64,000 nucleotides of DNA from Sarea resinae (Eukaryota): the NCBI GenBank assembly GCA_026026165.1, contig JAPEUD010000046.1, positions 1 through 64,000 on the forward strand, given 5' to 3'. The position numbers and the translations under genes were made by a program. The notes under the pieces were generated by a model. The model did not search any database. It had not been told where the DNA came from and was given only the letters and a program-made list of their open reading frames with translations. This document shows positions 1 through 64,000 of the stretch, in pieces (within the stretch, counting starts at the first letter, position 1; each line of letters begins with the position of its first letter).

Positions 1-3
1 CCC

Positions 4-39
<36 letters not shown>
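1..39. repeat. poly-C homopolymer tract
   Basis: Nearly pure C run at the window start. Confidence 0.9.
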
Positions 40-1080
40 TTCCCCGGCCTAAAAGGAAAAAAAAGAAAAAGAGACAAGGTAAACACAAGCGCAGGAGCAT
101 GGATGTGTGACTCATTCCCCTCCTCCTCTTCTCTTCTGTTCCCTGCCCCCCTCTCCCCTTCCCTAAGCTTTCCGTCCCTCCTCTTCTCTTTCCTACACTT
201 TCCGTCATTTGTACAGAGTCCATCAAATTATCAATCAATCAATCAGACTACACGACGCGGAGAGTTGAAAAGCGAGGAAGAGGAGAAAGACGGTTGCCTG
301 CCCGCCCTGTCTGTCTACCTACCCTATCTGCCTGTCTAGTCAACTAAATATGAGGAGGCGCGCAGGTATCTTTTACTATCTATTCCAGCCATTCGAAGTA
401 AAGAAGTAAGCAAGACATAGTATATTAGACAGATACGACAGATAGATAAAAAAAGAAGAGGAACCCTGGAGTGTGGGTGGAGGTGAACAAACATTGAACC
501 ATCGCCTCAGTCCTTCTTTCAATCTAATCTGATCGGATCGGATCCCTTCCCTGCACGCCAAACAATAGCCGCGTGGAACCCCATACTGAGCAGGTGGGTT
601 CCGGCCAAAACAATGAGTGACGACGACGACGACATCTCCTCTCCCGATAATGCACTTACCGTATGCAGTATTGAATTGATTGATGAGAAGTGTGCCCTGG
701 CCAAGTACGCAGTAGGACAACGCAGACGAGCCAAGGGACCGTCGATATCAAAGTAAAGTAAATCCCAGCCATCTCAACCTGAACCCAGCAATTGGTGGCT
801 GCCCTGCTGCAGGAGACTCGTCACGCCTATCGTCACGCCTATCGTCACCATCTCCGAAAAAGGTGACTCGGTCAAGGTAAGATGCATTTTTGCTGCTGCT
901 GCCTGCTGGAAGAATGCACATGTAGCCATATCGGGCACGACCTCCTGAACCGTATCGTCTCTGACTCTCATGTCCTTGCACAACAAATGTGATCGCCGCA
1001 GCGAACGCCCAACACGAATATGCATGACTGTCCAGAAGCAAAACATCATTCAAGCCCGCTCCGGCCACCTCAGACCATCT

Positions 1081-4000
1081 TCACCAGTACTTGTCACCCC
1101 CGCCGACGCCGGCCTGGCTCGCGCTCGCAAAACCCCGCGGGCCTTGATTCCGCAACCCTACCCCGTCGATCCTATCGACCATCTCTCTCGTCACTGCCTC
1201 CAGATTCTCAAACACTTTCTCTTCCACAAACTCCCGAGGCTGCCATGTTGCGTCCCTGCCGACTTCCAATGCCTCGTTCTCTTGGAATTTCACCGACGCG
1301 ATTGAGCTTGTGAGGCAGACTTCATACCAGAGTTGCTGATTTCGGATCATCTCCGGAGCCGTCTTTGCTGCCAGGCGCAAAACGCCGTTTCCTGAAGGAT
1401 GTCGGTAAATATGCACATCTTGAACCTCGGTGAGCTGCAAGGAGATATCCGGATGTGATGCCGACTTGAAGTGTGTCTCTCTACGAATGCAAGCTGTCTC
1501 GACATGTAATCCGTTGACGGCGATATGCGTGTAAAGCTCGAAAATGCTCCGATGAGGCCTGATATGTTGTTAGATTAGTCAATCGCCCAATCTTAAAGAA
1601 GCATGTCGAATTTAAATATAGATCGGTGAGTCTCACGGAATGAAAACGTTTTCTAAAATCCTCTCAGCAGCCTCCTCGCATTCGGCAGTCGCTCGACTCA
1701 GGCCGGTCACTGAGAATCTTGCGTCCCATGTCCTTTTCACTCCTCAATATTAAACTCATCAATTGTGCTATGATTGACTGACCTCTTAGGAAAGTGCCAA
1801 TATATCTTGCCAAGTGCTTCGGGGGGAGTTCTGATCTATGCAACGTATCAGTTTATCCTCAATCTCATGCCTATAACATTGAATATAATAATAAACACCT
1901 TGGAAACCAGGGAGTCGTCTGATTTGATATAACTAAGGACGTTTCAGCATCGAAAGTGGAGAAAAGAGATGCAGACTTTACATCTGTTTGCCATCTTTGT
2001 CCGAACAGAAGAACTCGTAGAACACTTTGGTTCCATAAGGCTTCTCGTGAAACATTTTCTCCCCATCTGAAGATTTCAATTCAGAGATAAACTCTGCATC
2101 CTCAAACGCGGTAGTGACCCTATCCAAGTTAGCTTCTCCAACGGAACGTTAATATTGGCCTCACCTATTGGTGAAGGAGTCGTGTGGTGCCTTGAAACCG
2201 TGACCTCCAGAAAAGATACCATCCCATTCATCCACTACAAATGCAGACTTCCTGTACTTGGATGGCATTGAGTGTACAAATATCCTCCCCACTTCTACTC
2301 GCAACAAGATTTCTCCGGAAAACGATTGCGCCAATCGAAGCACCCGAATTGCTGCCTGGCTGAGTATGCCAGACATTGCTGACCCACTCTCGTGCTTTCC
2401 CTCCGAATCACCAGCGGCCTTCTTCTGGCCCATTGTTCGTTCGTATTCACGCGAATCTGCTTCGGCCTGTGCTTGCATTTTACCCGTCACGGGTTTCGCA
2501 CTTCTCGTTTGAGAGCTTGTTGACGCCGTTTTGGATATTGATCCATTTCGAATTCTCAGTTGTCTCGTAGTAACAATGCGTGGTATGAGTGGTGCGTTAT
2601 AGAATGATGGTAAAGGCGTCGAGGGTGGCATTCCACCTGAACTCTGAGACGTGCCCTGCTCTCCAATCAGGTCGATGAGCGGAGATTCCTCATCTTGGTT
2701 GTTGGATGTCTCTACAGGTGGACGTGGCTCGTACCCAGGAGGAATTGCGGGCGCTTTTCTTTCGTTGACACGCGCGGAGACATCGATCAAGCCTCCGTGA
2801 GCGGAGCGTTGACCCAAGAAATCCCCCCATTCTCTCTCGTCGGGCTGCCAGGGTTGCGGAGCACTTGCTGAAACAGACACCCGCGAAAGAACTTCGGAAG
2901 CTGCCTGCCGGCTCTTGGGTTTATTGATTTCTAAAGTTTTGGGACGCTGTGCTTGTTCATCGGGTACTGGAAAGCGAGGCAGAACCCAGGAGAAATTCTG
3001 GGAAGCGGGCTGATCAGCGCCCGTGTGCTGAGACAGAACTGCAGGTGTTTCGATGGAATCGGCGATCTCGGTCTCAAATAGACTTCCCGATTCTCTGCCA
3101 GAGACCGCTGTGGACTCTGCAATCTCATCCACCTTTTTAGATCCTTTGATTACTCTCTTTTTTCCAAAGGGCTTTCGTTGTAGGTCTGGTGGAGGAATAG
3201 CTGGAGGGGGAGGGGCGGCTATTGGCGTGCTACCGGGTCCCAACGAAGATGAACGAGGTTCGTCGTCTGTCTTGGCAACCCCCTTAGAGTTTCCGATAGA
3301 CGGTGCTAGACTTAATGCTGATATGGGCGCTTCAAGTTCTGGACCTTCCGAGAGCCACTTTCCCACTTGCAGTGCCTTTTCCCTCGACATGTTCTGACCC
3401 AGATGTGTTACTCTTAGTTTCGGAGAGACCACCTCCTTGGTCTCAGGCAGGTTCATTTCACTTCCGTGGGAATTATACTCGAATCCAGTCCATATAGATC
3501 TGAGATAAGAGATCTCCTGGCTGAGTTGAATTGGCCGAATGAATAGCTTCTCAAATTCATGTCGTCCCGTATCTTCATTGTATCTTAGCATGCGAACCAT
3601 CAGTCGTCTTTCGAGCTTTTCCGCGTCTTGCGACTGATCTGGTAGAAGAGTACAGCGAACCAACCAATTTTCGAGCTGGCTAAGTCGGAAAAATTGCAAT
3701 CTGAAATCGGAATCCTCATCGACCTGGAGCAAGTGAGAAGTTGGGGGTCTTAGCCGGAGATACTAGTCCGAGTTAACAAGAATCCTGTTCAATGTCCAAG
3801 GCAAGTTGACTCACGATGTCATTCTCTATCTTACTGAGTATGGATAGTGCAACTTCCACATCCGATAAGTGAGCGCCTTCAATTCGGACCTCATTTTTCT
3901 CGATATCAATCACTAAGCTGCAGTTTGTGCGATTCGACAAAGCTAAGAGAGATTTCCCTTGAGCTTGTATAGACGCTGGCAGGTCCCCTTGTTTAGGCCT

Positions 4001-4701
4001 CCAAGTCCGTTTGCAAGTAGGGTTTAGATTTCCTAAGGTCCTGTACTCAGGCTCCTCATCTTCCTCATCAGTGTCATCGAACAATCCGGAAGGCTGGTCC
4101 GGCCGTGTATGTTCAATTCGCTGGACTCTCGCACCCTGGTTTACACGTGAGATTTACGGGCAAGTTCAAGACTATATTTATCATACCTCACCATCACCAT
4201 ACTCAGCAGTCTCGGTGGAGATATATTTAGTGACAAGTGCGAGAAAAGAGTTGAAGATCTTGTCGCGAACCTCCGGAAGGCAATTATCAAGCTCCAGATG
4301 GAAGATCTAGAGCAGTCAGACCTGTTCTCGAGGACTGGTCAAGAGTCACTTACATCCGCTTCGTAGTCGTAGTCGCATACTGCACCTCGTGAAAGCTCTG
4401 TTGACCTTCAAGTACCAATCACCCGTCAGTTCGCAAATACTTTATCGCCAATACATGGAAGCTTACTTGAAGCTATGCGTGAGCTCCCTGACCTGGATAG
4501 TGAAGGTTATGTCAGTACCAGTGACTTTGACATCTGGAAGTAGAAACTCACTCCCTCTTTATTGAACTTGTAGACTGAGGCGAAAGAGTAATGAGGGGCC
4601 CCAACAGCCATGATACTGATGGGATATAAGAGCCTCTGAGATTGGAATAACGGACGAAGCGAAACAGGAAAAGTGGACGGTTGAGCAGTGACGGGGGTCA
4701 T
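1081..4701 (-). CDS. Uncharacterised multi-exon (about 11 exons) fungal protein: KH-like N-terminal segment, long disordered middle, globular C-terminal domain
   Basis: ORFs 3773-4084, 2161-3732 and 1081-1440 can be joined by short GT-AG introns with branch sites. Intervening exons read RVTTAFEDAEFISELK, IRTPPEALGKIYWHFPKR and TWDARFSVTG. The start is uncertain (ATG at 4701 or a downstream in-frame ATG). Confidence 0.7.
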
Positions 4702-5782
4702 TTTATAATGGAAGTCATCAACTGGGCGGAGGAGTTTCGAAAGTAAGTAGTAATGGTATCCTGGTGAATAACCAGAAAGCTGGAAGGTGCCTAGTAATCA
4801 AAGCGTGAGGCTTCCTCATTCACCGCAAGGCGAGGTAGGTAAGAAGGTAGACAGGTAGACAAAATCAGGTGGGTTTTCATGATGACGGGGTGTAGATAAC
4901 TGGAGTAGAGTGGAGTGGCGTCCAGTGGATCTGGCGAGATGCAGGATCAGGTAGGTTGAGTAGGGTAGGAAGAATTGAAGGATACAATGGGTGAAAGGGA
5001 CGGTCGAGGACGGCCACCGGCAGGAGAACCTGCAAAGACGCACCTACCGGCTTTATGTATGAGCTCACATCCGAAGTCTTTACTAGATCGTAATTCACCG
5101 TGGGAGAGCAATATCAAAACGTGAATGCGTAATCGCTCAATGTGGACTTTTCTCAGCGATTGCTCAAATCAAATGCAGTGAGTGGGATGCTAGAGTGTAA
5201 GTCGAGCCCTGGGTCCCCTGGAACCTGGAGTCAGTGGGCTCCGTGGCCACAAGGACATGCCGATAGAAGAAGCCAATGCGGTCAAACGCTGGAGACGGAG
5301 ACAAAGTCAATTGTCATCCAATGAGTTGATCTAGGCAGTGTCGCTAGGACGACGCGAGCACCTCATCCACGACTTCAACATCCGTTTCGTTTCGTCCTGC
5401 GATTGAAGCATGAGCCACATTAATGAGCAATGAGCAGCACAGTCACAATATCTGACAACAGCTTCGGTCTCTGACCAGCGCTCGATATGGTTGGAAATGT
5501 TTGAAATGAGAAGAATGTCCTTAGATAAACTCGAGAAGAGATTCAAAGGCCGTGAGCCATACTTCGAGATGAACCTTGAGTGACATAACCCCCACCGACA
5601 TATCACCTGTTACCCAGTTCAACCTCACAAAGGTAGCTCGCAGGCCACGGAATATGAAATTGAGTTGCCCTTGCCCTCTCATCTGAACCGTTGCGCCGTA
5701 TAGTGATGGATATCATATGCACATGTGGGACCGCCATGATTCCCGTCCAATGCTTCTCCGCTAACCTCGCCGGAAGCTGCCG

Positions 5783-6976
5783 TCAATCTGCCTCTCTGAC
5801 GTCGCGTGCGACATTGATGACATATTTCATTTCACCCATCACCCTCTCTAGCTCCTTAACAGCTTGGCCATTCCTCACGTCGTTGCTGGCCGATTTCTCT
5901 TTGATGTGCCGAAGGGCGTCTTCGGTCTCTTTCTGGTAGTCTTCGAACTTGAGGCCGATGGCCTCCTTTGACCGCCTCATCTTCTCGCTCTCCTGTTTGG
6001 TCTGTTCGCAGACGACATCCAACTGCTTGAGAGTCCTTTCATCTTCCCGCTTCTCGTTGCGCAGCTTGTCCAGATCTTCCCTAAGGGCCTGGACTTTGCT
6101 TTTATAGCTTGCGTCCAACTGGTTCCAGCTTGACGCCAATACGTCGTGTTGGTTTATCGCCTTCCGTGCCTTTTCTCGCTCTTCATTAACTTCCCTCCTA
6201 TACTGCTCGACAGTTTCGTCCCGTTCCTTGCATATCTCCCTGCTCTCTTTCTCAATCCTTTCCCGTCGCGATCTCTCCGTCTCTAGGTCCATTCTTAAAT
6301 CTTCGATCTTTCTCTCTCTTCTCGTCAAGGTAGCTAAATTCGTCTCGTGTATCTGAGTCAGATTTTCGTTCCTAGCTTTCAGGGATTCCATAGCTGCTCT
6401 CGCCATTTCGCTCCTTCGTTGTTCCTCCTCGCGACGTAGGGTTTGTAGATTAAGTTCGCGGCGAAGACGATCGTTTTCAGCCATTAGGCGCTCGATGACC
6501 CGGCCGGATTTTCCAGTTGCTGCGCGGCCTACAGCAGAAGACCATTGTGGAGACTGACGACCAGTGGGCGAGAGGTCAAGGTTAGGAGGAGGCGGAGAGA
6601 CCGATGTATCTAAACCGAAAGACTGTGACGTTACTCTTGGTGTAAATACCGGCGGCGATCTTGAGGGAGCGGTCTCGTCATGGCCATCGGCAACCATTTG
6701 TGAAGAATAACTGGACGACCGTCTGATCGGCGTGGAGGACGCCTGAGAGAAGCCATTAAGCCCGTTCATCGTGGATTGAAAAGGGTCCTCGTCCGGCGGT
6801 TTTAATGGTTCTAAAAACGATCAGCTGGGATGAAGCTATCGAATGAACGAATATCAGACGGTCGGATTTGGTTGCGTAGCAGAGAATAGAAGACGTGACC
6901 TACCCGCGCCAGAAGCCAGTCGGAACGTTCGTGGTCGGACTCTGTCTGGCTGAGGACTGCTGAGTCTCGATTTCAT
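5783..6976 (-). CDS. Coiled-coil protein, She3 (SWI5-dependent HO expression protein 3)-like
   Basis: The 328-aa ORF has the motif WSSAVGRAATGKSGRVIERLMAENDRLRREL followed by a long heptad region. A putative intron 6811-6903 (GTAGGT...GCTGA...TAG) links it in frame to an ATG at 6976. Confidence 0.7.
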
Positions 6977-7684
6977 GTCTAGAGCAGGGCGGAATTGACT
7001 AGAAGTGCGAACACTGGTATGCAAAGCAATCGGCCACAGAGGCAGAGAATGTGTGAACACGCAGAGCTCTCAGCATCGCGAGGAGAGCGGCCTGAGGGAC
7101 GTGCAGTGCCGTTCGAGAGTGTTGGTCGGCGGGTAGGTATTTAGTAGCTAAAGCCTAGGTAGGAGATACTTCGTGATATTTGTTTAGGCGGTGACTTGTC
7201 GGATAGACAACACTAAATTTATATACCGATAAGGTCAAATATACCAACCTGTCTGTAGACTCTAGACGATAAGGAAGCATTTTCTGGATACGATCTATCG
7301 AAAAAAAAAGGCGCAGGTCTGTCTGCCTCTTCGCTAAGTCTAATCTCAGCTACCAGGAATCTAGTACAGTAATGCACTGTCAAACTTGATTCTGTTCGAC
7401 CTTCACTGACCTGTGCTTAAAAAGGTAGGTAAGGTAAGGTACCTAAGCAATGAAGTTTAAGCGGTATACGTAGCAAAAGCACGATACAATAATAAATATG
7501 GAGCCTATGTGAAGAATATGTGACTACATTTGACTTAAAAGCTGCACTAAAATAATGCTGATGCATTATTCAAGCCTAATTTTAAAATGACACGGAGATC
7601 TATGGCCCACGCTCCTAAAGCTATGGATGCAGAAGGCCAGACGTACTCGCAAAGAACGTCGCGAGCAAGGAAATTTCTCGAGCA

Positions 7685-9495
7685 TCATGCTTCTGGTTTG
7701 CCCCCAGCGGCTTTCCAAGCGGCCGCCCGCTTGACACTTCTGTTCCGTGGTTTCTCTCCTTTTTTCTTCCCCTTGCCCGATTTTCCAAAGATGGCCCCCT
7801 TGCCACTCTTACTGGTAGCTCTATGGCCCTCGAAAACAAACGACTCTGGTGTACGGGCAATGTTCGCGAGACCTGCTTTGTGGCCATCTTGGGCTCTCAA
7901 TTGTGCCGCGCCTGCACGACCGAGGAGCTTGCCAGCGCGACCTCGCAGAGATTGTACTTGTGGCGTAAGCTTGGGGTTGTAGACGCCGTTCGTTTTGGCC
8001 GCAGGTGCCACGGCAGGTGATCTGGGATTGCCTGCTGGAGCCTTGCGTATATTCTTGGCACGTGTGACCCGAAGCTTTCGAGGAAGTAGGGGTGGAAATT
8101 TCTTTTCGTTGTAGAGAAGCGCTGCTTCAACCGAGTTGGGGTCCTTTTTCGGAGAGTTAGTCTTCATCCACACCAGCCTAGCTATTCGATACTGCATTAC
8201 ATACCACAAATTGCACATAGGCGATGCCTTTACCAACACGCGTTTTTGAGTCCCGGACTACCCTCACATTCTCTACAGCTCCAACCTTCGAAAACTCCTG
8301 CCACAGACCCTCTTCAACATCTGCGGGCTGCGCCGGCTTTCTGGACCTCTTCTTGCCGTCGAGGTCGTCCTCCGCAGCCTTGATCATGCTGTCATCATCC
8401 ACGAAGCCAAGGTTTCCAACAAAGACGCATCTCTTATTGTCTACTTTGGCAGGATGCGCGACACTGTCAACTCTAAGGTGTCTTTCGAGTACGACAGTAC
8501 CATTAAGTCTCTTCGTGGCTTCCCTCGCGGTGAGTGGGGATGAATACACGGCATATGCATTGGTGCTTTTGGTAGTGGCATCCATCAATTCTTTCTTTGC
8601 GAAAGCTGCTTTTCTTGGCAGAGCCTGGCTCGAGAATGCGGTTGAGCGAAAACGTAGAGATTCGACTTTGTGTGGAGTTGAGCTGGAAGGTAGAGAGGGG
8701 AAAAACGATGCAAGATGGCCCAGTAACGTCTTCTTGGCAGACTTGGAAGTTATTGCTAATGTGGAGACATTGGCAAGAAAGACGGTACGAGACGACTTTT
8801 CAAGCTCGGATTCTTCTTTTGAAGGAGCCAGACTCTCATGCTGGGGTATTTGGTCTGCGTCGAGGTCGTCTTCCGTATCATCGTCGCCATTCGTTGATGC
8901 GCCGTCGCCATCAGAAGACCCTTCGGTCCCATTCCCACGGTCTTCTTCAACTCTATTAGCACCGTCATTCTTCTGGCGCTTGGCTCTTCTTTCGGCTGAA
9001 CGTTTCTTTTCTTCCTTCTCCTCGTCTCTAGCCAGTCGATCCATGTATTTCGCTTCGAGCCCGTCATTCGCGTCTGGGCGCTTGCGTTTTCGACCTTGCC
9101 GATCCCCACTTGTCTCTTCTGCAGGATTTGTCGGCTCGATCTCAGAGGCGGAAGCCTCATCGGGCTCGCCATCGGAGAGATCGATATCGAGATCCTCGGA
9201 AGCAGAGGACAGTTCCTCTTCGTCCGATTCTGCATCATCGTCTAATTCTGCAGCATCTTTCGTGCGCTGTTGAGGTTCTTCGAGTCGGGATGGTGGCGGG
9301 CGTGTTACAGGTCCAGACTGTAGGGTACTATCAACAACACATTCCTTTGCATTCACGGGATCGGCATCAATCCCAGCTTACACTAGAAGCAAAGAGAGAA
9401 GCCAGACTAGGGTCGATGGCTTTTTCATTCGCGACGAGAGGCAGCGCCCCAGAGGTCATCGAGGCTTTCTTCCTCTTCTCTCCTGTTTTCGCCAT
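7685..9495 (-). CDS. NOP12: Nucleolar protein 12 (RRM protein, 60S biogenesis)
   Basis: N-terminal IDPSLASLFASS, acidic region, RTVFLANV...VESLRFRS, RRM CVFVGNL...VRVVRDSKTRVGKGIAYVQF, C-terminal FVFEGHRA. Two introns. Confidence 0.93.
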
Positions 9496-10473
9496 GATGC
9501 TCGACAAGGTTGGCGATCTTGCCGGATTCAATGTTGACTCCTGTTTGCGCCGGACTGAGGTAATCTGTAACGTGTGAATGCTGATGAGGAGCTGTTGACC
9601 CTGCTCCAAGCTGGCCTGTTGAGACGCTGGATTCGGTTCGCAAGAATTCTTTCAATATTTTGTGCACTGGAGCCAGTAAGGAACATGGGGGTACCTATTA
9701 GTTACCCTGCATTGGCGCGGCTGCTCCCATCAATGCCAAGTATCCTAGAGGTAATGGAGATATGAGCCGGCGATTGCCGCGCGCACATCTCAGGGCTGTC
9801 AAGCCAGAGTAGAGTGAGTAGAATACGACAGACGGCGAAGACCGCAATGGCAGAATGCGAAATCAACAATCAGTGATAGTATCCATCCGTGGATGTACCT
9901 CAGGTATCTACCGGGGCCAACTAAGTCGCGGCCAAGTCCCTTGTGGCCATCGTTCAGCCCTGTCAGGACTTGCCATCTACCTGACCTCCTGCGTCAGTGG
10001 CCGTCGCTCACGCTCACGCCCACGCTCACACGCTCTCTCGGCTTGTTCCGTGCTGCTCTCTTTCCTCGCTCCCCTCTGCCAATGAGCAGCCGAGCACCGG
10101 CCAGCAGCGAGCGCGGAAACGGTGGAGAGTCCCAGCTCGTCCACAAGGTCTCCGTCACTCATCGTCCGCCATCTTTCCCATCGCCCACCCAGAGCCTTCT
10201 TCTCACGCTTGCATGGACCATCTCATTGGCACTGTCCATCTCCATGTTTGGCAATTCCAGTGTGAATTACTCAGTCCCATTGCACCAACAGCCTCCAGAC
10301 GACTGCGGCGAGTGTCGTCCCTCGTCCCTCGTCCCTCGAGTGTGTGGTTCGCGCAACGCAGCCCATTCTCGATCGGCCAGTCTATCACAATCTCGCGCCG
10401 CGAACCCCCATCAATAGTCGGCTCTGCTTCAAGTCGAGGAGACGAGTGACGCTACGGTGCAGTGCGGGAGAAG

Positions 10474-13400
10474 ATGAGTGCGCCGCTCCGCAGAAGCAGG
10501 ACCAGATCGAAGCAATCTACTGGCAGCAGTGGATTCGCTCTCGCCGACGGTAGGTTCCATATCCTTTCATTCATCTAAAATCTGCAACGCTCTACCATAA
10601 TCTCCCACCAATCTGGATGCATCTCTCCATGCCCGAGACGAAGGGTTTCGACGGCATGGCTCAAGGGTGGAGAACTGCCCACTGCCTCACTCACCCGCTG
10701 GTCTCTGCGGCATGCTTCCCAGCTTGCCGCGACATCTGCACTTCACGAAACCTGTGTCCTACGAATTTATCCCCAGTTGCTGACCGCAAGTCCTCGAACT
10801 AGAATCCCGGGCACCTACTGAACGATCCAAAGGCGCGCGCTCACCGTCGCCCAACGTCGCAATTCCAGCCTCTACAGAAGATAGAGCCTCTGAGCCTCCT
10901 AACGCTGGTGACGATGCAATCGCAGATATCGCAGTCACTGACGCCGTCGGGACTGACGCAGTGCCCTTGGAGGACGCCCCAATGGTTGATCAGCCTGACA
11001 CCAATGCTGCGCAGGAGAGCTCTGGCGCATTGGCAGCCAGTCTGGCCGAGCATGCGGACGACGACAATCGCTCGAGTAGCCTTAGCGAACTCGGCGATGG
11101 GCCAGAAACGAATGAGGGCTCTGATTTAGAAGCTCATGATGCTAGCGGGAAGTCAGCAGACAACGATTCAGAAGCCGAGACTGAGCGCCTAGAAAATTCT
11201 CCCCAAAAGATTCAGAGGCATACAAATGTGGTACTCAATGCTGGCAAGCAGACTTCCAATGCACGCCTCAGCGTGTCATCGAAAGAGGGCAACTTTCCCA
11301 CCAACGGTGTGGAAGGCGGTTCGAAATCAATACCACCAAATGAAGAGGTCAATCTCTCGACTCCAGAAACAGGCAGAAACACGGCCGAGCTTGATTTGCC
11401 ATCTACTGCTCCGTCTTTGGGAGGCTCAGCTGCTGAGAGTATTCTTGCCCCCCTCCTACCTGAGGTCGCTGGCAAAAAGCGAAAGCGCACCGCTTCCGGC
11501 AGTAGGACCGTCAGCGATGATGAGGATGGGCCTTCCGATGAGCCGGTCAAAAAGCGAGTGGGATCAGTGCTCGAGGAGAGGAACGGCAATGGTGTAACAG
11601 AACATGAAGATGAGAGGTACGGGGATAAGGACGTTGACATGAATACCCCAGAGGTCGCCTCGGAAGTTGCATCAGAAGCGGATAATGACAAGGGAGAAGA
11701 AGTTGCCGACATGGCGAAAAACCGTCTCCACTCAGAAGAACGCCTTTCTTCTGTGGCTCTCACCAAGGATAAGAAGGGCAGAAGGAAAACTAAAAGATTC
11801 CAAGACGACCATAGTGTCAAAGAGTCACTAGAGAATGAAGCGAATGGGATAGGCGACTCGCCCGCCGAAATGGATAAAGGTAATGAAGGCGACGACATTG
11901 CGGAACGAGAAGCGGACGAAGAAGCTGCGGCTAAGAGCGACGACGAGAGTAAGTAATGCATGATGCTATCATCTGTATAGCAGTACAACATTCTGACTTG
12001 CTGGTTTGTGATTAGTGGTCAAGAAGATGGCAGCGATGGATGCTCTTAGTGCTATAGAGAAGCAATTTGCTTCCTTTAGAGATAGGTATGTTTGCGGATG
12101 CATATCTGCATGGTGCAGACAATGCCGATCTGTTCGCTCACGCTTTCTACAGATTATTCGACGAACGGCTTGCACAACTTTCAAATGAGCTCGCCATGCT
12201 CACACAGCCCGACTCTACAAACCCTGAATTCTTAGCGATGCTCCAATGCCTTGATGCACGCCGTGATGAGAAAATAGCGCAAGAGCAGACCCTGCTATCT
12301 TACAAAATCAGATCTCTCGAAGTACGATGTATTGCTGAACGAAGTCAACTGCATAGTCAGTACTTTCAATCCGTACGGGCCATTCGAGAGAAGAAGCTTG
12401 AAGAGGTTGGAGAGCAGTGGTATCAGATCCAGCGAGATCGAAGAGGGCTTGAGGGGACAGTCCCGGATTTCTCTTATAAATTTCCCGCTCGCCGATCACA
12501 ACAAATCACTCAGCAGACCGCTTACAACCTTGAGGTGTCGGTACTATCAGGTGTTGCGAAATATGTTGGATTTCCAGCTGCACCCCCAATCGAAGGGGCT
12601 CGTCCATCAGAAATGGATGAAGACTTTCAAAAGATGGCAGTAAGTAAATCAATGGCGGATCTCGGTAACAATGCTCATGCATATTGTTCTAGATCAAACC
12701 ACGGACAAGGACTGCAAGCCAACAAGGGCCTACGCGTGCAGCATTTTCATCTGCTATGCCTAAACCCAAACCAGCAGCAGAGGAACAGTTTCTTGAGCAG
12801 ACTCCTTGGGCCAATCCTCAGCATCCGGCCCATCAACAGCACCTCTCTCACATCCAGCGGCAAATGACTCAGCAGCCACGTACTGGCAGTCCTTTTACGG
12901 GACCTTTCACGACGCCGGCCGGTCAGAGACGTGTCGTGGACTTCAGTGCACCAAATGGCTCAGCATCCACCATAGGAGCCGCTTCCGCGACAATGTCTTC
13001 TCAAGCCGGTACACCCACCGATCCAGAATACGGTCACATGCAAGGTCAAACACATGGAAGAAATAACACCGAACACCTGTCTCCTCTTCACCGTCTGACA
13101 AGCAACCCTCAGACTACGGCCAAGCCCTCTGCTACCCTTGCTGGCGCCAAAGAGACCCCTAGTTCGTCTGAGCCTCACCCTGAAGGCCCATTTCACAATC
13201 CTTCAGGGCTTCCTTCAGACTCCCCTGCTGCTCAACGACAATACCAGCCATCGGCTGCAAGTGGAGTGGACCAAGCGTCGTCTAATTCATACAACAACTC
13301 GAGCTTCGTGCCTCGAACGGGAGCTTTTGGCACTCCTGTTGGCGGCCCAACAGTGAGCTTGACATCTGGCGACCATGCGAAGATCAAAGATGAAGATAGC

Positions 13401-13505
13401 CCCGAGAAGAGGATGGCCTCCCCTTCAGTGGCGCAGTCCTCACCCCTGAAGAGTAATGGCTTACCCGCAGGTATCGGAGTTGGAGGACCTAGTAATGCTC
13501 GCTAG
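10474..13505 (+). CDS. DEP1: Rpd3L HDAC complex subunit Dep1 (Sds3-like family)
   Basis: SSSLSEL and DSEAETERLE motifs; Sds3-like coiled coil (AMDALSAIEKQFASFRD, ERSQLHSQYFQ, EVSVLSGVAKYVGFPAAP). Exon 1 (10474-10549) splices in frame to 10803; three further introns. Confidence 0.88.
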
Positions 13506-14422
13506 GTGATCATGGGCTTAGCTCGTTAATCACCAAGTCGATCAGATGCGTATGATAATCACGGCTCCTTTTTCTTTTCGGGTGGATACTGCTGGAACGG
13601 TGGGAATACAAATGCGTTTTCCGGAGTTCTCATATAATCTGGACGATCATACCCTTCGTCCGAACAGCAGGCTCATGCGGCGTTTGTTCACTGCCTCGGC
13701 GATTTGTTGGCTAGACGAGGAAATGGTTGCTTTGGCTCTTCGCGGCGTCATTATATGCTTCTCTGATGCATCTATGTCGTCTGGGCCTTTTGATTTTGCG
13801 TGTGGTTTGTACATCAGCGGGGCAAACACGTTCCTTTTGTTTTCACATAGTGACAGCGAAACCATAAACTCCATGAGATATATCAAGCAGCAGGCGAGTA
13901 GACTTGCGACGTATAAATGTCGAGTGGGGTCGATCTTGCTCGATCTTGCTCATATCCTGGGCTTTGTCGATCAGAGATAAGCGTCAAGCGTCAGGGCTAT
14001 CGTAGAGTAGCTGACAACTTGAAGGCGGTGGAGGGAGATTGGCACACACCCAAGCGACTTTGGATTAGTCACCACAAGCCGTGCATCTCCAGTCTCGTGC
14101 TGCGCGAGAGCCCGGGCTCCAGCTGGAGTACCGTAACCGGCCAATAGTATGACCGATCCCGATGTTTCTATGCCCGGATCTCAACATGATGGGTCCAATG
14201 ACTCCATCCGTAGATCCTACCTGGGCTGTAGCAGGGCTAGCACGATTGAGTAAGTGAGAGATTGAGCGGAATACCTTTCGTAGGTGGGCAATAATGCAAC
14301 ATCTTCGCATGTCCGACTGTTGATGTGCGATGTTCACATATGACCGAGGACTTTACTGCTAGTCATGAGATGATCGACCGTCTACCGTCGAACACACCCC
14401 GAGGCCGTATCGATCATGCGGC

Positions 14423-17400
14423 ATGGGACCACCGCCTGCGAAGAAGCGGAGAGCCCTCGTCGTCACATCGTCCGATGAGGAAGAGCCGACGACTGTGCCC
14501 CGAAGATCGACACGCAAGCAAAGCGCTTCGCAAGGTCAATCTGAAAAGGCCGCGGAAGCTGGGGCTATAAGAGATAGCAGTAATGGGCCAAAACGATCGT
14601 TACCCTCTCGGTCACGAAGGAAGAGGGAAGACGTTGGAGATGCGCAGGGCGTCCATTCGCGAGCGAAAACACCTTCTGCTTCACCTGAGAAGCCGAGACG
14701 TAAGACTTCCTCTCGAGGTAATGGAGGACGGGGCAATTCGATACACTCATTCTTCAACGCCTCGACTCAGCGACAACGCTCAACGCAGATCAGCGATGTG
14801 ACTGCCGAGGAGGAGCTAGACGATCTCATTCAGGATGATGACATTGACGTCGATATTGAGCCAAAGCGGCAGGCTCTAGAATCTACTGCACTCTCGCAAA
14901 CCGTTCAACATGCTCGTAAGCGCGGCCTCCAGTCGTCAAGGCGAATTGAGGATCCTTTCAGGGCAAGCCAATGGCCAAGTGCAAGCCAGAGATTCTTGTC
15001 ACAGTCCAAAGAGAGCTCAGTGCCCAGACCGAGTCGGACCTCTCAGCTACTCCAAGATGAAGACAGGAGGCCTTGGGCCGAGAAATACGCTCCCAAAAAC
15101 ATTGATGAGTTAGCCGTCCATAAGAAAAAAGTAGCCGATGTCCAGTCTTGGCTGGAAGGTGTTTTACGAGGTCACGATAGGAAGGTACGCTTTTGTCATC
15201 ATCATTCGCTCTCCAAAAAGTGTGTGCTAAAAGTTCAATGTAGAGATTATTGATATTAAGAGGAGCTTCTGGGACGGGCAAAACGACGGTAATGCAACTA
15301 CTGTCGAAGCAAATTCATTTCGACATACTGGAATGGAGGAACCCTGTCGGATCAGACTTCTCCTCTGAATCTTTCGTCTCTTTGTCTGCACACTTCGACG
15401 AGTTTCTTGGGCGAGGTAGGAAGTTCGGGAGTTTAGACTTGTTTGGCGGCGATGGCAGCCACACAGCAGACGCTTCACCCAGCGAGCCAGGTTCTGCGCC
15501 CAGCAAGAAAAAGGTCATACTTATGGAAGAGTTTCCTAACACGTTCGCTCGTTCCTCGAGCGCACTGCAGACTTTCCGATCTAGCATTCAGCAATACCTA
15601 GCAGCAAATACGCCGTCGCTGAATCATCTCTTTTCGCACGAGGGTCTTAATGACGATGTTACCCCTTTGGTCATGATCATATCGGAGACTTTGCTGAGCA
15701 CTGGTACATCATCTGCTGATAGCTTCACAGCCCATCGACTACTTGGACCAGCCATTCTTGGCCATCCAGGCGTCAACGTCATCGACTTCAACCCCGTAGC
15801 GACTACTTTCATGACGAAGGCTCTTGAATTGGTGATTCAGAAAGAAGCCCGAATTTCGGGAAGGAAGAGAGCTCCCGGGCCGCTTGTTCTGAAAAGATTG
15901 GGTGAGGTTGGGGATATTCGAAGTGCGATTGGTTCTCTTGAATTCCTATGCCTGAGAGGCGATGACGGAAGCGACTGGGGTAGCAAACTTGCATTCAGCA
16001 AAGCAAAAAGAGGCAGCAAGGCAAAGCCAGCGCTGACTGCCATGGAAAAGGAGTCACTAGAGATGGTCACGCAGCGAGAGGCCAGTCTCGGTCTCTTTCA
16101 TGCCGTGGGAAAAGTGGTGTATAACAAACGAGAAGTTTCAAACCTAACTAGTGCCCCTATCGGACGCCTTCCACAACCTCCGAATCATCTACCCCATCAC
16201 TTCCGCCCTAAACACTCAGACATTGACGTCGATGGTCTGATTGATGAGATCGGCACAGACACGCAGACCTTCATTGCGGCCTTGCACGAGAACTACATCC
16301 TCTCCTGCGATGGTCCTACATCTGAAGACTCTATCGACTCCCTTAACGGCTGTATAGACGCCCTCTCGGACGCCGATCTGCTCTCCCCAGACCGACTCGG
16401 TGCTTTCGGGTCCGGTGGCGGGTCTGCTTTCGGTGGACGCAGCAGCCGCGGTGGCTTCTCAGGGGCGGAAACGGACAATCTCCGGCAAGACGAGATCGGC
16501 TTCCAAGTCGCCGTGCGCGGCCTTCTCTTCTCCCTCCCTCATCCCGTCAAGCGACGCGCGCCACCTTCTTCGTCTACTACCGGTCATCACTCGAGCCGTC
16601 ACGCTCGCAGCGGCGACGCGTTCAAGATGTTCTATCCCACGTCCCTCAGGCTCTGGCGCCAGGCCGAGGAGATCCGGGATCTCGTTGACCTGTGGGTGGA
16701 GCGGTCTATGCGGGGCCAGGTGCCGACCACCACGACGCTCGTGTCGCGCGAAAGAGCATTTGCGGCGCCCAGGGTAGGCGGGGTCGAGACCTGGGGGAAT
16801 CGATCTGGCGGTGGTGGCGGCGGCCTTGGTAATGCCACGGCGCGTTCTTCTTTATCTTCTACTTCTTCTTCAAAGCCGACCGAGGGAGAATCAGCCACAC
16901 CACCGCTCCTAGTCGGCGGCGCTTCCGCCCGGACGGAGATGCTGCTGGAGCGTTTGCCTTATATGGCGAAGATCACGCGGGCCCGACTCAGTCTCCCTGT
17001 ACACCCTCATCCGCATCCGCATCCGCAACCGCATCACCGTCCTCCTCCGTTACATCACCCCCACCACCCTCAACACAGTCGACCCGTCGCCCCACCCCCC
17101 ACGCTACTCGAGATGGAAAAACTCACCTCCTTCTCCGGCATCACGGGGCCGAGTGACGAGATGCCCTCGTCGTCGGCCGAATCCTCTTCCTCCTCTTCTG
17201 AAGGAGAAGAAGAACAAGAAGAACAAGAAGAAGGAGAAGAGATCGCTCATCCAGAGTCGTCATTGCCAAAGAAGGAGAAGAAGAAGGGGAGAAAGAAGCA
17301 CAAGAGCAAAAACAAGGGCAGGGCCACGAAAGGCGCTGATGGCACTGGCACTGGCATTGGCACCACAGGTAGAGGCAGAGCAAATCCACGTCTTCGTCTC

Positions 17401-17499
17401 GACTCCGCAACGGCTGCTCATCTCAGCGGTGGCGTTGGTGCGGGACTAGAGGACCTCAGCGGGCTCGTGCTCAGCGATGACGATATCGTCGATGACTAG
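14423..17499 (+). CDS. RAD17: Checkpoint clamp loader Rad17/Rad24 (RFC-like AAA+ ATPase)
   Basis: PWAEKYAPKNIDELAVHKKKV, Walker A GASGTGKT, LMEEFPN, GDIRSAI, LFHAVGKVVYNKR, LHENY, acidic C-terminus LSDDDIVDD. Intron 15185-15243. Confidence 0.95.
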
Positions 17500-18442
17500 G
17501 TACGGTAAGGTAGGTCTGCTATAGGGGTCTCGGAGGGGGGAGGGGGGTTGGGACCGGACCTGGGTGGCCTCAGCACCATCTGTCGTCGGCCTGCCTTTGC
17601 CTCTTTGATGAATGTGGCGATCACAATGATGGGATAGGGGAGGATGGGGAGGGCTGGGAGGCAGCGCATGCATGCGTGTTTGATAGTGTCTATGTATGTT
17701 CGGGCAAGAGTAGAAGATAAGGGATGAAAGAGAGAGGAAAGAGGGTGTCAAGGGTTTTCTAGAAGGCTGGGGACTATTGCTACTTGAATCTCTGCAGCCA
17801 AGAGCAGAGGATAAGGGATAGGACAGGAAACAGGGTGTCAAGGATTTTATAAAGGAGGTGGGGGGGCCTACTCTGCTTAATCCCCATTCATTCACTCATC
17901 TTATCCACTTATCCACTTATCCACTTAAGCACATTATCCATCATAAGTCCTTCTTGTATCAAGTATTTGTAATTTCCCCCTCCCCCATTCTATTCTCTCG
18001 TCTGAACTTTAAGGAGCGGCGCAACAGCAGACAGACAGAAACTGAACTCAAGCAAACTTGAAAACCGAAACCCGAATCAAACCCCGATCCTCACTCAGCC
18101 AGATCACATACAAGCCCCAATCCATGACTGAACCCCACAGAGACGTAAGATGGGGCAGTGAAACCAAGCCAGACTAAACCAAACGAGACCAAATCGACAC
18201 ACCCAAAATCACAATCCCAAAGACAAAGCCGGCGCGGCGATAGTGGATACAGTGAAAGTGAAAGTAGATGCCGCATCCGGTACAAGCAACAGCAACAGCA
18301 ACAGCAACGAGGCAGACGACGACGATGACGCCGCCGCCGCACGAGAAGACCGCAAAAACCATAAACGAAAGAAGGGTAGTGCGCGCGTGCCACATCATCA
18401 CTCCGTATACGAAAGGCCCCTCGGGGAAAGCTAAATCGAGGC

Positions 18443-20638
18443 TCACTTGCTACCGCCACTCCCACCCGCCGACCAGTCCTTGCCCTTCGCCTTACCCATA
18501 CTCCTCGTCAGCATATGGAAGGGCGAGAACGAGGGCGTGGTGCGGCGGGCGTCGGATTTGTGCTTCTTGCGCGGTGTCGTCGTCTCTTCGGAGTCCGGCT
18601 TCGAGGCCGATTTCGCCTTTCGCAGACTCGGTCCTGGTGAAGACGAGTCGCGCTGTGTCTTTGCTTCTGGCTCGGACTCGGCCTCGAGCTCGGGCGCGAT
18701 CGTCGCTGTGCCGTATAGCATGTCGCGTACGGCCGATTCGGTTGGCATGGGGATGGGCCCGGGCTGTTGAGGGGCTGGCTGTTGAGGGGCTGGCTGTTGA
18801 GGCACTGACTGTTGTGGTGCTTGCTGTTGTGGTGCTTGCTGTTGTGGCGCCAGCTGGAGTGGTGCTAGCTGCTGAGGCGTTGGCTCGAATACAGAGCTTG
18901 GCATGGGTGTAGGATTTATAAAGCGTAGCGGGGCGGGAGCAGAAGGACCAGGAGCAGAAGGGCCGCGGTTCGTCGGCCTGCCGCGATGCGGTAGGGTACC
19001 ATTACCACCAATAACACTCTCTATGGCCTTCCCCTTGCCCTTATTGAGGTTCGTCCTAGGAGGAGTATCCGGCTCAGCGACAGTGCCCATGAGATCAGTA
19101 GGCCCTGAATTCTCGTTGGATTGAGAAGCATCTGCCTTTGCCTGGAATTGCGCCATCTCTTTTCCCGACGCCTGCTTTCGCTCGTAGTCCTTTTGGATAG
19201 CGATACGTGTCTCGCGCCACCATTTGATGTGCTCGTCCCACTTTTGGTCGTCGGACTTCGAGCTGTCAGGGCCGTCAAAAGAAGGAGGCTCCTGAGCACC
19301 AAAATGCAAGTCCCGGGGATGAACGGTATCGGGGGAATTGGGATCGTCAACTTTATGGCCAGGAGACGTTGAGCCTTGCGATGGTCCTTGTGATGGCTCT
19401 TGCGATATATCGCGTGATGAACCTTGCGGTGAGCTTTTCATCTGATCTGCAGACTGCAGTTCGGCGCGGTTTTCACCTTGGGCTCTAGGATGATTGCGCC
19501 CGAAGATATCGGGAGCAAGGGTTGGGTTGGGTCCGAAAGCATTTTTCATCGTAGTAGTGGCGTCACTATCCGGCGAAGACGAGCTAGAAGAAGACTGTTG
19601 CTCGAGTTGCGCGTTCACTTGCGCGTTGACTGCTTTGTTGCCTTCTAACTTGCCCATGAACGCGGTCTCGTCCCAGATTTCTTCGTGGTCGGGAAAGCTG
19701 GTGCGCGGATAGAGAGCTACTGCATCCAAGCAGGGTCTGAATGGGTTGTCAAATTCAGTGAACCAGTCGGTCTCGCTTTCGAGAGCTCCGGCGTTATTGG
19801 TGAGACTCCAGGAGGATAAGGAGATGGGACTGAAGGGAGCGATTCTCGGGCGATGAGTAGGGATATGCCAGTCGAGCTTTGGCCAGTAGGTTTTGTTTTG
19901 GCCATGATGACTGTTATTATCCTGGTTGTTGTCATTATAGTGGTGGACGCTGAATTCGCGTTTGTTGTTCTTTTGCTGGCCAATGTTGCTGCCAATTCGG
20001 GGAATAGGGAATCTATTTGGGTCGCTTGAGACAGATGTAGAAGTAGGAGCAGAGCAGCCAGGAGAAAGTGTCGCGCTATTAGGAGAGCACATATTTGGGG
20101 TGTATACTCCAGTAGAAAATCCAAAGCAGCCTAGCTTCCCCGAGGTCGCGGGATTTCGCTGGGCGTCAGGCGGACAGAGAGCGATGTCTCCAGCAATCTC
20201 AGATCCAGAGAGGACACCAGAAGACCACGGGGACCTATGGAAGCTGTCCGAGTGGGGTGAGAGGGTCATGTTTCCATCTAGCTCGAAGTTGTCTTGGATG
20301 TGCCAATCCGCACGCCCTGTGAACGGCCGTTCTGGCAGACCTTCTATATGCATGTAGTGGCCCGAGATGCTTCTCTCTGTAGAGGATTTGCTCCAAATAT
20401 CTGAATCGTCAGGGTCGTTCCATGATCTTCCTCCACATAGATCCAAGCACAAAGAGGGCATTTTGGGTGTGCATAGAGATCTTGCAATCGCAGGGCAATT
20501 CAAACAGTACCTCGATTGCCGCTGGACAAAACATTTGCGATGCAGCAACGAGTCTACGGACCCCAAAGGGACTCGGTCTAGTTTTATAGGGCATTTTGTA
20601 GCCGCCTGACATAACCTGGTGAACCAACTTGACTGCAA
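18443..20638 (-). CDS. Orphan hypothetical protein, largely low complexity
   Basis: Uninterrupted 731-codon ORF with no recognisable family. The listed start is a TTG; the true start may be a downstream ATG. Confidence 0.6.
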   Translation of the reverse strand: MQSSWFTRLCQAATKCPIKLDRVPLGSVDSLLHRKCFVQRQSRYCLNCPAIARSLCTPKMPSLCLDLCGGRSWNDPDDSDIWSKSSTERSISGHYMHIEGLPERPFTGRADWHIQDNFELDGNMTLSPHSDSFHRSPWSSGVLSGSEIAGDIALCPPDAQRNPATSGKLGCFGFSTGVYTPNMCSPNSATLSPGCSAPTSTSVSSDPNRFPIPRIGSNIGQQKNNKREFSVHHYNDNNQDNNSHHGQNKTYWPKLDWHIPTHRPRIAPFSPISLSSWSLTNNAGALESETDWFTEFDNPFRPCLDAVALYPRTSFPDHEEIWDETAFMGKLEGNKAVNAQVNAQLEQQSSSSSSSPDSDATTTMKNAFGPNPTLAPDIFGRNHPRAQGENRAELQSADQMKSSPQGSSRDISQEPSQGPSQGSTSPGHKVDDPNSPDTVHPRDLHFGAQEPPSFDGPDSSKSDDQKWDEHIKWWRETRIAIQKDYERKQASGKEMAQFQAKADASQSNENSGPTDLMGTVAEPDTPPRTNLNKGKGKAIESVIGGNGTLPHRGRPTNRGPSAPGPSAPAPLRFINPTPMPSSVFEPTPQQLAPLQLAPQQQAPQQQAPQQSVPQQPAPQQPAPQQPGPIPMPTESAVRDMLYGTATIAPELEAESEPEAKTQRDSSSPGPSLRKAKSASKPDSEETTTPRKKHKSDARRTTPSFSPFHMLTRSMGKAKGKDWSAGGSGGSK
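18761..18880. repeat. Coding 15-bp minisatellite (QQPAP/QQQAP units)
   Basis: Degenerate tandem units such as GGGGCTGGCTGTTGA and GGTGCTTGCTGTTGT. Confidence 0.85.
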
Positions 20639-20867
20639 GTAGATGTTATTGAAGATGGCTTACGAATAGGTACACTCCGCCTCGAGGTTCATCGCTCGTC
20701 CTAAATTGGAGCAGTACCAAGGACTAGCCACCAAAAGGGCGGGCGCGGGCTGAAAGGCTTAGTTCGCTTCCTTGGATCTGCTGATGAGCTACGCCGTAGT
20801 GGCAGGTAGGGTTGGTGTCCTCACATTGTGCCTGTCGATTTTGACACGTCCGGAACGAGCCAAATCA

Positions 20868-22446
20868 TCAACCCTGAGGCCGAGCTTGCAAAATTCGGTC
20901 TAGCGCGTCCTGCATCTGGTAGCCATTGCGGTCAAATCGCTCCAGCAACCCAATCTGCCACTCCTGGAAGGTGCGAGTCGGCGGAGGCATCAAGTCATTA
21001 CTATTTTCCAGAGCAGTACGTAAGGAGCGAAATGCGGCGGTAGGTAGATGGACCTCTTCAAAATTCGCGCTTTGTTTTGTGATTAGTTCTTCTGGATTTG
21101 AGATTTCCTGGTAGAACATTTTCATTGCGCGCCTAGGTTCATCTGGCTTCGTCGAAGACGAATAGCGTAAATCCGGTGTGAAAACCCAGCACTGAAAACC
21201 ATGAGCAATGCGGAATTGAGACCCTGAGGATTGGCATTGGACTTACTATTAGTGCTGCCCCTCCCTTCCCTTTCTCATTACAGTGAACCACGAATTTTCG
21301 CACAGCTTGGCTGTCTATCAAAGCTAAAAGCTGAGCAGATATGAAGGGTTCTACGGGATATGTTCGCGGTGGGGCGCTGCGATTGGAGCGCACGGAGAGA
21401 CTCCATTTATATAGCCTCCACCCTTCAGCTCGATCATCCGGCGCACCAACAACAGTTTTACAATGAGTGCATGATAAAGCTGTAGGACGCTGCGATTGTT
21501 CTGTTGGTATAGACTGCATAAGAATTAGCAAATGATATTTCTCGCTGAAATCCCGTGCCGTCCGTCCACTCGAAGAGCGCACGGCGAAATAAGGAGATGA
21601 GAATAGACCATAGCTATCTATAACAAGCAACCCATCTCGAGCAGAGCCAGAGAGGGTACACTTGAGCAGACAAGCCAGGCGTGTGTTCAATCTTGGGAAA
21701 TTGTATCGGCGGCCAGACCATGACCGAAAATACATTCGGGGCAAGGCCTCCTTCTTGTTTCCCAACTACCAACAGACCCCAAAAGACAAGAAATAGAGAT
21801 GATGATCAAGGCATTAAACCTACGTGAGTACAAAAGATTCTGAAATACTGACCTTGATACCCGAGCAATCCTCTTCTGAAAGCAAAAAGGAACAGAGGTC
21901 TACAAAACCGGTGCCTGGCTGAGCCACAAGCCGATTCGACGCAGCATATCCCTTGTTCGCAGTGCCAACCGCATCAGCACCATTCTCGGGCGCATCCGGC
22001 TTGTGGCAGTGCCAAAAGTCCATCATCTCGGCCCAGTTCTCGCTGGGCAGGTCCTTCCAGGTCTTGATCACACCGCCCTGGATGAAACAGCTGCCGCATT
22101 TTCGGCAACTTAGCACGGCTGATGAAGTCAAAGATCCTGCCGACCAGGGGACGTAGTTATCCAGATCGTGCAATTGCGGTACAGCTGGTTGATTCTTGTC
22201 CGCGATAGCCACGCGGAAAGAGATTTCCTTGCTCTTGGCTGACGGTAGTGTCAAGGCGGCCGAACCCCCGACCTGGGTAGGCAGACGAATGGTAGAGACT
22301 TGGCCTTCATGTTCTAGAGAGACGGCTTCTCTGTCCGAAGAGAGGTTCACCCGTGTTTCTTCGTTGCGGACAGACTTCAATGAAGCAAAGATAGTTAGCT
22401 GCCGGATGTTGAGCAGTAGCTCCGCGTACAGGTGTGAGGAGGCCAT
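20868..22446 (-). CDS. IPA1: HECT-like E2-binding ubiquitin ligase, UBE3D/Ipa1 family
   Basis: LYAELLLNIRQ, CRKC, WKDLPSENWAEMMDFWHCHKP, CTHC...GWRLYKW, WVFTPD, MKMFYQ. Introns 21514-21852 and 21192-21246. Confidence 0.9.
21533..21765 (-). ncRNA. Intronic box H/ACA-like guide RNA, snR81-like (predicted target U2 snRNA psi42)
   Basis: 5' hairpin with TTGGGAAA/TTTCCCAA lower stem and AAGAA/GATAC pocket, complementary to U2 GUAUC-UG-UUCUU. 3' hairpin CCGTGC/GCACGG is followed 14 nt later by AUA, an ACA-box variant. Confidence 0.7.
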
Positions 22447-22809
22447 TGCGTGAGAGCAGGAGGGGCAGCTATATGCCGCGGCGAGAAGTTGTGTTAGACA
22501 TCCATCCCACGATATCGATCTCCTCCTGGGCCATCTAGTGAATAGTATTCTCGTGGCCGTAGTTCAGTTCGGGGCGATGTTCGCGTGAAGGCGAAGCTAG
22601 GGAACTATGGAGTGGACATGTATTCGGACTCGTAGGAGATTAAAAGATCTAATCATATCTTATCTTATCTCATTTCGGTCAGCCTTACTCCACCTCCACT
22701 TGCTCGATAGCATGTCATGGGCCCATCATCAGCGTCCCAATTCCCAACAAACAGCATTCCCCGCAACATCAATGAATTAATCAAAATCGCCATTCCCAGA
22801 GTCATCACG

Positions 22810-24327
22810 ATGCTCTCTTCATTCGCTACCAAGTTCTTCAGCAGCGCCGCCGGCGCAGAGAGGAAGAAAGGCGTCGAGCTAGCCTCCGTCGAGGTCCACG
22901 ATATCGAGACCGCACCCGAGAAACGGCCGCGCACGCTCAAGCATCTCATCCGCCTCAACCATGTTACCAATTCTGTCATGTACCATGATCTGCAATTCCA
23001 TAACCATGCGCCTCATGTACGTTCGATGCTCCTGGCCCCCAAGGGATCCTCTGAAACTGACGGATAATGCAAGATCCTCGGCTCGGCGTATCTGCTCGGC
23101 GCAAGCCCGGCGCAACTGAACAGCATCTACGACGAGGAGGCCAAAGAGCTCGAACATTGGGAAGACTCCCCCGAAGAGGTCTCTCAACATGACTGGCAGT
23201 CTTACCTCGGTGACAAGCGGTCAGTCCACCTACGCGGCTCCCAGAATTCAATAAGTGGGAACGCATTCTAATCTCTGTTCTATCCAGATTTCAACGCGCA
23301 TACGTCGACTTCTTCGAGGACCAGTTAGTGCGATACAATTATGACTGGCAGTCCATCGTGCACGACTATCTGTTCAATGGCAAAGAACCTCTAATCAACG
23401 GCATCGTTGGTGGGCGTACGTCTTCCATATCACCCTTCTCCAACTAGCATAACCCCCTAACTTTCTCTCATAGTTGGCCACCCCCTCATACACTTAGGCT
23501 ATGCCTTTGAACTCTCCAACCGCGAACTAGCAATGGAGGCTCTGGCTCTTACAGCGACCAACTATTCCTTCCTGCACAAATACCTCGACGACCCATCCTA
23601 CACCGCCCGACCCGCCCCCACCGCTTCCATCTCCACACAGACCCCTCTCACCATCCTGGCCTCCATCGCCGCTGACCCAGCCCTAACAAACCTCTTCCGC
23701 ACCCCAGGACCAGACAACATCGGCCCGCTCTTCGAGAACGCCAAAACCGAATCTGCCCTTCTGAAACACTGGAACGCCTGGTCGGCCCCATCTCAGAGCC
23801 CGACGGCCGCCTTCTCCGACCTCCAAAAAGCAGCCACCGCACTTCTAGTCACAAGCCTAACCACGGAAACTCCACGCCACGATTTCTTCCTCCTGCACCT
23901 CCTGACCACCACGCACGCCCTACGGATCCTCTTCCCGCTCATCCCGTCCAAACACCACATCTCCCTGCTGCGCCAACATTTCCTGCTCACCCTAGCCCTC
24001 TACACGACGCAGCTCACCCCACACATCGACGCATCGCTGATCCCGGCCTACTCCCTACCGGCAGGCAAGGACACCTGGACCTATCTCGCGCACGAGTGCC
24101 TGCACGGCCGCTGGGCCAAAGACGCGCACTTCGTCAAGGGCGTGCGCGCGCTCAAGGTCGCCGCCGAGACCTGGCCGCACGACGCGGATTTCTACCTCCA
24201 CGCGGCCGTCAAGTTCGCCGTAGAGTTCGATGGCTGGGGCGGCTTTGCGCCTTTCAATCAGGAGGATCGGGAGTTCTTGGGCGAGTTCAGAGAGGGGGGC
24301 GAGAGGGGCGTGTTCAAGGATGAGTAA
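22810..24327 (+). CDS. Questin oxidase-like / MGS207-type oxidoreductase (HypA/AflY family)
   Basis: LKHLIRLNH, FHNHAPH.LGSAYL, YVDFFED, GHPLIHLGYAFE, HDFFLLHLLTTTHALR, DAHFVKGVRAL. Three introns. Confidence 0.85.
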
Positions 24328-25493
24328 GTGAGTGAATGGGATAGTGAGAGAGTGAGAGAGTGAGTGACTAGGCGAATGATCGACTCGATCGAGTCCCACT
24401 GAGTCGGATCTGGCGAGCAAGCAAAACAATTCGGAAACGCGAAGACGGAACTCAAATTGGCCTCGAACAGAATGTGCGAGCGAGCGGAGGCCAGGCACCA
24501 AAGGCAAAAGCAAAAGCAACCAATATCATATCCCCATCCATCCATCCATTCATTCGTCCATCTCTGTACAAAAAGCCCCAAAAGTTGTAATTCTCCATCG
24601 ACTTTCTTTCCCCCACTCCCGCCCCAACACCAACCACCCTTTCCTTCGTTCTTAATTCTCGCCCCTGCTTTATTCCACCATTAGTCTACTACACATCACA
24701 AAATTGTATGATAAACAACGACGACCCAGAGACAATCACAATCCACACCAATATCTCAATTTCCCATCTCACCCTGAGCAGAACGGAGCAGTATCGTCCG
24801 TAGACATAATCTCACAGCATAACAGACATACACTAGGGCCCCCCAAAGAAGCGTCGATCAACAATCACTACAGTTCCCCCGAGGAAGAAGCATTAGGATG
24901 ATTTTTTTCATGTCGGGTGATATTACTAAACTATCTCTTCCCGCGCCCCTCGAAGCGGTTTTCCCTTCCCCTCAGTCCCCCTCGTTCACACATCGACCGT
25001 ACAGAGGGACCCAAAGCATGATATCAAAAAGGCCAGCTCTTCCCCATCCTAGCTTGCTGTCTGTCCTGCTTTTTCCCCTGTTGGTTACAAAACCCCCTAG
25101 AAGCGGCAATGAAACGGACGCTTCGATGCCAGACGATAGAAAAGAAAAAGAAAAAGAAAAGCAGAGAGCCGGGTAGAAGGGATAAAGTAAGACAAGGTAA
25201 GACAAGGTAAGGTAGGTAGTGATCCCGGAAATAGCTAGCGCCGCCGCCGCCGCCGCCAAACACCGTGCCAAAAGAAAACAACTCGCTGAAGAGAGAGGGG
25301 TGGAACCCTCGGAATATCAATTCAAAACTCCAGAAAAGGGGGGAAACGCAGAAGAAGCAGACGAAGCAGATCAACGAAAATCTCCCCAACCTCGCCACAC
25401 CTTCCGTCCCCTCCAGCCCGCTAGAATAGAGGACCAGAATTGAAGAGCGCCCTCCCAAGAATAGGAGCTACGAATACAAAAAAAAGAAAAAGA

Positions 25494-28110
25494 TCAGGCC
25501 CTCCCCTCTTCCCTTAACGCGGCTCTGATCCTCTCGAAGAAGCCGCCCGGCCAGCCCTCCATCTCCTTGGCGCCCGGAACCCCCACCCTCTCACAATGAC
25601 CGACGACGTTGGCGAGGATGCGGCCCAGCACCTCCTGACTGACGGGCAGATAGCCCTGGCCTTCGAGGTCGGGATAGAGGAAGCCATCCTTCTCATCGAG
25701 CAGCTGCTCGACGGTAGGACGCTGGCTCGGGTCGCGATTGAGGCATTTTTTCAGTGTGCGGATCAGAGAGGCCGGCACGAAGACGTCGCCGATGGTCGTG
25801 GTGTTTGGGAACGCGATGGCGTGGTTCGGATTGGGAATGGCCATGATCTTCTGGAATTGGTTGGAGAGATGTGCAAAGGGCGGTTTGCCGTACACCATCT
25901 GGTACAAGATACAGCCTAGACTCCAGATGTCGCTCGGCTTGCCAAGCTTCATCATTCGGCCCTCGCTGGCGCTTGAGGCTAGCCCTTTCTTGGCGTTAGA
26001 GTCGACGATCGCCTCCGGCGACATATAATTAGGAGTTCCGACCTGCTGTTCGCGGTGCACGTTGACGGTGTCGTCTTGGATCGCGTTGGCGATACCGAAG
26101 TCGATGAGTTTGAGACGGCCTTTGACGAGGAGGAAATTTGCTGGTTTGAGGTCTGAGTGGACGATCGAGTGTGAATGGACGGCGGCGATGCATTCAAGCA
26201 TTTCTTTCCAGTAGTAGCGCGTGAAGTTGATGTCAAAGGTGGCGTTATCGGCGTTGAGACGGAAGCGGAGGATGCGGTCGAGGTCAGATTCGCCCATTTC
26301 CATCAGCTATAAAGATTAGAGGTGCTTTGATGGAGAGGTTGGCATCGGTTTGGAAACTTACCACGCTCAGAGTCTGCTTATCGTCGTTGATCTCGTAGTC
26401 GTAGAGATCGATTACTCGATCAACGCTTTCTAATTTCTTCAGCAGCTCTATTTCACCCTTGTAGCCTCTTATCGTGAGCTCGTCCACCTCTTCTAGCGTG
26501 ACTTTCTTCAGAGCAAAGATTTTGTAGTTCTCTGCCATGACACGGTAGACACGAGAGCTACCGCCTCTTCCGATACAGTCCAACCGAGTGAAAGCTTTCC
26601 CGTTGACTGATATATGATTTCTCTTTTTCCTCGAATGCGACGTTGCCGCCGCACCTGCCGTCGTCGTTGCAGTATCTAAGACTGTCATTTTAGGAGGTGG
26701 CGGAGCGGGTCTGAGAGGAGTATTGCGGCTTCGAGGCGCAAGGGCCTTTCGCTCTGGCGACATTGTAGCTGGAGTAGCCCCAAGCATTTTGTCATCCGCC
26801 ATCACCGACACTTTCTCGATCTTATCAAGTGAACCGAAACCTTGTGGTTTCGAACGTTTGAACGTTGGAGGAGGCTCATTTTCCTGATCATGCCTCGACG
26901 GTATGGATGGAGGCAGTGCTGGGACTTTGAATACTGGATGTTGTTGCGCGGTAGATGACACCCCATTGGTGGCTTTCGAAGATTGTAGCGGTCGTGGCCT
27001 TGTCGGTGGGGAGCTAGGTGAAGTTGGTCTGTCGTATTGCTTCTCGTCCGATTGATGTTCAGGCGCGAAGCTAGCATGCTCAGACCCTTCGTAGACTGGC
27101 CGACGTTCTTCCAAGGAGCCGTTAGAAGCCGGTTCTGCATCCACCGACTGCCTTTCCGCGAGCTCATTTTTGATCTGCTCCGCAGAAGATCCCTCTTGGT
27201 CTTGCTCCTCATGGGCGGGGCTTTGGTCCTCTTCGCTTTGCCTTCTTCTTCCTCTTCTTGCAGGTCCACTCAAGAAGGCCCCCTTCACTTTTCCTAATCT
27301 CTTCACGCGGATTGATCCGTGTACCCCCGTCTCCTCTCCATATCTGCTTCTCCCAATCGTTGATGACCCATAACGCAAGGCACTGTCCTGGCTGGTCGTG
27401 CCTCTCGGGCGTGCAATCGTTGACGGCATTCCCCCATAATCCTCTCCCTCCGCTTCTGAGGCACGTCCAGATGAATTCGGTCGCGTCAGATAGCCCCCAG
27501 AGGATGAATTGCCGTAATTGTTTGGGCTCGAGACACGGACAGTACGTGGACGCGGGGCTGGCGTGATCATTTCACCTGGAGAGCCCCTTGGTGATATCCT
27601 CGCGTTCGATGTTGAGACGCTTCTTCGTAACGTCGCCGATGCCGCCGACCCTGCACTCAAACGAACAACTCTTTTGGCGGAGGGGCTGCCATCGTTTCGA
27701 AATGATGGTGACTCCCTTCCTATTGATCTCCGACGGTGTGGTCGACTCGGGTTGCTATGCCCGGAATCGCCTTCGTCCCTCCACCTCGTGGCGGAGGTGT
27801 TCGCGGCCTGGTCACCTGGAGGAGATGATGCCTCTATCGTCGACGGCTCGTCACCAAGTAGAGCCTTGGTCAGTGCGCTAAACTTCATAGGCTGAGGTAT
27901 CTCGTCGTCAGAGCTATCACCGACAGAGATTTGTCGCGCAACACCATTCGTGGATACCGCGTTCGCATGCGAGGCCATTGATATGGGCGATCCCCTCCTG
28001 AGGGCCGGCCGTGAAGGTCGTCGGCGTGCTTGGAGTCGAGGATGGCTACCGTACGAGGTAGAAAGAGGAGTCGGAGATAGTGCTGCCATGGCGGCTATTG
28101 CTGGTGTCAT
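25494..28110 (-). CDS. MPS1: Mps1/Mph1 (TTK) dual-specificity spindle checkpoint kinase
   Basis: IGRGGSSRVYRV, ALKKV, GYKGEIELL, IVHSDLKPANFL, KLIDFGIANAIQDDTVNVHREQQVGTPNYMSPE. Intron 26307-26361. Start taken at the first in-frame ATG. Confidence 0.95.
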
Positions 28111-28842
28111 GCATGAAGGAGAGAGCGAGTCGCGTATAATGTCTACTGCCGCTGGACTTAGGGGAATCGATTGATGCTTCGTTGCAAAGGGGCGAGCTGG
28201 ATACGCGTAAGTCGTTGGCGGTTCTGCGGTACAAGTTACTGTTGATGATGGCGATGTTATTGATGATTGGGATATGCAGAATGAATGGTGGTGAAACGTC
28301 TCCGAGGGAAAGTAAACAATATGGGCGCTATTCCCCTTTCGAATGCTTGGTTGCTCGGCAACGACAACGCTGACATTGATGATATCGATCTCTCTCGTCG
28401 ATGGCCGAGCCAGTCTGTCAACGGTCAATATGAAGTCTTTATCTAATATCTGGTGAGGATGAATAGATCCACAGTCCGTGCATCACCTTTCCAAGCAGCG
28501 TTGACCCCCGAAGTACCTGAATGCCCTTTCCTTCCCATGGTCACCAAATGAATCCGGATTCACAATAGATCTTGTACGGCTCCGTACAAAGGCCATCAAT
28601 GCCGATATCAACCTTGTCAATGAAATGGACAGATTATCCTCAACTCCATGCGCAGTATCCCACCATTTGACTTAAAAGAGTCGACCCACCTTCATTCAGC
28701 CTCTTTCGGATTTCTTCTTCTCTTTTTTTCATGACGATGTGTTTCCTGTCAACTTGTTGAGTCTTCATCTCTGGTAGATCAGACGACCGTATATATATCA
28801 TTCCCCCATCTATCTTGACCTTTATCCTGCATCACAGCAGCC

Positions 28843-30171
28843 ATGGCACGCCGCAAGCAAGCAGCAGCAGCAACCAAAAGAAGAGGGCAAACACCAGATC
28901 CTCAATCTAAACGACAATTGGAAGAAAGCCCCACAAGTTTAAATCGCAACAATGGCGCAAAGTCGCCCAACGTCTTTGCGAATGGCTTCGACAAAAGCGC
29001 AACCATCCCCTCCGCTCCCGCCACGGAAGCGGGCCTCACCCAGCTCATCATCTGCGTCGCAGGCATCTACGCATCCTTGTGAGTTCATCAGACCTTGTTA
29101 CGGAACCCAAATAGCTGACGTTTGAATCCCCACACCAGCCTCTCATGGGCCCTCCTCCAAGAGCGCATAACAACCACCACCTACGGCCCCGACACGGCCT
29201 CGACACGCTTCACCTACCCCGTCTTCCTCAATACACTCCAATCACTCTTCGCCGCCTTAACATCCTACCTCTACATGTTCTTCACCACACCCTCCTCGCA
29301 ACCCCGTCCGCGGATCTTCCCCACAAAGCGCATCCTGCCGCCGCTCCTCCTGATCGCCATAACCTCCTCTCTCGCCTCGCCCTTCGGCTACGCCAGTCTC
29401 GCCCACCTGGACTACATAACCTTCATCCTGGCAAAATCGTGCAAACTACTACCCGTAATGGCTCTACACCTGACCATCTTCCGCAAACGCTATCCGCTCT
29501 ACAAATACGCAGTGGTAGCGCTCGTAACGGCGGGCGTGGCCATCTTCACCCTCCACCACCCGTCCTCATCCAAAAAGAGTAACAGCACCAGAACCTCCGA
29601 CCCGAATAGCAGTACCTGGTGGGGCCTCAGTCTGCTGGGCATCAACCTGCTCTTCGACGGCCTGACAAACAGCACGCAGGACTACATCTTCGGCGCCTTC
29701 CAGCCGTACACGGGCCCGCAGATGATGTGCGCGCAGAACGTCATGAGCACGGCCCTGACAAGCGCCTATCTGCTCCTCTCGCCCTATCTCGCCCAGACCC
29801 CCCTGGGCGCGTACATAGGCGTGCCATTGAATTCTGCCAACGGCGGCCCCGCCGGCGAGTTCGGCCAGGCCCTAGCGTTCGTGCGCACGTATCCCATGGT
29901 CGGCCGCGACGTGCTGGGCTTTGCGCTCTGCGGCGCTGTCGGCCAGCTGTTTATCTTCTATACCCTGTCGACTTTCTCCTCGCTGCTGCTCGTCACCGTC
30001 ACCGTCACCCGCAAGATGCTGACGATGATGCTCTCCGTGCTGGCGTTTGGCCATCGCCTCTCGCATATGCAGTGGGTGGGCGTGGGGTTGGTTTTCGGCG
30101 GTGTTGGGGCCGAGGGGTGGATCCAGCGCGTGGAAAAAAAGAAAAAGGCGGCGTTGAAGAAGAAGCAGTAG
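28843..30171 (+). CDS. HUT1: UDP-galactose transporter homolog (UAA family, ER)
   Basis: CVAGIYAS, WALLQERI, ILAKSCKLLPVM, FDGLTNSTQD, VTVTRKMLT, C-terminal dilysine KKKQ. One intron near 29079-29138. Confidence 0.93.
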
Positions 30172-30637
30172 TAGAAGTCAAAATCGACAGGAGGGAGAAA
30201 TGGGAAACGGGAGCAAGGATTTTTTTTTTGGTTTTGTTCAAGCATTTGGTTGGGAGGCATAGCATTTCTAGAGGTCAATTTCTTTTTTTGATCCGTGAAC
30301 TGTATGTGGCGGTTGTATTACCAATGTAGACGCCAATATAGAATTTTTATAAGTACAGACAAAACTTCTTATTCTTATTCACAAGCAATTGTTGGAAGAA
30401 ATAATGGCTTGCGCTGGCCAGGTGATCTCACAATTGGCTCACTCTTCCATTCTCCCAGCCGTCCCATCTATCGTGCCGGCAGGCCCGTGCAAGTTATACA
30501 GCGGAGCATCTAGCATCCTCATCGATATCCATACACGCACACATCCCTCAAATGGTCCCTCGGCCGAACCAAAAAACGGTACACACTAGGATGAGGGTAG
30601 CTCCCCGGCCTCACACCCAAACCTGCACTTCAGCCTC

Positions 30638-31357
30638 CTATGACGCCTCAGGCAAGAGGTGCTTCAATTCCTCAGGTGCCTTGACCCGCAACTCAGATAC
30701 ACGCAGCACCGTAAAGCGATGCTTACTGTAGACGGTCTTGACACGTCGCTGTCTCCTCTTCGTCTTCTCCTTGATGCGCATGGGCTCGGCTTCGACGCCC
30801 ATGACGCGGGCCCGGCACTCGAAAAGCCGCTCATCGACCCACGGCGTCCCCTTCAGCGTGTAGTCCCGCGATCCGAGATTCGAGGCCCGCGTCAGCCGTA
30901 GCACGTCTCCTGCTTGCACCGACGGCATCAGGAATGGTAGTCGGACGGTGTCGCCTTGTGTCAGGAGGTAGGGCCGCGAGTGGATGTGGATGGTGGCGTA
31001 GTGGGCGGACTGAGCGAGGAGGGCAGGGAGTGTCGAGAGCAGTTCGGGGGAAAGGGGCGTTGTGGGTGACGAGGGGTTTTGCGAGGTCGGTGGTGGGAGG
31101 TCGGCGGCTGGAGGTGACGGTGATGATGACGGTGCAGGTCTTGTCTGCTGTGGTGTGCTGTTGAGGGTGGACTTGAGAGGCTCGAGATCATCCGTGGGAC
31201 GAGTGTCCTCGATCGTCGAGCTCGTCGTGGCGAGCCGTCGGGCGGACGTGCCCAGGGGAAGGAGGAAGTTCGGCGGCAGGATAGAGGCGGATGAGGTCGA
31301 GGGGATGAAAGACTTTTGGGGCGCGCTGAGACAGCGTCTTAGGGTTCGGGACAGCAT
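30638..31357 (-). CDS. MRPL49: Mitochondrial ribosomal protein bL21m
   Basis: Presequence-like MLSRTLRRCL; IHIHSRPYLLTQGDTVRLPF, LGSRDYTLKG, KTKRRQRRVKT. Confidence 0.9.
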   Translation of the reverse strand: MLSRTLRRCLSAPQKSFIPSTSSASILPPNFLLPLGTSARRLATTSSTIEDTRPTDDLEPLKSTLNSTPQQTRPAPSSSPSPPAADLPPPTSQNPSSPTTPLSPELLSTLPALLAQSAHYATIHIHSRPYLLTQGDTVRLPFLMPSVQAGDVLRLTRASNLGSRDYTLKGTPWVDERLFECRARVMGVEAEPMRIKEKTKRRQRRVKTVYSKHRFTVLRVSELRVKAPEELKHLLPEAS

Positions 31358-31688
31358 TGTGGCCGTTCTCGGTGTCCCACCGGCGGCAGGCAAGGTGAAC
31401 TGGAGATGGATGATAATTGAGTCCGTCGAGGCTCAGTGTCTCCGTTGGGTCTGATATTGGATGGATGGTTGAACGAATTTCCGGAGTTGATGGTTCAGAT
31501 CTCGCAAAGAGGCGCTAGTCCCAATGTGGCTCGCGTCACCGCCAAGATTTCGTATCATAATCACTGCGAGCGGGCGATACTTGCAAGAATACATTTTTGA
31601 CGATAATACTGCACTGGCCTCGACCACCAGGAGGCGCTGAATCCCCCTTCGATCTTACACCTACAGCACTTTTCACTGTCTGATCATC

Positions 31689-32872
31689 ATGGTATGTCTA
31701 CCTAAGTATACGCCGATGTGCCTACGAGATCTCCGACTGACTTTTTTCACAGCCTCAAAACGAGTCCGTGGCCCCTCCAGTTGCTACACCGTCGTTTCTG
31801 TTCCAAATTCTCTGACAGCCATCTAGATATATTGAACGATGGACGAAGCAGCATGGCAAGCGGTAAGCCAGCTCCTCTTTCTCTCCAGGCCCAGAAAGTC
31901 TCCCACATAGCTGACTGCGCCGTAGCTTCGACCACGAAGAGCGCACTCGCAAGCGCATCGCCCGTGAAGGCCACAAAGCCTCCAAGAACGCCCAAGAACT
32001 GCGGGGTCTGCGAGCCAAGCTCTATCAGAAGAAGCGCCACTCGGAGAAGATCCAGATGCGCAAGCAGATCAAGGCCCACGAGGAGCGCAATGTCAAGTCG
32101 TCCGAGCCCGCGGAGCCGTCCTCTACCCCGCTGCCGCAGTATCTATTGGATCGTAGCCAGCCGACAAATGCAAAGGCGCTCAGTAGTGCGATAAAGAATA
32201 AACGTGCAGAGAAGGCGGCCAAATTCAGTGTTCCGTTGCCCAAGGTCAGGGGTATCAGTGAGGAGGAGATGTTCAAGGTTGTCAAGACCGGGAAGAAGAC
32301 GGCGAAGAAGGGATGGAAGAGGATGATCACAAAGCCCACCTTTGGTATGTCCTTTTTGTTTTTGTTTTTACCTACCGGATCACCGGCCGCTCCCTTGGCT
32401 AAAAGAGTCTCTAATGGACCACGTTTGCTAACGGTCCGCTCATGTAGTCGGCAACGACTTCACACGCCGGCCCGTGAAATACGAGCGCTTCATCCGGCCC
32501 ATGGGTCTTCGCTACAAGAAAGCCAACGTCACCCACCCCGAGCTCGGCGTGACGGTCCAACTACCGATTATCAGCGTGAAGAAGAACCCGCAAAACCCCA
32601 TGTACACGCAACTGGGCGTTCTGACCAAAGGCACGATCATCGAGGTCAACGTCAGCGAGCTAGGACTCGTCACCGCGGGTGGCAAAGTCGTCTGGGGCCG
32701 CTGGGCCCAAATCACGAATAATTGCGAGAATGATGGATGTGTCAACGCGTGAGTTTTGACTTGACCCTCTCTCCCTCCATCCTGTCTTTGCTTTTCGCCT
32801 CTGTTCTGCTCTGGTGAGATGGGAATTTGCTAATTCGGATCTTTTCACATCTGCAGTGTTCTCCTCGTCTAG
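31689..32872 (+). CDS. NSA2: Ribosome biogenesis protein Nsa2
   Basis: Exons 31689-31691, 31753-31763, 31827-31862, 31926-32344, 32448-32748 and 32857-32872 give [23 protein letters not shown]...[12 protein letters not shown]...DGCVNAVLLV. Confidence 0.96.
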
Positions 32873-34270
32873 AAACATTCTGGCTCTTTCGAATCCCATG
32901 TTCGCTTTTTCTTACTTTGCAGGGACGAGACGGCTTTCCTTTTTTCAATACACGGGCGTTTGCACGGCGTTAATCCGGAACGAAAATCGGCATCCAAAAG
33001 CGCCATCCTCCATCTATCTAGGTCCCTTCTTCCCATGTCTCTCATCAGGCCATGTCTCTCATCAGGCATCTTCCACCCCTCGTTCTCGTTTCCCGATAGA
33101 TAAACGTAGTTAGACTAGAAAGCACCATCAAAAATCCGCACTCGAGCACGCCCCTTCCCGTGCATCCATCTGACTTTGCTTCCTTTCATAAGGTAGATAA
33201 GATAGATAGTAGAACCACAAGCACCATCCACTAAGAAGTAAGATGATATTATGTCTCTCAAACCCCCCACCACAGGCAATCTCATCAAACCACACCATAC
33301 AAGACCAAGGCCACCTTGGTAGGTAAGGTAGGGGGCTTCACGATAACGACTCCTCTGATACTTCGTATATACAAACACAAGGCAAGGTGTCGCGTCCCGT
33401 GCCCTGCGCAGCGGCGGCGATAACGATTATGATATTCCCTGGTAGATCTACCCTCCTATCTTCCTACCATTCTACATACTTCCCTCTGACCTAAGGTAGA
33501 TAGATCGCTTCGATTCGATTCGATTCGGAATCAAGGACCTGACGAGGGAGCGCCATACCCACCTCAGGTAGCGGGCAGCTGGACCTCGAGACGCTGAGAG
33601 TTGAGAGGGGAGAAAAAAGAGCGAGGCCTTATGCTCAAGAAGGTAGAGAAGATATGCAAGTAAGTCAAGTGAACGGGGCAGTCCTTGACCAAGGCGGCAG
33701 GGCTGATTCTGACGGGCCGGGGGATGAAGAAGGGGAAGGGGGGGCCGCAGATTCATGGTCGATTTCTAGCTGGTCTTCTTGCTTGTGCTGCTGGAGCTGC
33801 TGCTGGAGCTGGAGCTGGTGGAGCTACGTCTACGCTTCCTGGTACTACTCTTCCTACATGCGAGCGATGCCGGATTGAATGTCAGCTTGATTCCACTTTG
33901 GGGTTTGGCAACGATGGAGGACGGCGCAGCGTCTTTCCCAGCAGAGAGGAAGCCAGTAGGCCAATAATGATTCATTGGTCGGTCGGGCGGGCAGGCGGGC
34001 GAAGCAAGGTAAGGTGAAGCAAAGCAAGGCAAGACGAGACAAGGCCACATGGGCCAGGCCCAAATCACGGCACCAGTGGTTTAGGAAGACAAAGATTGGA
34101 AGGGACAGATAGGTGAAGAAGAGGCTGTTTTTGGTCTTGGCTATTTCACAGGTATCTAATGTGACATGTACGAGAGATGTTCATCGTCTTCTCGGACAAA
34201 CTCCCCTAGTAGGGGATTTCGGTTCGAGATGAAATAAACGCTGCAGAAGACGGATGGAAGATATGTCCAC

Positions 34271-35257
34271 CTACTGCGACTTGGAAGCCACGATCCCTGT
34301 AGAAAGTTGCCGTTAGTTCTCTAGTTGCTCTTGTTTCCCGCATGCACGCCCTTTGTATCAAGGTATGAACGAATCGGAGATATGGGGCGAGAAAGGGGGA
34401 GGGAAACGTACTCTCCACATCTGCCACACTCTGGTTGAGAATCTGTTGCAGTGTCTTCGGGTTCTCGAGCTCCTTCTGGATCTTGGCGATGACGGTCTCG
34501 GCCAGCTCGCGTTGCTGGCGCTGCTTGACTTGGCCCTCGTAGCGCACCCACGAGTCGAGCACGCTCTTGGCTTCCTGGACGAGAGCAGTGTTCTGTTCGA
34601 GCTCGAAGGCCTTGGCCTCAAGCTGTGCGGTCTCCTTTGGGTTTGTTAGCCGGCCTGAATCCCAGCGCTTCTTTTTATGCATTATCATATCGGTAAGGCG
34701 TACCTTGGAGACTGCGAACAGCTGCTTGGTGACCTCGACGACACCACCCAGTTGCTGCACACTTTCGATGCGCTGCTTCACGGCCGTGGTGTGGTCATTG
34801 CGGGCGGAGTTCAAGATACCCTTGAGCTTGTCGATTTGACCAGTCGCCCACTCCGAGTACATGGGGCCTCCGTAATGGGCGATGGCAGCGAACACACCCA
34901 GAGTGCAGAGCATGGTGATGGACTCCTCATTGAGGACATAGAGCTCGTTGCTGATGGCGGCAACGGAGACACCGGCGCCGGCCGAAAGGATGGCCGCCTT
35001 CGAGATCAGCGAGTTGCCTGGCAGCGAATCGAGGATCGATTGGGCCTTCTTCTTTGGGTCCTCGGCCGGGACGTTGGAGGCCGAGCGGGAGGTGATAAGG
35101 GAGGCCCCGACGGCGGGGAGGGTACGTGGGAGAGCTGGCCGGAGGCGGGCAGCCCCTGCGAAGATGGAGACGTTAGCACGAGCGGAATGGGTGTCGCTAT
35201 GAGTGCGAGAGAGCAGTTAGACTTACCGACGGCAGTCCTAGCCATGCGTGATGCCAT
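34271..35257 (-). CDS. ATP4: Mitochondrial ATP synthase subunit b (4)
   Basis: MASRMARTAVG, ISNELYVLNEES, ETAQLEAKAFELEQ, LDSWVRYEGQVKQRQQREL, last exon RIVASKSQ. Three introns. Confidence 0.95.
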
Positions 35258-35542
35258 TGTGTGCTAGAGTGGAGATGGGCGATACTGCGGGTCGGGGGAG
35301 GAGGATGAGGATGGAGGAGATTTGAAGATGATGATGGCGGTGGTTGAAGTCCGATGGAAGTTCTTTGGCGTTGCTTGCTCGGCTGCGCTTGCTGGTGGCT
35401 CGGCAATGGGTACATGCGTGGTCGTTACGAGTTGCCTCACTGGAGAAATGTTTCGCGAGTCTGAAGAGCAGCTTTACTGCGTATGTGATTCCCACTTGCA
35501 AATTGGCCATTTGGAATAGATTGACCGTCCAGAACAAGCAGA

Positions 35543-37378
35543 ATGCCCGGTCGCACAGCTACGGCGACAGCGGTGGCGGCGTCGAAGAAACGCAAGAGAA
35601 GAGGAGACGATGGTCCGGAGGGAAAGGCTGTCTCGAAAGTCAAAAGGACGGCCAGCGCACAGAGTGAAAATGAGGAAGACAGCGAAGATCCCCAAGCTCG
35701 AATATTACTGCTCGAGAGTCAGATTCTCGAGTCTCGACGACATTACAATAACATCGCAGCTCTGATAGGTACTCTACGAGAGCCTGCCGGCGACGAGCAT
35801 AATGACATGGCCGCAGCCATCTCCCTATGTCGGGTTTTCTGCAGACTAAGAGCGGCGGGGAGCATGGCTAGGGCCAAGGGGACTTCAGAAAACGAAGCGA
35901 TCATCATACAATGGCTCAAGGAACGGTATCGAGAGTACACAGAAACCCTCTTGGGCATTCTGAGAACTTCAGACCCATTCAGACAAGTGAGGCGTCTGGC
36001 GCAACCCGGAGATCTGATGCAGGGCGCTGACCAGCTTTTAGATTACTGTTTTGACGCTTCTTATGCGTCTAGTAAAAGATGAAGCAACCCAAACAAAGGG
36101 CAGTGAGGAATATGCATGGCTTTCGGGACTCTTTCCTCGACTCGTTCGTGCTCTGCTTGAAGCGTCGCCTGGCGAAGAAGTCAGGGAAGAATTCGTCGAG
36201 AAATTCGTGAAAGAATACGACGATATTCGATTTTATACATGTGCCGTTATGGCGTGAGTAATCCCAACTGCCATGAATCAGGTCGTATCTAATTCTCAAC
36301 GCAGCGACCTCTCATCCCAAGACACATTGGAAAACACCCAGGCCGTATCGTCTAACGTTCTATACCTCCTCTCGATGCTGGAAGAAGTCCCCGAATCAAA
36401 GGAGGAGCTGGAGGACTTTTACGTTGGGGCTCCCAAGAAAACCAAGCACCCCTTATACTCTCTCACCGCACATAAGAGACAAGTCCAGGCCGCCTGGTTG
36501 GGATTGTTCCGGCTTGGGCTTGATAAAGAGCAGCGCAAGAAGGTCCTTGGGCTAGTTTCACATGCAATTGCGCCCTGGTTTCTCAAGGTTGAACTGCTCA
36601 TGGATTTCCTTACTGACTCCTACAATGTTGGCGGATCAACCTCACTTCTGGCTCTGTCCGGTCTCTTCTACCTCATCCAAGAGAAGAATCTCGACTACCC
36701 ACTCTTCTATCCGAAGCTTTACTCCTTATTAGATTCTGGAATCTTACACTCGAAACACCGATCGCGCTTCTTCCGTCTACTCGATACCTTTTTGGCTTCT
36801 TCGCATCTTCCGGCAGCGCTCGTTGCAAGTTTCATGAAACGACTTTCGAGACTTGCCTTGAATGCACCGCCTGCAGGGATCGTTGTCGTGATTCCATGGG
36901 TGTACAATCTCATCCAGAGGCACCCGACTTGTGCATTCATGATCCACCGCGAGACCCGGGATGCGGAGACCAAGGAGCGGTTACAAAGAGAGGGCATGAG
37001 CGATCCGTTTGACATGGAGGAAGAGGATCCTATGCAGACCAACGCCATCGACAGCAGTCTGTGGGAACTTGTCATGCTGCAGTCGCATTATCATCCCAAT
37101 GTCGCGACGCTCGCAAAGATCATCTCCGAGCAATTTACGAAACAGTCATACAGTCTTGAGGATTTTCTCGATCATTCATATGCATCTGTAAGTCTAGATA
37201 TTCTTTCCATCTCCATCGACGTACTAATCGATCATAGATGCTTGATGCCGAGCTAGGGAAAGAAGTGAAGAAGCCGCCCGTGATAGAGTACGAGATTCCG
37301 AAGAAGGTCCTCACCAAGCACGAGGCCGAGTCGGTGGATGAGGATAGCTTGTTGGTGACGCTGTGGGACTTTAGTTAG
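35543..37378 (+). CDS. NOC4: Nucleolar complex protein 4 (CBF/Mak21 family, SSU processome)
   Basis: ESRRHYNNI, EYDDIRFYT, LMDFLTDSY, NLDYPLFYPKLYSLL, AIDSSLWEL...HYHPNVATLA, EDFLDHSY. Three introns; last exon ends LWDFS. Confidence 0.95.
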
Positions 37379-37848
37379 AACAAAGAACACGAGAGGCTGC
37401 CGTCTGAGGTATCATGGCCCTGATCAGCCCTATTTCTGGTCGTCAAATGCCATATGTAGTACTGTGTAGTGGGAGTACGCTGTAGTGAGTCGAAAAAGAC
37501 TGAAAATAGTAGCGGCTCGGCGCTTTGAACGACGATCTTACGAGGCGGAGCGAAGCTCAGCTCCGAGCCTCGCGAGTCGGCCGCGCGAGGCCAAGCCAAG
37601 CCCCCACCGCCAGTGCCGTCCGCAAACCAACACGAATGCGGCCGCAGCAATGCCACCGTTTTCCGCGCGAGGACACTCAAAGGGATATCGCCATAATTTA
37701 AGAATCAATTAGTTCCTGATCCTCGGATTGCACATCATCATCGTTGCATCGCAATCACGCTTCTCCATTCTCATCCATCGGACATTACCTACCTAGCTGC
37801 TACCTAGCTCACCACTAACATTGACTGACTGACCTCTACTGTGCAAAC

Positions 37849-39566
37849 ATGCCACTCAAAGGTATCCTCAGGAAAAAGGAGCAGATCGTGGATGAAGACG
37901 TCAAAGAACATGCAAACCCTCCCGCGCCGCCGGGATTCACCTTCATGCGCACGACGACCAACACTCAGGAGATAATAGAACCGCCATCCTTTCCTTCCCG
38001 AGGGAACACAGGGATCACTCCCCCCGAAGAAGGCCAACAGCACCTCAAGCTAAAGAGAAGACCGAGTCTCTTTCGTCGTGCCTCATCTGCTACGACTCAG
38101 GCCCCGAAGCGAAGCCCCTCTGCCGTCTCAACTTCTGACAAGCCCAAGAGAAGCGTTTCGCAAAGACTACATCTGAAGACGAGACGGCACACGACTATCG
38201 CAACCTCTCACGCCTTGCTGGACTTACCGACTATAGATGCAACGGCGGAGACTGAAGAGGAGAAGGAAGCGAAATGGGAACAACGGGCAACACTCCTGGC
38301 GAGAGGAAACGCGAATGATCGGCCTGGCTCCTCGCACAGCTTCTCGGATGTTGTTGATGAAAGCACCATTGGACTGGCGGTTAGCGAGCCAAGGAGCAGG
38401 AGAGGGAGTGTCAGTGATGCTGCTGGTGATGTATGTGGAACAAAAACGTCTATGGATGGATAGAAACTTACGCAGTCATCGCCACAGGACCATATCCAGG
38501 AAGCTATCAGGTTACACGAAAGTGGAGGTGAGCCAGCCCAACGGGCGTGCCAAAAGCAAGCGATTGGAATCTAACCTTAATTTCTTCTACAAAGATCTTG
38601 AGAGATCGACAGCCATGTTTGGGCGGCTTGCGGATCCTGAAGGGGCAAACAACGCTCTGAGTCAAGTATTGTACGGTCTTGCCTTGAGGTAGGAATTCTC
38701 CTCACCATCTTTGTATTCCGGGCTCATTGATTTATCACAGACACGGCTGGGGATGCCCCGCGGATCCTTCAAAAGCGATAACGTACTTTACATACGCGGC
38801 CTCGAACAGCGCGGACGTTGAGGCGCAGGCACTTTCATCAGGATTGAAAAGGGGTGGTTCGGCCAAGGGCGAACTCGTGCTTGCCATCTTTGAACTGGGC
38901 AATTGCTTCCGTCACGGCTGGGGCGTCGAGAAGGATCCTCCAGCCGCGAAGCAGTACTACGAAACAGCCGCGAATCTAGGCGACACGGACGCCATGAACG
39001 AAGTCGCATGGTGTTATGTGAACGGATTCGGGGTGAAGAAGGACAAGGTTAGCACCTCTCTTTGACGGTTGATGTGAATGCTGCTGGCCGATGCTGCAGG
39101 CAGCAAATTTGCATGCTTCGAAGCGCCACACGTTGCAAGCGATGAGGCTGACATGTCCGCAACGTTAGTATGCGGCTGCAAAATACCTACGACTGGCCGA
39201 AAAACACGGAGTCAAGACTCTAGGCAATACATGGTTCGTTCTTCCAGTTCCCATGCCCGCACCCGTCTCTGTGCCCGACTCCATCTCCGTCCGTCTTTTT
39301 CCATCTCGCTATGTTCTATCCCTACGAGCAAGACTTGGCCAGTGGCACATATGATGCATTCGAACATCCGTCCAGCTGTTATTTTCCTTGCTGTCCTGCT
39401 ATGCACTGTCTCACTTCTGCCCCTGCCCTCTTCCAGCCGAACCCCGCCTCCGCTGCCTCTGCCCTAATGTACCGATCCCGGTCTGATCTGACACGTACAC
39501 ATCGTACTAACGTGTTCGCCCGTCCGATTCGTCAGGATCTGGAAGGAGAAATACAACCCCAAATAA
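37849..39566 (+). CDS. SEL1-like repeat protein (Dsf2/Nif1-related family)
   Basis: IQEAIRLHE, YGLALRHGWG, ELGNCFRHGWGVEKD, YETAANLGDTDAMNEVAWCY, AAKYLRLAE, IWKEKYNPK. Five introns. Confidence 0.85.
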
Positions 39567-40689
39567 ATCCCCGGCCCCCAAACCAAGCAAGCAAACGAAC
39601 GAACGAACGATCATGCGAACCATCGAGCGGACGATCGATCGGCCGAGCGAGCGAGCGAGCCAACGATGCAACGAGCGCAGTCGACGAACACCACCTCAGC
39701 CGCAGCTACGACGTAGTAGATGGACGCATGGGCAGCATCCCTGCTCGTTGGTTTGGCCGCTTGCCGCCTATCCATGGTTGCTTCATCGTTGCTTGCGTAT
39801 TTTGCATGCGTAGAGTGCATACTTAGATATTCATGGGCCTCGGGGCTAGATCTCGATCGATCACGCGTGTTCGCGAACCGCCCCGCACCGCCGCACCGCA
39901 CCGAACCGTATGCACTGCACGGGCTCGCGCGCGCGCGCGCAAAGGAACCAGCACAAAGGACAACACCACCACCACCTCTGCCTCCACCTCCACTTTCATT
40001 ATCACTATCAAGGCTCGAGTCGCTCTCGTGCAGTTCCTGAAACGAGATGATTTTTTTGCGGGGGCTCTGGGGAGGGGGGGAGGGGGGGGTTTCTTGTCAC
40101 CTGCTTTCGTCCCATCCCATCTTTACCCATCTATATCCTGCCGCTAGCCTGCCAGACAGACATTTAGGAAAAGCCAGCGCATCAATTTTTTTGGTTCACT
40201 TGCTGACTTGCGCGCACCTGCGACCTCCTCCGTGCCCCATTCCCCACGCCCTCGTCATGGTCGTAAAGCCTCGTCCTGATTATCTCGTCCTAAGGCGTCC
40301 TGATTACCCCATCCTATGCTATCCCATGCCATGCCATGCCATGCCATGCTGATATCTCCCGACCACGGTTCCGGCCACGACTCCGGCCACGGCCACGGCA
40401 ACGGCAACGACACGGGCTATCCCCTGCTCGCAAGCAAGCCCTCCATACTCTGCAGTAACTGTTTGTTCGGCTCCGCCCTCCCCGTCTCCACGTCTCCACG
40501 TTTCCGGCCGCTATTGACATCTCAGGGCACATACGTACGAAGTACATCCATGTTGCGCAATTCAAGCACACTAGCACTTCTGCTCTGCTCTGCTCTGCTC
40601 TGCTCTGCACCCACGAACGAACGAACGAACGAGAAAGTAGGTAACGAACAGATGGACTCAGGCGGGGTGCAGAGGCATCCATCCATCCG

Positions 40690-41778
40690 TCTCGGTATCG
40701 TTTGGTGACGTTTGGTGACGTTTGGTGACGTTGGGCTTTTGACCAAGGTAGGCTGGTCTTGCATTAAATTTTAGTTTTTTTTCGGCACGTGGGCGTGCGT
40801 CGTCGTCGTGGTTGTGGATTTGCATGTGGGCGTGCGGTAGGGCTTTGGGGGTGCGCATGAACGCCTGTCTGTTTGTCTGTCTGTGCCTTCCCTAGCGATC
40901 TGTATCTTCGCTCTATATTCCTTACCTACCTTACCTGATATCCCTATACCCCTATCCCCCTCTATACCTCTATGACTTGTTGCTCATTGCTTATTACAGC
41001 TAGGTGAGTAAGTAAGTAAGTAAGTGAGTGAGTGAGTGAGTGAGTGTGTAAGATAGTAGGATAGCAAGCGAGCAAGTAAGTAAGTAAGATAGTAATTTAA
41101 AGAAGTGATCAACGGTTTTTTATTTTAAACTTTTTTTGAAGGGGATTATTAGGTACTTGTTTACTTACTTGGCTCTTTAGGAAGAGAGAGAGGGAGAGAG
41201 AGAGAGATGTTGTGTTTAATACTATCCTATTCTATAGAGTAAACCTCTCTCTCTCTCTCTCTCTGTCTTTTACACTCTCTTTCTACTCTCTTCCTCTCTT
41301 CCTCTCTTCTTCCTCTCTCTTCTCTTTTCTTTCTTACTCTCTTACTCTTTTCTCTCCTCTCTCCTGTCTTTTATTTGTTTCCTAGAAGAAGAAGAAGAAG
41401 AAGAAGAATATAGAGAGATATATATATAAGAGGTAGAGGTGTAGAGAAGAGGTGTAGAGAAGAGGTGTAGAGAAGAGAGGTAGAGAAGAGAGGTAAAGAA
41501 TAGAGGTGTAGAGGTAGAAAAAAGAGATAGTAGTAACAATATTATTACGAGATCTCTCTCTCTATAAAACACCTACTCTCACCTAAAAGAAACCCCTCCT
41601 ATAATACATCCGACTAAAGCCCTTAAGAGTACCTATCTACCTTACCTACCTACCTACCTTACCTACCTACCTACCTTGCCTACTTACTTACTCACTCACT
41701 CCAAATAACGATAGTAAGAGAAGAAGCTAAGACTGGAACCAAAAAATAATTTCAAGATAGATATAAGATATAGAGTCT

Positions 41779-41831
<53 letters not shown>

Positions 41832-41870
41832 TGTCTTTATTGTATCTTAGACTTGGGGTTTGTACTTGTG
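40690..41870. repeat. Microsatellite-rich, AT-rich intergenic block
   Basis: (TTTGGTGACG)x3, (GTAA/GTGA)n, (GA)n, (GAA)n, GAGGTGTAGAGAA units, (CCTA)n, and a long (CT)n near 41783-41826. Confidence 0.9.
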
Positions 41871-42689
41871 TTATCTTGTGTCATCTCGTGCTCGTGCTCA
41901 TGCTCATGCTCATGCTCGTGCAGTGCGCTATAACTAGTAGTTCTAACCCCTAAGCATCTGGGGTTCAGTCAGTCAGTCAGTCAGTCAATCCGCTCGATAC
42001 TGCGTGGTGGCTAGCCAGAAGTGTAAACACCTCTACGTCCCTAGGCTTACGCGGGTGGGTGTCCACACTTCTGCCCAGGGACTGTAGCTTCATGATTCAT
42101 TTATTTCTTCATTCATACAATCAATCAATCATTCCATCAATCATTCAATCGCCAACGAAATAATGCTAAAAAAAAGTGTGATGCCTTTCTTCGTTATGGT
42201 AACCTATGTGAGTGAGTCGGTGATGTACTGTAGTATCCCTAATTTGCTGTACTTTGTTTGTTTGATCTGATAATCAATGTTCCATGCCCTTTCAATCCCA
42301 TCCCATCCCATCCCATCCATGCCAAGATCCCTTCAGTAAAATGTGATGCGACGAGTTTCCATTCGTGATATTCGTCCCATCCCAATGCCTGCCTGCGCTC
42401 GTCCTCCCCGGCGATTCATTTCCCACGATAGCCACCCAACCCAAATCATAAAACATGCCATCCAAATTCGTGATTAGTCATGAAGAGTTCCTCCCGGAAA
42501 CAAAAGAAAAAAAAAACACAGCTTTGAAACTCGATTCGCGCGCTCGCTGACTTCGCTCGACATGCTTGCTGCTCGACAAGAAAAAACTAAAAAGCAAATG
42601 ACCACACGGAAAATAATAGGAAATTCTGGAGATGATGTCGTAGATGACACTGTCGGATGCGAAATGGGTGGACTAATCAAATGCATGGC

Positions 42690-44737
42690 TCAGCCGATGC
42701 TGTCATCATTATCATCGCGCTGTTGCTCGCCGCTTAATTCGGACACCATCTTCGCAAAATCGCGAACCACTTCGGTGGGGATCTTGTCCCACATCAAGGA
42801 CCTCGTATAGACTTCAGCAGCCGAGTCCTTGTTATCGCGACGCATCGCCGCAAGCGTCTCCCCAAGATTTCGCCGATGAGGTGACGTCGAGGGTTCGGCC
42901 TCCCGTAAGAAGTCCTGGGACGTCACACCGTTGTATTGGTCCGCCGATAGAGAGAAAAGCTGCTCGCCTTCCTGTTCTTTGGTCGGTGCGGACAATTGGT
43001 GGTGCAAGATGTCCAGAGTCGAGCCAGCCATGCCGTTCCGATCGGTGCCGCTCATGGTTGGATTCGGCACCGGCCATGAAGTTCCCGATGGACCTGGTTC
43101 GAGCGCTTCGACGCGACCGACGGCAGAGAATCGAGGATCCGACGGCTGTACCCCGGCGTCTTTGAAGATGTTGTCCAGCACCGTCGCCGATGCGGCTCGA
43201 ATGTCCTCTGGCATCCGCGGGATGGGAGGAGACGAAGTCGCAGAGCTCTTCGAGGCAACAAAGGCACCACAGAGCAGGAGCTGGTGTACAATTAGCTGAG
43301 AACGTTCCGGAAGAAAGATTCGGTACATACCATGAGCAACAACCCGGAAGCAGCAGGTTTGTCTTCCTCGTTGATTGAAATCCTCTCCTTCTTTGGCGGT
43401 TGGACGATGAGTGAGGTTTGCGGATGTGACTCCGGCTCCGAGGCAAAGTCGTTGATGAAGGAGAAGTCATCCCATGCACTATCTTCCATGGTGAGATTGT
43501 CCATGCCGGAGAAGTCGGTGAAGCCAGAAGAGCTTGGTGCGGCCGACATGCTCGTGCTTTCCATCTTTTGGATGTGCTCGGTGAGGAAGGCGTTCTTCTT
43601 GCGAAGATCTCCGGTTTCGAGCGTGTGACTTCGGACCATCTCTTCCTTTTCCATGAGCAGAGTGTCAATGTACTGTTTGTACTGCTGCTGTGACGCGTTC
43701 CACTCTTCCTTTTCCCGCTCGTGCTCCTGATCTCTGATCCGGAACTCAGCTAGGCTTTCTTCGAGGTTAGTGATGACCTCGGTAAATTGCTTCTTCTCGT
43801 CTTCTAGCCTCTCGGTATGCTGCTTCTTTCGTTGTCGGGAGTCAAGGCTTCAAAAGTCAGCAAAGGAACATATTCACGCGGGAGATAGGGGATCATACGC
43901 AGCCTGTCTGTTCCTCAGGAGTCGCTTTTGCTGTTTCAGCTCTTTAATCTCATGATCGTCTTGTGAATTGGCAATCAGCTGGTCGATGTTGTAGAGATTT
44001 CGCTCCGCGGGGATCTCGAAGCGGGCATTCTTCTTGCGAATTCCATCGCGTCTCAAGTGCATCGACGTATGTGCTCGAGATGGACTGGACGGTCGCATGC
44101 GCTTTGGCATTGATCGAGGTTCCATACTCTCTGCCGATGCCATCGACATCCAATCCTTGGTGGAAGAATGGGGCGAAGGTGGAATGGAAGGATTCGTAGC
44201 AGTACCGGCCGGAAAATCCGAATTCGGTGCCGCTGGATTTCTTGGGAGACCGCTGAAAGTAGCTGAACCCATGGTACTCGGCACGTACGCTGCAGATAGC
44301 GTGCTTTCGTACTCGGAAGGGAAACCTTCGTAGACGGCGGTGGGTGTGCATGAGCCTGAATCGCCTTCCATGGCCCACGCCGAGTTCTGCTGGCCATAGG
44401 TGGCGGCCTGGGCGGCTTCTAGGCGCATGAATGGATTGTTGCTCTGCTCGAAAAACGGATTCGTCGAAGCGGTCGAATGGCGGTCGGGACCGCTGATGAT
44501 GTTCTCGTCGAAATCCCCCCAACCTGCACCGGGGTCTTTTGGTGAGAAGATGGCGGCGGCATCAGCGAACGAGTCTCGCCTCTGGCCGAAATGTGGTGAC
44601 ATGGTGATTGAGTCGTTTAAGATGTTGTCGTCCAATATGCTTGAGTCATCGTCCTCGAAGAACTTGTGTTTGCCATCAAGCGCCGCTGTTTGAGAGCGGA
44701 AGATGTCAAACGAACTATGGCGAGCAAAAGTCGCCAT
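42690..44737 (-). CDS. ada-1: bZIP transcription factor, Ada-1-like
   Basis: RRDGIRKKNARFEIPAERNL, KELKQQKRLLRNRQAA|LDSRQRKKQHTERLEDEKK, HTLETGDLRKKN. Introns 43848-43898 (AAG acceptor) and 43281-43330. The orthology name is recalled, not verified. Confidence 0.8.
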
Positions 44738-45248
44738 GACTAGGTGTGATCGATGTTATCGGCTCGACCTGTGCAGGAAAGCCAAAGATGCGGTGTAGTT
44801 CGGGTAGTGGTAGCAAGTAGCACGGCAAGGTTGCGGGGCTGTGCCGGTCGGAAAGTCACTGAAAGGCGAGTCGAGAGATGCTGCGACGCGCGACGAGGGA
44901 GGAGAAGTCGTTGTCGTAAGATGAGATGTGCGGTATGGAGAACAAGATCAATCAAGGAAGACCACTATCAGAATTGAAGCGGCAACAATGATATGATGGT
45001 GATGAAGATGCCGTGAGATGACTCTGAGTCGGCGTCAGATAATTGATGGGTGCAATGTTGGAGCACGTTCTGGTGAACGACAGGAACGAGCAGTCAAAAG
45101 CTTCTGCGAGCATTCAAAATGATAAACATGCAAACGGGGATGGTGGGACGGGAGGGCCGGTCTATTAATTCGGTTCCCGTTATGGGCGAGAAGCATACTG
45201 TAGGGTAAGGCAGGTCGACGAGCAAGGTTGTTGAGTCGAAGAGTAGGT

Positions 45249-45328
45249 GAGCAAGCAGCAAGCAGCAAGCAGCAAGCAGCAAGCAAGCAAGCAAAGCAGG
45301 CGAGCAGCCAAGCAGACAAGCAGGCAGG
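45249..45328. repeat. (AGCA/AGCAAGC)n simple repeat upstream of the bZIP gene
   Basis: GCAAGCAGCAAGCAGCAAGC... run. Confidence 0.85.
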
Positions 45329-48300
45329 CCTCGGGCCCAGAAAGATGGGGTGGGGAGAGTCACAGTCCGAATTAGCGTAGCGTAGCCTCCTTCGAAGTCG
45401 ACAAGGTCAAGTCCGCTGTAAGGTCAGGTAGAGTGAGGTGAGGCAGGGTCGGGCAATGGCCAGTCAAGTAAAAGGGACTCCCCGAGCACGAACCAGTCGT
45501 CGTCCGCCCGTCAGTCAGTCAGTCGTGCCAGAGCCCACACAGCAGAGAGAGACGGACGAGAGAGGACGAGACACTGGAAGAGAGAGAAGAGAGAGGGCAG
45601 CCAGCAGAGCCAGTGGCAGCGAGGGATCCATCGATAGTGGAAGCAGAGTAATAATAGTCGCAAGCGGTACGCCGGACAGGTATTCCTGCTGCCAGCCAAG
45701 GCCGGTCGGTACCTCGACCTTGGGTAGCCCAAAGTGGTCAGTCAACAGGGCGGGCCCGGTCGGTGCACGCGAGACGCGGCCGCGACATCTCATTCGATGC
45801 CCTCCCCGAGCCTGACAGACGGTGCTGGGTATCTTTGCAGCAGACCGACCGGGGGCGCCGGGGATGGAACTGGATAGGAACGGGGGTGGGAGAAGAGGAC
45901 CAGGGGGGGTGGATGATGAATGGAGCGAGAAGGGCGGAAGGGTGGGAAGGGAACTCTACGTAGTAGAGGAGGGAGGGGGGATGCCCGCACGAGTACCATC
46001 TCGATCGGCCCCGACCTGCGGTGATAGGCTGTCAAGCTTCTTCTAAGAGCGGTGGAAGACGCACGCTGGCCGGCGGGTGATGCACAGTCCCGGCCGCCGT
46101 CACGACTATTGGCGAGTCCCGACATGTACCAGAAAGAACAGGATCGAGTACAAACTAGAGGTGAAGCGCAAAGTACTATCGATGCACGGCAAGGTCAGGT
46201 AGACAAGGGAGTCAGACGAAAGAGAGCAGAGCATCGCAGAGCATCGCAGAGCATCGCAGCGCAGAGCAGAGCAGATGATCGCTTGAGTAGGTACGAGTGA
46301 GAATCTCATAAGGAGCAGAACGCGCGCAGTAGAGAGCACGAATGCGCTTCTATCAATCAGAGCATTCAGGTCTGCAGCGGTGCTGCTCTTCTCCTGACAG
46401 AGTGTCCTACCTCTCGAGGTCGTCGGGTGAGTACTGAGTACTCGTAGAGTAGAGTAGAGATGCCGCCATTACCTATCGGTGACTCCAAAGCTTGGCGCAA
46501 AGATACCTCTCGATACGCCTGTCGATCTCGCTCTCGTTCTCGACCGAGGCCTAAATCAGAAAGTGAAATCGTACTACCACCAAGGGTACCGAGTACCAGA
46601 GGAGAGATCAGATTACTTGCATCGGCACGGGAGGCACGAATACTTGTCGACAACGGCCAGAGCCATGACCTCTGCCAGGTATGATTCTCAGAGTTGCTAC
46701 AAGAACAAGAAGCTCCGGCAAGGGCAGAGACGGGCGGAGCTCGCCGACGGCAGTTCTCTGTAAGATCATTGAAGATCCGAGCATCGTAAGATGGTTTGAC
46801 ATTCTTAGGCGAATCTTGCGAGATGGGAAGACGAACCCCCATCTTTTTCCAGGTCTGGTACGGGCAGGGCACGGTACAAAGCAGTCACCGTCTTTTGCGA
46901 CACCTTCACGCGCCATCGGTCGGTCGATGTTTAGTAGACACTTGTAGTCAGCCCCGGTGTCTTCCTTCGCGTGGGAGGGCGAACGAGGGAGGGCGCGAGG
47001 ACGAGGGGCGTGGGTGTGGGCATGGGCGTGGGCGTGGGCGCGGGCATCGTGGAGATAGAGGGGGGAGGCGGATGAGGATGTGGTGGCTTTGACTTTCGCC
47101 TGACCATGGCACACTCCCATTTAGTACGGGAGTACGGAGTAGTCGCTGGAGTACCTTGGTCTTCTCTTCGCCGGCTACTATGTAACGTACCTGATGGATA
47201 CGGTATGGAGCACTTGCGACGGACACTGCCGAACCAGAATCCCTCATTCCCCCAAGATGATTCCTGTTTCGTTCCCTTTGACCTTTGATTGATCCCATCG
47301 ACGCAAGCGTGATAGGTGAAGAGGTGATGTAGACGTGTAGACGGCGATCTTCACTCTAACGCGCGCACTCCGTCCTCTACCGTTTCCTGTCTCTCGATTG
47401 ACACGGAGCCACCGAGTCTGTTCCGTCCCAAGGTCTCAGGTCTCACGGTCTCGCGTCGCATGGATGTCTCACGCCTCACACTCCGCCCGATGGATAGGGA
47501 TGCCGTCGGGGCAGCTGGAGGCCTCGAGCATGGTACAGGACAAAGTACACGCACAGGGTCAGGGGAGTTTGGGTTCGCGTCAATTCAGTCCGTTCCTCTT
47601 ACGGAATCTGGGATCTCTCTCAATGGGATGAGACGAAAGGGCCGAGCCGAACCTTCGCTCTTCTCCATCGATTCGTTGTTGCGGAAGAGTGATACTGCCA
47701 AGGTGATATACATCTCCCACCCGCTACCTACCAGGTACCCACCTTGCCTGCCTCCGGCGTACATATGCATGTACAAAAGGCGTACCGGTAGGGTCTGCGA
47801 GTACGACAGAGTATACTTCAAAGGTCGAGATCATAGAGCGATCGCAAAGCGCGGGAAGGCATGGACATGGGCAGGGACAGACGACCGCGAAAAACATGCA
47901 GACAAGCATCCCAACGGCTGCCATCGTCATCCAGTGACGGTCCTTTCCTCTGCCCCGGCGCATCCTATTCGTCGCGCGCGGCGGTGACCGGGATCGTCGT
48001 ATCAGAAGCCCACGGTTCCACCCTTCCGGCTGTAGCAGAGCATGCCAATCCCCATCCTCCATCTTGCTTTTGGCTCGGGAGATCTTCTGGTCATGCCAGG
48101 GCACCTCCATGAGTCACACAGCCTTTTCCCACCAGACTACTCCGGAGTATGCGTAGTACGGACGCGCTCCCGTCTGGAGCAGGCCCTCGGTGCGAACGTG
48201 AGAACCCATCTCCCTCGCAGTAGTATCCGTAGAACGATACCTAAGGTATTTACCTTAGCTATGGCTCCAGCAAATTGGCGTGGCCTTACGCTGGGTATTG

Positions 48301-50917
48301 CATGTACCACTCACTAAGTCTTGCCGGTATGAGGTACTACTACGAGTGCATCGAACTGTCCTTCTACCGCAGTAGCATGGAATCGACGATCAGCATGACG
48401 ATAGGATAGCATATCCACGATAACCTTACCGGTCCCTATTGCTCCATGGTGACAGCCAGTCGGGATGGATGAATACTGATGGCGCAAAAATAGAGTCGTC
48501 GAAATCAATTCATTGCTCCCGCTGCCCTTCCCGCTCCCGTCTCCGTTTCCGTCTCTCTCTCTCCCTTCATCCTCTTAAAACCCTCTCTCTGATCGCTTTC
48601 CAGATGTGGAATACGGAGTCACCATTTAGCTCCTTTGCGAGGGAGCGGACTTGTTTCACCATCAAACGTTGCTGGGCAATACCATTGCGCTCTCCTCACC
48701 GCCTCACATTTTTCCGTTGAATAATCGTACATTGGTGCCCAGCTTCGGAATCACGAAAGACGGTGATGATGTAAAGCCGTAAGGGCCCCGTTGCGTCGGG
48801 CCCCGTAGTGGTACTGCCTACCTTAGGCTGATTCAGACAAATCTCCAACATCGTCAGGTTGACAGCAGTCCTTCATAATGTAAGCCCGAGTCATCTGTGG
48901 CCGAGACAGACACATCAATCCAATGTACGAAGTGGTGAGCGAGGCTTTTCTCCCCTCGGCCGCCTCGTCCATGCAGTACAGAATGGGAATTTGGCATGGA
49001 TCCGTCAGGGCCGAGGTCCAGGAGAAGAGACGGAGGGTGGAAAAGTCAGCCAGAAAGCAAGCGAGCGAGCGACTCAAGAGACCCAAGAGACGGTTGAATT
49101 CGAATATCAATTGTGTCTGTGGGCGTGTGAGAGTGTGTGCGTGCACCTCGAGGCTGTCTGTGTCTGGGCCTCGTGAGTGCGTCCAAAGAGGCGTTTGGTT
49201 TCCATGGATGGTTTGGTTCATGCATCATCATCTGCGTCGGTCTGCTCGCTGCATCTACAGTAGCAGGTTGGGGTCCCTCCAGCTAGCCCGGAAACGGTTG
49301 CAGTATACGAATCGGGCACACGGCCACCCCAAGTCGACTTACATCTCCTGCCTATCAACAGACAAGACAACAGCCAACGTCAAACATTGGAACACAGAAG
49401 AATCCATCCCATAATCCCACACCCTACCCGTCCCCATCCCCATCCCCATCCCATCCGCATTTCATCCCACCCAAGGCCCTGATTTTCCTCCCAAGCGCTT
49501 CCTTTTCATTGGCAAGGCCGTCCAAGTGCCGTGCCGTGCGCCGTTCTCTGTGGCCTCGATCCTGCGCTGCTGACCGGATTCGCAGAAGAAGCCGTCTTGG
49601 AAGAATTCAGAAGACCAAGCCACTCACCCTCGTCCCAACGACCTGTCCCCCGCCCCCATCTGTCGCCCGAATGAGGCTCGCATGGGAGTAGTAGGGCCGT
49701 GGCTGAGTTGACAAGTAAAACGAAGACTTATCTGAGCCTAATATGATCCAGATAGTTGGCTGTCAGTTGTGTAATGATGTCTTCATTTTCCATGGTGAGC
49801 GTGAGGAGAAGATGCTTGAAGCTGCCACCGAAGACGGGAGAAAGACGCAGGCTGGCCGATGCTGCCCCATACTTCTCGTGTGCGTCCCAATGACCAAGTT
49901 CATTTTCTATCCTGCTGATCCTATTCCTCCAATCCTCGCAAAAGGCTGCACGACGATCAGGAACAACTTCCTTGAGCAGTTACACAGGTCTCCTGATAAC
50001 AACAGCGATGGACCATGAAGTTTGGAGGGACGGCCGTTGAATGTTATTCGTCAGAGCCCTATCCGGCTGTCCCCTGATCTGATCATCGATCATCGATCAT
50101 CGATCGTCATTGGCATTGGGACGGGGACGTACGAGTTCTCGGAGTACGGATAGAGACGACAATATCTAACCCGCCTTTCCGGCTGACCAGAGTGGCTGCG
50201 GCTCTTCGGCCCAAGTTGGCTGTTAGGGAATAGACAAATGAACACAACTACTGATAGGATACGTGAATGCTCCTTAAGCGTGGCCAATGGACTCACTTTG
50301 TTGATGATCTCTACCTACCCTCGTAAATCATCCACCGCGCAATTGGTAAAAGTAACGCATTTTCTATATCATAGTTGCTGATTGAGAGACGATTCACGAT
50401 GTTGTCAGAGCTAGTAGATCTTCAGTAGAATGTAGGTAATATTCTCAATTCACGATGTATGATATTCTATCTCGCTCAGTGATATTGCCTCCTGCCAAAC
50501 CCAAGTAGAGCAAACGCCATTGGTAGCAAACGCTGCGACGATTAGTCGAAGCGCTTCCTCCGTCTGGACCGCTCAGACCATTACTACAACCCTAGGCCAT
50601 ATTCCCTTGATATCAAGACGCCAAACCCCGATGGTCCAAAGTCCAAAGACTCAAAAGCAAACAGAGGCTGGGAGATGGAAATAGAGATGCCTGGAAAGCT
50701 GGCTTGGCTTTCCATCTTGACCGAACATGGATCTATCCTCCTCAGGTAGCGCCACTAGTCGCAACCAAAGGTAAAAGAAACAATGCTGAACACCGCGTAT
50801 CTGTATGTACTAGCAGCTCATGCTCCTTACAAGAGCTGAATGAGATGTCTAAGGCTCGTATAGATTGACTTACGTCAGAATGTGGTGTCGTGACTGAAAT
50901 CTTGTCGAACCTGTAAA

Positions 50918-52643
50918 TTAGAAATGGATGAAGTCTTGCTGATGGGAGACCTCTCCCTCATCGAGCTGTTCCGGCATCTTTGTAAAATCTTCTTCAAGGC
51001 CATCGGAATCGACATCGTCACTGTCAATCTCATCGTAGTCTTCCTCCTCGCTGGAGATGTCGCTTTCCTCGGCCCCTGAGGAGCCTTCCATATTGGCGTC
51101 TTCTGACGATCTTCGTTGCTTTCGCTTTTGCCCAGCCCTGTCAATGTGTGGTAGTCGACATTTTTTGTTATGGCAAATGCCACTGTTGGCATAGTCAGGG
51201 CACTCATGTACGTGACGCTCACTACAATTTGCGCCCTTTTCGCAGAAACCTAGAGTAGCAAACGGGCGGCAAACAGGGGCTCCTGCGGTAACATGGACAT
51301 GCGCATACCGGCACTCTGGGTTAGAACATTTTCCCCGAAGGAAGTGCAAGCATGCTGGTACCCGCTCGGGGGTAGGATCATGAGAAAGATCACAAGCATC
51401 GCCAGCCGGGCAGTTTCCCGTCTGAAGGAAATCTTTGCAGATAGCGACCTTGTCTGCATCATGAATGAATGGGCACAACGGACCTTTGGAGCAAGACCCT
51501 ATACACGTAGAGTAAAGATAGTCAGTAAAAAAACACGCCGTTAGCACCGAAACCAATGGCCTAGTCGGCCAGGTAAGGCTGCCATGTCGTACTAGAGCAG
51601 GAGAAGAAGGGTACCCGTTGTGGTGAAACGCTTGCACGGTTCAGCGATTTTCCTGACGGTTTTACTCCTAACAAAGCGAGAGGCAATATCAGCTTACATG
51701 ACCAGGACAGGCTCTCTAAGATAGATCTATGCACTGACCGCTTTGCTTTAACAATACCTGAGCGGTAAAGATTGCCGTTTTTGCTCCGAACAAATACCAC
51801 GCCACCGACCGTGGCCTTCTTTGGGGTGGCTCGAGCCGAGCTTGAGTCTGTGTTTTGTGAGTCTGACCTCAAGCGCCCAGGCGAAAGAATTGAGATGTCC
51901 TCACCAGACAATTTGATTAGTTTGCTTCCACCATTTGCTACTCGAAATGGGATGTCATGTATGAGGATTTCGTGAACACTGTTGGAAGTAGCCCCAGGCA
52001 CCTTCGAGGCGACGCCACCGTGAGCCTTTTGTGCCGCTAGCCTCTGCAAATGTTTATGGATCTTCGATCGCTCTCGTTCGTCGCGCTGTCGCGCCTTAAG
52101 TTTGCGAGTTTCCTCAATCGCTTTCACACGTGCCTGAGTTTCTTTGTCGTATATCGATGTGTTGATGAGCTGCATATGCCGATCTCGTTTTGCCACCCAT
52201 CCCGATGCAGATGCCGTGGGCTCGCCCCCGGATGGGGTGGTAGACTGGGCTGTAGGAGCATTTTCGTCGTTACCTGTCGTAGGCGTCTGGGATCCGCTGG
52301 TATTCAGGACTAAGGTGCGATTTCTATGAGGAACTGGCGCTCTCCCTCGCCCCCGAGCGCGTCCATACGCGGTTGCGCCACGGCCAAAACCTGCAATATA
52401 TTGAGCGAGCGAATACTAATGGATCTTGAAGCCGCATCAAACTTACCTCTGCCGACAGAATTTTCAGCATACGGATGGATTGAACTCCTGTTGTCACTTG
52501 AGTTGGACCGAGTGTTCTGGGTCTTGTGCCGGTTGATATGACCTGGTTTTCATGCATGAGTTTCACGGACGCAGAGAAGTATGTAATCAAATCTTACCTG
52601 CTAGCTGGCTGATCTTCGCAAGAAGATCTTGATCCTCCGACAT
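50918..52643 (-). CDS. Multi-CCCH zinc-finger protein, ZC3H3/Red5-like
   Basis: N-terminal MSEDQDLLAKISQLAG, GGVVFVRSKNGNL, tandem C3H fingers (CKRFTTTG|SCSKGPLCPFIHD, CKDFLQTGNC...SHD, CLHFLRGKC...AH, CRPF...RH, CPDY...PH), acidic tail ending QQDFIHF. Confidence 0.85.
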
Positions 52644-53360
52644 TGTTGAATGGTATTGCGAGAGATGATGACGAGAAGAGAACGTGGAGGAAGTGGACAA
52701 ACATCTGAAGATGTGGACAGTGAACGTCAAGGGAATCTGGGCGCTTATCGCCAGTCGCTTGATGTCCGCGCTAGACCTCTCCTGTACGTTTTGTCACGAA
52801 ATGCAATAACAAAGAATGGCTGTATCCATCAATGATGTTGCTAGATTTATAAGCAGCAGTGAATGAGATTTATTTGTCTTATGTGTACGCTGTCAGGTCT
52901 TTCTGATACCATATAGCGAATATTCAAACGTTTTTTGATTCCCTTCCGGAATACACAGCAATGAGAGGCCTAGAAGAGATAAACAAGGCTGCCAGAGTGG
53001 AGCCCGCATATCCTGGTAGAATTACCTTGGAGACTGGATAGTACGATCTTTACTACGTGAATCTTTACTACGTAAAGCTAGTGGTTCTGAGATGATATCG
53101 TCATCCGCGAAGAGCGGTCTTCGAATAGAATCAACATACACGTCAGGTATCTGGATTCGAAAAAGAAAAAAGACAAAAGCAGGTACAGTGTGCCCGTGTA
53201 CTCCTTTCCCACACTAGACTCCGTAGACTTAAAGATCTCAGATCAGAAAAGATGCTGTGGATGTAGCCTTGAATGTACCCCAGCATGCCTTGAGCATCTC
53301 ATACCAACGCCAAGCAATGCATCCATATACAAACCCCACGGGAGACCATACAAAGTTCCC

Positions 53361-54747
53361 CTACGAAGGCATAACATCTTCCATCTTGACGTTTTCTTCA
53401 TCATCATCGTCACCACCCCCCATCCCGTCGCCTTCATCCACATCAGAGCCCTCTATTGCAGGTTCAGAGTCCGGCGCCGCCTCGTTCTTGACGTTGCTGT
53501 ACGACGCGGCATTGGCGTAGGTACTTTCTCTCGCCTCGGGCTTGAGCGTCCAGTGCATGGCGAAATTGCCTTGACGAACCAAATGCGCGACTTTTTCGAG
53601 CGTCGACTTGAGATAGGCTTCTGGCTGCTTGAGTTCTGCACGGAGAGATCGCATTGACCAGTATTGGTAGCGCTGGAAACAACCGTAGATGAGATCCAGG
53701 AGTTCGTTTTGCGGAATGCGAGCCGCTTTCTGTTCTTGAGGCTTTCCTCGTGGAGGTCCGGTCGTTTTCTGCCCAGTATCGTTAGGTATGTCTGGTAGCT
53801 GGGTAGTAGTTGAAAAATACGTACAATAAAGCCGCCAAAGTCTCCGTCTCGCCCCCGTCCGGAAGGAAGTAAGTTCCCGGTATGGGTGCCGACATGGCCG
53901 CCCAAGAACTTCGTTTCCCGTTTCGGCTTCGTCTTCTGCAGAGTCCACTCGTCCATTATTTTCTGGTATTCTTCATTGACGACTGGTATACAGTTCAGCT
54001 CGTGCTGTACTTGACCAGACATAGCAGTTTGCTCTGCAGAGAAAGGAAAGAAATTAGCAACCCCGCACCATGGCATAGCGGTAAAAGGTCTTTCTCACTG
54101 GGTATAGCCTTCCTGTAATAGGGCTCCCATCGCTTTCTCTCGGGTTTGTTCTGAGAATGGTTTCTATTCGGGCCTCGACCTTCATACTGAAGCCTTGATG
54201 GTATCGGTGGGAATTTAGACCCTTGATCAGGCCCCAACCTTGAGCGCCCGACTTTGGAAGCGTATCCTGGAAGATCCTTTTCTGTGAAAACGTAGGTATT
54301 GACCGGATTCTGGTTCGTGATGCGGAGGTTGTACTCCTTAGGCACATCTCTATTTTGCGGTACGTCCGGCGATAACAGAAGACTCAGCTATGGAGTTTCT
54401 CACGTCAGTACATCGAAGAAGAAACGAGGCGCCCAATATCTCAGGTGAAGCCTCACCCTCTTCATGTTGTCGTGGGATCCCTCTAGTCGGACCGTGCCGA
54501 GCTGGATCTCCTCATCGTCGTCGATGTTGGTCCAGTTCTCCCAGAGGATTTTGGGGATCCTCATCAACCAGACCGGGTTATTCGAGTTCGTGAAGTCCAG
54601 ATCGCCCGCATCTTCGTAAATGTCGTCGTCCTCAAAAGTCGCTGGGGACCCGCCCGCAGAATCCGGATCTGGTTTGATTCGCGGTTCCGCCGCGCCGGCG
54701 GGGGTCATACCGCGTTCCACCTTCACGACGCTGCTTTCGCCATTCAT
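53361..54747 (-). CDS. TFG2: Transcription factor IIF beta subunit (RAP30)
   Basis: DDIYEDAGDLDF, VWLMRIPK, VPKEYNL, NTYVFTEKDLPG, winged helix ELLDLIYGCFQRYQYWSMRSLRAELKQPEAYLKSTLEKVA. Three introns. Confidence 0.95.
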
Positions 54748-55296
54748 GGCTTCCAAGGTGACTGCAACACGGGCGAGAGAGAGAGAATCCTTTCTTCGGA
54801 AGAGTAGACCACGGCCGCTGACCAGAAGCCTCGTTGAGTGTGCGGTGTAGAAGGAGACTCTGTCGTGATGTATTGCTGCTATTATCGGGTAGAAGAAGTG
54901 CTTGATGAATGAGTGTCGACGCCAAGGCCATGCGCATACTCCGTCGTCGAAGGATGGAAAGAGCTGCCGGCCGGTAGCGCCAAGGAGATACTTTGACAGT
55001 ACAACATCGATGGGGATCAAGTACATGAGTATCTAGGTATCCCAGAAGTTACCGACTGCTTTCGGTAAGCAGTGAAGTCACCGGTGACTGCATCTTGGGC
55101 GCTCTTCCCTCAACACCAGCCCTATCGATAACAACAAAGGATATACGACACCACAACGTCAATATCAGCGACTGAAAAAGCATGAATCATACCTAGATCC
55201 TCTTCGGATACACATCTCAATTGCAGGGCATCCATTAGGACATTCGCAACAATCAACACCAATTGGGCCATTCACCTCGGCCGACCATCCGTCATC

Positions 55297-56649
55297 ATGG
55301 CTTCAGCAGAAGTGGCCGCGGCGCTCTCATCCCTAGAATCATCATCCACGCCCCAGCAAAACAAAGCATCAGGCTATGTCGACTTGCTCCAGAAGATTAT
55401 CAGTTCAGACTCTCCTCCCCCCCGCCTCCCCGGAAATCTCACCGCATTCCTCGACTCCATCCTCGGCGACACCCTGGGCATCGTCACCGCCCGCCCGCTC
55501 CTCTCCACCTTCGTCGATACCCTCAAATCCCTCTCGGACACAAGCCTCCAAATCGAAATCGGTCAGCATGCCCTCACTACCCTCGCACCACGAGTGGTCT
55601 CCTTCGAGGAACAAGACGCCAACCTCCGCGAAATCCTCGCCGACGCCCACGAATCCGAAGGCGACTACCTTGCCTCTGCTAAAGTCCTGCAGGGCCTCCA
55701 ACTCGAATCCTCACAGCGCCTAATACCCGACACCACTAAAGTCAAAATCTGGATTCGCATTGTGCGCCTCTTCCTCGAGGAAGATGACCCGCTGAGCGCG
55801 GAAACTTACCTCAATCGCGCCAAATCTCTCATCTACAAGGTCCAGGGCGATAACGCAAACAGCCCGGAAGCCCAGGAACTAAACCTCATGTTCTCGCTCT
55901 CCCAGGCCCGCATCCTTGACGCCCGCCGCAAATTCTTAGATGCCTCCCAAGTCTACCACACCTTTAGCTTCTCCCCCCTGCTCGCCGAATCGGAACGGCT
56001 GCGTGCCCTCTCCTCGGCCATCGTCTGCGCTGTCCTCTCGCCCGCCGGCCCGCAACGCTCGCGCATGTTGTCCCGGCTCTACAAGGACGAACGCACCCCT
56101 CAAACCGATGAGCACGGCATCCTCGAGAAAATGTTCCTCGACCGCCTCCTCTCGCCGCAAGAAGTCTCGCAATTCGCCGCGAGGCTCTCCCCGCACCACC
56201 TCGCCACCACGAGCGACGGCAGCACCGTGCTCGCCAAGGCCGTCACCGAGCACAACCTGCTCGCCTCCTCCCGGCTGTACTCGACCATCGGCGTCGCCGA
56301 CCTCGCCGCCCTCCTGGACCTGACCCCCGAGCGTGCCGAGGAGTACGCCGCGCGCATGATCGAGCAGTCGCGCCTTGCCGGGCGCATCGACCAGATCGAC
56401 GGCGTCATCTTCTTCGACGGCGACGCCTCCTCCGACCCCAGCGTGCAGGGTGGCGCCGCAGCAGCAGCCGCGGCGGCGGGAGAAGGCGGCGCGCTGACGG
56501 GCGCCCAGTCCGACCGCCCGCCTGTCGTGGGCCGCGAGTTGCGCAAATGGGACGCCAATGTCCAGAGCCTGGCCGAGGAGGTCGAGAAAGTGACGACCTT
56601 GCTGCAGACGCGGTGTCCGGAGTTTGTGGCCGCCAACCTGGTGCACTAG
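55297..56649 (+). CDS. CSN4: COP9 signalosome subunit 4 (PCI domain)
   Basis: PRVVSFEEQD, RLFLEEDD, ARILDARRKFLDA, AGPQRSRMLSRLYKDER, ILEKMFLDRL, DGSTVLAKAVTEHNLL, GRIDQIDGVIFF. Confidence 0.95.
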   Translation: MASAEVAAALSSLESSSTPQQNKASGYVDLLQKIISSDSPPPRLPGNLTAFLDSILGDTLGIVTARPLLSTFVDTLKSLSDTSLQIEIGQHALTTLAPRVVSFEEQDANLREILADAHESEGDYLASAKVLQGLQLESSQRLIPDTTKVKIWIRIVRLFLEEDDPLSAETYLNRAKSLIYKVQGDNANSPEAQELNLMFSLSQARILDARRKFLDASQVYHTFSFSPLLAESERLRALSSAIVCAVLSPAGPQRSRMLSRLYKDERTPQTDEHGILEKMFLDRLLSPQEVSQFAARLSPHHLATTSDGSTVLAKAVTEHNLLASSRLYSTIGVADLAALLDLTPERAEEYAARMIEQSRLAGRIDQIDGVIFFDGDASSDPSVQGGAAAAAAAAGEGGALTGAQSDRPPVVGRELRKWDANVQSLAEEVEKVTTLLQTRCPEFVAANLVH

Positions 56650-57480
56650 ATGTCTGTGTTTCTTTCTCTCCATGCTTTACAGATTTAGCCCCCCCATTTT
56701 TCTTCTTTTTCTTCTTCGTCTCTTCTCGCTCGCCCTTTTTTTTTTGACGTGTTTCTTCCTTCTTTACTCCACGTTTTACGTGCCGGGCTGGCCTGGACTG
56801 GCCTGGACTTGGCTGCGGCGTTTTTCTCGCATTGCATCTTCCATGGAGTCACTTCCTTTTTACGCTATCAAAGAAACACACCTGCATTTTCCTATTTCTC
56901 TCAACCGAATCACGCTCGCCGAGAAGCGCCATGGCGAAGAGCCATAGACACAGGACTACAGGCCAAAAAAAGAATAAAGATATCAATTCACTCAGAGCTA
57001 TCAATACGTGTGCTGGTGCCAGATATTCGTACCCCCGGTCAGAGGAAACGATACGATACGATACCAGTCATAGATTTGCATTTTAGGGTTAGGGTTAGAG
57101 TTGGCTATATGTCCTGTTGTCACGTTTATATCTGAGACTCTTTATCTACTTAGGGAATGGAAGAGATGGTAGGGGGGGAACCAAGAATGCCAAAGGCTAG
57201 TATGAATAACGCGTGGAAACAATGTTCTTCTGAAAACCATAGCGCCAGGCTATGCCACATTATGCCCACCAAGATATCTGATACAAAATATATAAAGGAA
57301 TTTTAGATACGAAAGGAAGAGAAGGCGGACAAGAAAAAGGGAGGGCATACCAGATGCACTCGCGGAGTAGATGTAGGACGGGAGCAATGAGCTTGCTCCT
57401 AGCTGTAAAGGGGAGGGTGGAAGGAGGTAAGAGTATTGCAAGCCGGGTCCGAGCGACTACGCAGAGAGATCCGGCAGCGC

Positions 57481-58182
57481 CTAGGAGTCATCCGTAGAAG
57501 AGCCGTCTGTGGAAGAAGCAGCCGCGGGCGATACTCCCAGAGCCTGGCAGGCGGCCGTCCAATACGCTTGACGGTCGCTCGTCACCGTCGTGCCGACGCA
57601 TTCGCTGATATACGCCTCCCACCCCTCCACGCTCCCCGTCTGCAACTGCGTCCTCACGCTCGGCCCGCACTGACTTGTCAGGAACCACGCCGCCGACGCC
57701 CAGGCATACGTGTCCGGTAGCACGAGCGCCCTCATGGCATTCAACTGGTCATCTGAGAGCGCGCTCGCATCCTGACTCGTAGTGATCGCATCCAGCGGAA
57801 GAGTCAGCGCGGGAATAGACCGCGCGTACAACAGGTTGGAGGTGCCCATCTGCATGTTGCGGGTTCCTTGGCCCGGACGGCCGGGGGCGGGGTAGTGATT
57901 GATGTTGTATTTGAATTCGCCGGTTTCGAAGGCCATGAGGGATATCAGAGCGGCGATCTCGGCAGGGCTGGTGACGGCGTAGGTGGCGAGTGAGAGATTA
58001 ATCCATGGGGCGGCTTGCGTGGCGGTTGCGCACTCTAACGGGAAAGGTGCATTAGCGCAGGTGCTAGATGAAGGGGCGATCTCGAGGAGTTGGGAGGAAG
58101 TGATGAGGGTGCGGGGAGCGATGGGACTGGCTGATGATAGCTGAAGGACCAAGAGGAGGGAGATGAGAATTGAGACGAGCAT
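57481..58182 (-). CDS. Secreted protein with lysozyme/GH19-like motifs
   Basis: Hydrophobic signal peptide, four Cys, ALISLMAFETGEFKY, PGQGTRNMQ, WASAAWFL. Confidence 0.75.
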   Translation of the reverse strand: MLVSILISLLLVLQLSSASPIAPRTLITSSQLLEIAPSSSTCANAPFPLECATATQAAPWINLSLATYAVTSPAEIAALISLMAFETGEFKYNINHYPAPGRPGQGTRNMQMGTSNLLYARSIPALTLPLDAITTSQDASALSDDQLNAMRALVLPDTYAWASAAWFLTSQCGPSVRTQLQTGSVEGWEAYISECVGTTVTSDRQAYWTAACQALGVSPAAASSTDGSSTDDS

Positions 58183-61100
58183 TATCAGATGCTGCTCGAT
58201 GGCTGTAATTTGCAGAAAAGCTTCAGTAATGTATGGAAGTCGAAAAGAGAAGAGCAGAAACCGAAATCAGCGATATGAACAGAGACTGCGTAAGAAATGA
58301 GAAGTCGAAAGACTCTGAATGACTTTATACAAGATATAGCAACGTTTGACTGCCGAGTGAACAATGCTTCTGTTGATGGAAGTATTGTTCAGTGAATCAA
58401 AAGTGTGAAGAAAGACGTGCGATATTGAGTGAAAAGAGACAATGCCTTGTTCTGTTGTTGTTACATCAATCGCTGCTGTGACTGTTAATGCTACCTCGAC
58501 GAGATGACGAGGGAGGGGTCGCATTTCGACAGCGGGATCTGCCGCACCCGAGTGCAATGGTTGAATGGTGAAGCTAGCCGTATACAGAGATGTGTGTGGT
58601 GATTCAATCACTCGGACTGTCGTTTTGTTGTTTTGAAACAGCTTGGGAGAAGAAGGACAGCCAGTAACGCGTAGTGAGCGAGGGACCTCTGAGGGCGCCT
58701 GGGCGCCTAAATGGACTCTTCAGGTTTCAGGGCAGAACTCTTTGTACGAAGTACTGCGGTAAGCACAGTAAACAGGGCTCGACCGCCACGCGAAAAATGC
58801 GAAAAATGCGAAAAATGGATAGCATATCACGAAGAGAGCCATGCTTTTCCTGAGCACCCAATGGGGAACCACAGAGAGACAAAAGAACAGCTGGAGCTGG
58901 AGTGGATAAGCCATCTTCGTTGCTTCTCTCTCTCGGACGCTGCGAAGGAACCCAGTACCTGAGGTCGTTCATGATCCAGAAAGAGACGCGTCAAACCCTC
59001 GCGTAGAGGACTCAGAGGTTGCGCGTCCCGAGTACGCAGACAGCCGTCATATCATCATCATCATCATCACCATCATCAGAAAGCCGATCAGAGGACGTTC
59101 GAAAATACCTTCAACCTTCAACCTTGGACCTCAGATTTGATCACGCTCAGTCATGAGGGAGTGGGGAGCCAAGCACAGGGCAAGTCAAGCTACTGCGCAG
59201 TAGAGCGCATCCACAACCCACGCACGTTAGAGGATGGCGCACATTGATAGGGAGGTAGGGAGGCAGGGCAGTGGATGGCCAATGATGGTGCAATCACAAT
59301 AAGATCGAGGACGATGATGATACAGATCATGGGGGTGGCGACTTTCGCCGTGTTGTTTCGCCGTCTTGGCTGTCAGCACTTGCTCACTCATCACACGCGA
59401 CCTGACAGCGCTTCCCTTGCACTTGCACGATTGAGGGCAAGCGGACGAACCAACTGCCCGAGGATGGACAACCTGCAGGGACCGTCACCTAGTACCTACC
59501 TCCAGTACCTACAATAAGCTCCGAGAAGCGAGTCTCCACTGTCCTTATCCCTCGATCTACGGACTACTCCGAGTACTTCATACTCTACTACTCCGTACTG
59601 CGTACGCAAGGTAGAGTACTGCGCGATAGGGTACCTACTCTACTGAAGTACGGGCAACCAGATCAATAATCAATCCATCGATTGCATTGCGCATGCGGCT
59701 ATTCCTTACTCCCTTCTCCCTGGTCTCTCTCATCTTTCACCTTCAGAGGATAAGGAAGCTCAAAGTATGCGAGCTAACCCAAGGGAGGTAGTAGTCATGG
59801 TCGCGCCGTCGCCGTGTCGCCGTGCCGCATGGAGCTAAATGAAACAGAGTGGAGTGTGACTCAGCAACCTGGAAGTCATTCTCTCTCCTTCACCGATGTC
59901 GAAATCCTGGCAGCCCTCTCCAGGAGTCGCTAAGGTCCAATCGAAGACACGGCCGAGTACTCGCAAGCTACTCGCAGCAACCCCGAGGGAACAACGTTGG
60001 GGGCCTGAAGATGGCTCGAATCCGAGGCGTTTGCTCGCCCGATCGGCGCAATTCGTTGCCAAGCCGCTCATCCCTTCCAAGTACACCGGAAGTCCTCTCT
60101 GGTCCCTTACGCGCGCAGTCGCCCCGTCACTCGAGCACTCGGAGTCGGTGTGCCCTGCTCTTCCGATGATCGACTACTCTGTACCTTGCCTGCCATGGAG
60201 TAGTGGCTCGTGCGGATCCCGAGTCTGGCACAAGGCTGAGGCTCCGGGGCTGCGAACAGGCCTGCCCGCTTCGGTGAAGATGCATCGATGGAACGAGGGC
60301 GCGAAATTGCAGTGCAGTGCAGTGCAACGAACGGTGAAGGCGATGGCCGTTATGGCCGTTGCGGGCTCTATGCCAGTACAGGGAAGCCATTGAGACGGAA
60401 TGAAGGAGGCAATGCAGTCGCCGTCGTGCAGAAAAGACCTCATCTTCATGTCCTTGCCCATTCTGTCTATCTCGCTCTCAAAAGGCATCAGGTCGACATA
60501 AATAATAGTGCCTCCACCTCGATGGTCGGTGTTGGTTGGCAGTAATTCGTGGTGTTTAAGCTTCCAACGACACCGTGCTACTGCTCACTCGCGTGTTTCC
60601 CCGTATCGACGGTCCCTCGTACCGACCTCACTGCTCGTACTGCGACCGAGTACTTCATAGTCCTATCGAGTCTCGCCGCCTTCAGCGTTGATTGGCTAGC
60701 TAAACACGTCACCTCCCCGCGGGCCCTCAACTGGAGCCGCTGCTGCCTAGAGATACCTCAGTACTTGCGTCTCACGGCTCCAAGGCTCAATCGTCTGTCA
60801 ACCTGAGGGAAACAAAACTCCTCTAACCCTCTGCTCCATTCTCTCGCTCTCTCGCTCTCTCCCTCTCCCTCTTCCCCCTCGTCTTTTCGTCTCCTCCGAC
60901 TTTCATGATTTGGTCTCACTAGCCGTCGGCTGAGGGGCCTCTAAGCCTTTTTGTGCGAGTCCATCTATCATCATTAGCTTCATTGTTGTCCCGCCGCATT
61001 CTGACGCCCGCTTCGTCTTCCTCGACGCCCATTCGACCTGCTTCTCCGTCTTCTCGCTTCCCTTCCTGCTTGGTCTCTCCATCAGACCATAGAGACCCTC

Positions 61101-61516
61101 GGATTCAGTCTCTCATATAATATTTCCTTCGACTCATCTCGTCCCCGCGTTGCTCTGTCCTCGTCATACAACACTCGAGCGTTGCTACTGCATCCTCTTG
61201 AGGAATTGGCCTCGACTTCCTCAACGTCAAACGGCAATTGAAATAAGTAAGTTATCATTCTGTCGAGCCTTCCTTCTTCCACTCGCTTCCCCGCATGCGA
61301 AATCAAACCCTGAGCTGACGTGTCTTCCAGCTTCGATCTTCACCCTCACATACAACATTTCTGGTCGAATCTTTTCCCTCTGAATTAGTATATCTGTCCT
61401 AGAAACGTGAGTCATGAAGAGATCCCACCTTGATGCATGAAATGCAGGCTAAGTCGATCTAGAGCCATTGCCGTACAACTTGACGCCCTTGTTGACGACT
61501 CTCCTCGAATTGGAGG

Positions 61517-64000
61517 ATGGCTTCTACCCCGACCTCATCCCGTCGGCGGGCGATGATGACCGCCCAGCCGGCCGTGGGATCCCACATGTACAGCCCTGCC
61601 ACATACACTCCGGCATTGCCCTCATCCATAGCCATGATGACGCTAAAGAAGGGTCACACCTTTCACTCTCCCTCTTCTCCGGCTGATGGATTTGATCCAA
61701 TCCTCGACATCCCTTCTCTCCCGAGACGATCGCCAACTTGCCCTAAGGCCCTGGAGGATATTCTTGCTCGTGAGCGACACATGGCTGCCATTATCGGCTC
61801 CATCGATCGCAGCATTGAGGGCGTTCCATCATCATCTGCGAGCGAAAGAAGATCGCTAGAAGAAGAACTCCCTGTCCCACGAATCCTCCTTGACGCGACT
61901 ATGTCCGACCCTGATAGCATGGATATCGATAGCAACCCTAACCGGAAGCCTTCTGGCTTTGTCAGAGGTAAATATGATCGTCAAGCTCATACTGAAGGCG
62001 ACACACGACATCACACATCAGACAGTGGCTTAGGCTCAAGCATTACCGGAACATCGGAAGCTGATGATGAATTCAATATTGGTATGATCACCCTTCATCC
62101 TGAATGTCCCATCTGGCTGCTAACTTACGCCTCAGGTGACCATTACCAGCATTCGTCGACATATGCCTCCGCTCAAGCAGGAATCCGAATCGGCGAAGCC
62201 GGTCGTTTCATTCCGACTTGCCCTTCCCAATCCGCGATATCTCGATCGCTCTCATCCTTGATCCCTTCCGACAACAGCCACGAACGTTGCCTCAGCCAAT
62301 ATGCAACTGAGCAGATTGGAAAGCACATTATTGATCCCATCTTGCTGTTGGCAAATCTGAAGGAATTCCACCCGCTCATAGAAGATGTTCCTCGTTTGAT
62401 CAAAGAGCGGCAGATAACCTGCCTTCGTGATTTGGAGAAGACCGTTCTCTTCTTGGCACCGGTAAGCCGACCTTTCTTTCCCGGGAAATTGGCGTTTACT
62501 TATTGGTATTGTTTCGTGAAGGTCTGGGCGGCGTCCAAGTGGTCCTACCTCCACTTCTGCGAAACCTCCATCCAATGCATACACACTACTGTCAACTACC
62601 TCAATGAACGCGACCAGCGACGACCTACCGACCGACCGTATACTAACGGATACTTCCTTGACCTCGTCGAACAGATTCGCCAATACGCAAGCATGGTCAC
62701 TGCTGCCCGGGAGCGCCAGGCAGCCGGACACAGCTCAAATGAGATGGATTATTCACCGTAAGTTCTCCATCCCACGCGATCACTGGCAAGGACTAATGAG
62801 GATGTAGTGATGAGACGGTCACCTTGCAAGGCGGCTTAAGCCAGAACGGCCGTCCTGCCCAGCTAGTCAGAGTCAAGGAAGGCAAGACCATTCCTTTGGG
62901 TGGCTCGCAGCCTATGGAGCAAGGGGGCAGCTCCTCGAGCAACTTCAGCTCCGAATCGAACCTGAACAGCACGCAGACCATGAAGAGACCTTTTAGCGAC
63001 CAATTCTCTGATGATGATGGTGTTCGACGATCCATGGCCCGGAGGAAGAAATCCTCGCAGCTTGCTAGTCCTGAATCTCCCAAGGTTTGCGGTGTGTGCG
63101 ACAAAAAGTTCAAGCGGCCTTGCGATCTGACGTGAGTCACCCTGACCCTACTCCTCGACAGAGTTGTGCTAACGTATCCTCAAGCAAACATGCCAAGACA
63201 CACTCCCGTCCATGGAAGTGTACCCAGTCTGATTGCGAGTACTATCACAAAGGATGGCCCACCGAGAAGGAGCGGGATAGACATGTTAATGATAAACACT
63301 CGGCCAAACCCGATATGTTTAAGTGCCACTACACTGGCTGCTCGTACCAGTCCAAGCGCGAGAGCAATTGCAAGCAGCACATGGAGAAGTCACATGGGTG
63401 GAATTATATCCGGTCTAAGAGTAGCAAGAAAGCTCCAAAGGTCGAAATCGCCAAGTCTGCTATGGAGGCCGAATCGCCCGCTTCTAGCCACGTCGAAAAT
63501 GCCACGACTCCTACAACCTCAGCTACATACTCCCCGTTCGAGCCGATGGATGGTGACGCCTCGATTTTCGAGGGCGCCATCGATCCGGCCCTTGTGTCTG
63601 CTGATGTCTGCGATGCTCCTTCATGGTTGGAGAACCTGGATGTCCCTGACAACAATCGTTACGTGCGGACGCCGCCCATGGGCTCGGCATTGACCGACAG
63701 CTCCACTGCTTCTACTTCTTTTGAAACACTCCTTACTCCAAATGACGTTGATCTCAACTTTCCCTCTGCTCAATGGCCCATTGCCACCCAGAACCAGCCG
63801 TTCACCAACTTTAATCCGCAATTTCCAACACCTTCTCAGTCTGCTGGGACTGAATCTTTTGACACATTTCCGCATGACCCGTTGATGCCATCCCATGACA
63901 CTTACTTGAGCAACGAACACAACCTCTCCATTAATTTGCAAGGGAACCCGATGCTCTATTCTCCAATCTCGGCGAATGGGTACGGCGGGGACGAATGCAT
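61517..64000 (+). CDS. sltA: C2H2 zinc-finger transcription factor SltA/StzA/Ace1 (3'-partial)
   Basis: LKKGHTFHSP, SDSGLGSSI, CLRDLEKT, DRPYTNGYFLDLVEQIRQYA, SMARRKK, three fingers CDKKFKRPCDLT|KHAKTHSRPWKC...GWPTEKERDRHVNDKH...CKQHMEKSHGW. The ORF is still open at the window end. Confidence 0.92.

Follow-up and report, generated by a model that had tools for sequence, protein, structure and literature searches.

A conserved intronic element in a HECT_2/UBE3D-like gene of Sarea resinae is a likely box H/ACA guide for pseudouridine 42 of U2 snRNA

Yeast snR81 (RF01246) is a box H/ACA RNA which guides the formation of pseudouridine 42 (psi42) in U2 snRNA and of psi1051 in 25S rRNA; its function has been proven, as described in sections of PMC6049503. 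According to the same sections, mutants of snR81 which have 5+5 bp continue to make psi42, 8 bp are the minimum, and the pairs adjacent to the target are those which matter most. The relevant region of yeast U2 reads G37-U-A-U-C41, U42, G43, U44-U-C-U-U48 in the Methods part of PMC4712673. The rules for H/ACA pockets are given in part of PMC2780460: the 3' strand of the pocket binds the target on the 5' side of the uridine, the 5' strand binds it on the 3' side, and the distance from the target uridine to the H or ACA box downstream of it is 14–16 nt. Yeast assays reported in extracts of PMC5733568 indicate that the 5' hairpins of Xenopus SCARNA15, of SCARNA4 and of a Drosophila RNA guide the equivalent of psi42 (psi41 in vertebrates); SCARNA4 and Xenopus SCARNA15 restore psi42 in yeast without snR81. 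In Schizosaccharomyces pombe a guide is known which covers only the neighbouring 43/44 sites; it was found by a search for a conserved pocket strand (PMC5473140). In the literature consulted on filamentous fungi we have found no described guide for U2 psi42. A survey of fungal snoRNAs has snR81 restricted to Saccharomyces in the part cited here (PMC5824354), and its supplements might contain members of the family or targets in U2. A screen of Aspergillus fumigatus found no H/ACA RNA experimentally (PMC2377427).

We will describe a locus of Sarea resinae found in a stretch of 64,000 nt (contig JAPEUD010000046.1), which we call the window. An earlier note, made from the letters of the window, had proposed that a guide for psi42 is hidden in an intron of an IPA1/UBE3D-like gene. 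We consider it likely, from an analysis of sequences, that a box H/ACA guide RNA for U2 psi42, with a length of about 235 nt, is encoded in intron 1 of this HECT_2/UBE3D-like gene. The anatomy of the element, its complementarity to U2, its spacings and its conservation with covariation are all observed. The coordinates of its features are given in Table 1.

Table 1. Features of the host gene and of the predicted RNA, with their positions in the window
Feature	Position	Strand	Basis or remark
Exon 1, HECT_2/UBE3D/Ipa1-like host gene	21853..22446	-	Pfam PF09814, E 1.7e-57, profile positions 1-194
Intron 1, RNA host	21514..21852	-	339 nt, GT..AG, phase 0
Exon 2, HECT_2/UBE3D/Ipa1-like host gene	21513-21244	-	Pfam HECT_2 (PF09814), profile positions 200-277
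Predicted mature H/ACA RNA, ~235 nt	21533..21769	-	Both ends inferred; family profile alignment
Hairpin 1, putative pocket hairpin for U2 U42	21693..21765	-	Folds and covariation in 53 distinct sequences
5' guide strand AAGAA	21752..21756	-	Complementary to U2 U44-U48 (UUCUU)
3' guide strand GAUAC	21703..21707	-	Complementary to U2 G37-C41 (GUAUC)
H box region AGAUUGA	21687..21693	-	Departs from ANANNA at position 6; 14 nt after upper stem
Hairpin 2, internal hairpin	21607..21680	-	Single-sequence folds; pocket not obvious
Hairpin 3, 3' hairpin	21539..21603	-	Single-sequence folds and lower-stem covariation
AUA at ACA-box position	21536..21538	-	14 nt after hairpin-3 upper stem
Branch-site-like UGCUAAU	21524..21530	-	5 nt after AUA box, 2 nt after predicted RNA 3' end

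The host gene is IPA1/UBE3D-like, and both of its exons match the Pfam HECT_2 profile. Since the exons on either side match different positions of this profile, intron 1 is a true intron; on the minus strand it starts with GT at 21852 and ends with AG at 21514 (3' splice site AG at 21515–21514). Homologues of the gene are named ubiquitin-conjugating enzyme E2-binding protein, and the nearest protein relatives are at most 56% identical. The length of intron 1 stated in the earlier note is exact, but its contrast with most introns of the region is confirmed here against one other intron of the window, intron 2 of the host gene, which has 55 nt. Orthologous introns 1 have 255–432 nt, with a median of 330 (55 distinct sequences out of 67 introns). 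An open reading frame which crosses the intron-1 region (MGNKKE...) had been interpreted as mistranslated non-coding RNA, and the presence of a structured and conserved element there shows that this is so. A functional tie of the guide to the role of its host in 3'-end processing had also been suggested; only their co-location speaks for it. Four sequencing runs of DNA, compared at 80% likeness, match only the conserved DFWHCHKP stretch of the exon and one exon-2 contig, and are thus uninformative on the intron.

Hairpin 1 contains the pocket. Its lower stem is formed on the minus strand by TTGGGAAA (21765–21758) with TTTCCCAA (21700–21693), also written as UUGGGAAA / UUUCCCAA; its upper stem is formed by GG-A-GGCC (21751–21745) with GGCC-G-CC (21714–21708). 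All the stems and pocket strands which the first reading had named were located on that strand at their positions, and the hairpin is retained in the minimum-free-energy fold of the whole intron 1, as well as in the fold of the isolated segment. From the pocket pairing rule it follows that GAUAC binds U2 37–41, AAGAA binds 44–48 and U42-G43 remain free. The complementarity to GUAUC and UUCUU with UG free, previously noticed, is an exact match against the yeast U2 numbering, which we took from the oligo of U2 nt 31–78 given in the Methods part of PMC4712673. There are 5+5 Watson-Crick bp, U42-G43 are left unpaired and both target-adjacent pairs are formed; the total of 10 bp is above the 8-bp minimum found in the sections of PMC6049503 mentioned above. 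The target sequence is that of yeast U2 together with its general conservation: the U2 of the host is assumed to be alike, and the target reading of hairpin 1 presupposes that it contains GUAUCUGUUCUU. The 15-mer of the U2 branch-point recognition region also turns up in literature on the U2 of human, frog, fish and larch. The spacing agrees with the pocket rules as well: the H box comes 14 nt after the upper stem of hairpin 1, and AUA comes 14 nt after that of hairpin 3.

The conservation of the element was studied in orthologous loci, fetched from metagenome contigs with a 30-homologue alignment of the host protein. We have recovered 80 such loci, with an exon-1 protein identity of 42–54%; in nearly all of them the projected end of exon 1 is followed by GT. 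The earlier proposal depended on AAGAA and GATAC being conserved in orthologous introns. The exact motif AAGAA..(15–80 nt)..GATAC is kept in the same intron in 69 of the 73 loci which have at least 250 nt downstream, counts which overstate the number of independent lineages, since many of the 80 loci are near-duplicates (the 67 introns reduce to 55 distinct ones). Four loci have no exact motif. Three of them (L025, L027 and L071) have UAUAC instead of GAUAC, so that C41 would stay unpaired; the fourth one (L036) has GAGAA, which still pairs by G-U.

A profile HMM was trained on 54 distinct homologues, leaving out the copy of the window. In the 128 kb searched (both strands) it gives a single match, at 21763–21542 (envelope 21768–21535, E 7.3e-19), with a family score of 62.8 bits for the window copy. 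The same profile matches 75 of the 80 loci (28.7–165 bits), once each, on the sense strand and directly after exon 1; nine of these 75 loci are outside the training set. The five unmatched loci are contigs which end within 72 nt of exon 1, so that the element is present in 75 of the 75 loci with sequence there.

The alignment of the whole element comprises 55 distinct sequences, including that of the window. At the aligned columns AAGAA is found in 52 copies and GATAC in 53; the guide columns are 96–100% identical. The stems behave in a different way. In hairpin 1 (14 pairs, 53 distinct sequences) 86.9% of the cells are paired, versus 30–55% in slid controls, and 13 of the 14 pairs have changes on both sides, with 95 such cells; no shuffle out of 500 reaches any of the observed measures. 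Covariation in the orthologous introns, a check suggested with the first proposal, is thus present. An antisense element is recognised by just this combination, almost invariant guide strands inside covarying stems.

The relatives are spread over a wide range, as judged from their exon-1 identity to named proteins. Some loci are near Alternaria (94–99%) and Friedmanniomyces (92–100%), others near Paraphoma, Ascochyta and Plenodomus (81–87%); the protein of L038 and L040 has 99.5% identity to an entry from A. alternata. For the remaining loci the identity to any named entry is 42–77%, and their best matches belong to Chaetothyriales, Venturiales, Leotiomycetes and Xylona. Several classes of Pezizomycotina thus have the element; among the 80 loci none is closest to a Sordariomycete or to Eurotiales.

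A long intron might contain a hairpin of this kind by chance. We have compared the window with its Markov simulations, looking for AAGAA..GATAC on both strands: there are 12 raw pairs in the window versus a mean of 8.0 in the simulations, and hairpin 1 is the only one of the 12 which has stems. With loose hairpin criteria, 21 of 200 simulated windows are positive, which is in favour of chance. However, with criteria matched to hairpin 1 (upper stem 6/7 paired, lower stem at least 8) none of 500 simulations reaches the observed stems, and the element is present in every locus with sequence there. Because of this conservation a chance hairpin is already refuted and its probability is practically nil. 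We also considered a single-hairpin RNA with an ACA box after hairpin 1 (AACACAC, 21 nt from the pocket), which was rejected: the spacing is wrong and the box is not conserved.

Hairpin 1 is followed, in this order, by the H box, by an internal hairpin, by a 3' hairpin which has a second pocket and by a box at the ACA position; the putative branch site comes directly after the element. The earlier note had described hairpin 1 and the H box correctly, but it had overlooked the 3' two thirds, namely the internal hairpin, the 3' hairpin and the ACA-position box. The hairpin-hinge-hairpin-tail plan of box H/ACA guides is thus present with one additional internal hairpin, three hairpins versus two in the canonical plan. 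In this respect it may resemble yeast H/ACA RNAs of the snR30/U17 type, in which an additional hairpin separates the H box from the 3' hairpin; snR30 has a role in rRNA processing and its motifs are unlike those of the element. Some lineages have additional small hairpins as insertions, or a long-range stem which closes the 3' domain.

The two additional hairpins have conserved stems. In hairpin 2 the conserved words UACCCUC (21658–21652) and GAUGGGUU (21636–21629) pair together, with no large internal loop, and the stem is 73% paired versus 27–49% in slid controls. Hairpin 3 has a lower stem UUCUC/GAGAA and an upper stem CCGUGC/GCACGG. The lower stem adjoins the ACA box; it is 84.5% paired versus 23–51% in slid controls, with double changes in 5 of its 5 pairs. 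The 3' side of its internal loop is at 14 nt from the ACA-position box. This loop forms a second pocket, which in the window has 5' ..UUUCG and 3' GAUUU..; across the family its strands (5' ..UUUCA, 3' GA(U/A)..) are less conserved and vary with the lineage. None of the guide words for U2 psi35/38/40/44 and 25S psi1051 which were compared with hairpin 3 is conserved among the 55 copies. The hairpin-3 loop has a CAB-box-like YNAG in 43 of 55 copies, a tetramer which is common by chance (about 1 in 3, an estimate). RNAalifold on plain MAFFT alignments gave hairpin 1 only for the full element, and not a single pair in the 3' hairpin. For hairpins 2 and 3 we therefore named the helices from single-sequence folds and then counted them, a procedure which favours the named structure in the percentages given above.

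The boxes of the window deviate from the consensus. In the H box the columns A1 and A7 are conserved in all 55 copies and A3 in 51. The canonical ANANNA is found in 35 copies, with four more shifted by one, and the form ANANN[G/C]A of the window is found in 16. The imperfect H-box-like AGAUUG, noticed from the start, is at exactly 14 nt downstream and is thus a variant shared with part of the family. In H/ACA guides the ACA box adjoins the 3' hairpin and is 3 nt away from the end of the RNA. The ACA-position column has ACA in 53 of 55 copies, AUA in the window alone and AAA in L024. AUA may be tolerated in place of an ACA box.

Since both boxes deviate (AGAUUG and AUA), we have to consider that the family is a genuine H/ACA guide and that the window copy is decaying or inactive. 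In this sense it may be noted that the window is the only one of the 55 copies with AUA at the ACA position, that it has a G at position 6 of the H box, and that, within the range of the loci, its score is rather low, although this is an unlike comparison with most loci in the training set. However, the same H-box variant is present in the 16 copies mentioned, with the invariant A next to it, while the stems, the guide strands and both 14-nt spacings of the window are intact and its intron has full length. Decay of this copy appears to us unlikely.

A search of Rfam 15 with the window and 20 homologous loci gave no gathering-level match and no family for the element. The guide proposed in the window is thus not confirmed as a member of any H/ACA family of Rfam, but the best sub-threshold matches are precisely guides for U2 psi42. 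For the window this is Drosophila PsiU2-38.40.42 (RF02667), with 14.3 bits versus a gathering score of 88 (E 8.1); for L002 it is yeast snR81 (RF01246), with 16.5 bits versus 50 (E 0.87). A similar sub-threshold search with L046 gave nothing relevant, and the snR81 model gives no match with the window up to E 10.

The likeness to snR81 is found in the 5' hairpin, which has a pocket with U42-G43 free and the guide cores ..AAGAA / GAUAC.. Hairpin 1 of L002 aligns to it, below threshold, and this alignment takes in the GGG.../...CCC lower stem and, straight after the stem, the H box of AGA type; to this extent the guide may be called snR81-like, as it was in the earlier note. There are also differences. 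The element has three hairpins and lies in an intron of a protein-coding gene, whereas snR81 has two hairpins. In a comparison with the Rfam snR81 consensus, nothing conserved in the element corresponds to the 3' pocket of snR81 for 25S psi1051, of which the consensus 5' strand is ..UUACAUAUU. The word TACATAT is present in 7 of 55 copies, where by reading of the sequences it appears to correspond to the ACA box and tail (..TACATAT..). Because the snR81 score, the number of hairpins, the 3' pocket and the gene setting differ, orthology with the 5' hairpin of snR81 is no more than plausible for hairpin 1.

In the Drosophila RNA the pocket ACAAGAA / GAUACAAU aligns to hairpin 1 of the window, but the 3' hairpin of the model is deleted in the alignment. 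The 3' pockets of SCARNA15, SCARNA4 and PsiU2-38.40.42 target U2 38/40; those guide words are found in 0–1 of our 55 copies. [quoted passage not shown] It differs in targeting the adjacent uridines, with guide words ACAGATAC / TGAAAA which are found in none of the 55 copies, and in having its own transcription unit downstream of RPC10. In Neurospora crassa the pocket in hairpin form is found in none of 20 H/ACA RNAs (supplement 2 of PMC2780460). We rejected ACA9 of that set, an orphan intronic RNA of 201 nt, as the same RNA: the full pocket is in 0 of the 20 N. crassa sequences. A regex match in ACA11 (AGGAA..) is not the pocket motif.

It could also be that the element is a genuine H/ACA RNA whose hairpin 1 has its main target elsewhere (rRNA or another snRNA), or that the RNA has a role other than guiding, the match with U2 being incidental. 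The complementarity has only 10 nt and was compared with U2 alone; the pocket of hairpin 3 has no assigned target. Against such a possibility, which we judge very unlikely, the ten guide letters are near-invariant, in spite of a host protein which is only 42–54% identical, and therefore require a target which is just as invariant. In the Rfam alignments these letters are also present in the pockets of yeast snR81 and Drosophila PsiU2-38.40.42, whose action on psi42 is proven by experiment, and the geometry of the pocket puts a U at the target position.

The position of the element in its intron has to be examined as well. We predict that the RNA begins a few nt upstream of the stem of hairpin 1 and ends 3 nt past the AUA box. 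The sequence UGCUAAU which follows is presumably the branch site, as judged from the fungal CTRAY consensus. The element ends a few nt from it, both in the window and in several homologues; it is found in every case in the corresponding intron of the host gene, and the fold of the whole intron pairs i58–67 with i308–317, so that the ends of the intron are drawn together. All this would suit a structured cis element acting on the host pre-mRNA, either in splicing control or in autoregulation, rather than a guide in trans. However, a cis element leaves unexplained the unpaired and invariant AAGAA/GAUAC, the H/ACA boxes at 14 nt and the likeness to snR81; for intronic snoRNAs it is common that the host intron is conserved, as stated for N. 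crassa in part of PMC2780460. We find a cis role highly improbable.

A guide for U2 psi42 is our preferred explanation. The RNA would be freed from the spliced intron 1 and then trimmed to ends protected by proteins; its assembly into a particle with the H/ACA proteins Cbf5, Nop10, Nhp2 and Gar1 and the modification of U2 itself would follow. In the pocket of hairpin 1, GAUAC would lie on U2 G37-C41 and AAGAA on U44-U48, and U42 would be converted to pseudouridine. Hairpin 3 would offer a second, less conserved pocket, followed by the ACA-position box, AUA in the window. Hairpin 1 would thus work like the first hairpin of snR81 or SCARNA15, with scores for the element below the thresholds of both Rfam families.

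A wider interpretation, which we judge unlikely, is that the element is the missed orthologue of snR81/SCARNA15 in filamentous ascomycetes, fixed in one intron of a UBE3D/Ipa1-like gene. It would then represent an ancient U2-psi42 guide common to fungi and animals, and its residence in the intron would date from the radiation of these fungal classes. The pocket of hairpin 3 (5' UUUCA, 3' GAUAA/GAUUA/GUUUA) would guide a second pseudouridine, possibly in loop IIa of U2. In this case the target word would be AUC-U-N-UGAAA, and the guide strand UUUCA would copy the stem IIa strand of U2 itself; we offer this target as a guess. If the wider interpretation were true, the end of the RNA beside the branch site would couple the supply of a modifier of branch-site recognition to the splicing of a 3'-end-processing gene.

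The element is a concrete candidate gene for U2 psi42 across a wide range of ascomycetes, Alternaria-like sequences included. It may connect yeast snR81 in evolution with SCARNA15/SCARNA4 of animals, and it is an example of the deep conservation of a host intron.

Hairpin 1 has a variant guide strand in three of the orthologous metagenome loci, L025, L027 and L071. GAUAC, which pairs with U2 G37-C41, is replaced there by UAUAC, so that C41 of U2 would be unpaired too. The upper part of the hairpin is also longer in these copies, and their host proteins have 92-100% identity to Friedmanniomyces endolithicus entries. At hairpin 1 begins the ORF with the MGNKKE... start (see table): its first 84 codons, the N-terminal part, are non-coding RNA translated. 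A neighbouring long ORF of 731 aa (window 18443-20638, minus strand) has many low-complexity Ser/Pro/Gln stretches, which include repeated APQQ units.

Features of the element and the overlapping ORF
Feature	Window position	Strand	Remarks
ORF, 208 aa, MGNKKE... start	21139-21765	-	inside hairpin 1, across the remaining intron, into exon 2
Hairpin 2, internal	21607-21680	-	near-invariant words at 21658-21652 and 21636-21629
Hairpin 3, 3' hairpin	21539-21603	-	second pocket, with strands at about 21589-21585 and 21552-21548
Hairpin 3 apical loop	21574-21569, plus aligned loop in loci	-	YNAG often present

A second pocket lies in hairpin 3, 14 nt from the AUA box, which is the canonical spacing. 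The strands of this pocket differ between lineages: the 3' side is GAUAA, GAUUA, GUUUA, GAUCA or GAAAG. Neither the U2 branch-region sites nor the snR81 rRNA site yielded a target for it. The apical loop contains YNAG in 43 of the 55 distinct intron sequences (UCGAG, CUGAG, UCAGA); it recalls the ugAG of the metazoan CAB box, but a YNAG tetramer is frequent by chance. When the whole intron is folded, UAUUUCUUGU is paired with GCGAGAAAUA (window 21795-21786 with 21545-21536, minus strand; intron positions 58-67 with 308-317). This predicted pairing surrounds the complete RNA and overlaps the AUA box. It could be a product of chance, or it might compete with the lower stem of hairpin 3.

One orthologous locus, L002, has an ACA (CACACG) after hairpin 2 (L002:1790-1806), and the Rfam snR81 model places its ACA box on it. 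A possible alternative reading of this copy is an snR81-like RNA of two hairpins to which a third is added; an ACA in this place is not conserved in the family. Within the three-hairpin layout, the internal hairpin 2 stands out by the words UACCCUC and GAUGGGUU, which are near-invariant and paired with each other. Since the sequence itself is conserved within a stem, its pattern suggests a protein-binding or tertiary role for this hairpin.
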